Source: Candidatus Methylomirabilota bacterium (GTDB lineage: Bacteria > Methylomirabilota > Methylomirabilia > Rokubacteriales > CSP1-6). From it: a stretch of 57,543 nucleotides of DNA. The DNA lies in the NCBI GenBank assembly GCA_046727155.1, contig JBKPCB010000063.1, positions 1 through 57,543 of the forward strand. The letters run 5' to 3'. Below, piece after piece: positions 1 to 57,543 of the stretch. Position numbers and translations under genes: made by a program. Position 1 is the first letter of the stretch. Every line of letters begins with the position of its first letter. The notes under the pieces are model-generated. The model was not told the origin of the DNA. It ran no database searches and was given only the letters and a program-made list of their open reading frames with translations.

Positions 1-307
1 CTACGCGGGCCTGGGGTTGACGGGATCGCTGAGAGAGGCGCTGGCAGTCGAGACACCGGTGGTCGGCACCAATCTCGAGGGCATCCCGGAGCTCGTCGCC
101 GACGGCGAGACGGGTCTTCTCGTGCCGCCGCGCAATCCCGAGGCGCTGGCCCAGGCCATTCTCCGGATGATCGAGAATCCGACCCGCGCCAAGGCCATGG
201 CGCGCGCCGGCCGCAAGCGGGTCGAGACGCAGTTCTCCACGGCCGTCAAGGTCCGCCGCACCGAAGCGCTCTACGAGCGGCTGCTCGCCGCTCGAGAAGC
301 CCCGTGA
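1..307 (+). CDS. Glycosyltransferase family 4 (GT-B), C-terminal part; 5' end outside window
   Basis: Frame open from position 2; EALAVETPVVGTNLEGIPELV-DGETGLLVPP-NPEALAQAI is the typical GT4 C-terminal motif; stop overlaps the next GTG (GTGA). Confidence 0.85.
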   Translation, partial: YAGLGLTGSLREALAVETPVVGTNLEGIPELVADGETGLLVPPRNPEALAQAILRMIENPTRAKAMARAGRKRVETQFSTAVKVRRTEALYERLLAAREAP

Positions 308-2058
308 ACGCCAAGTACAAGCTGCTGCTGCGCATCGTCCCGCACCTCAAGCCGTACTGGCTCGTCCTCGTGATCGGCGGGCTCATGGCGCTCGTCGTCT
401 CGGCCTCCGAGGGCTTCATCGCCTGGCTGGTCAAGCCGGCCATGGACGACATCTTCCTCAAGCGGGACCTCTTGATGCTCAAGCTGATCCCGCTGGCGCT
501 GCTGGGCGCCTTTCTCGTCAAGGGCGCGGGCCGCTTCGGCCAGTCCTATCTGATGGCTTCGGTAGGCGAGCGCGTGATCGCGCGCATCCGCCGCGACCTC
601 TACGCCCACATCCAGGGCATGCCGCTGTCCTTCTTCGCCTCGCTTCACTCGGCCGAGCTGATGAGCCGCGTGGTCACCGACGTGAACCGCCTCGCGCGGC
701 TGGCCTCGACGGTGCTCGTCATGGCGGTGCGACAGGTCGGCACCATCATCGCGCTGCTCGTGGTGATGTTCGCCCGCGAATGGGTGCTGGCCCTCATCGC
801 TGTCGCGGTCTTCCCCGCGGTCGGAGCCACAGTGAGAGCCATCGGGCGGAAGCTCTACAAGATCAATCGGCGCTCCCAGGAGAAGATCGCCGAGCTGAAC
901 GTGGTGCTCCAGGAGTCGTTCACCGGGACCAAGATCGTCAAGGCCTTCGGGCGGGAGCGCCTCGAGCAGGAGCGCTTCAATCAGGTCAACGATCGGTTGA
1001 TGGACCTCGCGCTGAAGAACCAGCGCACCGATCAGCTCGCCGAGCCCTTGATGGAGGTAATGGGCGCGCTCGGCATCATGGGCGCGCTCTGGTACGGCGG
1101 CTACCAGGTCATCGCGGGCCACCTGACCCCGGGTGAGTTCTTCTCCTTCACCGCCGCGGTCATCCTGCTCTACGGTCCCGTGCGCCAGCTGTCGCGGATG
1201 GTCAATACGGTCCAGCAGTCGCTCTCTTCAGTCGAGCGTGTGTTCGAGATCATCGACACCCCGCCCGCCATCGTGGATGCGGCCGGCGCGCACACCCTGA
1301 GCGGCTTCAGCGACCGTATCGTCTTCGAGCATGCCGGCTTCACCTATCCCGAAACCGAGGAGCCGGCGCTGCGCGACATCTCGCTCACGGTCAGCAAAGG
1401 CGAGCTGGTGGCGTTCGTCGGCATGTCGGGGGCGGGCAAGACGACGCTCATGGATCTGCTGCCGCGCTTCCACGACGTCAGCGCCGGCCGCATCACCATC
1501 GACGGCCACGACCTGCGCCAGGTCAGCGTGGCCTCGCTCCGCGCGCTGATGGGCATCGTGACCCAGGAGACCTTCCTCTTCCACGACACCATCGGCTACA
1601 ACATCGGCTACGGCAGGCCCGGCGCCACGCAGGCCGAGGTCGAGCGCGCCGCGCGCATGGCCCAATGCAGCGATTTCATCGCCGCGCTCCCCGAGGGCTA
1701 CGCCACCCAGGTCGGCGAGCGGGGCGTGAAGCTCTCGGGCGGGCAGCGGCAGCGGCTGGCCATCGCGCGCGCTTTCCTCAAGGATCCCCCCATTCTCATC
1801 CTGGACGAGGCCACCTCGGATCTGGACGCAGAGAGCGAGTTCCTCGTCCAGCAGGCGCTCAACGAGCTGATGAAGGGACGCACCGTGCTGGTGATCGCCC
1901 ACAGGCTGGCCACGGTCAAGCACGCCGACCGCGTGGTGGTCGTCCACAGCGGCCGCATCGCCGAGGCCGGCACCCACGACGAGCTCTTGGCCAAAGAGGA
2001 CGGGATCTACCGCCGGCTCGCCACGCTGCAGATGCTGGACGCCCTGCCCGCCCTCTAG
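304..2058 (+). CDS. msbA: MsbA-like ABC exporter (fused TMD + NBD), probable lipid A/glycolipid flippase
   Basis: Hydrophobic N-terminal half; Walker A GMSGAGKT, signature LSGGQRQ, Walker B ILILDEAT, H-loop IAHRL; 584 aa; follows a glycosyltransferase. Confidence 0.8.
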   Translation: MNAKYKLLLRIVPHLKPYWLVLVIGGLMALVVSASEGFIAWLVKPAMDDIFLKRDLLMLKLIPLALLGAFLVKGAGRFGQSYLMASVGERVIARIRRDLYAHIQGMPLSFFASLHSAELMSRVVTDVNRLARLASTVLVMAVRQVGTIIALLVVMFAREWVLALIAVAVFPAVGATVRAIGRKLYKINRRSQEKIAELNVVLQESFTGTKIVKAFGRERLEQERFNQVNDRLMDLALKNQRTDQLAEPLMEVMGALGIMGALWYGGYQVIAGHLTPGEFFSFTAAVILLYGPVRQLSRMVNTVQQSLSSVERVFEIIDTPPAIVDAAGAHTLSGFSDRIVFEHAGFTYPETEEPALRDISLTVSKGELVAFVGMSGAGKTTLMDLLPRFHDVSAGRITIDGHDLRQVSVASLRALMGIVTQETFLFHDTIGYNIGYGRPGATQAEVERAARMAQCSDFIAALPEGYATQVGERGVKLSGGQRQRLAIARAFLKDPPILILDEATSDLDAESEFLVQQALNELMKGRTVLVIAHRLATVKHADRVVVVHSGRIAEAGTHDELLAKEDGIYRRLATLQMLDALPAL

Positions 2059-2117
2059 TCCCCTCTCCTCCTGGTTTAGTCCCCTCTCCCCCTCGGGGAG
2101 AGGGCTAGGGTGAGGGG
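2056..2117. repeat. REP-like palindromic element with a 13-bp direct duplication
   Basis: CCCTCTCCCC (2082-2091), loop CTC, GGGGAGAGGG (2095-2104), then CTAGGGTGAGGGG; TAGTCCCCTCTCC occurs at 2056-2068 and 2077-2089. Confidence 0.65.
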
Positions 2118-2234
2118 TCGTTCGTCAGTTCGCGCCAGCCCTTGACCCGTCGGGTCGGCGCGACTTACCCTTACGCAACCTGTTCCTGCGCGGCCCGAGC
2201 CGCGCGCCCATTGGCCAGACCGCTGGAGGGCAAC

Positions 2235-8596
<6,362 letters not shown>

Positions 8597-8597
<1 letters not shown>

Positions 8598-8974
8598 TGC
8601 CCAAGATCCTCCTGGTCGAGGACAATGAGATGAACCGGGATATGCTGTCCCGGCGCCTGCAGAAGCGGGGCTACGATGTCGTCCTCGCCGAGGACGGCCA
8701 GCAGGGAGTGAGTCTGGCGCAGTCGGAGTCGCCGGCGCTCATCCTAATGGACATGAGCCTGCCCGTGCTCGACGGCTGGGAGGCGACGCGCCAGCTCAAG
8801 TCGGCTCCGGCTACCCGCTCGATCCCGATCATCGCGCTGACGGCACACGCAATGGCGGGGGACCGGGAGCGGGCGCTGGAGGCGGGCGCCGACGATTTCG
8901 ATACCAAACCAATCGAGCTCACTCGCCTCCTGGAGAAGATCGAGGCGCTGCTGGCAAAGAAGCCCGCTCCATGA
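8597..8974 (+). CDS. Single-domain response regulator (DivK/CheY-like)
   Basis: TGATG overlap with the kinase; MPKILLVEDN...LILMDMSLPVLDGWEA...TAHA...TKP. Confidence 0.92.
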
Positions 8975-10559
8975 CCCTCGATCCCGCTGATCTCGCTCGC
9001 CTGCGCCACGAGCTGCGCACCCCCCTGAATCACATCATCGGCTATAGCGAGATGCTGCTCGAGGAGGCGAGCGAGGACAATCGCGCTGCGCTCTCGGATA
9101 AGCTTCGCCGCATCCACGAAGATGGAAAGCGCCTGCTCGCCCTGATTACTGAATTCCTCTCCCCCGCGCAGGAGGATACGGGCGCGCCGGATCTGGCATC
9201 GATCCGCGCGGCGCTCACACCGCCCCTGGAGCGCATCATCGCCTCAACCGAGATCCTGAAGAAAGAGGCTGCGCAGGCCCGTGCGACGGATCTTCTCCCG
9301 GATATCGACCGGATCTCTTCAGCCGCCGCCCGACTGCTGGCGGTGACCAACCATGGCGGGATCCCTCCCGCTGCTGGGAGCGCAGCCGACAGGCCCGCCA
9401 GCCAGACGGCGGCCGTGACGGAAGATTCTTCGCGGCTCGTTGCCGATCGGGGCGTCATCCTTGTGGTCGACGACGACCAGAACAATCGGGAGATGCTAGC
9501 TCGCCGGCTTGCCCGCGAGGGGCACCACGTCCATGCGGCCGCCGACGGCCCGGCGGCGCTTGACCTTCTCAAGACTCACCCGGTCGATCTGGTCCTCCTC
9601 GACGTGATGATGCCCGGAATGGACGGCTATGAAGTCCTTCGGCAGCTGAAGTCGGATCCGGCGCTGCGCGACGTCCCCGTGCTGATGATCTCCGCGCTCG
9701 ACGAGCTGGACAGCGTGGTTCGCTGCGTCCAGCTCGGAGCCGAAGACTACCTGCCGAAGCCCTTCGACCCGGTGCTGCTCAGGGCGCGCATCGGCGCCTG
9801 TCTCGAGAAGAAGCGGCTGCGCGACCGAGAGGTCCGGCATCTCCGCGAGCTGTCCGAGTGGAATCGCACGCTCGAGCAGCGGGTCCAGGAGCAGGTCGCC
9901 CAAGTCGAGCGTCTGGGCCGGCTCAAGCGCTTCTTCTCGCCCCAGCTCGCCGAGCTCATCCTCGCGGGAGGCGCGACGATCCCCTCAAATCGCACCGGCG
10001 GCAGGTCACGGTTGTCTTCCTCGATCTCCGAGGGTTCACGGCCTTCGCCGAAACGGCCGAGCCCGAGGAGGTGATGGCGGTCCTGCGCGAGTACCACGCC
10101 GAGATGGGTAAACTCGTCCTCGAGCACGAGGGCACGCTCGAGCGCTTTACCGGCGACGGCATGATGATCTTCTTCAATGACCCCGTGCCGGTGACGAACC
10201 CGGCCGAGCGCGCGATCCGCATGGCCGTGGCCATGCGCGAGCGGGTCAACGACCTCAGCGCCGGCTGGCGCAAGCGGGGTTACGACCTAGCCCTGGGCGT
10301 CGGGATCGCCGACGGGTACGCCACCATCGGCGCCATCGGCTTCGAGGGACGCTGGGACTACGGCGCAATCGGCACGGTCACGAACCTGGCGGCGCGGCTC
10401 TGCGGCGAGGCCAAGGGCGGCCAGATCCTCGTCACATCGCGCGTCGCCGGAGCCCTCGAAGACCTCATCGAATGCAAGGAGGTGGGCGCGCTGGCTCTCA
10501 AGGGCTTGCTCAAGCCCGTGCCGACCCTTCATGTGCTCGGGCTCAGGCCGAGCCGGTGA
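8971..10559 (+). pseudogene. DHp(HisKA-like)-REC-class III adenylate cyclase, split by a 1-nt frameshift near 9975 (real lesion or sequence error)
   Basis: ORF 8971-10074 has RHELRTPLNHIIGYSE, a receiver (LDVMMP) and RLKRFFSPQLAELI. The cyclase core (DDPLKSHRRQVTVVFLDLRGFT, ERFTGDG, GTVTNLAARL) continues in another frame to 10559. Adding one G to GCGACGAT restores GCG GAC GAT. Confidence 0.85.
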
Positions 10560-10594
10560 GCGCGGCGCTCCCGTAACCCGTCTGCCGCCGCTCC

Positions 10595-11317
10595 TTACTT
10601 TTTGGCGAACACTTCTTTGAGCAGGGCCGTGGTCCGCGCGGCCGGATTCCTGCGGATCTCCCGCTCCTGCTCACCCACCACGTGGAAGAGCCCGTCGAGC
10701 GCCTTGCTCACAACATACCCGTCGATGTCAAAGGCTTGGGTTTGAGCGAAGGGAATGGCCTTGAACCGCCCAACCAGCTCCTGGTACTGACGAGTCACGC
10801 CCACCTCGCTCATGGCTCGGTTCACGGCCGGCCTGAATGCGGCCGTGAGTCTGTCCGTTGTCTTTCCCTTGAAGAACTCCGTCGCGGCCGTTTCCCCGCC
10901 CCCCAGGATCTTCTGGGCGTCATCAAAGGTCATGGCGCCGATGGCGTCCCAAAAGATCGACTTGGCCGCCGGCGCCGCTCGCTCGGCCGCGCGATTCATG
11001 CTGAGAACGAATTCATCGACCTTTGGACCATACCCGACCACACGAAGCCCCTGCTCCACGGTCCGAAGCTTCTCCGGCATGAGGATCTTGATCGCCTCAT
11101 TGCGAAAGTAGCCGTCAACGCGTCCGGTGAGACCGACCGACTTCTCCGTGGCGACTTGGAGGGCCTCCTTCAATCCGGCGCCGATCTTCGCGTCAGAGGG
11201 GCTGGCCTGCTGGCCGATGCCCAGGCCCTTGAGGACCTGGTCCAGCTGGGCCCATGCCGGTGTCGCGACGAGTACGAAGCCAAGGGCAATGGAGAGTCCG
11301 CGGTGAGTCACGGCCAT
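10595..11317 (-). CDS. DUF4197-family exported protein
   Basis: ATG 11317 6 nt after GGAG; signal peptide ending PAWA; [45 protein letters not shown] motifs typical of DUF4197. Confidence 0.82.
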
Positions 11318-11393
11318 ACGCATCTCCTGAAAGACCGGGTTCGGGCCAAGAGGGGTAGACAAAGAGTACCAAACTGCCGCCCGCAGAACGCAC

Positions 11394-11429
11394 TTGACAT
11401 CGATTCGATATTTCGATAGACTTCGAACT
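11394..11429 (+). promoter_or_regulatory. sigma70 promoter of the ars operon with overlapping ArsR-type operator; leaderless start
   Basis: TTGACA (11394-11399), 17 nt, TAGACT (11417-11422), ATG 7 nt later; imperfect inverted repeat TATTTCGA-TAGACT-TCGAACTA over the -10. Confidence 0.8.
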
Positions 11430-11738
11430 ATGAAACCCATCGCCCCGCTGCCAGTGGCGCGGCTCTCGGCCAGCGAGGCCCACGCGGAGGCCTTCAAGGC
11501 CCTGGCACATCTGACGCGACTGCAGGTCTTCTTCGTGCTGGTCCGCGCCGGGCGGGAAATGCCGGTGGGCGAGATTCAGGAAGCCGTCGGCATTCCCGGA
11601 CCCACGCTCTCCCATCACCTGGACATCCTGCGGCGGGCCGGGCTCGTCGAGAGCCGGAAGGAAGAGCGGTACATCTACTTTTCAGTCCAGCGGGAAACGG
11701 TCACGACCCTGGTGCGTCTGCTGACCGCCTGCTGCTAA
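11430..11738 (+). CDS. arsR: ArsR/SmtB transcriptional repressor with C-terminal vicinal Cys pair
   Basis: FKALAHLTRL, TLSHHLDILRRAGLVESRKEERY wHTH; ends ACC; first gene of ars operon. Confidence 0.92.
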   Translation: MKPIAPLPVARLSASEAHAEAFKALAHLTRLQVFFVLVRAGREMPVGEIQEAVGIPGPTLSHHLDILRRAGLVESRKEERYIYFSVQRETVTTLVRLLTACC

Positions 11739-11749
11739 AGGGGGATCGT

Positions 11750-12217
11750 ATGAGCGCGAAGGTGCATCTCCACATGCACGTGGCCGATCTCGCCAAGAGC
11801 CGGGACTTCTATGAGAAGTTTCTCGGCGGCCGTCCGGTCAAAGAGAAAGCCGGGTACTTCAAATTCCTCCCGGAGTGGGCGCCCGTCAATCTCGCGCTCA
11901 CCGAGGGCCGCTCAACGGGAGGGGGCATCGTCGATCACGTCGGCATCCAGGTCGACTCACCGGAGACCGTGATGGCGCACTTGGCTCGCGTCAAGGCCGC
12001 CGGGCTCCCGGTGCGCGAGGAGATCGGAGTGAACTGCTGCCACGCGAACCAGGACAAGTTCTGGGTCCACGACCCGGACGGCGTGGAGTGGGAGGTCTAC
12101 CACCTCAATTACGATCTCGAGCCCGAATCTGAGGCGCCTGCGGCGCGCTCCACCGGCCTTCCCATTGCCCAGTCGGGCTCGTGCTGTGCGCCCAAGCCTG
12201 CCGGTGCAAAGAACTAG
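11750..12217 (+). CDS. arsI: ArsI/CadI VOC-family protein, probable C-As lyase
   Basis: VHLHMHV, DHVGIQV, NCCHANQDKFWVHDPDGVEWEVY (vicinal Cys plus metal-ligand His/His/Glu pattern). Confidence 0.85.
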   Translation: MSAKVHLHMHVADLAKSRDFYEKFLGGRPVKEKAGYFKFLPEWAPVNLALTEGRSTGGGIVDHVGIQVDSPETVMAHLARVKAAGLPVREEIGVNCCHANQDKFWVHDPDGVEWEVYHLNYDLEPESEAPAARSTGLPIAQSGSCCAPKPAGAKN

Positions 12218-12238
12218 GCTCTCGCTGCCTCCCGGCTG

Positions 12239-13300
12239 ATGAGTGCCGCCGGCCCGGGCAAGCGGCTGAGCGTCTTCGAGCGCTACCTGTCCGTCTGGGT
12301 CGCGCTCTGTATCGTCGCGGGAATCGTGATCGGCCGGCTCGGCCCCGGCCTGGTGAGGGGCCTGAGCCGGCTCGAAGTCAGTCACGTCAACCTTCCGATC
12401 GCCGTGCTGATCTGGCTCATGATCTACCCCATGATGCTGCGGATCGACTTCGCGGCGCTCCGGGGCGTCGGACGCCAGCCCAGGGGGATCCTCGTCGTCC
12501 TCTTCGTCAACTGGCTGGTCAAGCCCTTCAGCATGGCCTTGCTTGGCTGGATCTTCTTCAAGCATCTCTTCGCCGGCTTGATCGGGCCCGAGCTCGGAGA
12601 TCAATACTTGGCCGGGACCATCATCCTGGCGGCCGCGCCATGCACGGCCATGGTTTTCGTCTGGAGCTATCTCACCGACGGAGATCCTGCATACACGCTG
12701 GTGCAGGTGGCCTTGAACGATCTCATCATGCTCGTCGCCTTCGCGCCGATCGTGATCTTCCTCCTCGGCGTGTCGAGCATCACCGTGCCCTATGACGTGC
12801 TGTTCTATTCGGTACTCCTCTACATCGTGATCCCTCTGGCCGCCGGCGCCGGCTCGCGGGCGGTCCTCCTTCGAATGCGGGGGCCCGCATGGTTCGAGGG
12901 CGTGTTCTTGGCGCATTTGAAGCCGGTGTCGGTCGCGGCGCTCCTGGCAACGCTGATCCTGATCTTCGCCTTCCAGGGTGAGGTGATCCTGGGCAAGCTG
13001 TCCCATATCGTGCTGATCGCGATCCCGCTACTGATCCAGGTCTATTTCAACTCCGGGCTTGCCTACGGCCTGGCGCGCTGGCTGAGGGTGCCTCATTCGG
13101 TAGCCGCGCCCGGGGCCCTGATCGGCGCCAGTAACTTCTTTGAGCTGGCGGTCGCCACGGCCGTCTCGCTCTTCGGACTGACCTCCGGCGCCACTCTGGC
13201 GACGGTGGTGGGGGTGCTGGTCGAGGTCCCGGTGATGCTGTCCGTCTGCAATATGTGCAACCGGACACGAAGCTGGTTCCCTGCCCGCGCAGTGGCATGA
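12239..13300 (+). CDS. acr3: Acr3 arsenite efflux transporter
   Basis: FERYLSVWV, MIYPMM, NWLVKPF, AAPCTAMVFVWS, GASNFFELAVA, GVLVEVPVML. Confidence 0.95.
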   Translation: MSAAGPGKRLSVFERYLSVWVALCIVAGIVIGRLGPGLVRGLSRLEVSHVNLPIAVLIWLMIYPMMLRIDFAALRGVGRQPRGILVVLFVNWLVKPFSMALLGWIFFKHLFAGLIGPELGDQYLAGTIILAAAPCTAMVFVWSYLTDGDPAYTLVQVALNDLIMLVAFAPIVIFLLGVSSITVPYDVLFYSVLLYIVIPLAAGAGSRAVLLRMRGPAWFEGVFLAHLKPVSVAALLATLILIFAFQGEVILGKLSHIVLIAIPLLIQVYFNSGLAYGLARWLRVPHSVAAPGALIGASNFFELAVATAVSLFGLTSGATLATVVGVLVEVPVMLSVCNMCNRTRSWFPARAVA

Positions 13301-13707
13301 CCACGGTGATTTTCGCCTGCGTTCACAATGCCGGCCGCTCGCAGATGGCGGCGGCCTTCTTCAACGCGCTGGCGGATCCAGGGCGAGCGCGTGCCCAATC
13401 AGCGGGGACTCAGCCCGCGGACCGCGTCCATCCCGAAGTCGTGGCCGTGATGCGCGAGGTGGACATGGACCTGAGCGCGGCCCGGCCGCAACAGCTCACC
13501 GACGAGCTCGCGGCCTCGGGCAGGCTCCTGATCACGATGGGGTGCGGAGACGCCTGCCCTGTCGTGCCGGGGCTTCGACGCGACGACTGGCCGATCGAGG
13601 ATCCCAAGGGACAGCCGCTCGACCGGGTGCGCGCCATCCGCGACGAGATCCGCGCGCGCGTCGAGCGCCTCGTCGCCGCCGAAGGCTGGACGCCCGCCCG
13701 CCGGTGA
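13297..13707 (+). CDS. arsC: Arsenate reductase, LMW-PTP fold
   Basis: ATGA overlap with acr3; CVHNAGRSQMA P-loop, TMGCGDACP, DWPIEDPKG. Confidence 0.92.
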   Translation: MTTVIFACVHNAGRSQMAAAFFNALADPGRARAQSAGTQPADRVHPEVVAVMREVDMDLSAARPQQLTDELAASGRLLITMGCGDACPVVPGLRRDDWPIEDPKGQPLDRVRAIRDEIRARVERLVAAEGWTPARR

Positions 13708-13725
13708 TTCGCGGCCCCAGAGGGG

Positions 13726-15447
13726 TTATTCGCGGAAGCGATTCACAATGGGCAGGCGCCAGTCCTTGCCGAAGGCGCGCGGCGTGATCTTGATGCCGAT
13801 GGGGCCCTGGCGGCGCTTGTACTCGTTGCGGTCCACCATGGCGATCACGCGCTTGACGGTGCCGGCATCGAACCCGCGCGCGACGATATCGGCCAGTCCC
13901 TGGTCACCCTCGACATAGGCCTCCAGGATGGCGTCCAGCACGGGATAGGGCGGCAGCGTGTCCTGGTCGGTCTGATCCGGCCGGAGCTCGGCCGAGGGGG
14001 GCCGGTCGAATACCGCGCGCGGGATCAGCTCCCGACCGGCGCGGCGACTGGCGTGCTCGGCAAGCTGGTAGACGAGCGTCTTGGGCACGTCCTTGATCAC
14101 GGCGAAGCCGCCCGCCATGTCGCCGTAGAGCGTCGTGTAGCCCACGCTGATCTCGCTCTTGTTCCCCGTGGTCAGCACCAGCCAGCCGAACTTGTTCGAG
14201 AGCGCCATCAGGTAGTTGCCGCGGATGCGCGCCTGAAGGTTCTCCTCCGTGACGTCCTCTTTCAGGCCCTTGAAGGGCTTGGCCAGCGCCCGGCGATACG
14301 CCTTGAGGACGCCGGTGATCGGCAGCTTGAGGAACTCGATGCCGAGGTTCTTCGCCAGGCGGGTCGCGTCCCGGCGAGTGCCGACGGAGGAGAAGGGCGA
14401 CGGCATCGTGACGCCGGTGACATTCGCCGTCCCGAGCGCGTCGCAGGCAATGGCCGCCACCAGGGAAGAATCGATGCCGCCCGAAAGCCCAAGCACGACG
14501 TGGGAAAAACCGTTCTTCCTTACATAGTCGCGGGTGCCGAGGACAAGGGCCTGGTACACCTCCTCCACGGGCTCGAGCATCATGATCTCGTGGGGCGGCA
14601 GCTTGGGCCGCTGGCGGTCCGGCAGCGCCGGCAATGAGATCCGGCGCGCCGTCGTTTCCGTGCGCAGCTTCTCCTTCCGACGGCGGGAATCGTGAAGCCG
14701 TGCCCGGAACACCTCGTCCAAGTCCAGGTCGGTGACGACGAGGTCCTCTTCGAATGCCCGTCCCCGTGCGATGCGCTCGCCGCGCTCGTTGAAGACGAAG
14801 GACTGGCCGTCGAAGATCAGCTCGTCCTGCCCACCCACCATGTTGACGAAGGCCAGGCACACCAAGTCGTCGGACGCGCGTGTGGCGAGCATCTTCTCGC
14901 GGTACTGCGCCTTGCCGGCGTGATACGGCGAGCCGTTGATGGTGATCACCAGCTCGGCGCCGGCCAGCGCCTGGAGTGTGGTCGGGCCCGTGGGGTACCA
15001 GATGTCCTCGCAGATGTTCGCCGCGATCACCGTCTCGCCCAGCGCAAAGACCGGCGACTCCGTCCCGGACTGGAAGTAGCGGTTCTCGTCGAAGACGCCG
15101 TAGTTGGGCAGGTACTGCGTGTGGTAGGTCCCGACGTGCGTCCCGGCGTGGAGCACGGCTGCTGCAGTGAAGATGTCGTCGCGCTTGTCCACGAAGCCCA
15201 CCACGGCGGTGATGCCGCGGCTCTGCTGGGCCACGTCGGCCAGCGCGTTCCGGTTTGCCTCGATGAAGGCCGGCTTGAAGAGGAGATCTTCGGGCGGGTA
15301 GCCCGTCAGCACGAGCTCGGGGAAAGCCACGACATCGCAGCCGAGGGCGCGCGCCCGCTCCATCCAGTCGACGACCAGCCGGGCATTGGCCTCGACGGCG
15401 CCCACCGTCGGATTGACCTGGGCCAGGGCGATCCGCACCCGCCTCAT
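13726..15447 (-). CDS. nadE: Glutamine-dependent-type NAD+ synthetase (nitrilase + synthetase domains)
   Basis: FPELVLTGYPPEDL, LPNYGVFDE, ICEDIW; GLSGGIDS, ENLQARIRG, TGNKSE, PPSAELRPDQ, EYKRRQ. Confidence 0.95.
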   Translation of the reverse strand: MRRVRIALAQVNPTVGAVEANARLVVDWMERARALGCDVVAFPELVLTGYPPEDLLFKPAFIEANRNALADVAQQSRGITAVVGFVDKRDDIFTAAAVLHAGTHVGTYHTQYLPNYGVFDENRYFQSGTESPVFALGETVIAANICEDIWYPTGPTTLQALAGAELVITINGSPYHAGKAQYREKMLATRASDDLVCLAFVNMVGGQDELIFDGQSFVFNERGERIARGRAFEEDLVVTDLDLDEVFRARLHDSRRRKEKLRTETTARRISLPALPDRQRPKLPPHEIMMLEPVEEVYQALVLGTRDYVRKNGFSHVVLGLSGGIDSSLVAAIACDALGTANVTGVTMPSPFSSVGTRRDATRLAKNLGIEFLKLPITGVLKAYRRALAKPFKGLKEDVTEENLQARIRGNYLMALSNKFGWLVLTTGNKSEISVGYTTLYGDMAGGFAVIKDVPKTLVYQLAEHASRRAGRELIPRAVFDRPPSAELRPDQTDQDTLPPYPVLDAILEAYVEGDQGLADIVARGFDAGTVKRVIAMVDRNEYKRRQGPIGIKITPRAFGKDWRLPIVNRFRE

Positions 15448-15548
15448 GCGGCTATTCTAGCCTACCCGGCCCGCTTTCCGAGGATGTTGGGGAGGAAGTG
15501 GACCGGATCGGCGGCCAGTACCCCAACGCCTGCGCTATAATGCGCGAG

Positions 15549-15737
15549 ATGAAGCCAAAGGTTCCGTGGCTCCCTGCCGAAGTCCAGCCGGGCCAGGAGA
15601 CCGACACGTGCCCGCACTGCGGCGCCAAGAAGATGATCCCCTGGACGCTGCGGCGCGATCCCAAGCGCGTCACCCTGCTGCGGACGTGGGTCTGCACCGC
15701 CTGCCAGGTCACCGAAGAGCGCGAAGAGGCCGAGTAG
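15549..15737 (+). CDS. Small Zn-ribbon protein (62 aa), probably leaderless
   Basis: CPHC and CTAC pairs; perfect TATAAT (15536-15541) 7 nt before ATG 15549; fills the gap between nadE and LOG. Confidence 0.7.
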   Translation: MKPKVPWLPAEVQPGQETDTCPHCGAKKMIPWTLRRDPKRVTLLRTWVCTACQVTEEREEAE

Positions 15738-16769
15738 CTAACTCGCGTTGATGAAGTCTAGGAGCTCGCGCAGGCGGGCGAAGTCGGTACGATTGAAGGG
15801 CAGCACGAGCCGCGGCAGATCCGGGAACTCCTCCGCTTCCGCCTCGAGTGGCCCCGGCGTCTGCTCGGCCGGCGCCCGCATGATGTCGGCGAATCGCGCG
15901 TTGAGGTCGGCCAGCTGGGCGGGTTCGAGCGCCCGGCGCAGCCGCAGCACCAGGTCGTCCCGCACGTAGCGCAGGGAGTGGTAGATGCGGTAGAAGCCTT
16001 CGATCTCGGCTGCGGCCTGCTCTACGTCGTCCGTCACCCGGAAGAGCTTGAGATCGTCGGCGTGGATCATCCCCTTCCCCACCATCTCGCGCCGCAGGAA
16101 CTCCTCGAAGCTCTTCCAGTAAGTCCCGCCCGGCTCGTCCACCAGCACCAGCGGCACGATCGTCGATTTGCCCGTCTGCATCAAGGTCAGGCTCTCGAAG
16201 GCCTCGTCGCAGGTGCCGAAGCCGCCGGGGAAGAAAGCCATGGCGTGGGCTTCGCGCACCAGGAAGAGCTTGCGGGTGAAGAAATACTTGAACGAGATGA
16301 GCTTGGGGTCGTCGGCGATCCAGGGATTGGCTTCCTGCTCGAACGGCAGCCGGATGTTCAGCCCGAAGGAGCGCTCCCGTCCGGCGCCTTCCTGGGCCGC
16401 CCCCATGACGCCGCTGCCCGCGCCCGTGATCACCATCCACCCGGCCTGCGTCATGCGCTTGCCGAAGCCATAAGCCTGCTCGGACACCGGATGCTCGGCA
16501 GCCGTCCGGGCCGAGCCGAAGACGGTGACCTTCGGCACCAGGCGGTACGGCGCAAAGACCTTGAAGCCGTAGCGCAGCTCCTTGAAGGCCGCGTTCGCGA
16601 TCTTGACGTCGCCCAAGTCGGCGCCGTCCTCGAACATCTTGAGGGCGGTGGTGAGCATTTCCGCGTAGAAGGGCCAGCTCCGCTCGGGCACGCGCAGGTG
16701 CTCGAGCAGCGCGTCCAGACGGCGGTTGGCTTCTTCGTTCTGGAGATGGTAGCGACGCTCAGGACTCAC
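15738..16769 (-). CDS. LOG-family nucleotide phosphoribohydrolase (long form)
   Basis: VFGSAR, ITGAGSGVM, FKYFFTRK, PGGFGTCDE; GTG 16769 lies 6 nt after TATACT. Confidence 0.88.
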   Translation of the reverse strand: MSPERRYHLQNEEANRRLDALLEHLRVPERSWPFYAEMLTTALKMFEDGADLGDVKIANAAFKELRYGFKVFAPYRLVPKVTVFGSARTAAEHPVSEQAYGFGKRMTQAGWMVITGAGSGVMGAAQEGAGRERSFGLNIRLPFEQEANPWIADDPKLISFKYFFTRKLFLVREAHAMAFFPGGFGTCDEAFESLTLMQTGKSTIVPLVLVDEPGGTYWKSFEEFLRREMVGKGMIHADDLKLFRVTDDVEQAAAEIEGFYRIYHSLRYVRDDLVLRLRRALEPAQLADLNARFADIMRAPAEQTPGPLEAEAEEFPDLPRLVLPFNRTDFARLRELLDFINAS

Positions 16770-16794
16770 AGAAGCAGTATACACGGGGGGCTCG

Positions 16795-17451
16795 CTAGGC
16801 CAGCGTATGTCGGACCATCTTCCCCTCGACCATGTACACCACCATCTCGGCGATATTGGTCGCGTGATCGGCGACACGCTCCATGAAGCGTGAGATGAGG
16901 ATGAGACGGATGGCCCGGGGAATGGTCCGCGCGTCCTCCATCATGAAGGTCAGCAGCTCACGGAAGATCTGCTCCTTGAGGGCATCGACCTCGCCGTCGG
17001 CGGCGCACACGCGGCGCGCCAGCTCCGTGTCACGCGCCACGAAGGCGTCGAGGCTGTCCTTGACCATGCGCTGGGCCTTCTCGGCCATGCGCGGCAGGTC
17101 GATGTACGGCTTGAGCTGGGGCTCCTGGCTCAGCTCGAGCGCGCGCTGGGCGATGTTCACCGCCTGGTCGCCGATCCGCTCCAGGTCCGTGACGATCTTC
17201 ATGGCGGTGGTGATGAAGCGGAGATCGCCCGCCGCGGGCTGGTGGAGCGCGAGCAGGTTGACACACGTCTCGTCCACCTCGACGTCATAGGCATTGACCT
17301 GCCGATCTCGCTCGATCACCTCCAGCGCCAGGGCATCATTGCGCTCGAGCAGCGCCTGCATGACCCGCCGGATCTGGTCCTCCACCAGCCCGCCCATGGC
17401 GAGCAGGGTTTGCTTGAGCGCCTCGATCTCTTCGTGGAAATGCCTTTGCAT
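16795..17451 (-). CDS. phoU: Phosphate transport regulator PhoU
   Basis: QPAAGDLR, TDLERIGDQAVNIA, ERVADHATNIAE; last gene of pst operon. Confidence 0.96.
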   Translation of the reverse strand: MQRHFHEEIEALKQTLLAMGGLVEDQIRRVMQALLERNDALALEVIERDRQVNAYDVEVDETCVNLLALHQPAAGDLRFITTAMKIVTDLERIGDQAVNIAQRALELSQEPQLKPYIDLPRMAEKAQRMVKDSLDAFVARDTELARRVCAADGEVDALKEQIFRELLTFMMEDARTIPRAIRLILISRFMERVADHATNIAEMVVYMVEGKMVRHTLA

Positions 17452-17467
17452 GGTTCCTGACCCCGCG

Positions 17468-18226
17468 TTAGCCGAACCGGCCGGTAATGTAGTCTTCGGT
17501 GCGCTTGTCGTGAGGCGTCGTGAACAGCTCCCTGGTCACGCCGACCTCCACGAGCTCGCCCATCAGGAAGAAGCCGGCCCACTCCGAGACCCGGGCCGCC
17601 TGCTGCATATTGTGCGTCACGATGACGATGGTGAGCTCCTTCTTGAGGTCCAGGATGAGCTCTTCGATCTTGGCCGTCGCGATGGGGTCGAGGGCCGAGC
17701 AGGGCTCGTCCATCAGCAGCACCTCTGGCTGGACCGCCAGGGCGCGGCCGATGCAGAGGCGCTGCTGCTGGCCGCCCGAGAGGCTCATGCCCGATTTGTC
17801 CAGGTCGTCCTTGACCTCGTCCCACAACGCCGCGTGGCGAAGCGCCCGCTCCACCGAGTCGGCGAGGATGGCCCGGTCCCGGACACCGCCCAGCCGCAGC
17901 CCGGCCGCGACATTGTCCCATACCGACATCGTCGGGAACGGATTGGGCTTCTGGAAGACCATGCCGATCCGCCGGCGGATGAGGACCGGATCCACGCCCG
18001 GACCGTACAGGTTCTCCCCGTTCAATAGTATCTGGCCCTCGGCACGGGCGCCCGGCACGACTTCGTGCATCCGGTTGATGCATCGGATGAACGTGGACTT
18101 TCCGCAGCCCGAGGGGCCAATGACCGCCGTCACGCCATTCGCGGGCACCCGCAGCGAGATGTTCCTGAGGACGTGGTTGTCCCCGAACCACGCATTGAGC
18201 CCAGACACCGAGATGCCATCCGCCAT
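17468..18226 (-). CDS. pstB: Phosphate ABC transporter ATPase
   Basis: [51 protein letters not shown]; ATG after GGAGG. Confidence 0.96.
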
Positions 18227-18228
18227 GC

Positions 18229-19077
18229 TCACCTCCGGGCCTGACGTTGCAGTCCGCTCGTCGCCAGACGAGCGGCGAGGCTGACCAGGAAGACCATGGA
18301 AATCAGCACGAGGGCGCCCGCCCACGCCTGGCGGTGCCAGTCGTCGAAGGGCGAGATTGCATACGCGAAGATCTGCAGCGCCAGGGCCGCGATCGGCTGA
18401 TCCAGTCCGTGATAACCAAAACGGTTTCCGAACGCGGTGAAGAGCAGCGGCGCGGTCTCCCCCGCGATGCGGGCAATGGCGACCATGACTCCCGTGATGA
18501 TGCCGGCGCGCGCGGTGGTGAGGACCACGCGGATCGTGACCTTCCACTGGGGAAGTCCCAGGGCCAGGCCGGCCTCGCGGAGCGATGCCGGCACCAGGCG
18601 GACGATCTCCTCGGTGGTGCGCAGGACGATGGGAACCATGATGACCCCGAGCGCCACCCCGCCGGCCAGCGCGGAGAAATGTCGCATCGGCCGCACCACC
18701 AGGGTATAGGCGAAGATCCCGATCACGATGGACGGGACGCCGTTGAGCACGTCGGCCAGAAAACGCACCACCCAGGGCATGCGGCGATCGCGCGACTCGG
18801 CGAGATAGAGACCCCCGAGAATTCCCACGGGCAGGCCGAGGCCGCAGGCCAGCGCGATGAGGATCAGCGTGCCGACGATGGCATTGGCCATTCCGCCACC
18901 AGGCTCACCGACGGGCTTCGGCAGGCGTGTGAAGAAGTCCAGGTTGAGGGACGTGCCGCCCTGGTAGATAAGGAAGGCGAAGACGAGCACAAGCGGCAGA
19001 ATCACCACGAACGCCGCCGACCCCGCGAGGACATTCATCACCGCGTTGACGGTCCGGCGCCGCGAGAGCCCGCTCAT
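18229..19077 (-). CDS. pstA: Phosphate ABC transporter permease PstA
   Basis: [30 protein letters not shown]; ATGA overlap with pstC. Confidence 0.95.
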
Positions 19078-20072
19078 TCCCGCACCGCTTTCATCGAGCC
19101 ACCCACGCTCCACACCAGCAGCCGCGCCAGCGCGTTGACGACGACGGTGACGCCGAGCAGCAGCAGCCCGATCTCCACGAGAGCCGACAGGTAGAGGTCC
19201 GACGTTGCCTCGGTGAACTCATTGGCCAGGACACTGGCCATCGTGTAGCCCGGGGCGAACAGCGAGGCCGAGATCTCCGGCCGGTTCCCGATCACCATGG
19301 TCACCGCCATCGTCTCGCCGAGCGCGCGGCCGAGGCCGAGCAGCACCGCCCCGATCAATCCCGAGCGTCCGTAACGCAGCACCGCGAGCCGTGTCGTCTC
19401 CCAGCGCGTCGCCCCCAGCGCCAGGGCGGCCTCGCGCTGCGTGTTCGGAACGGCCAGCAGCACCTCGCGACTTACCGTCGCGATGAACGGCACCGTCATG
19501 ATCGCGAGAATGATCCCGGCGGCCAGCATCCCGACCCCGTACGGCGGTCCCTGGAACAGCGGCAGGAATCCGAGCGTCTTGCCCAAGACCGGCTGGAGCC
19601 ACACGCGAAGCCATGGCGCCAGCACGAAGATCCCCCACAGTCCGTAGACGACGCTGGGCACGGCGGCGAGGAGCTCGATCAGGAAGCCGATGGGCGGCCG
19701 GATCCAGAACGGCGCCAGCTCCGCCAGATAGATCGCGGCGCCGATCCCGAGCGGAACGGCGAAGCACATGGCAAGCAGCGACGACACGAGGGTGCCGTAG
19801 ATGAACGGCAGAGCTCCGAAGCTCTCGACCACCGGATCCCAGTTGGAGTCGACGATGAAGCGCCAGCCGAAGTGCCTGATCGCGGGGAGGGACTCGTAGA
19901 CGAGGGCCCCGACGATACCCACCATGATGAGCACGAACACCGCCACGCAGCCGCGGACGATGCCCATGAAGACGCGGTCGCCCCAGGCGCCGCCGCGGGA
20001 GCGGGCGAGAAACGCACGGGGGAGGGGCAGCCCCTCGGCCACCCCTCCTCCGCGCATGCGGCTTTCGACCAT
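19074..20072 (-). CDS. pstC: Phosphate ABC transporter permease PstC
   Basis: ELLAAVPSVVYGLWG, ALGATRWE, GRALGETMAVTMVIGN. Confidence 0.95.
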   Translation of the reverse strand: MVESRMRGGGVAEGLPLPRAFLARSRGGAWGDRVFMGIVRGCVAVFVLIMVGIVGALVYESLPAIRHFGWRFIVDSNWDPVVESFGALPFIYGTLVSSLLAMCFAVPLGIGAAIYLAELAPFWIRPPIGFLIELLAAVPSVVYGLWGIFVLAPWLRVWLQPVLGKTLGFLPLFQGPPYGVGMLAAGIILAIMTVPFIATVSREVLLAVPNTQREAALALGATRWETTRLAVLRYGRSGLIGAVLLGLGRALGETMAVTMVIGNRPEISASLFAPGYTMASVLANEFTEATSDLYLSALVEIGLLLLGVTVVVNALARLLVWSVGGSMKAVRE

Positions 20073-20073
20073 A

Positions 20074-21144
20074 TCAGCGGGCGGCGAGCAGCGGCTTCCC
20101 CTGGTGGTTGATCTGGTGGATCTTGGCCTCGATCTGCTTGACGACGGGCGCAGGCAGCGGCGCGTAAAGTAGGTCGGAGGGATAGCGCTGTCCTTCGTGG
20201 GTCGCCCACCAGAGGAAGCGCACCAGCGCCTTACCCTTGGCCTCGTCGGGCTGATTCTTGTAGACCAGCAGCCAGGTGAAGCTCACGATCGGATACGCCG
20301 CCTCGCCCGGCGCATTGGTCAGCGAGACCCTGAAGTCCGCAGGCATATTGGCCGCCGCGCCCGCTGCGGCCGCCGTGGTGCTCGCGATCGTCGGCTCGAT
20401 GAACTTGCCGGAGGGGTTCCGGACTGAGGCCACGGGAAGCTTGTTGGTGATGGCATAGGCCAGTTCCACGTAGCCCAGGGCGCCGGGGGTATTCTTGATC
20501 TGGCCCGCGACACCCTCGTTACCCTTGCCGCCCAGTCCCACGGGCCATTTGACCGACGTACCACGCCCCACCTTCTGCTCCCACTCCTTGCTCACCTTCG
20601 AGAGATAGTCCACCCAGATATAGGTCGTGCCGCTGCCGTCGGACCGATGGACGATGATGATCGGATCGCCCGGGAGGCTGACGCCGGGGTTGAGGGCTTT
20701 GATCCGGTCGTCGTTCCATTTGGCAATCTTGCCGAAGAAGATGTCGGCGAGCACCTCACCGGTCAGGTGGAGCTTGGGGCTGCCGGGCAGATTGTAGGTG
20801 GCTACGACCGCGCCGAGCACGGTTGGAATGTGGAAGAGCTCGCCCGGGGCCTTCTTGAGCTGGTCATCCGTCATGGGCCCGTCAGAGGCCCCGAAGTCCA
20901 CGGTGCGCTCCATGATCTGTCGAATCCCGCCGCCGCTGCCGATGGATTGATAGTTGAACTTCACGCCCTGATCGATCTTCGCGTACTCGTCAAACCACTT
21001 CGAGTAGATCGGGTACGGGAACGTCGCCCCGGCCCCGTTCATCAGCATGTCGGCTGAGGCTGGAGCCGGAACCGCTGCCCATCCGAGGACCAGGCCGCCC
21101 AGGATCGCTCCGACCAGCCGGCCACGCATCGTCGATCGCCTCAT
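20074..21144 (-). CDS. pstS: Phosphate-binding protein PstS
   Basis: Signal peptide; GAGATFP, YQSIGSGGG, DFGASD, RSDGSGTT, KGNEGVA; SD AAGGAG. Confidence 0.97.
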   Translation of the reverse strand: MRRSTMRGRLVGAILGGLVLGWAAVPAPASADMLMNGAGATFPYPIYSKWFDEYAKIDQGVKFNYQSIGSGGGIRQIMERTVDFGASDGPMTDDQLKKAPGELFHIPTVLGAVVATYNLPGSPKLHLTGEVLADIFFGKIAKWNDDRIKALNPGVSLPGDPIIIVHRSDGSGTTYIWVDYLSKVSKEWEQKVGRGTSVKWPVGLGGKGNEGVAGQIKNTPGALGYVELAYAITNKLPVASVRNPSGKFIEPTIASTTAAAAGAAANMPADFRVSLTNAPGEAAYPIVSFTWLLVYKNQPDEAKGKALVRFLWWATHEGQRYPSDLLYAPLPAPVVKQIEAKIHQINHQGKPLLAAR

Positions 21145-21169
21145 CCTTGGTCTCCTTTATGTGTGTAAC

Positions 21170-21223
21170 AGTGTACGAATGCAGGGTTACGGGCGGATTA
21201 CCGCCGTGTTACGAACGTGTAAA
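21170..21223 (-). promoter_or_regulatory. Pho-box array (4 x 11-bp direct repeats) and -10 for pstS
   Basis: Minus strand TTTAC-N6-GTAAC-N6-GTAAT-N6-GTAAC (plus-strand starts 21219, 21208, 21197, 21186), then TACACT at 21170-21175. Confidence 0.82.
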
Positions 21224-21241
21224 CATTGTGGGCGACGACCC

Positions 21242-21955
21242 TCAGTCGGGCTCTCCGAGGCGATAGCCGACGCCCCGGACCGTCTCGATGCCCGGGTCTG
21301 GAAGCCCGGCGGAAAAGAACTTCGCACGGAGCCGGGCGACGTGGACGTCCACGGTGCGGGGCTCCACGAAGCCGTCCTGCCCCCAGACCAGGTCCAGCAG
21401 CTCGTCGCGCGGGAACACTCGGCCGGGTCGCCGCGCCAGCGCGGTGAGCAGAGTGAATTCCCTCGGGGTGAGGAGTACGCGCCGGCTCTGCATGGTGACC
21501 TCGAACCGCTCGCAATCGATCTCGAGCTGGCCCACGTGCACCTTGGGTGCGCCCGCGCGAGGATCCGTCTCCCTGCGTCTCACGACGGCGCGGATCCGCA
21601 AGAGCACCTCACGTGGCGAAAACGGCTTCGTCACATAGTCGTCGGCCCCGAGCTCGAACCCGAGAATCTTGTCGCCTTCCTCCGCCCGGGCCGTGAGCAT
21701 GATCACGGGAATCTCCCGCGTTTCGGGTGTTCCCTTGAGGCGCCGGCACACTTCCCATCCGTTGATCTCGGGCACCATGAGGTCGAGCAGGATCAGGCTC
21801 GGCGGGGCTTCCCGGGCCTGCCGGATGGCTTCGGCGCCGCTGGAGGCCAGTCGGACGTCGTATCCGGCCTTTTCGAGGTGGTAGCGGACCAGATCAGCGA
21901 CGTCGGATTCGTCCTCGACTGCCAGCACGCTGGGCTTCGCCATGGCTGTCGTCAT
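21242..21955 (-). CDS. phoB: PhoB/OmpR-family response regulator (second copy)
   Basis: VEDE, LLDLMVP, MLTAR, GADDYVTKPFSP, RTVDVHVARLRAK, ETVRGVGY; alternative start 21943. Confidence 0.85.
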   Translation of the reverse strand: MTTAMAKPSVLAVEDESDVADLVRYHLEKAGYDVRLASSGAEAIRQAREAPPSLILLDLMVPEINGWEVCRRLKGTPETREIPVIMLTARAEEGDKILGFELGADDYVTKPFSPREVLLRIRAVVRRRETDPRAGAPKVHVGQLEIDCERFEVTMQSRRVLLTPREFTLLTALARRPGRVFPRDELLDLVWGQDGFVEPRTVDVHVARLRAKFFSAGLPDPGIETVRGVGYRLGEPD

Positions 21956-21961
21956 GGCCAG

Positions 21962-22015
21962 AGCGTGCCGCCGCGCTGTTAAGGGAGGATGACGGGCGGG
22001 TAAACCTTGTGTAAC
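21962..22015 (-). promoter_or_regulatory. Second Pho-box array (4 x 11-bp) upstream of the second phoB
   Basis: Minus strand GTTAC-N6-TTTAC-N6-GTCAT-N6-TTAAC (plus-strand starts 22011, 22000, 21989, 21978); CACGCT lies at the same offset as TACACT in the pstS promoter. Confidence 0.75.
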
Positions 22016-22037
22016 AACCCGCAACTGGGAGCGCGCG

Positions 22038-23854
<1,817 letters not shown>

Positions 23855-23858
<4 letters not shown>

Positions 23859-24544
23859 GGCGCCGGCTCCAGACGATACCCGACGCTCTTCACCGTGCTG
23901 ATGCGCTGGCCTTCGCCGCCCAGCTTCACGCGCAGCCGCCGGACATGCACGTCGACAGTACGGGATTCGATCTCACTGGCGGCCGCGTATCCCCAGACCC
24001 GGTCCAGCAGAAACTCGCGCGAGAGCACGCGGCCCTCTGCTTCCGCGAGCGCGCGCAGCAAGTCGAATTCCTTCGGCGTGAGCTGGACGGGCCTCTCGCC
24101 TACCGAGACGATGTGCCGGCCGGGATCGATGCTGAGCCGGCCCGTGACAATGCGCTCGGCTCCGGCCGGCGGCCGCGCGCGCCTGAGCACGGCCCGAACG
24201 CGCGCCACGACCTCCTTCGGGGAGAATGGCTTGACGATGTAGTCGTCGGCGCCGAGCTCGAGGCCCAGGATGCGGTCGACTTCGTCGCCCTTGGCGGTGA
24301 GCATCACGATGGGCAGCGCAGCAGTGGCGGCCTCGCGGCGCAGGCGCCGGCAGACCTCGAGGCCGTCCAGCTCGGGCAGCATGATGTCGAGAAGGATCAG
24401 GTCCGGGGGCGAGGCCTTGACGTGGCGGAGCGCGTCGGCTCCGGTGCGCGACGTGGAGACCTGATAGCCTTCGCGCTCGAGGTGGAAGGCCAGCAGGTCC
24501 CGGATGTCGGCCTCGTCTTCGACGATGAGCACCCGGCTCGTCAT
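23855..24544 (-). CDS. phoB: PhoB/PhoP-family response regulator (cognate of phoR)
   Basis: VEDE, LLDIMLP, GADDYIVKPFSP, RTVDVHVRRLRVKL; ATGA overlap with phoR. Confidence 0.9.
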
Positions 24545-24556
24545 GCAGGCGCTATC

Positions 24557-25594
24557 TTACCAGCGCCGGGTTTCTCCCAGCCTGAAGATCCAGGCGCGCT
24601 CTGGCTCGATACCGCGGCGGCGGGCCTCGGCCACCATCCGCACTGGCGGCTCGTCGAGCGGCTCTTCGGCCATGTCGAAGGTGCCCCAGTGAATTCCCAG
24701 GAGAATGCGGCCGCGGAGATCAAGAAAGGCCTGCACCGCCTCCTCGGGACTCGTGTGCACCGGTCTCATGATCTCGGCCGGCACGTAGGCGCCGATGGCG
24801 ATCGCGGCCAAGTCGAAGGGGCCGAATCGCTCGCCCGCCTCCTTGAAGCCGGCGAAATATCCGCTGTCGCCGCCGAAGAAGAGCCGGCGGTCGACCCCCA
24901 GGATGGCCCACGAGCCCCAGAGCCGCGTATTGCCGTCAAGGAGAGTGCGCTGGGAGAAATGCTGGGCCGGCACGCAGACGAAGCGGACCCCGCGAAGCTC
25001 ATGGCTCTGCCACCAGTCCAGCTCGGTCACGCGCGTCATGCCGTTCTCCGCGAACCACACCTTGAGCCCCAGCGGCACGAGAAAGAGTGGGTCGTGGGCC
25101 GCGGCCAGGCGCTTCACCGTTTCGAGATCCAGGTGATCGTAGTGGTCGTGGGAGATCATGACGACATCGATGCGCGGCAGATCCTCGAAGGCGAGCCCCG
25201 GCGCATTCAGCCGGCGCGGGCCGGCCCAGGACAGCGGACTGGCGCGCCGGCTCCAATTGGGATCCGTGAGCAGGTTGAGGCCGTCCAGCTGGACGAGGAG
25301 CGTCGAATGCCCGATCCAGGTGATGCTCGGGTTCTGGCCGCCGGCGCGGAGCGCGCTGCCGTCATTGGCGACGCGTGGAGCCTCGAACTCCCGCGTCGTC
25401 GTCACCGAGTGCCACGCCCGCCGAATGAAGAAGCTCCACCGCGTCCAGCCTTCCGGCCGGCTGAACGTGGGGTTGACGTTCCGGAAGCCGCCCTCGACGT
25501 GATGGAGCGGCTGGCCCGGCAGCGGCTCGGTGCCGATCGTGGCACAGCCGGCCGGCAGAATGAGCAGCAGGAGGAGCGTGGCGCAAGCCCGCAT
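24557..25594 (-). CDS. MBL-fold metallohydrolase (NAPE-PLD/RomA-like), predicted lipoprotein
   Basis: Lipobox LPAGC; TWIGHST, SHDHYDHLD, PAQHFSQR, GDSGY, IHWGTF. Confidence 0.87.
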   Translation of the reverse strand: MRACATLLLLLILPAGCATIGTEPLPGQPLHHVEGGFRNVNPTFSRPEGWTRWSFFIRRAWHSVTTTREFEAPRVANDGSALRAGGQNPSITWIGHSTLLVQLDGLNLLTDPNWSRRASPLSWAGPRRLNAPGLAFEDLPRIDVVMISHDHYDHLDLETVKRLAAAHDPLFLVPLGLKVWFAENGMTRVTELDWWQSHELRGVRFVCVPAQHFSQRTLLDGNTRLWGSWAILGVDRRLFFGGDSGYFAGFKEAGERFGPFDLAAIAIGAYVPAEIMRPVHTSPEEAVQAFLDLRGRILLGIHWGTFDMAEEPLDEPPVRMVAEARRRGIEPERAWIFRLGETRRW

Positions 25595-25636
25595 TGCGAA
25601 ACAGTGTACAGCGGGCCCCGATACCCAGCCAGCCGC

Positions 25637-25915
25637 TCAGCGCGCGCTCTTGCCGTTCTGCCCCGCCGGCGGCAGCAGCCCGAGCAACCGCAGGCGCTTC
25701 CGCAGCGTATTGCGGTTGATCCCGAGCAGGCGGGCGGCTTTGAGCTGATTGCCGCCTGACAGCTCGAGGGCCTGGCGCAGCAGCGGCAGCTCCACCCGCG
25801 CCATGACGCTGCGGTAGAGCCGCCCGCCTTCTGCGCCCGCGGCCTCGCGAACCAGGGGCGGAAGCGCGGCGGTAACGAGCCGCTCGAACTCTTCCGTCCC
25901 GGAGCGATCGCTCAT
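25637..25915 (-). CDS. Stand-alone Fis/NtrC-C-terminal-type HTH protein (92 aa)
   Basis: SD GAGGAGG; LYRSVMARVELPLLRQALELSGGNQLKAARLLGINRNTLRKRL matches the HTH_8 pattern; no AAA+ or REC domain. Confidence 0.85.
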   Translation of the reverse strand: MSDRSGTEEFERLVTAALPPLVREAAGAEGGRLYRSVMARVELPLLRQALELSGGNQLKAARLLGINRNTLRKRLRLLGLLPPAGQNGKSAR

Positions 25916-25939
25916 GTCAACCTCCTCGAACCCAGCGTA

Positions 25940-25975
25940 GAGAAGACAGTAAAGGGCGCCTGTTGGGGCGCCCTT
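25940..25975 (-). terminator. Intrinsic terminator/attenuator in the leader of the HTH gene
   Basis: Minus strand AAGGGCGCC-ccaaca-GGCGCCCTT followed by TACTGTCTTCTC. Confidence 0.72.
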
Positions 25976-26006
25976 GCCTCCAGCCCGGTGACCGCGCTGT
26001 CCCGGG
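25967..26006 (-). promoter_or_regulatory. ANTAR-type dual hexaloop RNA motif; P2 overlaps the terminator 5' arm
   Basis: P1 CCCGG-GAC[AGCGCG]GTC-A-CCGGG (25984-26006); P2 GGC[AAGGGC]GCC (25967-25978); both loops have A1 and G4. Confidence 0.75.
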
Positions 26007-26025
26007 CAGATATAAGGATGATGTC

Positions 26026-26041
26026 AGCAAAGCGTGTGCCG
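26026..26041 (-). promoter_or_regulatory. sigma54 -24/-12 promoter of the HTH gene
   Basis: CGGCAC-ACGCT-TTGCT; near-consensus IHF site AATCAA-CCGC-TTC at 26059-26071. Confidence 0.78.
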
Positions 26042-26103
26042 CCGCACAGAGTGAATTAAATCAACCGCTTCAACAGGCGGGGCTCGGCCAACTGGCCGGC
26101 GGA

Positions 26104-26140
26104 TGCCGAAGATCTAGGCATGATGACTACAACTTGCGCA
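26104..26140. promoter_or_regulatory. Pair of 17-bp NtrC-like enhancer palindromes
   Basis: TGCCGAAGATCTAGGCA (26104-26120) and TGACTACAACTTGCGCA (26124-26140). Confidence 0.65.
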
Positions 26141-27056
26141 GCCCGAGCGGGGGGAGATCGAGCAATCGCCGGCGGCAGCCGGCCCAGAGAGTATTCACGC
26201 ACATCGCGAGAGCCGGCGCCGACGGGCAAAGCAGACGCGCGAGCAGGCCGCCGCGCCCGAGCGCCGTCACACCGACGCTGCAGCCGGTATCGCGCTCGGC
26301 CAGCGCCGCCGACAACTCCACTGCGAGCGCGGCCCAGCCCTCGCGCGCCGGCGCGATCGTGACAAACGTGGCGAGGTACGCGTGCCCTTCGGCCCCTCCG
26401 AGGCCATCCCAGCCGCGGGCGCCGCTCAGCACCGAGCGCTCGCGGAGCAGGAGCCCCCGAGTGTCCCGGACGGTCATGGCCGTATCCAGCCCGGCAAACT
26501 GCCACGCTTCACCGCGCGCAGCGCGTCCGACCGCCCACGCATCAACGGCGATGACGATGCCGCCCGGAGCGAGGGTCACCTCGATCCGCTGCTCGAGCCG
26601 CGCTCCCGGCGATGGGATCAGATGATCCGGAAGGTACTCGAGGACGGCATCCTCTCCGACCTCGGCAGTGAAACGCTGAACGGCGCTCGGGCCCATGCTC
26701 CGGTAGACGCGGGTGGCGGCGGGAGTGGTGAGGCAAACGCGGCTGCCGGAGCCGAGCGTGACGCGGGTGTCGAGCACGTCCCCGCCCAGAATCCCCCCCG
26801 TGGGGTTCAGGAGCATGAGGGTGATACCGCCGGTGTCATCGAGGTCCATCGGCTCGAGCGCCTGCAGCGGCAGGGTGAAGCGTCGCTCGGTCAGGACCGT
26901 CCGGTCGCTACGCTGCTCGAAGCCGAGGCGCAGGAAACCATCGCGCCCGACCCGGCCCGGCGCGGCGCCCTGCTCAGGGCTCGAAGAGCAGCTCCCGGCG
27001 GATCCAGCCGACCACGGCGTCGACGCCGGTGCCGTCCCGGAGATTGGTGAAGACAA
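26127..27056 (-). CDS. ureD: Urease accessory protein UreD (start uncertain)
   Basis: [46 protein letters not shown] end; last gene of ure operon; only a TTG start overlapping ureG is available. Confidence 0.88.
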
Positions 27057-27600
27057 AGGGACGCTCTCCTCTCATGCGCTTGGCGTCGCGCTCCATCACG
27101 CCCAGGTCGGCGCCGACGTATGGAGCCAGGTCGATCTTATTGATCACCAACAGGTCGGAGCGGGTGATGCCGGGACCGCCCTTGCGCGGGATCTTGTCGC
27201 CCTCGGCAACGTCGATGACGTAGATGGTCGCATCAACCAGCTCCGGGCTGAAGGTCGCCGCCAGATTGTCTCCCCCGCTCTCGACGAGCAATAGCTCGAG
27301 CCCGGGGAAGCGGCCCAGCAGCTGGTGCACGGCTTCGAGGTTGACCGAGGCGTCCTCACGGATGGCCGTGTGGGGGCAGCCTCCGGTCTCGACGCCGATC
27401 ACGCGCTCCGCAGGCAATGCGCCGCGCCGAACGAGGAACTCGGCGTCTTCCTGCGTGTAGATGTCGTTGGTGATGACCGCCAGGTCGAGCCGGTCGCGCA
27501 GACGGAGCGACACCGCTTCCACCAGCGCCGTCTTTCCGGAGCCGACGGGGCCTCCGATCCCCACCTTGAGCGGCTTCGGAATTCGAGAATCGGTAATCAT
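26974..27600 (-). CDS. ureG: Urease accessory GTPase UreG
   Basis: [39 protein letters not shown]; ATGA overlap with ureF. Confidence 0.97.
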
Positions 27601-28289
27601 GAGCGGAACAGCCGCGATTCGAGACGCTCGTGGAGAATGCCCTGGATGTCGATGCCCGGGGTGAAGCTCCAGAGATCGGCCACATCTCTGGCCGCTGCTT
27701 CGCTCGCCACCCGCCGGATCACGGGGTGAAGCCCCCACAGGACGCGCTGGCCTTCGAGCTGGCCCATGGGCAGGAGTCTCAGCGCCGCGCCGACCAGCAG
27801 CGCCGTCGTGGAATAGAGGAAAGCATTGGCGGCCTCGGCCCCCTCCCAGCCGAGCACCGCCGCCGTCATACCGAAGCCCACCGCATGGTGGCCCGGGGCG
27901 CGTCCGGCGTTGACGTCCTCCAGATAGCGCGCGAGCCGGTCGTCGCCGGTGAGCGCCGCGGCCACGCGAAGCGTCTGCCGCCCCATCTGGCGACTTCCCT
28001 CACGGAACTCGCGGACCACCTTCATCGCCTCCACGCTCTCGTCGAGATTCCGGCAGCCGTCGAGATCGCATCGCGCCGCCGATCTCAGTGCTGCCGCGAC
28101 GGCCGTGGCGTCGCACGGGCCTGCCGAGCCTTCGAGCTGGGCCAAAAGGAATCGCTCGAGGCCTTCGCGGTCCTTGATGAGGCCGACCTGGCAGTAATGC
28201 TCCAGGCCGAAGGAATGGGCATAGCCGCCGGTAGGAAACGCGCTGTCGGCGAAGTGGAGCAGCGAGAGGAGCCGCGGATCAGTGGGCAT
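27597..28289 (-). CDS. ureF: Urease accessory protein UreF
   Basis: [16 protein letters not shown]; C-terminal [11 protein letters not shown]. Confidence 0.95.
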
Positions 28290-28782
28290 GGCCGTGGCGC
28301 TGGGTGTGGCTGTGCCCGTCGAGCGGGCTCATACCCGGCTCGTGGCTGTGTCCGCCGCCACCGATGGGATCGAACACTGCCTCCCGCCGCTCCCACTTGA
28401 CGCCGAGCCGCGTCAGGAGCTGCTCCATCGCCGTGTCTTCGGGCACCAGAAGGGTGTCGCCGTCGAGCGCGAGGGAGAAGTGGCGATTACCCACATCGAA
28501 GGCGACACGGATCGCCTCGCTTCGGTCGCGGGGGAATACTGCGAGCACCGGCTCGGATCGCCCCTCCACCTCGAGGTACCAGTCCTCACCCACGGCGATC
28601 ACGTCGCCGGGCCGGAGCACGCTACCCGTGGGCAGGGCGAGCGCGACCTCGCGTCCACGGGCCGTGACGATACGCTTGCGCGTCCACCGCCGCTCCTCCC
28701 ACGCGAGGCTTAACGTGTCGCGCTGCTTGCCCTGGAGCGCCGCGGCGTCCAGGTGGAGGTGTGGCTCGGTGATCACGACCAT
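28279..28782 (-). CDS. ureE: Urease nickel chaperone UreE
   Basis: VGNRH motif; His-rich C-terminus HSHE...[11 protein letters not shown]. Confidence 0.93.
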   Translation of the reverse strand: MVVITEPHLHLDAAALQGKQRDTLSLAWEERRWTRKRIVTARGREVALALPTGSVLRPGDVIAVGEDWYLEVEGRSEPVLAVFPRDRSEAIRVAFDVGNRHFSLALDGDTLLVPEDTAMEQLLTRLGVKWERREAVFDPIGGGGHSHEPGMSPLDGHSHTQRHGHAH

Positions 28783-28784
28783 GG

Positions 28785-30500
28785 CTAAAACAGATAGTAC
28801 CGTTGCGCCATCGGTAATACCCGCGCCGGTTCGCAGGTCAGCAGCTGCCCGTCTGCGCGAACTTCGTACGTCTCCGCATCAACTTCCATCCGTGGGCAGT
28901 AATCGTTGTGGACCATGGCCTTCTTGGTGAGCCCGCGGCACCCGCCGACGGCAACCGTTCGCTTCCGGAGGCCGAGCCGCGCCCCCACGCGATCTTCCGC
29001 CGCCGCCTTGGACAGAAAGGTCACCGACGTGGAGTATACGGCGCCGCCAAAGGACGCGAACATGGGCCGGTGGCGCACCGGTTGGGGCGTCGGGATCGAG
29101 GCATTGGGATCGCCCATCGCCGCCGTCACGATGAGCCCGCTCTTGAGCACCATCTCGGGCTTGACGCCGAAGAAGGCCGGTTTCCATAGCACCAGATCCG
29201 CGAGCTTGCCCCGCTCGACCGAGCCGACCTCACGTGCGATTCCGTGGGAGATCGCGGGATTGATCGTGTACTTGGCGACGTAGCGCTTGGCCCGGACATT
29301 GTCGCTCTTCCCGTCGCCCTTGAGCGGACCACGCTGGCGCTTCATCTTGTCCGCGGTCTGCCAGGTGCGCGTGATGACCTCGGCGATGCGCCCCATGGCC
29401 TGAGAGTCGGACGACAGCATGCTGATGGCCCCCAAGTCGTGGAGCACGTCCTCGGCCGCGATGGTCTCCGCTCGGATGCGGGACTCGGCGAAGGCCAGGT
29501 CCTCGGGGATCTTGGGGTTGAGATGGTGGCACACCATGAGCATGTCGAGATGCTCGTCCATGGTGTTCACCGTGAAGGGCATGGTCGGGTTCGTGGAAGA
29601 CGGCAGGCAATTGGGCTCACCGCAGACGCGGATGATGTCGGGGGCGTGGCCGCCGCCCGCGCCTTCCGTGTGGTAGGTGTGGATGGTCCGCCCCTTGAAC
29701 GCGCGGATGGATTCTTCGACGAAGCCCGCCTCGTTCAGCGTGTCGGTGTGTATGGCGACCTGAACGTCCATCTCCTCGGCCACAGAAAGACAGGCGTCGA
29801 TGGCCGCGGGCGTGGTTCCCCAATCCTCGTGCAGCTTGAGCCCGATGGCGCCGGCCTCGACTTGCTCGCGCAATGGGCCAGCGTGCGAGGCATTGCCCTT
29901 GCCGAGGAAGCCGAGGTTGATGGGCAGGCCATCGGAGGCCTCGAGCATCCGCTGGATATTCCACGCCCCCGCCGAGCACGTCGTGGCATTGGTGCCCGTG
30001 GCCGGCCCGGTGCCACCGCCGATCAATGTCGTGAGGCCGGCCGACAGCGCCTCGTCGATGAGCTGGGGACAGATGAAATGGATATGGCTGTCGATGCCGC
30101 CGGCGGTGATGATCTTTCCCTCGCCGGCAATGACCTCCGTCGAGGCGCCGATCACCATGCCCGGAGTCACACCCGCCATGATGTCGGGATTGCCCGCCTT
30201 GCCGATGCCCACGATGCGGCCGTCGCGGACCCCGATATCGGCCTTGACGATGCCCCAGTGATCCAGGATCAGCGCATTGGTAATGACCAGGTCGAGGGCG
30301 CCGGCGGCCCTCGTGGCGCGCGCCGACTGCCCCATGCCATCGCGGATCACCTTGCCGCCGCCGAACTTGACCTCGTCGCCGTAGACGGTGAAATCCTTCT
30401 CGACTTCGATGAACAGCTCGGTATCGGCCAGGCGCACGCGATCGCCGACCGTCGGCCCGTAGAGATCCGCGTACTGGCGGCGGGGCAGCCTGAGGCTCAT
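28785..30500 (-). CDS. ureC: Urease subunit alpha
   Basis: [62 protein letters not shown]. Confidence 0.99.
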
Positions 30501-30868
30501 CGCCCCGCCCCCTGAAATCCCCCGGCGGCCGCCCGCTTCAACGCCGGCGCTTTGTGGTCGTCGCTCAGCCGTCCATCAGTGAGCGAATTGAGGCCATAGA
30601 CCTCGCGCGCGCCGCCGAGCTCGACCAGCGTCACGGATTTCTCGTCGCCGGGCTCGAAGCGCACGGCAGTGCCCGCGGGGATATTGAGCCTCATGCCGAA
30701 GGCCTGGGCGCGATCGAAGCGCAGCGCTTTGTTGGCCTCGAAGAAATGGAAGTGCGAGCCCACCTGGATCGGCCGGTCGCCCGTATTGGCCACGGTCAGC
30801 GCGACGGTCCGACGCCCGACATTGGCCTCGATCTCGCCGTCGCCCAGCACGTACTCGCCCGGAATCAT
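30497..30868 (-). CDS. ureB: Urease subunit beta
   Basis: [37 protein letters not shown]. Confidence 0.98.
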
Positions 30869-30887
30869 CCTGGGCCTCCCTGGGAAT

Positions 30888-31190
30888 CTACCTGATGGGG
30901 TGATGTATGGTGACGAGCTTCGTGCCGTCGGGGAAGGTGCCTTCGACCTGCACTTCGTCGAGCATCTCGGGCACGCCTTCCATCACGTCGTCCCGCTTGA
31001 GAACGGTGACGCCGAAAGCCATCAGCTCCGACACCGACCGGCCGTCCCGAATCCCTTCGAGCACTTCGGCGGTGATCAGGGCCAGGGCTTCGGGATAGTT
31101 GAGCTTGAGTCCGCGGGCCCGCCGCCGGCGCGCGACCTCCGCGGCGGTGAAGATGAGGAGCTTGTCCTGTTCGCGCGGCGTCAGGTGCAT
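30888..31190 (-). CDS. ureA: Urease subunit gamma
   Basis: [32 protein letters not shown]; 100 aa. Confidence 0.98.
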
Positions 31191-31208
31191 AGGCCCGGAG
31201 GGCAGAGT

Positions 31209-31913
31209 TTACACGGTCAGATGGTGCCTGACCATATCCTGGCGAAGCTCGGCAGTCGCTCCCCGCGACACGATGGTGCCCTTCCGCATGATGGCGTAGG
31301 AGTTGGCGAGCCGCCAGGCGAACTCCAGATACTGCTCCACGAGCAGCACGGCGATTCCCTGCGCTCTGATGCGCTCGATGGCGTCTTCGATCTGGAGGAT
31401 CACCGACGGCTGAATACCCTCGGTGGGCTCGTCCATCAGCAGCAGCTTGGGCCGCGCCAGCAGCACGCGGGCGATGGCCAGCTGCTGCTGCTCGCCGCCC
31501 GACAATACGCCGCCCTTGCGCCCAAGCAGCTGGTTGAGCCGAGGAAAGAGGGCGAAGATCTCATCGAGCGCTTCACGCGCCCCGCCGTTGCCATTGTGCC
31601 GGGCGCCGAGGATCCCGACGCGAAGGTTCTCGCGCACCGTGAGGTTCGGGAAGATCTCGCGGCCCTGGGGGACATAGCCGATGCCCCGCGCGGCCCGCTC
31701 CTCGGGCCGCCGCCCCACCAGCTCCACGCCGTCGAACAGGATGTGGCCCGACCGGACGGGCAGCAGGCCCATGACGGCCTTGAGGAGGGTCGTCTTGCCC
31801 ACGCCATTGCGTCCCATGAGGCAGACGACTCCGCCCTCCGGCACATCGAGCGAAACGTCCCAGAGAACCTGGCTCTCGCCGTAGGCGACATTGACGCCCT
31901 GGATCTCAAGCAT
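31209..31913 (-). CDS. urtE: Urea ABC transporter ATPase UrtE
   Basis: GRNGVGKTT, YVPQGREIFP, LSGGEQQQLAIAR, DEPTEGIQPS. Confidence 0.93.
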   Translation of the reverse strand: MLEIQGVNVAYGESQVLWDVSLDVPEGGVVCLMGRNGVGKTTLLKAVMGLLPVRSGHILFDGVELVGRRPEERAARGIGYVPQGREIFPNLTVRENLRVGILGARHNGNGGAREALDEIFALFPRLNQLLGRKGGVLSGGEQQQLAIARVLLARPKLLLMDEPTEGIQPSVILQIEDAIERIRAQGIAVLLVEQYLEFAWRLANSYAIMRKGTIVSRGATAELRQDMVRHHLTV

Positions 31914-32697
31914 GGGCGGCTCCTGCGGTGGCCCGGCTGCGTCCGAGGTAGACCTCCATGACCCGCTCATCCTGCTGGACCTGCTCGACCGGTCCCTCGC
32001 AGAGCACGCTGCCTTCGTGGAGCACGGTCACGGTGCGCGCGATGTTCCGAACGAACTCCATGTCGTGCTCGATAACCAGCACCGACCGCTCCTCGGCGAC
32101 GGCCCTGAGCAGCCGCGCCGTCTTCTCGGTCTCCTCGTCCGTCATCCCCGCCACCGGCTCGTCGACCAGCAGCAGCTCGGACTGCTGGACCATGACCATA
32201 CCGATCTCGAGCCACTGTTTCTCGCCGTGGCTCAAGCCGCCCGCCCGATCGCCGGCGTGCGCCGTGAGGCCGATGCTCTCCAGGGTCTCGTCGACCTGGC
32301 GCCGCTGCTCGCCGTCGAGCCGTGCGCGCAGCGTCGCCAGCACGCCCTTGCTGCGCCGGGCTACCGAGAGCTCGAGGTTCTCGCGCACCGTGAGGTTCCC
32401 GAAGATCGAGGGAGTCTGGAACTTGCGCCCGATGCCGAGCGCGGCGATCTCGTTCTCCCGCCGGCCCGCCAGATCCGTGTTCTTGCCGAAGATGACGCGT
32501 CCGGTGGCGGGTTGAACCTTCCCCGAGATGACATCGAGCAGCGTCGTCTTGCCGGCGCCATTGGGGCCGATGACCACCCGCAGCTCGCGGTAGTCCATGT
32601 AGAAGTTGAGCTCGCGCAGCGCCTTGAAGCCATCGAAATCGACGGTGACATCCTCAAGATAGATGATGGACCCGTGCTGGGGAGTCGCGGCGCTCAC
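31906..32697 (-). CDS. urtD: Urea ABC transporter ATPase UrtD
   Basis: GTGA overlap; FDGFKAL, GPNGAGKTT, GRKFQTP, LSHGEKQWLEIGM, DEPVAGM. Confidence 0.93.
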   Translation of the reverse strand: MSAATPQHGSIIYLEDVTVDFDGFKALRELNFYMDYRELRVVIGPNGAGKTTLLDVISGKVQPATGRVIFGKNTDLAGRRENEIAALGIGRKFQTPSIFGNLTVRENLELSVARRSKGVLATLRARLDGEQRRQVDETLESIGLTAHAGDRAGGLSHGEKQWLEIGMVMVQQSELLLVDEPVAGMTDEETEKTARLLRAVAEERSVLVIEHDMEFVRNIARTVTVLHEGSVLCEGPVEQVQQDERVMEVYLGRSRATAGAAHA

Positions 32698-33824
32698 GGC
32701 CGGGTCACCTCGGCCGCGCCGGCGCCCTCGGCGCGGCGGGCGGTCGCCTTCATCCGGCCCCCGAAGACCCACGCGATCAGCCGCTGGCAGCTGCCCACCA
32801 CACCGTCGGGCAGGAAGAGGACCACGCTGACGAACAGGCCGCCCAACACGAACAGCCACAGGTCCGGATAGTTCGTGGTGAGAATACTCTGCAGCCAACT
32901 GACCCCCACGGCGCCGACCACCGGCCCCAGCAACGTTCCCCGTCCGCCCACCGCCACCCAGATGATCATCTCGATGGAGGGCAGCACCCCGATCTTGGCC
33001 GGCGTGATGATGCCGACCTGGGGGACGTAGAGCGCGCCGGCGACACCTGCCAGCACCGCCGACACCACGAACACGAATACCTTGAAGGCCGCCGGCGAAT
33101 ACCCGGAGAAGAGCACTCGAGTCTCGCTGTCCCGAATGGCGACCAGCACCTTGCCCGCCGGCGACGCGATGATCCAGCGGCAGAGCAGGTACGCGCCGCA
33201 GAGGCACAGCGCCGTCGTCAGATAGAGGGCCCGCTGTGTGCGGGGATCGTTCAGCGTGAAGCCGAACACGCTCTTGAAGCCGGAGAGGCCGTTGGTGCCG
33301 CCCAGGTTCATCGCGTTCCGATTGAACATGAGCCACGCGGAGAGAGCGAGCGCCTGCGTGATGATCGAAAAGTAGACGCCGCGGATCCGGCTGCGAAAGG
33401 TCAGGAAGCCGAAGATGCCCGCCACGATGGCGGGAACGGCGAGCACCGCGAACAGCGTGAACGTCCCGCTGTAGAACGGCTTCCAGAACAGCGGCAATTC
33501 GGTCACCTGGTTCCACACCATGAAGTCGGGGAGCACGTCCCGGTAGACGCCCTGGGTGCCGATCTCGAGCATGAGGTGCATGCCCATCGCGTAGGCGCCC
33601 AGCCCGAAAAAGACGCCGTGTCCCAGCGACAGCACGCCCGTGTAGCCCCAGATGAGATCGATGCCGAGCGCGAGGATCGCGTAGGCGAGGAACTTGCCGA
33701 ACAGGTTCAGGGTGAAATCGCTCACCCGCATGGGCGAGGCGGCGGGCAGCGCGTTGAGAACCGGCAGCACGATCACCAGGCCGGCCGCAGCGATCAACAG
33801 AAGCCAGCGCTCACGAGTCCGCAT
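32694..33824 (-). CDS. urtC: Urea ABC transporter permease UrtC
   Basis: WGYTGVLSLGHG, LPDFMVWN, GVYFSIITQAL, WVAVGGRG. Confidence 0.94.
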   Translation of the reverse strand: MRTRERWLLLIAAAGLVIVLPVLNALPAASPMRVSDFTLNLFGKFLAYAILALGIDLIWGYTGVLSLGHGVFFGLGAYAMGMHLMLEIGTQGVYRDVLPDFMVWNQVTELPLFWKPFYSGTFTLFAVLAVPAIVAGIFGFLTFRSRIRGVYFSIITQALALSAWLMFNRNAMNLGGTNGLSGFKSVFGFTLNDPRTQRALYLTTALCLCGAYLLCRWIIASPAGKVLVAIRDSETRVLFSGYSPAAFKVFVFVVSAVLAGVAGALYVPQVGIITPAKIGVLPSIEMIIWVAVGGRGTLLGPVVGAVGVSWLQSILTTNYPDLWLFVLGGLFVSVVLFLPDGVVGSCQRLIAWVFGGRMKATARRAEGAGAAEVTRP

Positions 33825-35499
33825 AGCGTCCCTTCGCCGCGAACAGACCCGACGGACGGCGCTGGATGAACAGGATTACGAAGACGAGGATGAGGACCTT
33901 GCCGAACACGGCGCCCATGGAGGGCTCGATGATCTTGTTCAGGCCGCCGATTCCCACCGCGGCCAGGATGCTGCCCAGCAGCTTGCCGACGCCGCCCGTG
34001 ACCACCACCATGAACGAATCGACGATGTAGTTCTGTCCCAGCTCCGGACCTACATTGCCGATCTGGGTCAGCGCGCAGCCGGCCAGCCCGGCCAGGCCGG
34101 CGCCCAGGGCGAAGGTCAACGCATCCACGCGCCGCGCGCGCACGCCGAGCGAGGCCGCCATGCCGCGGTTCTGGGTGACGGCGCGGATGCGCAGGCCCGC
34201 ATCCGACCGAAACAGGAGCAGGTACATCCCGGCGACACAGACGGTTGCCAGGCCGATGATGAACAGCCGGTTGTACGGCAGCTGGACGCCGATCATGACC
34301 GGGATGCCGCCCGACAGCCACCGGGGCGCGGTCACGTCCACGTTGGCCGCGCCGAACCACACGCGCAGCCCCTGCTGGATGATCAGGCTCACGCCCCAGG
34401 TCAGGAGCAGGGTTTCCAGTGGCCGCCCGTAGAGGAAGCGGATGATCCCGCGCTCGAGTACGAGGCCGGCGCTGCCCGCCACCAGGAATGACACCGGCAG
34501 CGCCACCAGAAAGTAATAGTCGAACGAGCCAGGCAGGTTCGCCGAAAACCAGTTCTGGGTCACGAAGGTCGCATACGCGCCGAGCGCCATGAGCTCGCCG
34601 TGCGCCATATTGATGACGCCCATGAGGCCGAAGATGATGGCCAGCCCCAATGCCATCAGGAGCAGGATGGACGACAGCGACAGGCCCTGGAAGCCGATCT
34701 CGATGGCCTGGGTCAGCAGTCCCCAGCGCTCGATTCGTTTGATGGCGTCGCTCGCCGCCTGCTGGAGCGGGGCTGGCGCTTGAGGATCGCCGATGAGCTG
34801 GTAGAGACGCTCGACGGCATTGGCGCTCTTGAGCTCACCGAGCCGGCGCGCCGCGAGCACGCGCTCGGCCTCACTACCCTGACGCAGCTGGATCAGCGCC
34901 ATGCCTTCGTCGATGGCGTGACGGACCCAGCGGTCTTGCTCCTTGGCCAGCGCGTCGGTGAGGGCAGGAAGCCCGGAAGGATCGCCGGCGAAGCCCATCT
35001 TGGTGGCCGCGGCCCGCCGCACGGCCGGGTCCGGATTCGCAAGGTCGCTCTGGCCCGAGAAGGCGTCGATGAGCGGCCTGATCGCCAGTCTCAGGCTTCG
35101 CCCCGCCGATACTTCTTGAAGACTCGAGAGATCCACGAGCAGCGGCTTGCCGTCGGCGCCCGTGAGCGGCTCTCGTCCATAGGCGCTGAACAGCGGCACC
35201 AGGGTCTTGTCGCTCTCGGAGACCTTGTCCCCGACGATCACCGTCTCTTTCTTGCCTCCCGGCAGACTCCGAACGTAGACGCTGCCCTCGCGCAGGGCCT
35301 CGAGCAATGGCAGGATCTTTCGATCGGCCGTCTTGCCAAGCGCCACCGCCGCCCCTTCCTGCACGGCGGCGTCGCTCGAGGCGACGTCCGCGATATGCCT
35401 CGCGATCTCTGGCGCCGGAGCCGGAGGCGCGCCCTGCGCGGCTGCCGGGGCGGCGAGCCCCGGCAGCAACGCGAGCGCGAGCAGCAGACGCGTGAACAC
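33811..35499 (-). CDS. urtB: Urea ABC transporter permease UrtB with N-terminal periplasmic HEAT-like extension
   Basis: Signal peptide, HEAT-like helices (DPAVRRAAA, DRWVRHA), then FGLMGVINMAHGE, RPLETLL, VDSFMVVV; GTG start inferred. Confidence 0.9.
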   Translation of the reverse strand: MFTRLLLALALLPGLAAPAAAQGAPPAPAPEIARHIADVASSDAAVQEGAAVALGKTADRKILPLLEALREGSVYVRSLPGGKKETVIVGDKVSESDKTLVPLFSAYGREPLTGADGKPLLVDLSSLQEVSAGRSLRLAIRPLIDAFSGQSDLANPDPAVRRAAATKMGFAGDPSGLPALTDALAKEQDRWVRHAIDEGMALIQLRQGSEAERVLAARRLGELKSANAVERLYQLIGDPQAPAPLQQAASDAIKRIERWGLLTQAIEIGFQGLSLSSILLLMALGLAIIFGLMGVINMAHGELMALGAYATFVTQNWFSANLPGSFDYYFLVALPVSFLVAGSAGLVLERGIIRFLYGRPLETLLLTWGVSLIIQQGLRVWFGAANVDVTAPRWLSGGIPVMIGVQLPYNRLFIIGLATVCVAGMYLLLFRSDAGLRIRAVTQNRGMAASLGVRARRVDALTFALGAGLAGLAGCALTQIGNVGPELGQNYIVDSFMVVVTGGVGKLLGSILAAVGIGGLNKIIEPSMGAVFGKVLILVFVILFIQRRPSGLFAAKGRYADS

Positions 35500-35507
35500 G
35501 ACCCTAG

Positions 35508-36806
35508 TTAGGCTTTCTTCTGGTAGGTACCCTTCTCTTTGACCCAGTCGCAACCCTTGTCGGGGCTCGTGTACTTGCTCCATGGCTCGGCTTTGACCAG
35601 GCCTTTCGACCGGGAAACAACCTTGAACTGGCCGTCCTTGAGGATCTCGCCGATCAATACCGGCTTGTAGGTGTGGTGGTTCGCCTCGTCCAACTTGATC
35701 TTGCCGCCGGGCGCCAGGAATTCCTGGCCGTAGACGGCTTTGCGCACGGCGTCCACGTCAAAGCTCTTGGCCTTCTCGGCCGCCTGCTTCCAGATGTAAA
35801 CGCCGAAATAGGCCGCCTCCATCGGATCGTCGGTGACGCGCTTGTCACCACCGGGCAGATTGTGCTTCTTGGCGTAGGCCTTGAACGACTGCACGAACTT
35901 TTTGTTCTGAGGCGTGTCGACCGACTGGTAGTAATTCCAGGCGGCCAGATGGCCAACCAGCGAGGAGGTGTCCATGCCGCGCAGCTCGTCCTCGGCCACG
36001 CTGAAGGCCATGATCGGCGCGTTCTCCGAGCGCAGCCCCTGGTTGGCGAACTCTTTGTAGAAGGGCACGTTGCTGTCGCCGTTGATCGTCGAGAGTACAG
36101 CGGCGCTGCCGCCCGAGGCGAAGCGCTTGATCTTGCCGACGATGGTCTGGTAGTCCTGGTGGTTGAAGGGCGTGTACTCCTCAGCGATGGAGTCGGCGGG
36201 GATGCCCTTGGCCAGCAGGAAGGCCCGCAGGATCTTATTGGCCGTGCGCGGGAAGACGTAGTCGGTGCCCAACAGGTAGAATTTCTTGTACCCCCCACCT
36301 TCCCTGGACATCAGGTACTCCGCCGCAGGGATCAGCTGCTGGTTCGGCGTCGCGCCCGTGTAGAAGACATTGCGCGAGCATTCCTCACCCTCGTACTGGA
36401 CGGGATAGAAGAGCAGGCCGTTGTTGTTCTCGAAGACCGGCAGCACCGACTTCCGGCTCACCGAGGTCCAGCATCCGAATACGACGGCGACCTTGTCCTG
36501 CAACAGCAGCTGCTTGGCCTTCTCGGCGAAGAGGTCCCAGTTCGAGGCCGGATCCACCACGACGGGATCGATCTTCTTGCCCATGACCCCGCCCTTGGCA
36601 TTGATCTCCTCGACGGCCATCAGCACGACGTCGCGGAGTGAGACCTCGCTGATGGCCATGGTGCCGCTGAGCGAGTGCAGCACGCCGATCTTGACGGAGC
36701 CGCCTCCCTGCGCCCTGATGATGGCGGGGAAGCCGAGGCCCGCGGCGGCGCCGACTCCAACTGCCGCCGAGGTTTTGAGAAAGTCCCTGCGTGAAAGCCC
36801 TTCCAT
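35508..36806 (-). CDS. urtA: Urea ABC transporter substrate-binding protein UrtA (Tat-exported)
   Basis: SD AAAGGAG; SRRDFLK Tat motif; LHSLSGTMAISE, GCWTSVSRK, FYPVQYEG, TINGDSN, AWNYYQS. Confidence 0.96.
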   Translation of the reverse strand: MEGLSRRDFLKTSAAVGVGAAAGLGFPAIIRAQGGGSVKIGVLHSLSGTMAISEVSLRDVVLMAVEEINAKGGVMGKKIDPVVVDPASNWDLFAEKAKQLLLQDKVAVVFGCWTSVSRKSVLPVFENNNGLLFYPVQYEGEECSRNVFYTGATPNQQLIPAAEYLMSREGGGYKKFYLLGTDYVFPRTANKILRAFLLAKGIPADSIAEEYTPFNHQDYQTIVGKIKRFASGGSAAVLSTINGDSNVPFYKEFANQGLRSENAPIMAFSVAEDELRGMDTSSLVGHLAAWNYYQSVDTPQNKKFVQSFKAYAKKHNLPGGDKRVTDDPMEAAYFGVYIWKQAAEKAKSFDVDAVRKAVYGQEFLAPGGKIKLDEANHHTYKPVLIGEILKDGQFKVVSRSKGLVKAEPWSKYTSPDKGCDWVKEKGTYQKKA

Positions 36807-36848
36807 GCGCTTCTCCTTTCGCTGCCCTCGGTAGGGGGTGAGTGGTCC

Positions 36849-36920
36849 GACCCGCCATTGGGTCATGGTCAATGCACGGCGCTGGCGCGAACCGCCGACC
36901 CCTTTGTCTTGGTGCGCCGT
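36849..36920 (-). promoter_or_regulatory. ANTAR-type dual hexaloop motif in the urtA leader
   Basis: GAC[AAAGGG]GTC (36897-36908) and GACCC[AATGGC]GGGTC (36849-36864); A1/G4 loops; ACGGCGC/GCGCCGT stem encloses P1. Confidence 0.68.
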
Positions 36921-36930
36921 CCAGTCGGGC

Positions 36931-36946
36931 AGCAAGGCCCGTGCCC
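36931..36946 (-). promoter_or_regulatory. sigma54 promoter of the urt-ure operon
   Basis: GGGCAC-GGGCC-TTGCT. Confidence 0.8.
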
Positions 36947-37008
36947 AGATCACGGTGAGCATTTTCACCTAGTTGTGGATGTTCGGGTCGCCTCCTGCGG
37001 CGCGAGGA

Positions 37009-37054
37009 TGCCCACTTTGTGGGCAAGGCTGAATTGCTGCCTCAGAAATCGGCA
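37009..37054. promoter_or_regulatory. Pair of 17-bp NtrC-like enhancer palindromes upstream of urtA
   Basis: TGCCCAC-TTT-GTGGGCA (perfect, 37009-37025) and TGCCTCAGAAATCGGCA (37038-37054); 29-bp spacing. Confidence 0.75.
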
Positions 37055-37061
37055 GCGGCGC

Positions 37062-37661
37062 TCAGCGGGCAGAGCGAGGCTGGCCGAGCCCGTCGCTCAG
37101 CAAGAGAGCCTGGGCAACCTCGGCGATCGGCTTGCGGGTGTCCATCGCGGTCTTCTGGAGCCGTCGATAGGCCTCCGGCTCGGTGAGCCCGAGCCGCTGA
37201 ATCAAGAGGCCCTTGGCGCGATCGATGGTCTTCCGTGACTCGAGCTTGCGCTTGAGCGCCTCGTTTTCCTGCCGCACGGCCTCCATCTCGCGGAAGCGCG
37301 ATACGGCCAGATCGAGCGCCGGCCCGAGCTCCGGGTGACGCAGCGGCTTGACGAGGAAGCCGAGGACGCCCGCCTCGACGGCGCGGGCCGCAACGGCGGC
37401 GTCCGTGCGGCTCGTCAGCAACACGAGCGGGCATGGAGCCGACGCCATGATCCGCCGCGCAGCCTCGAGCCCATCGCCGTCGGGGAGCCCCACCGCCAAC
37501 ACCGCCACATCCGGGTGCAGCCGCTCAACCAATGGCACGGCGTCCTCGAGGCGGCTGCCGTGACCCACCACCTCACCGCCCTGGAGCGCCACCGCCTCGA
37601 CGATGGCTGAGCGCGAAGGGGCATGGTCGTCCACGATCAGCACCCGCCACCGTGGCTTCAT
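37062..37661 (-). CDS. AmiR/NasT-type pseudo-receiver + ANTAR RNA-binding antiterminator
   Basis: REC-like N-terminus (LIVDDH, FLVKP) with Ala at the phospho-Asp position; ANTAR LESRKTIDRAKGLLIQRLGLTEPEAYRRLQKTAMD. Confidence 0.92.
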   Translation of the reverse strand: MKPRWRVLIVDDHAPSRSAIVEAVALQGGEVVGHGSRLEDAVPLVERLHPDVAVLAVGLPDGDGLEAARRIMASAPCPLVLLTSRTDAAVAARAVEAGVLGFLVKPLRHPELGPALDLAVSRFREMEAVRQENEALKRKLESRKTIDRAKGLLIQRLGLTEPEAYRRLQKTAMDTRKPIAEVAQALLLSDGLGQPRSAR

Positions 37662-37674
37662 GGCTTGGTGATCG

Positions 37675-37690
37675 AGCAAACATGGTGCCA
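37675..37690 (-). promoter_or_regulatory. sigma54 promoter of the ANTAR gene (consensus)
   Basis: TGGCAC-CATGT-TTGCT, ending 13 nt before the ATG. Confidence 0.88.
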
Positions 37691-37741
37691 GCAGCAAACG
37701 TGGGAAAAGCGGGGTATTCGCGGCGCGGGGGCGAGAGGACC

Positions 37742-37787
37742 TGCTCACGCGGCAAGCAAGCAGACTCGAACGCCCAGCGTATGGGCA
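37742..37787. promoter_or_regulatory. Pair of 17-bp NtrC-like enhancer palindromes upstream of the ANTAR gene
   Basis: TGCTCACGCGGCAAGCA (37742-37758) and CGCCCAGCGTATGGGCA (37771-37787); 29-bp spacing. Confidence 0.68.
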
Positions 37788-37808
37788 GCCTTCCGGCGAG
37801 GGTGAAGC

Positions 37809-37836
37809 CCGCCCGGCGCTCGAATGCGCCGGGCGG
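37809..37836 (-). terminator. Hairpin downstream of glnA (possible terminator)
   Basis: CCGCCCGGCGC-6 nt-GCGCCGGGCGG 11-bp stem; weak U-tract. Confidence 0.5.
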
Positions 37837-37860
37837 TAAGGTGCGCGTCGAATGCCCAGG

Positions 37861-39285
37861 CTAGATGTCGAAGTACAGCGCGAACTCGTACGGATGCGGA
37901 CGCAGCCGGACGGGATCCACCTCGTTCTTGCGCTTGTATTCGATCCAGGTCTCGATCAGGTCGGGCGTGAAGACGTCGCCCTTGAGAAGGAACTCGTGAT
38001 CCTTCTCGAGATTGTCGAGCACGATGTCGAGGGCGCCCGGGAGCTGCTTGATCTTCTTCGCCTCGGCCGGCGGCAGCTCGTAGAGATCCTTGTCCACGGG
38101 CTTGCCGGGGTCGATCTTGTTGGCGACGCCGTCGAGCCCGGCCATCACGCAGGCCGCGAAGGACAGATACGGATTGCACGTCGGGTCGGGCGTGCGGAAC
38201 TCGATGCGCTTGGCGCCCTCCGATTTGCTGTACATCGGGATGCGGATGCAGGCCGAGCGGTTGCGCTGGCTGTAGACGAGGTTGATCGGTGCCTCGTATC
38301 CCGGCACCAGGCGCTTGTAGCTGTTCGTGCTGGGCGCGATGAAGGCCAGCAACGCCGGGGCGTGCTTGAGAATGCCCCCGATGTAGTGCAGGCACATCTT
38401 CGAGATGTCGGCGTAGCCGCCACGCTCGTAGAAAAGATTCTTGCCATTCCGCCACAGGGACTGGTGGGTGTGCATTCCCGAGCCGTTATCCTGGAAGAGC
38501 GGCTTGGGCATGAACGTCGCCGTCTTGCCCCATTTCTTCGCGGTATTCTTGGCGCAGTACTTGTACCAGCAGACCTTGTCGGCCATCTTGGTTAGCGTGT
38601 CGAAGCGCATGTCGACCTCGGTCTGCCCGCCGGTCGCCACCTCGTGGTGGTGCACCTCCACCCGGACGCCGACCGACTCCAGCGCCAGCACCATGTCGGA
38701 ACGGATATCCTGGAACTTATCCATGGGCGGCACCGGGAAGTACCCCTGCTTGTAGCGCGGCTTGTAGCCCAGGTTGGGCCGGTCGGGCGTGCCCTCCTGC
38801 CCCGAGTTCCAGAAGCCGGCCTCGGAGTCGATGAAGTAGTAGCCGGAGTTGTAGGTCTGGTCGAACCGGATCGAATCGAAGAAGAAGAACTCTAGCTCTG
38901 GCCCGATATAGATCGTGTCGGCCGCGCCGGACTTCTTGACGTAGGCCTCCGCCTTCTGGGCTACGTAGCGGGGGTCGCGGCTGTAGGCCTTGCCGGTGAT
39001 CGGATCCTTCACATTGCAGATCAGCACGAGCGTTGGGACGGCCGTGAAGGGGTCCATCTGGGCCGTGGCCGGATCGGGCATGAGTAGCATGTCCGACTCA
39101 TCGATGGTCTGGAATCCACGGATCGAGGACCCGTCGAAGCCGAGGCCCTCTTCGAAGATGTCCTCTTTGAGCTCAGAAACCGGAATGGAGAAATGCTGCC
39201 AGAGGCCAGGGAGATCGATGAAGCGCAGATCGACGATCTTGGCGCCTTTCTCCTTGGCCATTTTCACAACGTCCTTCGGGGTCAT
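37861..39285 (-). CDS. glnA: Glutamine synthetase type I
   Basis: [50 protein letters not shown] adenylylation Tyr. Confidence 0.98.
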
Positions 39286-39362
39286 GCGTCAGCCTCCTTG
39301 TCCGCTAGCGTGGGATGGAGTTTCGGGGGCCGGCAGGGCGCCTCTGCCCCACTGGCCAGACA

Positions 39363-39391
39363 ACATTACGAGGCCCGATTCGCCCCGTCAA
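39363..39391 (-). promoter_or_regulatory. Internal sigma70-type promoter of glnA
   Basis: TTGACG-17 nt-TAATGT between amtB and glnA. Confidence 0.6.
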
Positions 39392-39420
39392 GCGCTCCGG
39401 TCGGCTTCAACCCACCCTGC

Positions 39421-40893
39421 CTAATGCCCGGCGCGCGCCTTGGCTTCCGCCGCCTTCATGGCCTCCGCGAAGGCGCCGGAGCCGGCCCCGACCGAGTACT
39501 CCCCGTAGGACGAGCCGCCCAACACATAGGCCGTCTCCGAGTGCTGGGAGAGATCGAGGCCCGCCACTTCGTCCTCTTCCGTCACCCGCAGCCCCATGAC
39601 GGCATCCAGCACCTTGAGGATGATCGTGGTCACCACAAAGCCCAGGATCCAGGTCACGGCGACGGCCACGAGCTGTATCCAGAGCTGGTGCGGGTTGCCG
39701 TAGAAGAGCCCATCGCCGCCCGCGTCGTTGACGGCCTTGGTCGCGAACAGCCCCGTCGCCAGCGCCCCCCAGGTCCCTCCGACGCCGTGCACGCCCACCA
39801 CGTCCAGCGAGTCGTCGTACCCAAGCCTCGCCTTGAAGTTGCAGGCCGTGTAGCACAGCACCCCCGCCACACCCCCGATCACGATGGCCGCCATTGGCGT
39901 GACGAAGCCCGCCGCGGGAGTAATCGCGACCAGGCCCGCCACGGCTCCCGAGGCGGCGCCCAGCACGGTGGGCTTGCCGCGCGAGTTCCACTCGGTGAAC
40001 ATCCAGCCCAGCACCGCGGCCGCTGTGGCTGTGTTCGTGGTCGTGAAGGCATGGGCCGCCAAGCCGTTGGCGGCGAGCGCGCTGCCGGCATTGAAGCCGA
40101 ACCAGCCGAACCACAGCAAGCTCGCGCCCAGCACGGTGAGCGGCAGGTTGTGGGGCGGCATCGGCTGATGGCCGTATCCCTTGCGCTTGCCGATGACCAA
40201 TGCGGCCGCCAGCGCCGAGATACCGGAGGAGATGTGCACGACGGTTCCGCCTGCGAAGTCGAGCGCGCCCCACTCGTGCAACCAGCCTTTCGCGCCCCAG
40301 ACCCAGTGGGCGAGCGGATCGTAGACGAAGGTCGCCCAGGCCAGGATGAAGACCAGGAAGGTGGAGAACTTCTTCCGCTCCGCGAACGACCCCGTGATCA
40401 ATGCCGGAGTGATCACGGCGAACATCATCTGGAACAGCATGAAGGCCTGATGCGGGATCGTTGCCGCGTAATCCGGATTGGGCGCCGCCCCCACGCCCCG
40501 GAGGCCGACCCAATCGAGTCCCCCGATGAGGCCCCCGCGGTCGGGCCCGAAGGCCAGCGAGTAGCCCCAGAGCACCCACTGGATCGAGATCAGCGCGAGG
40601 ACGATGAAGCTTTGCATCAGCGTGCCGAGCGCATTCTTCTGCCTGACCATGCCGCCATAGAACAGCGCCAGGCCGGGCGCCGTCATGAGCAGCACGAGCG
40701 CGGCCGAGGTCAGCACCCAGGCGGTATCGCCCGAATCGATCTTCGCAGCCGGCGACGCCGTGCTCGCCTGCGGCGCCTGGGCCGGGGGGGCCACGGGGGC
40801 CACGGGGGCCTGAGCCAAGGCAGGCGCGACCAGGCTCAGAGCCGCGAGGATCAAAATGAAAGCCAGCACCGCCGATCGCGTCGTTCGAGTCAC
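39421..40893 (-). CDS. amtB: Ammonium transporter
   Basis: GTG after AAGGAG; PGLALFYGG, FQMMFA, DFAGGTVVH, WFGWFGFNAGS, DDSLDVVGVHG twin-His. Confidence 0.97.
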   Translation of the reverse strand: MTRTTRSAVLAFILILAALSLVAPALAQAPVAPVAPPAQAPQASTASPAAKIDSGDTAWVLTSAALVLLMTAPGLALFYGGMVRQKNALGTLMQSFIVLALISIQWVLWGYSLAFGPDRGGLIGGLDWVGLRGVGAAPNPDYAATIPHQAFMLFQMMFAVITPALITGSFAERKKFSTFLVFILAWATFVYDPLAHWVWGAKGWLHEWGALDFAGGTVVHISSGISALAAALVIGKRKGYGHQPMPPHNLPLTVLGASLLWFGWFGFNAGSALAANGLAAHAFTTTNTATAAAVLGWMFTEWNSRGKPTVLGAASGAVAGLVAITPAAGFVTPMAAIVIGGVAGVLCYTACNFKARLGYDDSLDVVGVHGVGGTWGALATGLFATKAVNDAGGDGLFYGNPHQLWIQLVAVAVTWILGFVVTTIILKVLDAVMGLRVTEEDEVAGLDLSQHSETAYVLGGSSYGEYSVGAGSGAFAEAMKAAEAKARAGH

Positions 40894-40930
40894 CGACTGG
40901 TCTCCTTGAGCGTCGGATGCCAGGCCAGGG

Positions 40931-41428
<498 letters not shown>

Positions 41429-41435
41429 GCGCGCG

Positions 41436-41849
41436 TCAGTCTCTCCAAAGCTCCTGATCCACCGGCGTGACCTGCTTGCCGGCGGTACTGACAACCTCAG
41501 CGGCCTCGGGCACCGCGATCCGGAGCGCGGCCCAGACGTCTCGGAGGTCCGGCGTTTTCGCCGCTATGTGGACTCCGGTGATGGGGGGCCGATCGCCGAA
41601 CCCGACCGTGCCGGAACACACCACGATTGGAATATGCACGCCCCGCTTCTGGAGGCGCTGGACGAAGTCGAATCCGTCCATCTTGGGCATCCGCAAGTCG
41701 AGAATGACGACGTCGGGCCGGACCGCGTCGAGTACCGACAAGGCCTGAAATCCGTCCATCGCCTCGAAGACCTCGAATCGGGTCTCGAAAGTCATCCTGT
41801 ACAAGTTCCGCCAGGCGGGATCATCGTCAACGATCAGCATTCTAGGCAT
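41436..41849 (-). CDS. Single-domain response regulator
   Basis: SD GGAGG; MPRMLIVDDD, VILDLRMPKMDG, VVCSG, KTP. Confidence 0.82.
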   Translation of the reverse strand: MPRMLIVDDDPAWRNLYRMTFETRFEVFEAMDGFQALSVLDAVRPDVVILDLRMPKMDGFDFVQRLQKRGVHIPIVVCSGTVGFGDRPPITGVHIAAKTPDLRDVWAALRIAVPEAAEVVSTAGKQVTPVDQELWRD

Positions 41850-41877
41850 GGATTTGCACCTCCCCGTGCCCCCTCTA

Positions 41878-41893
41878 CGCAAGCAATCTGCCA
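41878..41893 (-). promoter_or_regulatory. sigma54 promoter of the single-domain REC gene
   Basis: TGGCAG-ATTGC-TTGCG. Confidence 0.65.
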
Positions 41894-42009
41894 AGTCCTG
41901 AGTTCAAGTCTGACGGGCACTTAGGGCCATGGTGCTGAGGAAGGACGGCAGGGGGATGACAGGATGAACTGACATCCCGTCGTCGAGCGAACACGGATGG
42001 CGGCTGAGG

Positions 42010-43371
42010 TTAGTTGGCCCGCCGCTGGGGGATGCCGTGGCGGCGCATTTTCGAATACAGGGTCGGACGACGTAGTCCGAGCAGCGCCGCTGCGGCCTGC
42101 TTGTTCCAGCCCGTGGATTCCAACGCCCGAACAATGGACACGCGCTCGATCTCCTCGAGCGAGCCTGGCGGGGGCGCTGAACCGGCCGCCGAGGCCACCT
42201 CAACCTGGAGCGGTTCGGGCAAGTCGGACAGGGTAATGTCCTGGCCGCGCGCCACCAAGATCCCGCGCTCGATGGCGTGCTCGAGCTCCCGCACATTTCC
42301 CGGCCAGCCATAGGCCAGCAGGCGCCGGTACGCCTCGGGGTCGATTCCCTCGACTGGCCGCCCGTGCTTGGCCGCAAAGCCGCCCAGGAAGGCCTTGGCC
42401 AGCACGGGAATGTCACCCGTGCGCTCCCGCAGCGGGGGAAGCGCCACGGTCACGGTATTGATCCGGAAGTAGAGGTCCTGCCGAAGGCGCCCTTCGCGCA
42501 GCGCCGAATCCGGGTCTCGGTTGGTGGAGCATATGAGTCGGAAGTCGACCGGGACTGAACGGGCCCCGCCCAGGCGGCGGACTGTGTGGTCTTCGAGCAC
42601 TCGCAGGAGCTTGGCCTGAAGGTCTAGCGGCATCTCGGTGATCTCGTCCAGGAGAAGGGAACCGCGATGCGCCTCCTCGAGCAGGCCGGCTTTGTCGGTG
42701 GTGGCGCCGGTAAAGGCGCCCTTGACATGGCCGAAGAGCTCGGACTCGATCAGATCCTTGGGCAGCGCCGCACAGTTGATCTTGATCAGCGGTCCGTCGG
42801 CCCGGTTGCTCCTCGCGTGGACCGCATTGGCCACCAGTTCCTTGCCGGTGCCGCTCTCACCGATGACGAGCACGTTGGCATCGGAGGCAGCCACCGAGTC
42901 GAGCAGGTCGAACACGCGCTTGATCGCCGGCGAGGAGCCCAGCATCTCGCCATAGGCGGAGTGCTCGGCCAGCTTTCGACGCAGGTCGGACGTCTCCGCC
43001 AGGAGCCGCTGGCGCTCGAGCGCCTTGGCCACGAGCATGAGCATCTCCTCCGAGTCGAAGGGCTTGGCGACGAAGTAGAAGGCTCCCTGCTTGGTCGCTT
43101 CCACGGCCTTCGAGATTGAGGAGTGACCGGTCATGATGATCACTTCCATGGAGGGCGCCTTGCCCTTGAGGAGCCGCAGCAGGTGCAGGCCGTCGCCGTC
43201 GGGGAGCACCAGGTCCACCAGGGCCAGCGAGAACTCCCGCTCATCCATCCGAAGCATCGCGCCGACAGTATTAGCCGCCGTATCGACGTCGTAGCCCTGG
43301 GCCTCCAGGGTCATGCGAAGGTTGTCGGCGATGATCGCCTGGTCGTCGACAACGAGAATCCTGGGCTTCAC
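42010..43371 (-). CDS. sigma54-dependent activator, REC-AAA+-HTH (NtrC/AtoC/ZraR family)
   Basis: VDLVLP receiver, GESGTGKE, ESELFGH, GAFTGA, LLDEI, WPGNVREL, C-terminal HTH LGLRRPTLYSK. Confidence 0.95.
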   Translation of the reverse strand: MKPRILVVDDQAIIADNLRMTLEAQGYDVDTAANTVGAMLRMDEREFSLALVDLVLPDGDGLHLLRLLKGKAPSMEVIIMTGHSSISKAVEATKQGAFYFVAKPFDSEEMLMLVAKALERQRLLAETSDLRRKLAEHSAYGEMLGSSPAIKRVFDLLDSVAASDANVLVIGESGTGKELVANAVHARSNRADGPLIKINCAALPKDLIESELFGHVKGAFTGATTDKAGLLEEAHRGSLLLDEITEMPLDLQAKLLRVLEDHTVRRLGGARSVPVDFRLICSTNRDPDSALREGRLRQDLYFRINTVTVALPPLRERTGDIPVLAKAFLGGFAAKHGRPVEGIDPEAYRRLLAYGWPGNVRELEHAIERGILVARGQDITLSDLPEPLQVEVASAAGSAPPPGSLEEIERVSIVRALESTGWNKQAAAALLGLRRPTLYSKMRRHGIPQRRAN

Positions 43372-43460
43372 GGCATCCTCCGGGAGCGCATGCTAATTTA
43401 CCACCCTAACATAGCTTTCCGGGAACTGTCACCATGCTGACACATGGTCCCAGAGGGCCC

Positions 43461-44453
43461 TCAGGGCTGCCGATGGCGGGAGAAGAACTCCCAGATCACC
43501 TCGCTGTCGATGTCCCGGCTGGCGCGGCCTATGACTTGGCTGGGAAGGTACTGCGGTCCCCCCGGCCAGACATGGCCCCCACCCTCCATCACGTAGAGGA
43601 TCACTTCACTACCGCTGCGGCATCCGCTGAGCGCCTCCCGTCTCACCCTCACGCCGTCGGAGGGGTCGCGGTCGGGTTCGCGAGTGATGACGGGAGTCGC
43701 GGCACAGCGGTTGTGACGCGCCCAGAGGGCTACCGTCTCGCCTACCGAGGCGACCCTTCCGGACCGAACCCGCCCGAACACGCGGACCGGCCCGCCGAGG
43801 AAGGGCACGAGGGGATCATCGGTGCCATTGACCATGAGCACTGACACCGGGCGGATCGGCCTGCATCGTCCCGCGAGCTCGATGCCGATGGTTGCCGCCA
43901 CCGGCGCGATGGCGGCCACGCGCGTCGAGGCTTCGCAGCCGAGCCGTTGGGCCATGAATCCGCCGTTCGAGATTCCCGTCGCGTACACGCGCCCCGCATC
44001 CACCCGGTAGCGGCGGGACACCTCGTCCACGAGGCCGGTGAGGAAGCTCACGTCGTCAACCTTCATTCGTTCCGCGGGCACGTCGGGATCTTCCCTGCCG
44101 TCGTTCCAGCTCCGCCCTCTCCCGTCGGGATAAATGACAAGGAAGCCGTGGCGATCGGCGAGGCGCGAAAGGCCGGTCAGGCCGGGCATGCTTCGCCCCT
44201 GGGCGCCGCCTCCGTGCAGGGCCAGAACCAATGGCCAGCCGGAGTCTGCTTCATAGCGAGGGGGGACGTGGAGGAGATAGGTTCGCGTAACGCCATCGGA
44301 CGGGAGCGATCCATGAATGTCGCCGCGCCGGACTCCGTCGGCTGGAGCCTGCGCTTCGCCGCCCAGCGCCGAAGCCGCGAGCAAACCCGCGAACAACAGG
44401 GCGCCAGCCAGCGCGCCCATAAGGATGCGATACCTCTCGCCGGGCGCGCCCAC
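43461..44453 (-). CDS. Secreted alpha/beta-hydrolase, PHB-depolymerase/LpqC-like esterase (start 44453 GTG or 44420 ATG)
   Basis: Signal-like segment; PLVLALHGG, GISNGG nucleophile elbow, GTDDPLVP, GGHVWPGG. Confidence 0.85.
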   Translation of the reverse strand: MGAPGERYRILMGALAGALLFAGLLAASALGGEAQAPADGVRRGDIHGSLPSDGVTRTYLLHVPPRYEADSGWPLVLALHGGGAQGRSMPGLTGLSRLADRHGFLVIYPDGRGRSWNDGREDPDVPAERMKVDDVSFLTGLVDEVSRRYRVDAGRVYATGISNGGFMAQRLGCEASTRVAAIAPVAATIGIELAGRCRPIRPVSVLMVNGTDDPLVPFLGGPVRVFGRVRSGRVASVGETVALWARHNRCAATPVITREPDRDPSDGVRVRREALSGCRSGSEVILYVMEGGGHVWPGGPQYLPSQVIGRASRDIDSEVIWEFFSRHRQP

Positions 44454-44515
44454 GTCCGGCGAGCGTAGCACCCGCGGCCTTGACAGGCAATCGCTCGGGG
44501 GGGAATATGCGACCC

Positions 44516-45481
44516 ATGCACTTCGGAATTTCGCTGCCGGGCCGTGGACCGCTCGCCACGCCGGACGCACTCGTCAAGCTCGCCGAGAAGGCCGATGCGC
44601 TCCGCTTTTCCTCTCTCTTCGTGACCGATCACGTCGTGATCCCGACGAGCTACAGCTCGCCCTATCCGTATTCGCCAACGGGAAAGTTCGCCGGCGACTG
44701 GACCAATGGCTATCTGGAGCCGCTGGCCCTGATGAGCTTTCTGGGCGGAGTGACCACCCGGATCCGTCTCGGCACAAGCGTGCTGGTCATTCCGTACCGC
44801 AATCCGGTCGTGACGGCGAAGATGCTCGCCACGCTCGACGTGATGTGCGGCGGCCGCGTCATCCTGGGTGCCGGCGTCGGGTGGCTCAAGGAAGAGTTCG
44901 AGGTGCTGGGCGCCCCGCCCTACGCCGAGCGGGGAAAAGTCACCGACGAGTACCTGCGCCTCATGCGCGCGTGCTGGACCCAGGAACCGGCGGAGTTCAA
45001 AGGCTCCCACTATCGCCTGCCGCCCGTCAGCGCGTTGCCGAAGCCAAAGCAGAAGAATGGCATTCCGATCTGGACCGGCGGCCACACCGACGCTGCCCTC
45101 CGGCGCGCAGGCGAGCTGGCCGACGGCTGGCATCCCATCGGGATGCGCGCACCCGCCATGCTCTACCCGGCCGAATACGCGGAACGGGCGGCGATCGTGC
45201 ACGGCTGGGCACGGAAAGCGGGGCGGGAGGCCAAGAGCATCACGCTGAGCTTTCGCGTCCCGCTCGATCTGGCGCCAAAGCGGGCCAAGCCACAAGGAGG
45301 CGACCGGCTGCTCTTCCGGGGCACCGCGGCGGAGGTGATCGAAGACATCCGGAGCTACCAGGCGCTCGGGGTGACTCACTTCGTCTTCGACCTCGCGCCC
45401 CAGGATCTCCGCGGCGCCCTCGGGCTCATCGATCGTTTCGCCGAAGACGTCAGACCCAAAACCCTCCGGGCCGCGAAGTAA
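44516..45481 (+). CDS. LLM-class probable F420-dependent oxidoreductase
   Basis: DHVVIP, YPY, RLGTSVLVIPYRNP, GAGVGWLKEEF, IWTGG, LADGWHP; TTGACA (44480)-17-GAATAT with ATG 7 nt later. Confidence 0.88.
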   Translation: MHFGISLPGRGPLATPDALVKLAEKADALRFSSLFVTDHVVIPTSYSSPYPYSPTGKFAGDWTNGYLEPLALMSFLGGVTTRIRLGTSVLVIPYRNPVVTAKMLATLDVMCGGRVILGAGVGWLKEEFEVLGAPPYAERGKVTDEYLRLMRACWTQEPAEFKGSHYRLPPVSALPKPKQKNGIPIWTGGHTDAALRRAGELADGWHPIGMRAPAMLYPAEYAERAAIVHGWARKAGREAKSITLSFRVPLDLAPKRAKPQGGDRLLFRGTAAEVIEDIRSYQALGVTHFVFDLAPQDLRGALGLIDRFAEDVRPKTLRAAK

Positions 45482-45489
45482 TCTCCCTC

Positions 45490-45924
45490 ATGCCGTCAAT
45501 CCCAGCTTCGGTCGCCGGCTTCATTTCCGCCGGGCGGGTCGGTCATCTAGGCACCGCGGACGCCTCGGGCCGCCCGCTCGTCGTCCCGATCTGTTATGCC
45601 TTCGACGGCGCGGCGCTGTTCTCCGCCGTGGACGCGAAACCCAAGTCGGAGGCGCCCGAGCGCCTCAGGCGGATTCGAAACATCAGGGCGAATACGAAGG
45701 TCTCGGTGGTCATCGACCATTACGAGGAAGACTGGGCCCGCCTGCGTCACGTGCTCATCCAAGGGGATGCCGAAGTTCTGACGGGCGGCGTCGAATTCTC
45801 CCGCGGCGCCGATCTCCTCCTCGAGAAGTATCCGCAATACCGGTCGATGGGGCTGAGTCGCGACACCGGAGTCATGATCAAGGTCACGCCGGCGCAGGTA
45901 CGGGAATGGCGTTACTCGAAGTGA
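45490..45924 (+). CDS. PPOX/FDOR-class probable F420-dependent enzyme
   Basis: GHLGTAD-GRP-VVP, SAVDAKPK, LRRIRNIRAN, DHYEEDW, LLEKYPQY. Confidence 0.85.
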   Translation: MPSIPASVAGFISAGRVGHLGTADASGRPLVVPICYAFDGAALFSAVDAKPKSEAPERLRRIRNIRANTKVSVVIDHYEEDWARLRHVLIQGDAEVLTGGVEFSRGADLLLEKYPQYRSMGLSRDTGVMIKVTPAQVREWRYSK

Positions 45925-47108
45925 CGGCGCTGGAGCGAGCGCTCGACCGGGTTTGTGAGGGGCGGACGCCCGGCGCAGACGAAGCCGCGGCGCTGCTCGA
46001 CACGCCCCCCGCGCGGATGCCGGTGCTGCTGGCGGCCGCCGCTGCGCTCCGGGATCGCGGCCACGGCCGGCGCATCACCTTCTCGGCCAAGGTCTTCGTG
46101 CCGCTCACGACCCTCTGCCGGGATTACTGCGGCTACTGCACGTTCCGCAAGGATCCGGGCGAGCCGGGCGCGCTCTCCATGACGCCGGACCAAGTCCTCG
46201 CTCTCGCGACGGCGGCAGAGCGGCTCGGCGCCAAGGAAGCGCTCTTCTCGCTGGGCGACAAGCCTGAGGCGCGCTTCGCCGAGCATCGCGACTTCCTGCG
46301 CCGCCTGGGTCACCGGACCACCCTCGAATACCTTCGGGCCGTGAGCGGGCTCGTGCTCAGGGAGACGTCGCTCCTGCCCCACGTGAACCCCGGGCTCATG
46401 ACCGAGCGCGACCTCGCAGCGCTGCGTGAGGTCAGCGTGAGCATGGGTCTCATGCTCGAGAGCGTGTCGGAGCGCTTGCTGGAGCGCGGCGCCGCCCACG
46501 ACCGCGCGCCCGACAAAGTGCCGGCCCGCCGCCTCAAGACCATTGTGCTCGCGGGCAAGCTCGCCATCCCCTTCACCACCGGCATCTTGATCGGTATCGG
46601 CGAGACCAAGCGGGAGCGGGCCGACTCTCTCCTCGCCATCAGGGACCTCCACGAGCGTTACGGGCACATCCAGGAGGTCATCATCCAGAACTTCCGGACG
46701 AAGCCGTCTATCCCGATGCGGGACTGGGCCGAGCCCGGACCGGAGGATCTTCTCCGCACCGTCGCTGTCGCGCGGCTCTTGCTCGGCTCCAGCATGAATA
46801 TTCAGGCGCCGCCGAATCTCACGGCGGAGGGATACGAGCACCTCCCGGCCGCTGGGCTCAACGACTGGGGCGGCGTCTCGCCCCTCACGCCAGACCACAT
46901 CAACCCTGAGCGACCGTGGCCCGTGCTGGCCGAGCTCCGCCGGCGCACGGAGGCCGCGGGACACCAGCTCCGCGAGCGCCTGGCGATCTATCCAGGGTAC
47001 GCGACCCGCCCCGAGTTCCTGGACGAGCGGCTCCGGCGGCGAGTCTCGGCGCTCATCGACGACGACGGCTTGGTGAGGCCCGAGCTGGAAAGGTGGAGAT
47101 CGTGGTGA
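45906..47108 (+). CDS. cofG: FO synthase subunit CofG (radical SAM)
   Basis: VFVPLTTLCRDYCGYCTF, LPHVNPG, SMGLMLE, QEVIIQNF, QAPPNL, DWGGVSPLTPDHINPE. Confidence 0.93.
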   Translation: MALLEVTALERALDRVCEGRTPGADEAAALLDTPPARMPVLLAAAAALRDRGHGRRITFSAKVFVPLTTLCRDYCGYCTFRKDPGEPGALSMTPDQVLALATAAERLGAKEALFSLGDKPEARFAEHRDFLRRLGHRTTLEYLRAVSGLVLRETSLLPHVNPGLMTERDLAALREVSVSMGLMLESVSERLLERGAAHDRAPDKVPARRLKTIVLAGKLAIPFTTGILIGIGETKRERADSLLAIRDLHERYGHIQEVIIQNFRTKPSIPMRDWAEPGPEDLLRTVAVARLLLGSSMNIQAPPNLTAEGYEHLPAAGLNDWGGVSPLTPDHINPERPWPVLAELRRRTEAAGHQLRERLAIYPGYATRPEFLDERLRRRVSALIDDDGLVRPELERWRSW

Positions 47109-48388
47109 TGCGGACCGACGCCCCGCGGCCCATCAACCTCGACTGGGCCAGCCGCGACATCCGCCACGTCCTCGACCGGGCGCTGGATGGCGGCGAGCTG
47201 TCCGTGGAGGATGGAATCCGACTGGCGGCGGCGACCGGCCGGGATCTCCAGGCGCTGACGCTCGTTGCGGACGAGCTGCGACGGCGCCACGCCGGCGACG
47301 TCGTGACCTATGTCGTCAACCGCAACATCAACTTCACCAATGTTTGCATCAAGCACTGCACGTTCTGCGCCTTCAGCCGCGACCACCGCGAGGAGGAGGG
47401 CTATTTCCTCCCCATGGACGAGGTGGTCCGCCGCGCGATCGAGGCCTGGGAAATGGGCGCGACCGAAGTTTGCATCCAGGCGGGCCTGCCGCCGAAGCTC
47501 GACGGCAATTACTACATTGACCTGTGCCGCGCCATCAAGGCCGCCGTGCCCGAGATGCATCTGCACGCCTTCTCCCCGGAGGAAATCCTGTACGGCTCGA
47601 TGCGCTCCGGCATGCCGATCCCGGCATACCTCGCCGAGCTCAAGCGCGCGGGGCTCGGGACACTCCCGGGCACGTCGGCCGAGATCCTGGATCAGGAGAT
47701 CCGCGACCTGATCGCCCGAGGCCGGATCACCGTCGCCCAGTGGGTCGAGGTGATCACGGCGGCCCACGCCCAGGGCATCCGGACAACCTCCACCATCATG
47801 TACGGCCACGTGGAGCGCACCGAGCACTGGATCCGGCACATGAGCCTGCTCCGCGACATCCAGAAGGAGACGGCCGGCTTTACCGAGTTCGTCCCGCTCT
47901 CCCTCATCCACCAGGAGGCGCCCATGTACCGACGCGGGCTCGTGCCCGGCGTACGGACCGGCGCGACCGGACTCGAGGTGGTGAAGATGCACGCCATCGC
48001 GCGCCTCTTCCTCGGCCCCACCTTCCGCAACATCCAGTGCTCGTGGGTCAAGGAGGGACCCAAGCTCGCCCAGTATCTGCTCGCCGCCGGGGCGAACGAC
48101 GTGGGCGGCACGCTCATCAACGAGTCCATTTCGACGTCAGCCGGCGCCGCTTACGGCCAGCTGGTGCCACCCGCGGAGCTGCGTCGGCTCATTCGGGATG
48201 CAGGGCGCGTCCCCGCTCAGCGCAATACGGTCTATGAACTGCTCAAGCTCTACCGCAGCGAGGCGGACGAGGAGGACTCGCCGCTGGATCACGTGGACGA
48301 TGCCGAGGCGCGCTTCGGCTCCTATCGCCTCCTGGCCGCGTCGGGGAAGTTCCGCTTCCCGCACCCGCTGCGCAGTTCGGAGGGATGA
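47108..48388 (+). CDS. cofH: FO synthase subunit CofH (radical SAM)
   Basis: TYVVNRNINFTNVCIKHCTFC, HAFSPEE, PGTSAEIL, TEFVPL, SWVKEG, GGTLINESIS; coupled to cofG. Confidence 0.92.
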   Translation: MRTDAPRPINLDWASRDIRHVLDRALDGGELSVEDGIRLAAATGRDLQALTLVADELRRRHAGDVVTYVVNRNINFTNVCIKHCTFCAFSRDHREEEGYFLPMDEVVRRAIEAWEMGATEVCIQAGLPPKLDGNYYIDLCRAIKAAVPEMHLHAFSPEEILYGSMRSGMPIPAYLAELKRAGLGTLPGTSAEILDQEIRDLIARGRITVAQWVEVITAAHAQGIRTTSTIMYGHVERTEHWIRHMSLLRDIQKETAGFTEFVPLSLIHQEAPMYRRGLVPGVRTGATGLEVVKMHAIARLFLGPTFRNIQCSWVKEGPKLAQYLLAAGANDVGGTLINESISTSAGAAYGQLVPPAELRRLIRDAGRVPAQRNTVYELLKLYRSEADEEDSPLDHVDDAEARFGSYRLLAASGKFRFPHPLRSSEG

Positions 48389-48418
48389 CGCCGCGAGCGG
48401 TTCGACGCAAGGTTGCTG

Positions 48419-48447
48419 TTGAGGAGTCCGCGCCGGTTGAGTAGAAT
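48419..48447 (+). promoter_or_regulatory. sigma70 promoter of hup
   Basis: TTGAGG-17 nt-TAGAAT upstream of an SD-led hup. Confidence 0.55.
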
Positions 48448-48527
48448 ACGGCACTGGCTTCGCGGAATCCGCGACCGACCTTGACGGCTCTGCCGTTCAC
48501 TCTCAACCTCACAACGGAGAGGATCAC

Positions 48528-48815
48528 ATGGCCAAATCGATGACCAAGTCCGCCATCATCGCGCATCTCGCGGAGAAGACCGAGCTGTCCAAGAAGCAGG
48601 TGACGGACGTCATGGACCAGCTTCTCGCCCTCGCCATGAAGGAGGCGAAGAACGTCTTCGTCGTCCCCAACTTCGGCCGGCTCGTGCTCGCGAACCGCAA
48701 GGCCCGGATGGGTCGCAATCCGCAGACGGGCGAGCCGCTCAAGATCCCGGCCAAGCGCGTCGTGAAGTTCCGCCTCGCGAAGTCGCTCAAGGACGCGGTG
48801 CTTGGAAAGAAGTAG
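48528..48815 (+). CDS. hup: HU-family nucleoid-associated protein
   Basis: MTKSAII, FGRL, RKARMGRNPQTGEPLKIPAKRVVKF. Confidence 0.93.
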   Translation: MAKSMTKSAIIAHLAEKTELSKKQVTDVMDQLLALAMKEAKNVFVVPNFGRLVLANRKARMGRNPQTGEPLKIPAKRVVKFRLAKSLKDAVLGKK

Positions 48816-49308
48816 GACCTGGGGAGAGCTCGCGTTTCGCCCTCTGGCGGCGCCCTGGAGCGAGGCCCTCGAGCTGTTCGGCTTCGCTGGCGCCTCCGCG
48901 CCGGCACCCGCCGGCGTGGAAGCCGGCTGGGGCGCGTGGGACGGCTCGCGACTTGTCGGCACCCTTCTGTTCGAGCGCTCGGACCTGGTGGCGCTGCTGC
49001 ACGGGCCGGTGATGGTCGCCCCGCCGACCACCTCTCCGGAGGCTGTGCTCGATGCGGCCGAGCGGCTCTTGGCCGAAGCCCTGGCTCACGCCGGGCGCGC
49101 CGCGATCGCCACGGTCTTCACCCGACCGCAGGGCCTGGACCGGCTTTGGGTGCGCGCGGGGTTCATCCCGGTGCCCGAGGCCGAGCTCCCCGGCGCCCTT
49201 CGAGGGCGGCCGGGCGTGGGGCTCTTCGGCTGGCGTGGCGGCACGGCCCTCTGGAGCACGGCGAGCCGCGGCGCCCCGCGCGGCAATTCAATGGCCTCCG
49301 ACCGCTGA
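48802..49308 (+). CDS. Hypothetical protein, possibly degenerate GNAT fold (start uncertain)
   Basis: GWGAWDGSRLVG, ALLHGPV, AERLLAEAL, WVRAGF resemble GNAT elements; fills the hup-cofD gap. Confidence 0.55.
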   Translation: MERSRTWGELAFRPLAAPWSEALELFGFAGASAPAPAGVEAGWGAWDGSRLVGTLLFERSDLVALLHGPVMVAPPTTSPEAVLDAAERLLAEALAHAGRAAIATVFTRPQGLDRLWVRAGFIPVPEAELPGALRGRPGVGLFGWRGGTALWSTASRGAPRGNSMASDR

Positions 49309-49321
49309 TCCGGAGCGCCCC

Positions 49322-50248
49322 GTGCAGCTCGTCGCGCTAGCCGGCGGAACCGGGGCCGCAAAGCTTCTCCGCGGCCTGAGTTGCCTGGTGCCGCCGCGGG
49401 ACCTTACCATCGTCGTTAATACCGGCGACGACACCGAGCTTTGGGGGCTGCACATCTCCCCCGATCTCGATACCGTCTGCTACACGCTGGCGGGAGTCAT
49501 CGATGCAGCCCGCGGCTGGGGGCTTGCCGACGAGACGTTCCAGGCCCTCGGCCAGATGGCGCGCTTCGGCGAGCCCAGCTGGTTCAGCCTGGGCGATCGC
49601 GATCTCGCAACTCATCTCCACCGCACCCGCCTGCTCCGCGAAGGCCGCACCTTGAGCGACGCCACCGCCGCAATCGGAGCGGCGCTCGGCGTGAAGTCGC
49701 GGATTCTCCCGATGTCGGATCAGCCGGTGCGGACCCGTGTGCTCGGGCCGGATGGCTGGCTGGACTTTCAGGAGTACTTCGTTCGGGAGAAGGCTCAGGT
49801 CGAAGTGCGCGACGTCGCCTATGACGGCAGCGGCGCGGCCAGCGCGGCGGCCGGAGTGCTCGAAGCCATCGCGGGCGCGCGCGCGGTGATCGTTTGCCCG
49901 TCGAATCCCGTCACGTCCATCGGGCCGATTCTCGCCGTGCCCGGGATCACCGATGCCCTCACTCGGAGCGCGGCGAGCATCATCGCCGTGAGCCCGATCG
50001 TCGGCGGCAACGCCGTCTCCGGTCCCGCCGGACCTCTCATGGCGTCGCGCGGTTTGTCCGTCTCCGCCGCCGGCGTTGCCCGCGCCTACGCGCCCTGGCT
50101 CGACGTGCTGATCCTCGACGAGCGGGACCGCGAAGAAATCCCCGAAGTCCTCCAGCTCGGCGTCTCCCCGGTCACCGCGCAGACCATCATGGCGACGCGC
50201 GAGGACGAGATCGCCCTGGCGCGCCGGGTGCTGGAGGCCCTGGCGTGA
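49322..50248 (+). CDS. cofD: 2-phospho-L-lactate/PEP transferase CofD (FbiA)
   Basis: LAGGTGAAK, NTGDD, ISPDLDT, LGDRDLATH, FQEYFV, PSNPVTSIGPIL. Confidence 0.95.
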   Translation: MQLVALAGGTGAAKLLRGLSCLVPPRDLTIVVNTGDDTELWGLHISPDLDTVCYTLAGVIDAARGWGLADETFQALGQMARFGEPSWFSLGDRDLATHLHRTRLLREGRTLSDATAAIGAALGVKSRILPMSDQPVRTRVLGPDGWLDFQEYFVREKAQVEVRDVAYDGSGAASAAAGVLEAIAGARAVIVCPSNPVTSIGPILAVPGITDALTRSAASIIAVSPIVGGNAVSGPAGPLMASRGLSVSAAGVARAYAPWLDVLILDERDREEIPEVLQLGVSPVTAQTIMATREDEIALARRVLEALA

Positions 50249-50904
50249 GGCTCCTCGCGGCCGTGCCCGTCAAAGACCTGGTCAATGCCAAGCAGCGCCT
50301 GATCTCTTTCCTCTCGGCCCGGGAGCGACGCGAGCTGGCACGCGCGATGCTCGACGATGTTCTCGAGGCTCTCGTCACGGCTCTTCCCGGGTCCGTCGTC
50401 GTGGTCACGGCGGATGCGGAGGTCATGGAGCTGGCGCGGCGCCGTGGCGCCGACTGCCTGATCGAGCGCGCCAACCGCGGCCATACGGAGGCCGTGGCGC
50501 TCGCCCAACAGTCGGCGCGCGCGGAGGGGCTCGACGGATTCCTCACCATTCCGGGCGACGCGCCCTGCGTGACGGCCGGAGAGGTCTCGACGCTCGTGGC
50601 GGCGCTCGCGAACCAGGGCGGCGTCGCCTTCGTGCCGTCGCTCTCGGGCTTCGGCACCAATGCCGCGCTGCTGGCGCCGCCGGACCTCATGCCGCTGAAA
50701 TTCGGGGAACCGTCCTTTGAGAATCACCTCGAGGCGGCGCGCGAGCGCGGCCTCGATCCCGTCGTGCTGCGACTACCCGGGATCGGCCTCGACATCGACT
50801 CGCCCGACGACTTGCGGCTGCTGCTCGGCGGCGGGACTCCCACCCGGAGCGCCGCGCTGCTGCGGACCTGGGATATCCCCGCCCGCTTCGCGCGCCGCTC
50901 CTAG
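50245..50904 (+). CDS. cofC: Guanylyltransferase CofC (FbiD)
   Basis: VPVKDLVNAKQRL, PGD, GTNA, FGEPSF-H, DIDSPDDL; GTGA overlap. Confidence 0.92.
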   Translation: MRLLAAVPVKDLVNAKQRLISFLSARERRELARAMLDDVLEALVTALPGSVVVVTADAEVMELARRRGADCLIERANRGHTEAVALAQQSARAEGLDGFLTIPGDAPCVTAGEVSTLVAALANQGGVAFVPSLSGFGTNAALLAPPDLMPLKFGEPSFENHLEAARERGLDPVVLRLPGIGLDIDSPDDLRLLLGGGTPTRSAALLRTWDIPARFARRS

Positions 50905-50906
50905 CC

Positions 50907-51659
50907 GTGCCGCCGCGCTACGAAGTCATCGGCGTCGAGGGGCTGCCAGAGATCACCCGCGGCGACGACCTCGCCCGCCTGATCTGGGAATCGGCGGCGC
51001 GGCAGGGCACGCCGCTGTCCGCCCGGGATCTCCTAGTCGTCAGCCAGAAGATCATCTCCAAATCGGAAGGCCGCGTCGTCCGGCTGTCGGCCGTCACGCC
51101 CTCGCCCCGGGCGCAGGCCGTCGCCGCCGAGCTCGGACGCGATCCCCGGTTGATCGAAGTCATCCTCGCCGAAAGCCGCCGCGTGGTGCGCCAGGACATG
51201 GGCGTGCTGATTGTCGAGACGCACCACGGCTGGGTATGCGCCAATGCCGGCGTGGACCAAAGCAATGTGGACGCCGACACGGCCTGCCTGCTGCCGGAGG
51301 ACGCCGATCGCTCGGCGCGGGCGCTGCGCGAGCGGCTCGCCGCACTGACGCACCTCGATCTCGCCATCGTCGTCGCGGACACCTTCGGGCGGCCGTGGCG
51401 CGAAGGCCTCACCAATGTCGCCGTCGGCGTGGCCGGCTTCCGCCCCCTGAAGAGCTACCTCGGCGAGCAGGATCCCGCCGGCCACGTGCTGCAGGCCACG
51501 ATCCTCGCGCTTGCCGACGAGCTCGCCGGCGCCGCCGAGCCGGTCATGGGCAAGCTCAAGCGGATCCCTGTCGTCATCATTCGCGGGCTGGACTGGGAGG
51601 CCAGCGACGGCAGCAGCCGCGAGCTTCTCCGCGACGCCGCGCGCGACCTGTTTCGTTAG
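50907..51659 (+). CDS. cofE: F420-0:gamma-glutamyl ligase CofE (single domain)
   Basis: SQKIISKSEGR, ANAGVDQSN, LLPEDAD, DTFGRPWR, ADELA, DLFR end. Confidence 0.95.
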   Translation: MPPRYEVIGVEGLPEITRGDDLARLIWESAARQGTPLSARDLLVVSQKIISKSEGRVVRLSAVTPSPRAQAVAAELGRDPRLIEVILAESRRVVRQDMGVLIVETHHGWVCANAGVDQSNVDADTACLLPEDADRSARALRERLAALTHLDLAIVVADTFGRPWREGLTNVAVGVAGFRPLKSYLGEQDPAGHVLQATILALADELAGAAEPVMGKLKRIPVVIIRGLDWEASDGSSRELLRDAARDLFR

Positions 51660-51682
51660 CCGCCGGACCGAGGAAGGGGCGC

Positions 51683-52333
51683 ATGCGCATCGGCATCGTC
51701 GGAGGGACGGGCAAGGAAGGGTCAGGGCTCGGGCTGCGCTGGGCCGTGGCGGGGCACGAAGTGATCATCGGCTCGCGTGACGCCGAGCGCGCCCGGGGCA
51801 AGGGCGCCGAGCTCGCCGCCGCCGTGCCCCACGCTCGAGCGATCGGGATGTCCAACCGCGACGCGGCGGCCGCCGCGGATGTCGTGGTTCTGACCTTGCC
51901 GGCGAATGGCCTCGGGGCAATCCTGCCCGACATCAGGGACGCCTGCCGCGGCAAAGTCGTGATCAGCACCGTTGTTCCGCTGACCTTTGGCGGGGACCGC
52001 CTCTTCACGCCGCCGCCCCAGGGCTCCTCGGCCGAGGAAGCGCAGGACATCCTCGGCCCCGATGCCCGAGTGGTGGCAGCCTTTCACCACATCGCCGCCC
52101 ACGAGCTCGCCGCCGGCGACCAGTCGATCGAGTGCGACCTGCTGTTCTGCGGAGGCGACGCCGACGCCAAGCAACTGGTCGCCAAGCTGGCCGCCTCCAT
52201 GGGGCTTCGCGCGGTGGACGCGGGCCCCTTGAGCAATGCCGGCCCGCTCGAGGGCATAACCGCGGTGCTCGCCACCATCAACCGCCGCTACAAGCTGAAG
52301 AACTCCGGCATCAAAATCACCGGTCTCCCCTAG
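51683..52333 (+). CDS. npdG: NADPH-dependent F420 reductase (Fno)
   Basis: GGTGKEGSGL, IGSR, VVPL, SSAEE, AFHHI, INRRYK-GIKITG. Confidence 0.92.
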   Translation: MRIGIVGGTGKEGSGLGLRWAVAGHEVIIGSRDAERARGKGAELAAAVPHARAIGMSNRDAAAAADVVVLTLPANGLGAILPDIRDACRGKVVISTVVPLTFGGDRLFTPPPQGSSAEEAQDILGPDARVVAAFHHIAAHELAAGDQSIECDLLFCGGDADAKQLVAKLAASMGLRAVDAGPLSNAGPLEGITAVLATINRRYKLKNSGIKITGLP

Positions 52334-52350
52334 ACAGAGAGGATCGAGGC

Positions 52351-53442
52351 ATGCCCGAAGAGCCCGTCATCGTTTCAGCCCGGCGCCTCACCGACTTCAT
52401 CGTCTCGGTGCTAGAGGCCCTCAAGATGTCGCCGAAGAACGCCGCCCTCACCGCCGAGCTCATGGTGCGCACCGACCTGCGAGGCGTGGACTCTCACGGC
52501 ATCGGCATGCTGCCCAGGTACGTGGAGTGGACCCGCGCCGGCTTCATCCATCCCTGGGCCGAACCGGCGGTGGTGCGGGACGAGCTGGCCACCGCCCTGG
52601 TGGATGGGCGGAAGGGTCTCGGCCATCCCGTCTCGGTCATGGCCATGCAGCTCGCCATCACCAAGGCCGAGACCTACGGCCTCGGGATCGTGGCCGTCCG
52701 AAACTCGAATCACTTCGGCGCCTGCGCGAATTACTCGATGATGGCCCTCGAGCGCGGCATGATCGGCCTCGCCTTCACCAACTCTCCCTTCGTCGCCATG
52801 GTGCCCACATTCGCAAAGAAGCCCATGATGGGGACCAACCCGCTGAGCCTGGCCGCGCCAGCGCGCAGCCATGCGCCGTTCGTTCTCGACATGGCCACGT
52901 CGACCGTCGCGGTCGGTAAGCTCACCATCGCTTCGCGATGGAACAAGCCCATCCCCGCCGGCTGGGCACTCGACGAGACCGGAACGCCGACGACAGACGC
53001 CAGGGCGGCCCTCACGACGCGGCTGCTCTCGCCGCTCGGCGGCACCCGCGAGCTCGGAGGTCACAAGGGCTATGGCCTCGGCGTGCTCGTAGACGTCCTC
53101 TCCGGTGTGCTCTCCGGCGGAGTCTACGGCAATCTCTTCGACCGGAGCGGCATGCGCGCGAAGCAGCAGCTCAATACGGGCCACTGTTTCGCCGCGATCG
53201 ACATCAAGCGCTTCCGGCCGGTCGAGGAATTCCAGGCGGCTATGGACGACATGCTCGGCGCGCTCAACGCCGCACCCCGGGCCGACGGGCAGGAGCGCGT
53301 CTACACCGCAGGCGAGCCGGAAGCGGAAACCGAAGCCCTGCGCCGCCGGCACGGCATCCCGCTGGCGCCGGCGCTCGTCACGCAGGTGAACGGAATCGCC
53401 GTCGATCTGAGCGTCGGGCCCCTGACTGCAGGGCTCGCCTAG
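52351..53442 (+). CDS. Ldh_2-family (malate/lactate/ureidoglycolate/sulfolactate) dehydrogenase
   Basis: DLRGVDSHG, NSNHFG, GTNPL, LDMATS, GGHKGYGL, GEPE. Confidence 0.92.
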   Translation: MPEEPVIVSARRLTDFIVSVLEALKMSPKNAALTAELMVRTDLRGVDSHGIGMLPRYVEWTRAGFIHPWAEPAVVRDELATALVDGRKGLGHPVSVMAMQLAITKAETYGLGIVAVRNSNHFGACANYSMMALERGMIGLAFTNSPFVAMVPTFAKKPMMGTNPLSLAAPARSHAPFVLDMATSTVAVGKLTIASRWNKPIPAGWALDETGTPTTDARAALTTRLLSPLGGTRELGGHKGYGLGVLVDVLSGVLSGGVYGNLFDRSGMRAKQQLNTGHCFAAIDIKRFRPVEEFQAAMDDMLGALNAAPRADGQERVYTAGEPEAETEALRRRHGIPLAPALVTQVNGIAVDLSVGPLTAGLA

Positions 53443-54128
53443 CGCCCGAGCAAGACCTGCATCACCCGATCGACGTCAGCGAGGTCGTCGAAGAAGAGAT
53501 CTGGCTGCTCGGCGAGCAGCTGCTCACGCGCGTATTGACCGGTGGCCACAGCCACCGCCACGGCGCCGAAGGCCCGGGCGCAGTCGATGTCGTGCGGCGT
53601 GTCGCCGATCACGACGACGTCTGGCGGCTGAAACGCGTGCCCCACGAGGGCCTGGGCCCGGCGCGCCGCCAGCGAGGGCAAACGCCGTCGATCCAGATCG
53701 TCAGAGCCAAAGGCCCCGACGGGAAAGAAGGGCCAGAGGCCCGCCGGCCCGAGCTTGATGCGGGCCCCTTCCTCGATATTGCCCGTCACGAGACCGATCA
53801 GCGCGCCTTGGGCGCGATCCAGCCGCCGCACGAGCTCGGCCACACCCGGCAGCGTGATCACGGCCGAGCCGTCGCCGATCTCCGCAACCAAGCCGCGCGC
53901 GTACTCCTCGAAGACCTCATCGAGCCGTGGCTTCACAGCCTCTCGCGGGATCCCCGCCGCCTCCATCACGTCGAATACGATGCGCTGATCCGTCCTGCCG
54001 CGGAGGTCGTACTCCTCGATCGCGCCGGCCGTGCCGAAGACGCGCTCGAGGGCGGCCTTGAAGGCCCGGCGGCCCGCGCCCCGGGCGGACACGAGCGTGC
54101 CGTCGATGTCGAAGAGCAGGAGGCGCAT
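53439..54128 (-). CDS. HAD-superfamily phosphatase
   Basis: FDIDGTL, GRTD, VTGN, IGDTPHD. Confidence 0.9.
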   Translation of the reverse strand: MRLLLFDIDGTLVSARGAGRRAFKAALERVFGTAGAIEEYDLRGRTDQRIVFDVMEAAGIPREAVKPRLDEVFEEYARGLVAEIGDGSAVITLPGVAELVRRLDRAQGALIGLVTGNIEEGARIKLGPAGLWPFFPVGAFGSDDLDRRRLPSLAARRAQALVGHAFQPPDVVVIGDTPHDIDCARAFGAVAVAVATGQYAREQLLAEQPDLFFDDLADVDRVMQVLLGR

Positions 54129-54135
54129 CCAGGAG

Positions 54136-55317
54136 CTAGCGCGGCAGCGTCAGGGCGAGAGAGCGGAGGCGCGACACGATGGGCGGGAGGCGTTCCAGCA
54201 GGGCATCGACGTCGGCCGCCGTGCTCCACCGCCCCAGGGTGAAGCAGAGCGAGCCGGCCATCTCCTCCGGCGTGCAGCCGACAGCGCGGAGGACATGGGA
54301 CGGCGTCTGAGTCAGCGACGAGCAAGCCGAGCCTGACGAGGCGGAGACCCCAGCCAGGTCGAGATCGAGCAGCACGCTGTCGGCCTTCACGCCGCGCAGC
54401 ACGACGCTGACGTGATGCGGCAGCCGCGTGGTCCGCGATCCGGTGAGACGGCAATTCGGAACGGCCTCGACGAGGCCCGTGATGAGCCGGTCGCGCAGCG
54501 ATTTGAGTCGCGCCACCTCCTCGTGGGCCAGCGTGCGCATCAGCTCAGCCGCCACACCCAGCCCGACCAGGCTCGGCAGGTTCTCGGTGCCGGAGCGCAG
54601 GCCGCCCTCCTGCCCGCCGCCCAGCAGCTGCGGCAGAAGCTTGATGCCGGGCCTGACCCAGAGCGCGCCGGTGCCGGGCGGCCCGTAGATGTCGTTGCCC
54701 GAGAGCGTGAGGAGGTCGACGCCGGCGGCTTGCGCATTCAGCGGCGCGCGCCCGAGCGCGCCGACCGCGTCGACGTGAAATGGCACGCCCGCCGCCCGCG
54801 TGAGTCGGCCAATCTCGGCAAGCGGCTGAAGCGTGCCGATCTCATTGCTGGCCGCGCCGACCGAGACGAGAACGGTCTCGGCAGTGAGCGCGCCGCGGAC
54901 CGCCTCGGGATCCACGCGTCCCTCCCTGTCTACCGGAAGAAAGGTGAGCGCCGCGCCGGCTTTCTCCAGATCGCGACAGGCGTTGACCACCGAAACGTGC
55001 TCGACCGACGAGAGCACCACCCGGGCCCCGCGCGCTTCGCGGGCTCGGAGCGCGACTCCGCGAATCGCCAGGTTGTTGGCCTCGGTGGCGCACGAGGTGA
55101 AGATTACTCCGGCCGGCGAGCCCCCGCAGAGGCGACCGACCTTTGCCCGCGCGGCGTCCAATGACTCGCGCGCCTCGGCTCCCAGCGAGTGACGGGCGGA
55201 TGGGTTGCCGATGCCGGCCTCGAGGAAAGGGCGCATGACCGCCAGGACCCGGGGATCGACTGGGGAGAAGCCCGAGTAGTCCAGGTAGACCCGCTCGGGC
55301 TGGGCTGCGCCGGGCAC
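54136..55317 (-). CDS. IscS/NifS-like cysteine desulfurase homolog lacking the PLP Schiff-base Lys
   Basis: YLDY, GNPS, ATEANN, VEH, NEIGTLQP, HVDAV, RSGTEN, SGSAC; SGNDIYGP replaces SxHKxYGP. Confidence 0.9.
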   Translation of the reverse strand: MPGAAQPERVYLDYSGFSPVDPRVLAVMRPFLEAGIGNPSARHSLGAEARESLDAARAKVGRLCGGSPAGVIFTSCATEANNLAIRGVALRAREARGARVVLSSVEHVSVVNACRDLEKAGAALTFLPVDREGRVDPEAVRGALTAETVLVSVGAASNEIGTLQPLAEIGRLTRAAGVPFHVDAVGALGRAPLNAQAAGVDLLTLSGNDIYGPPGTGALWVRPGIKLLPQLLGGGQEGGLRSGTENLPSLVGLGVAAELMRTLAHEEVARLKSLRDRLITGLVEAVPNCRLTGSRTTRLPHHVSVVLRGVKADSVLLDLDLAGVSASSGSACSSLTQTPSHVLRAVGCTPEEMAGSLCFTLGRWSTAADVDALLERLPPIVSRLRSLALTLPR

Positions 55318-55321
55318 GTCG

Positions 55322-55573
55322 CTACCGTGTCTTCCGAACCAGGAACCGGTAGATCCCTTCTTCGTGCAGCAGGTCGACGAGGTCGTGGCCGGTGATGTGG
55401 ACCCAGCTTTTCATGTCGGCCTCCGAAGCCGGATCATCAGAGCGCATCTCCAGCAGCTGGCCGACGGCCATCTGCTGGATGGCTTCCCGGGTCTTCACGA
55501 TCGGCATGGGGCAGAAGAGCCCAATGCAATCGATCTGCCTGTCAGCATTGAAGACTTTCGACTCCTGCGCCAT
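55322..55573 (-). CDS. tusA: TusA-family sulfur carrier
   Basis: DCIGLFCPMP, SDDPASEADM; TTGACG-18-TACGGT promoter ends 8 nt before the ATG. Confidence 0.9.
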   Translation of the reverse strand: MAQESKVFNADRQIDCIGLFCPMPIVKTREAIQQMAVGQLLEMRSDDPASEADMKSWVHITGHDLVDLLHEEGIYRFLVRKTR

Positions 55574-55737
55574 AAGGCGTTACCGTACCCTAGGCCTTGC
55601 GGCCCCGTCAAGGAGCCGAGCTGGGGCCTGCCCGGCCCCGAAATATTCCTTCCGGGGGCCCGGGACCCCGCTATTCTGAAGAGCATGACCGACGGCCGAG
55701 CGGTACACCGCCCCGACCGGACGAACTGACCAGCCCC

Positions 55738-56778
55738 ATGGCCGAGCGCGCTCGATCAGTCACGAGCTCCGCCGGGCAGCGCGTCAAGCGCAAGGTCATC
55801 GTCGCCCTGGCGCTGACGACCTTCGTTCCGCTGCTCGTCGTCACCTACTGCCTGTACGCCTACACGTGGCCGTTCCTGACCCCGGAGCGCCAGGCCCAGG
55901 ACCTGCCGTGGATGCTGCTTCTTCTCGCTTTCACCGGCGTCATGATGGCCGCCGGCAGCTTCATGCTCTGGGATCTCGCCAAGTCCGTGGCGCGCACCAC
56001 CGAAGCCGTCACGGGGGCGAAGAAGCCCTCCCTGGCGAGCCCGCAGCCGGCGGCCGGCTCCAATCCCGAGCGCGAAGCGGTGAGACAGTACGTCCAGCAG
56101 AACGACGAAGTGGATGCCCTGATGCTCTCATTCTCGCGGATGCTCAGCACCATCGAGCAGCAAGCCGCCGATGTCAACCAGTACTCGCAACGGCTGGACG
56201 CGGCCTACAAGGAGCTCGAATCGACGAACGCCCGTCTGAAGGAGTTCTCGTTCAAGGACGAGGTGACGGGCCTGTACAACCGACGCTTTTTCTCGATCCG
56301 GCTCGAGGAAGAAGTCTCCCGCTATCGCCGCTTCAACCACCCCGTGTCGGTGGTCCTCCTGGACCTGGATGGCTTCAAGGCCGTCAACGACGACCTCGGC
56401 CACGCGGCGGGGGACGAAACGCTTCGCGGCATGGCCGACATCCTGCTCAAGCAGTCGCGCGGGATCAACGTGATCTGCCGGTACGGGGGCGACGAGTTCG
56501 CAGTCCTGCTCGTGGAGACGTCGAAGAACGGCGCGAGGCTGTACGCGGACCGCATCCGATACATCCTGTCCAGCTCGACGTTCGGCCACGGGCGCCGCGT
56601 GACGGCCAGCTTCGGCATCGCCTCGCTACCGGAAGACGTGACCCCTTCGACCGAGGAGCTGATCCGGGCCGCCGACGAGGCGCTCTACGCAGCCAAGCGG
56701 GCGGGCAAGAACCGCGTGTCCGTGCATGAGGACATCAGCGCAACCCCGACCGTGCGGCCGGGCGCCAAGGTGGAATGA
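55738..56778 (+). CDS. Membrane diguanylate cyclase (2 TM + coiled coil + GGDEF)
   Basis: Two hydrophobic segments; DEVTGLYNRR, DLDGFKAVND, GDETL, RYGGDEF, ADEALYAAK. Confidence 0.93.
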   Translation: MAERARSVTSSAGQRVKRKVIVALALTTFVPLLVVTYCLYAYTWPFLTPERQAQDLPWMLLLLAFTGVMMAAGSFMLWDLAKSVARTTEAVTGAKKPSLASPQPAAGSNPEREAVRQYVQQNDEVDALMLSFSRMLSTIEQQAADVNQYSQRLDAAYKELESTNARLKEFSFKDEVTGLYNRRFFSIRLEEEVSRYRRFNHPVSVVLLDLDGFKAVNDDLGHAAGDETLRGMADILLKQSRGINVICRYGGDEFAVLLVETSKNGARLYADRIRYILSSSTFGHGRRVTASFGIASLPEDVTPSTEELIRAADEALYAAKRAGKNRVSVHEDISATPTVRPGAKVE

Positions 56779-57543
56779 GCCCGTCCGCGATACAGAAGCA
56801 CATCCTGATCGTAGAGGACGACCGACAGGTCCAGGCGGCGCTCTACGAGGTTTTCGTTTCAAACGGCTACTCCTGCCAGGTGAGCAGCAACGGCCTCGAA
56901 GGGCTTCGCGTCTTCGAGGCCTCGCGCCCCCCGCTCACAATCACCGATATCAAGATGCCGGTGATGGACGGCCTGCAGTTCCTCAAGCACGTCAAGGCCA
57001 ACGAGAGCGATGCCGCAGTGATCGTGCTGACCGGCGTCGGGGACGTCAAGACGGCCGTGGAGAGCCTCAAGTACGGCGCTTACGACTTCATCATGAAGCC
57101 CGTCAACATGGACCAGATCCTGCTGGCCGCCGAACGGGCTCTCGAGCGGCGGCAGCTGCTGATCGAGCGGCGCGAGTACGAAGTCTTGCTGGAGCGGCGC
57201 GTCGCCGAGGCGACTCGCGACCTGGCGCGCACGCTCGAGGAGCTCGAGGCCACCTACCAAGCCACGCTCGAAGCCCTGGGCTCGGCCATCGAAACCCGAG
57301 ACGTGGGCACGGAGCTGCACTCGCGCCGCGTGCACGAATACACGCTGACGATCGCGCGCGCCCATCGGATGACGGACAGCGAGCTGCGCCCGCTGGCCAA
57401 AGGAGTCCTCCTCCACGCCATCGGCAAGATCGGCATCCCCGACGCCATCCTGCTCAAGCCCGGCCCGCTCACCGCGGAGGAGTGGCGGACCATGCGCACT
57501 CATCCCGACCTGGGCCGTCGAATCCTCGAGCGCATTCCGTTCC
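56775..57543 (+). CDS. REC + HD-GYP (RpfG-like) protein, truncated by window end; absent from the ORF track
   Basis: ATGA overlap; my translation gives HILIVEDD, TDIKMPVMDG, IMKP, then TRDVGTELHSRRV, LLHAIGKIGIPDAILLKPGPLT, HPDLG. Confidence 0.9.
   Translation, partial: MSPSAIQKHILIVEDDRQVQAALYEVFVSNGYSCQVSSNGLEGLRVFEASRPPLTITDIKMPVMDGLQFLKHVKANESDAAVIVLTGVGDVKTAVESLKYGAYDFIMKPVNMDQILLAAERALERRQLLIERREYEVLLERRVAEATRDLARTLEELEATYQATLEALGSAIETRDVGTELHSRRVHEYTLTIARAHRMTDSELRPLAKGVLLHAIGKIGIPDAILLKPGPLTAEEWRTMRTHPDLGRRILERIPF

Follow-up and report, generated by a model that had tools for sequence, protein, structure and literature searches.

A stand-alone Fis/NtrC-tail-like protein gene behind a predicted sigma-54 promoter and a lineage-specific ANTAR-type attenuator in Methylomirabilota

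A 92-amino-acid (aa) DNA-binding protein encoded in the 57,543-nucleotide stretch analyzed here (i.e., the window; gene at 25637..25915, minus strand) belongs, by sequence comparison, to a conserved stand-alone family of the Methylomirabilota (Rokubacteria). On balance, we favor the reading that it is a Fis- or NtrC-tail-like protein of the nitrogen starvation regulon, placed behind a lineage-specific attenuator, which would bind NtrC-type dyads and damp or reshape sigma-54 activation. The elements upstream of the gene, their conservation, and the protein family were established by sequence analysis and comparison with relatives. The control design is a known one.

The only Pfam family above its cut-off in the protein is HTH_8 (score, 49.8 bits; cut-off, 22; residues 39 to 76); neither a receiver nor an AAA+ sigma-54 interaction domain (PF00158) was found. 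The gene has a GC3 of 0.88, the open frame upstream of it spans only 128 aa, and a Shine-Dalgarno sequence (GAGGAGG; 25921..25927, minus strand) lies 5 nt 5' of its ATG. We found 834 small homologs (50 to 161 aa), among them proteins of 96 to 98% identity, in which the helix-turn-helix (HTH) is invariant (GGNQL..LLGINRNTLRKRLR.LGLL), ruling out a decayed ntrC fragment, an origin that the preliminary description had considered. Small stand-alone HTH_8 proteins are very common (i.e., most of the best 150 representatives are 80 to 150 aa long).

The Pfam match and the identities to both relatives bear out the earlier view of a stand-alone, HTH-only protein with a helix like that of NtrC or Fis. 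Escherichia coli Fis is 42% identical over 67 aa (phmmer E value, 5e-10), and the match to the solved NtrC DNA-binding domain (PDB 1NTC) is weaker (E value, 0.12). The C terminus of a relative's NtrC (an NtrC above the TIGR01818 cut-off) is 48% identical over 80 aa, and NtrCs of a sister family are 51 to 56% identical; the HTH reads GGNQLKAARLLGINRNTLRKRLRLLGL in the 92-aa protein and GGNQLRAAALLGINRNTLRKKLRALGL in the NtrC of Methylomirabilota. The top Foldseek matches of the monomer model (pLDDT, 82.9) are all Fis chains (TM, 0.52 to 0.66), with a best E value of only 3e-3. The protein probably has the fold common to Fis and the NtrC C-terminal domain and probably forms a homodimer. Its best NCBIfam matches are Fis-family models, but the Fis equivalog cut-offs were not reached (54.0 < 99 and 60.5 < 122; NF001659 and the Fis-family equivalog NF002517). 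Fis proper has an N-terminal beta-hairpin arm before helix A. Alignments to Fis begin at Fis residue 31 or 32 (i.e., residue 14 or 15 of the query), with only 13 query residues preceding Fis residue 31, and the model has a single straight helix over residues 3 to 52, helical from residue 3; there is therefore no space for a 20-residue arm, and the arm region of Fis has no counterpart in the protein. Phylogenetically, the protein groups with other small proteins in a separate clade (SH-aLRT, 93), apart from E. coli Fis, in a weakly resolved tree; a grouping with housekeeping Fis, which the preliminary description had named as contrary evidence, was not observed.

Between the ATG and ureD, the last gene of the urease cluster (26127..27056, minus strand; Pfam UreD; stop codon, 26129-26127), lies a control region of 211 bp. 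Sigma-54 promoters have GG and GC 10 bp apart in the consensus TGGCAC-N5-TTGCW. The predicted sigma-54 (-24/-12) promoter cGGCACacgctTTGCT (26026..26041, minus strand; predicted start near 26015) has this GG/GC spacing and a position before a gene, in a genome in which rpoN is present (210 bits). Three GGCAY-N5-TTGCW sites occur in the window, against 0.33 expected (none of 100 shuffles reached three), and all three precede nitrogen genes. NtrC-type enhancers are 17-bp TGC-N11-GCA dyads, usually two or more, located about 70 to 150 bp upstream. One dyad of this type, not two, precedes the HTH gene: the enhancer (UAS)-like 17-bp element TGCCTAGATCTTCGGCA (TGCC-N9-GGCA; 26104..26120), which starts 80 bp upstream of the promoter GG. 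Genome-wide, a TGC-N11-GCA dyad stands 30 to 170 bp upstream of 5 of 30 such promoters, compared with 2.4% of random places, and three of these five dyads start 79 to 80 bp upstream; the urtA and C81 promoters have dyads at this distance. TGC-N11-GCA as such shows no enrichment in the window (9 sites, against 21.7 expected), and GGCAANGGCGCC alone is unspecific (27 copies, mostly coding). The site gAAGCGGTTGATT (26059..26071, minus strand), between dyad and promoter, is presumably IHF-like; the genome has five HU/IHF-family genes. Where two 17-bp palindromes had been described, one proved to be this dyad, and the other is a 14-bp GC palindrome of different sequence (CGGCCA-GT-TGGCCG; 26085..26098) that is conserved neither in a sister species of the same genus (G001) nor in the locus L046 and is probably non-functional. 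The remaining elements (i.e., the IHF-like site, the -24/-12 promoter, two A1/G4 hexaloop hairpins, the overlapping terminator, and the Shine-Dalgarno sequence) were all recovered from the sequence.

The leader before the gene is a predicted ANTAR-type attenuator. It contains two hairpins, P1 (GCCCGG-GAC-AGCGCG-GTC-A-CCGGGC; 25983..26007, minus strand; -15.8 kcal/mol) and P2 (GGC-AAGGGC-GCC; 25967..25978, minus strand; -2.8 kcal/mol), each with a hexaloop (AGCGCG and AAGGGC, respectively) that carries A1 and G4. P2 is mutually exclusive with a terminator-like element (AAGGGCGCC-CCAACA-GGCGCCCTT and a U-rich tail; 25939..25975, minus strand), in which the hairpin (25975-25952; -17.2 kcal/mol) is a 9-bp perfect inverted repeat and the tail is TACTGTCTTCTCT (25951-25939); the 5' arm of the terminator (25975-25967) is the loop and 3' arm of P2. 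A standard terminator scan missed this hairpin because its T-run is imperfect. The GAGGAGG ribosome site is paired in the minimum-energy fold of the terminator form. ANTAR target RNAs are described as two short hairpins with A1/G4 hexanucleotide loops and an intrinsic terminator whose 5' base supplies the second hairpin (Ramesh et al. 2012, PMC3369931), and the leader geometry matches this published motif on both counts.

A search of 5.7 Mb (both strands) gave 16 occurrences of the dual-hexaloop-plus-terminator pattern; among the four occurrences inspected in context, the clear 5'-leader cases are the HTH leader and the nirA leader (contig C56, L135). The nirA leaders of this genome (G000) and of G023, G037, and G035 have the same ANTAR design with a near-identical P2, and the P2 12-mer, exact or with one or two letters changed, is found in these four, in the leader of a cyanase (cyn) operon of G001, and in L046. 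Across five leaders, 5 of the 9 P1 pairs changed on both sides; G001 and three of the nirA leaders (G023, G035, and G037) have G instead of A at loop position 1 of P1. A covariance model built from five leaders (R1) gave its two training leaders in G000 51 and 49 bits, followed by a 30-bit match in coding-like sequence; among 100 relatives, it returned only training sequences and two matches in coding-like sequence, and it generalizes poorly (the G035 nirA leader was missed). No Rfam family covers the leader (narK RNA, 16.1 bits, E value of 2.6, below the gathering score of 43.2). The sole Rfam match in the window is 5_ureB_sRNA, inside a urease gene. A REP-like repeat was also considered and rejected: the 215-nt intergenic region has no second genomic copy, only chance matches of at most 20 nt.

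Twenty-one loci of the subfamily were read by eye; the loci from the metagenome scan had at best 79% identity. The sigma-54 element precedes the HTH gene in 11 of 12 metagenome loci and in the genomic loci L005, L008, L009, and L018, and the dyad, IHF site, and promoter recur together in 11 of the 12. TGC-N11-GCA dyads occupy the corresponding place in relatives (the dyad of G001 is identical), and the equivalent position in L036-L046 and G001 has YAANNNNTTGATW-like blocks. We regard the enhancer dyad, the IHF site, and the sigma-54 promoter as real and conserved predicted sites, the promoter statistics and the relatives agreeing here with the preliminary description. The attenuator was found in G001 (terminator conserved with one G-U), in one relative of about 93% identity (P1 and P2 kept, the terminator unchanged; one loop letter differs, at position 6), and partly in one metagenome contig; none was seen by eye in the other 18 of the 21 loci. 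Eight loci have the promoter only 28 to 29 nt before the ATG, which implies a near-leaderless mRNA. A BLAST search of the leader against 158 other family genomes gave only G001 as homologous (67% over 170 nt); 22 other genomes had short matches, of which the 10 inspected were all in coding sequence. Conservation of the gene plus its leader, which had been put forward as a check, thus holds for the gene, dyad, IHF site, and promoter and fails for the attenuator, which we predict to be a lineage-specific layer, not a family-wide feature.

Downstream of the HTH gene, at 42 nt, stands the gene of an MBL-fold (Lactamase_B_2) lipoprotein (24557..25594, minus strand; Pfam), a probable operon partner, and PhoB, PnpS/PhoR-like, pst, and phoU genes follow. 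An MBL homolog is directly downstream in 18 of the 21 loci, with a PhoB-like regulator next in 10, and the most conserved linkage of the HTH gene is to these MBL/PhoBR-like genes, not to NtrC sites. The upstream neighbor is variable: ureD (8 of the 21 loci), cynS, a porin preceded by a fragment of a PII-like (glnB) gene, or an amidase-like gene with a small unnamed gene (both assigned by sequence). A second subfamily (LRKRCRELGL type) has different downstream genes. The gene order in G001 is ureD, leader, NMT1_2 binding protein, permease, ATPase, cyanase, HTH gene, and MBL gene, and its leader has the identical dyad followed by an IHF-like site, a sigma-54 promoter, P1/P2, and a terminator. 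This leader is homologous to the HTH leader and heads a predicted cyanate/nitrate-type (cyn/nrt) ABC transporter-cyanase operon that ends in the HTH gene. cynS immediately precedes the HTH gene in L004, L017, L020 (from G024), L024, and L045; L046 and the 93% relative have ureD, leader, and HTH gene without cyn genes; and in L007 and L011 no gap separates the HTH gene from the ureD gene before it. The G000 assembly, which is 75% complete, yielded no cyanase. The RNA-library records are contigs from relatives (85 to 98% likeness). Those of two studies run from ureD across the dyad and promoter and end at 25983-25989, which weakly suggests either transcription running on from the urease operon or the presence of DNA in the libraries; contigs also span the HTH-MBL junction, although contigs cannot prove one transcript. 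Positions 25905-25958 have no cover in libraries X17 and X18, which is uninformative.

The only ANTAR domain found in the assembly is that of a REC-ANTAR regulator encoded in the same window (37062..37758 with its own promoter and dyad, minus strand; likely ATG, 37661; sigma-54 promoter, 37689-37675; dyad, 37758-37742). The location of the sole ANTAR gene behind its own sigma-54 promoter and dyad suggests a cascade from activator to antiterminator to target. Neither a NasS or NIT sensor nor a histidine kinase partner was identified next to this gene. The preliminary description had offered, as one role of the 92-aa protein, that of a trans DNA-binding subunit. A subunit serving an HTH-less activator found no support: each of the 10 sigma-54 activators detected in the assembly has an HTH_8 of its own. 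The recognition helix of the window's own activator differs, and the NtrB/NtrC pair of the relatives was not found in the 75%-complete assembly (best match, 47%).

According to the reading that we favor, an NtrC-type activator would bind the TGCC-N9-GGCA dyad, located about 97 bp before the start, an IHF/HU-type protein would bend the spacer, and sigma-54 RNA polymerase would initiate near 26015. The leader of about 100 nt would fold into P1 and the terminator, halting transcription, unless the window's REC-ANTAR regulator, acting on the P1/P2 hexaloops, blocked the terminator; read-through would then yield the HTH protein and probably also the products of the MBL-fold lipoprotein and PhoB/PhoR-like genes. 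Because its HTH differs so little from the NtrC HTH of this phylum, we infer that the 92-aa protein binds NtrC-type dyads. Lacking an AAA+ domain, the protein would act as a feedback or architectural factor that damps or reshapes sigma-54 activation. The near-identity of the HTH also makes the earlier proposal of an anti-activator that competes for sites plausible.

The attenuator may have had an earlier owner. The gene order of G001, the five loci with cynS directly upstream, and the lack of a detected cyanase in G000 (75% complete) are consistent with a leader inherited from a cyn/nrt-type transporter-cyanase operon that had the HTH gene as its last gene; with the transporter and cyanase genes missing here, the leader abuts the HTH gene. 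However, because L046 and the 93% relative have the leader without cyn genes, insertion of these genes in G001 is equally possible. We give inheritance slightly less than an even chance; it is a statement about origin and is compatible with the favored reading. Since the attenuator heads a cyn/nrt-type operon in the sister species, the "triple control" of the HTH gene may have arisen incidentally, when genes were lost or inserted. That the motifs are fortuitous and the HTH gene is transcribed by read-through of the urease operon would suit the gapless loci L007 and L011 and the RNA-library contigs that cross the intergenic region from ureD, but it is very improbable in view of the promoter statistics, the conservation of the sites, and the leader conserved in G001.

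Two further alternatives assign the protein a different target. It is possible, if doubtful, that the protein is a local regulator that controls, or is needed with, the downstream MBL lipoprotein and PhoB/PhoR-like genes and links nitrogen starvation to phosphate or lipid scavenging, rather than acting at NtrC enhancers; the downstream linkage (18 of 21 loci for MBL, PhoB-like next in 10) beside a variable upstream neighbor, the short gaps (42 nt here, without a terminator), the PhoB, PnpS/PhoR-like, pst, and phoU genes that follow, and the RNA-library contigs over the HTH-MBL junction (no proof of a single transcript) all fit this proposal. Co-transcription alone, however, does not imply regulation of these genes, and the LRKRCRELGL-type subfamily has others downstream. 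We think it unlikely that the protein is a nucleoid-associated Fis analog of the phylum, bending DNA with low specificity, for which nitrogen control sets only the dose. The sequence is closer to Fis (5e-10) than to 1NTC (0.12), the best NCBIfam matches are Fis-family models, and small stand-alone HTH_8 proteins are very common, but both equivalog cut-offs were missed (54 < 99; 60.5 < 122), the stretch ahead of Fis residue 31 (i.e., the beta-hairpin arm) is missing, the protein stands apart from E. coli Fis in the weakly resolved tree, and a dusB-fis-type context is lacking. Control of fis follows the growth phase, which a starvation-only sigma-54 promoter does not resemble.

These predictions provide an entry point into the nitrogen control of an abundant, uncultured soil phylum. 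The predicted regulon (i.e., urea uptake, the ANTAR regulator, nirA, and the HTH gene) has one dyad/IHF/sigma-54 design, with ANTAR gates in a subset, and the conserved link to MBL-lipoprotein and PhoB/PhoR-like genes points tentatively to cross-talk between nitrogen and phosphorus. A starvation-induced, stand-alone version of the DNA-binding tail of an activator would give a simple, natural example of feedback by competition for enhancer sites, and such a domain-only copy would bear on the origin of Fis from NtrC. Should its role be only that of a local or general factor that bends DNA, the protein would be an ordinary new HTH member of the Fis family. As a speculation to which we assign a low probability, the Methylomirabilota, independently of proteobacterial Fis, might have split the NtrC tail into an Ntr-induced gene whose product competes with NtrC, either by sitting on its dyads or by pairing with it in mixed dimers, and thereby brakes or times the sigma-54 nitrogen regulon; the protein would, in this genus, be released only once the ANTAR regulator has acted as well, and would couple that state to the MBL-lipoprotein/PhoBR-like module.

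Among the sources searched (i.e., those outside subscription journals), we found no report of a nitrogen-controlled, stand-alone protein of the Fis-like or NtrC-tail kind. The 92-aa protein resembles Fis of E. coli and Pseudomonas aeruginosa (PDB 1ETY, 3IV5, and 6M10) in being a stand-alone protein of about 90 to 100 aa with a C-terminal HTH_8, in the shared contact-helix motif GINRxTLRKKL, and in having Fis chains as its best fold matches. It differs in its 12-aa C-terminal tail, the missing N-terminal arm region, and its separate clade, and its gene stands behind a sigma-54 promoter amid nitrogen genes, not behind dusB. To the NtrC C-terminal domain (TIGR01818; 1NTC), and especially to that of Methylomirabilota NtrC, it is linked by 48 to 56% identity over the whole domain and by the NtrC-type dyads in the gene's own promoter; in contrast to NtrC, it has no receiver and no AAA+ domain, and it is not a recent piece of ntrC.

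The preliminary description knew of no circuit like this one, but sigma-54 plus ANTAR control was described before at Klebsiella nasF, in the Geobacter Gnf system, and at Pseudomonas nirBD, and the nirA gene of the same genome has it too. In the published accounts, Klebsiella nasF combines an NtrC/sigma-54 promoter with ANTAR antitermination (PMC5424462, PMC2995071), and Klebsiella oxytoca nasF (NasR) and Pseudomonas/Paracoccus NasT share with the HTH gene the order of an Ntr sigma-54 promoter and then an ANTAR dual hairpin and terminator (PMC5424462, PMC2995071, PMC3369931). Their targets are an assimilation enzyme or transporter, whereas the target here is a DNA-binding protein, and the regulator here is a REC-ANTAR protein with no NasS or NIT sensor seen alongside. 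Geobacter GnfM/GnfR is likewise described as a cascade of sigma-54 activation and ANTAR antitermination (PMC2995071): in the GnfL/GnfM-GnfK/GnfR system of Geobacter sulfurreducens, a master sigma-54 activator switches on the ANTAR response regulator genes and the regulon, a subset of which has terminators relieved by the ANTAR protein (PMC2995071). The ANTAR gene of the window likewise has its own sigma-54 promoter and dyad, although it belongs to another phylum and the predicted targets concern the scavenging of urea, cyanate, and nitrite rather than nif.

The HTH gene (25915 to 25637, minus strand; 92 aa) shows high third-position G+C (0.88) and carries GAGGAGG 5 nt ahead of its ATG, and HTH_8 is the sole Pfam match of its product (49.8 bits; cut-off, 22). 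It ends a long block of minus-strand nitrogen genes that includes a sigma-54 activator (42010 to 43371), a single-domain receiver and a PII gene (both assigned by eye), amtB and glnA, a REC-ANTAR regulator (37062 to 37748), and the urea ABC transporter genes followed by ureABC-EFGD. Downstream lies an MBL-fold lipoprotein gene (24557 to 25594, minus strand), and past it are PhoB-like and PnpS/PhoR-like genes, pst genes, and phoU. The Methylomirabilota placement of the organism follows from the names carried by homologues, and its assembly is 75% complete. Within the block, a urea transporter permease (BPD_transp_2; 33811 to 35583, minus strand) has an N-terminal extension with HEAT/PBS-lyase repeats, and an Rfam 5_ureB_sRNA match (97.7 bits; 30052 to 30345, plus strand) lies antisense to the urease alpha-subunit gene, probably because the urease coding sequence is conserved and not because the phylum has such an sRNA.

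Nearly all of the control elements listed for the HTH gene in the preliminary description are in place, the exception being a second "17-bp palindrome," which is a 14-bp GC palindrome of other sequence and is unconserved. Upstream of the gene are a dyad (TGCCTAGATCTTCGGCA; 26120 to 26104), an AT-rich IHF-like block (gAAGCGGTTGATT; 26071 to 26059), and a sigma-54 (-24/-12) element (cGGCACacgctTTGCT; 26041 to 26026). The leader then contains the hairpins P1 (GCCCGG-GAC-AGCGCG-GTC-A-CCGGGC; 26007 to 25983; -15.8 kcal/mol) and P2 (GGC-AAGGGC-GCC; 25978 to 25967; -2.8 kcal/mol), and a terminator (AAGGGCGCC-CCAACA-GGCGCCCTT; 25975 to 25952; -17.2 kcal/mol) followed by a pyrimidine-rich tail. Folded without constraints, the leader forms P1 plus the terminator, and its folding is stronger than that of its own shuffles (z = -3.5). 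According to PMC3369931, ANTAR substrates comprise two hexaloops with A1 and G4, with P2 formed from the 5' base of the terminator; the hexaloops and the P2/terminator overlap of this leader match that substrate. P1 loop position 1 is G in four relatives, versus A1 in the published motif.

The window contains three copies of the promoter motif GGCAY-N5-TTGCW (0.33 expected; three were reached in 0 of 100 shuffles), located ahead of the HTH gene, urtA, and the ANTAR gene. Genome-wide, a TGC-N11-GCA dyad lies 30 to 170 bp upstream of 5 of 30 such sites, versus 2.4% of random places. These five precede the HTH gene, urtA, the ANTAR gene, nirA, and one gene on contig C81, with the dyad starting 79 to 80 bp upstream in three of them. 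Taken alone, the dyad pattern shows no enrichment within the window (9 versus 21.7 expected). Dual A1/G4 hexaloops with an overlapping terminator number 16 in the assembly (both strands). Among the four read in context, the only 5' leader besides that of the HTH gene is that of nirA on contig C56 (locus L135), likewise downstream of a sigma-54 promoter; the remaining twelve were judged on printed hairpins only. The HTH intergenic region has no repeat character in the genome, which encodes rpoN, one ANTAR protein, and five HU/IHF-family genes.

In the nirA-like (ferredoxin-nitrite reductase) leader (C56:4860-5000, plus strand; L135/L116), a dyad accompanies the sigma-54 promoter (TGGTACgcgggTTGCT), and an ANTAR dual hairpin, with ACCGTG and AATGGC as its loops, is combined with a terminator. 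This arrangement is that of a textbook nas-type leader, here in a member of the Methylomirabilota, and is kept in three relatives (G023, G035, and G037). The four nirA leaders share the same build, with P2 as GGC-(A/G)A(G/T)GG(C/T)-GC(C/T). Across five leaders, P2 is invariant, while P1 shows changes on both sides in 5 of 9 pairs, and 86% of P1 cells are paired (72% when shuffled; 27 to 48% with partners slid).

We compared 21 subfamily loci (9 from related genomes and 12 from metagenomes). The conservation of gene plus leader in relatives was borne out for the gene, dyad, IHF-like block, and promoter, and in part for the attenuator, which is less widespread and was found in three places. A sigma-54 element precedes the HTH gene in 11 of the 12 metagenome loci, in L003, L005, L008, and L009, and in two loci from other branches (L018 and, by eye, L016). 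Upstream of it, TGC-N11-GCA dyads (frequently TGCTCA-N5-TGAGCA) and a YAANNNNTTGATW-like block keep the same order. The promoter GG lies 27 to 28 nt from the conserved ATG in eight loci (L036, L037, L039 to L042, L044, and L008), so their HTH mRNA is predicted to be nearly leaderless. The ANTAR gene has the same GG spacing (37659 to 37689, minus strand, from promoter to start codon), and its mRNA is likewise predicted to be nearly leaderless; at these close promoters (the ANTAR gene and the eight relatives' HTH genes), TTGCT lies approximately 13 to 14 nt from the ATG and there is no Shine-Dalgarno site.

The leader is present, at 67% identity across 170 nt, in a sister species belonging to this genus, where the same dyad, IHF-like site, promoter, P1/P2, and terminator follow ureD and head genes for an NMT1_2 binding protein, a permease, an ATPase, and cyanase, with the HTH and MBL genes coming after. 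In a contig recovered from two soil DNA runs (~93% likeness), P1, P2, and the terminator are retained, the sole change being at P1 loop position 6. The attenuator of L046 is partial (P2 sequence present, P1 poor, no U-tract). The attenuator layer is lineage specific and was possibly inherited from a cyn operon; the 75%-complete assembly of our organism contains no cyanase gene.

An MBL homologue lies directly 3' of the HTH gene in 18 of the 21 loci, and a PhoB-like regulator is next in all 10 loci with sufficient flank. In L007 and L011, the HTH gene abuts ureD with zero gap. The upstream neighbor is UreD in eight loci and CynS in two (one a C-terminal tag only); elsewhere it is an amidase-like gene with a small unnamed gene (named by sequence, not Pfam) or different genes. 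Locus L020 (genome G024) counts among five loci with cynS upstream and supplies a single tree row, and no result hinges on it. On the basis of the MBL linkage and the varied upstream genes, the conserved unit comprises the promoter and the HTH, MBL lipoprotein, and PhoB/PhoR-like genes, docked behind whichever nitrogen-scavenging operon is present. In the window, the MBL/PhoB-like/PnpS/PhoR-like module (22038 to 25594, minus strand), which accompanies the HTH gene in most relatives, is followed by a second PhoB-like gene, pst genes, and phoU. This association may represent a nitrogen-phosphorus link.

A word-indexed search recovered 834 homologues of the HTH protein (50 to 161 aa), the best 120 being 70 to 100% identical and mostly 92 to 105 aa; GNQL.AA..LGINRNTLRKRLR.LGLL is invariant across 25 aligned members. 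An exhaustive search matched 3914 representatives (E <= 1e-3), the best 150 mostly of 80 to 150 aa, with a few full-length activators (461 to 496 aa) among them. Fis is a free-standing relative of the NtrC tail, and one paper reportedly treats its origin from NtrC. The HTH protein resembles Escherichia coli Fis (phmmer E, 5e-10; 42% identical across 67 aa), its AlphaFold model (pLDDT, 82.9) retrieves Fis chains first though weakly (best E, 3e-3; TM, 0.52 to 0.66), and its best NCBIfam matches are Fis models, yet these fall under their cut-offs. The solved NtrC domain 1NTC reaches an E of only 0.12. The C terminus of the relatives' NtrC (encoded after an NtrB-like kinase gene; above the TIGR01818 cut-off) is closer, at 48% identity over 80 aa, with 51 to 56% for sister-family NtrCs, the helix-turn-helix being near-identical. 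In a quick-search, poorly resolved tree of 71 tails (94 columns), 22 small proteins from the loci and 10 small representatives form their own clade (SH-aLRT, 93), separate from one holding E. coli Fis and the phylum's NtrC tails (83). Taken together, these results exclude both a housekeeping Fis and a decayed ntrC piece. The HTH protein belongs to an uncharacterized, conserved Fis/NtrC-tail-like family. On contig C120 (29689-29808 beside 30609-30728, both minus strand), a second small HTH_8 frame (137 aa) lies just 3' of a 470-aa sigma-54 activator, with whose tail its own pairs in the tree (SH-aLRT, 99); it may be a further case of an activator's DNA-binding tail encoded on its own.

RNA-library contigs (two studies; relatives at 92 to 98% likeness) cover parts of the HTH gene and bridge its junction with the MBL gene. 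Two of them (~92% alike; region 25983 to 26271) extend from ureD past the dyad and the promoter and stop, without loose ends, at the 3' foot of P1 (25983 and 25989), while a DNA contig continues. They hint weakly at read-through whose 3' end is at P1, or at DNA in the libraries; urease-operon transcripts may likewise have their 3' end at P1.

Given these elements, their order, and their conservation, the known behavior of such elements suggests that an NtrC-type protein at the dyad would activate the HTH promoter, with IHF-assisted looping bringing it to the sigma-54 polymerase, and that the leader would terminate by default until relieved by the REC-ANTAR regulator. More tentatively, the HTH product might bind NtrC-type dyads and, as it has no AAA+ domain, damp or reshape activation. 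The relatives' NtrB/NtrC pair (beside tsaD in L033 to L035) has no orthologue in the 75%-complete assembly (best match, 47% identity), and the recognition helix of the window's sigma-54 activator differs.

The observation that prompted the analysis is real, and the regulatory design is known. An abstract-level literature search found no sigma-54 nitrogen regulon described as having such a tail-only protein among its conserved members. The claim that no such circuit had been described does not hold, as the published Klebsiella nasF and NasT systems (PMC5424462, PMC2995071, and PMC10783516) already combine NtrC/sigma-54 with an ANTAR antiterminator. Since the REC-ANTAR gene here is under the same promoter and dyad as its target, the arrangement would form a feed-forward cascade like that outlined for Geobacter (PMC2995071).
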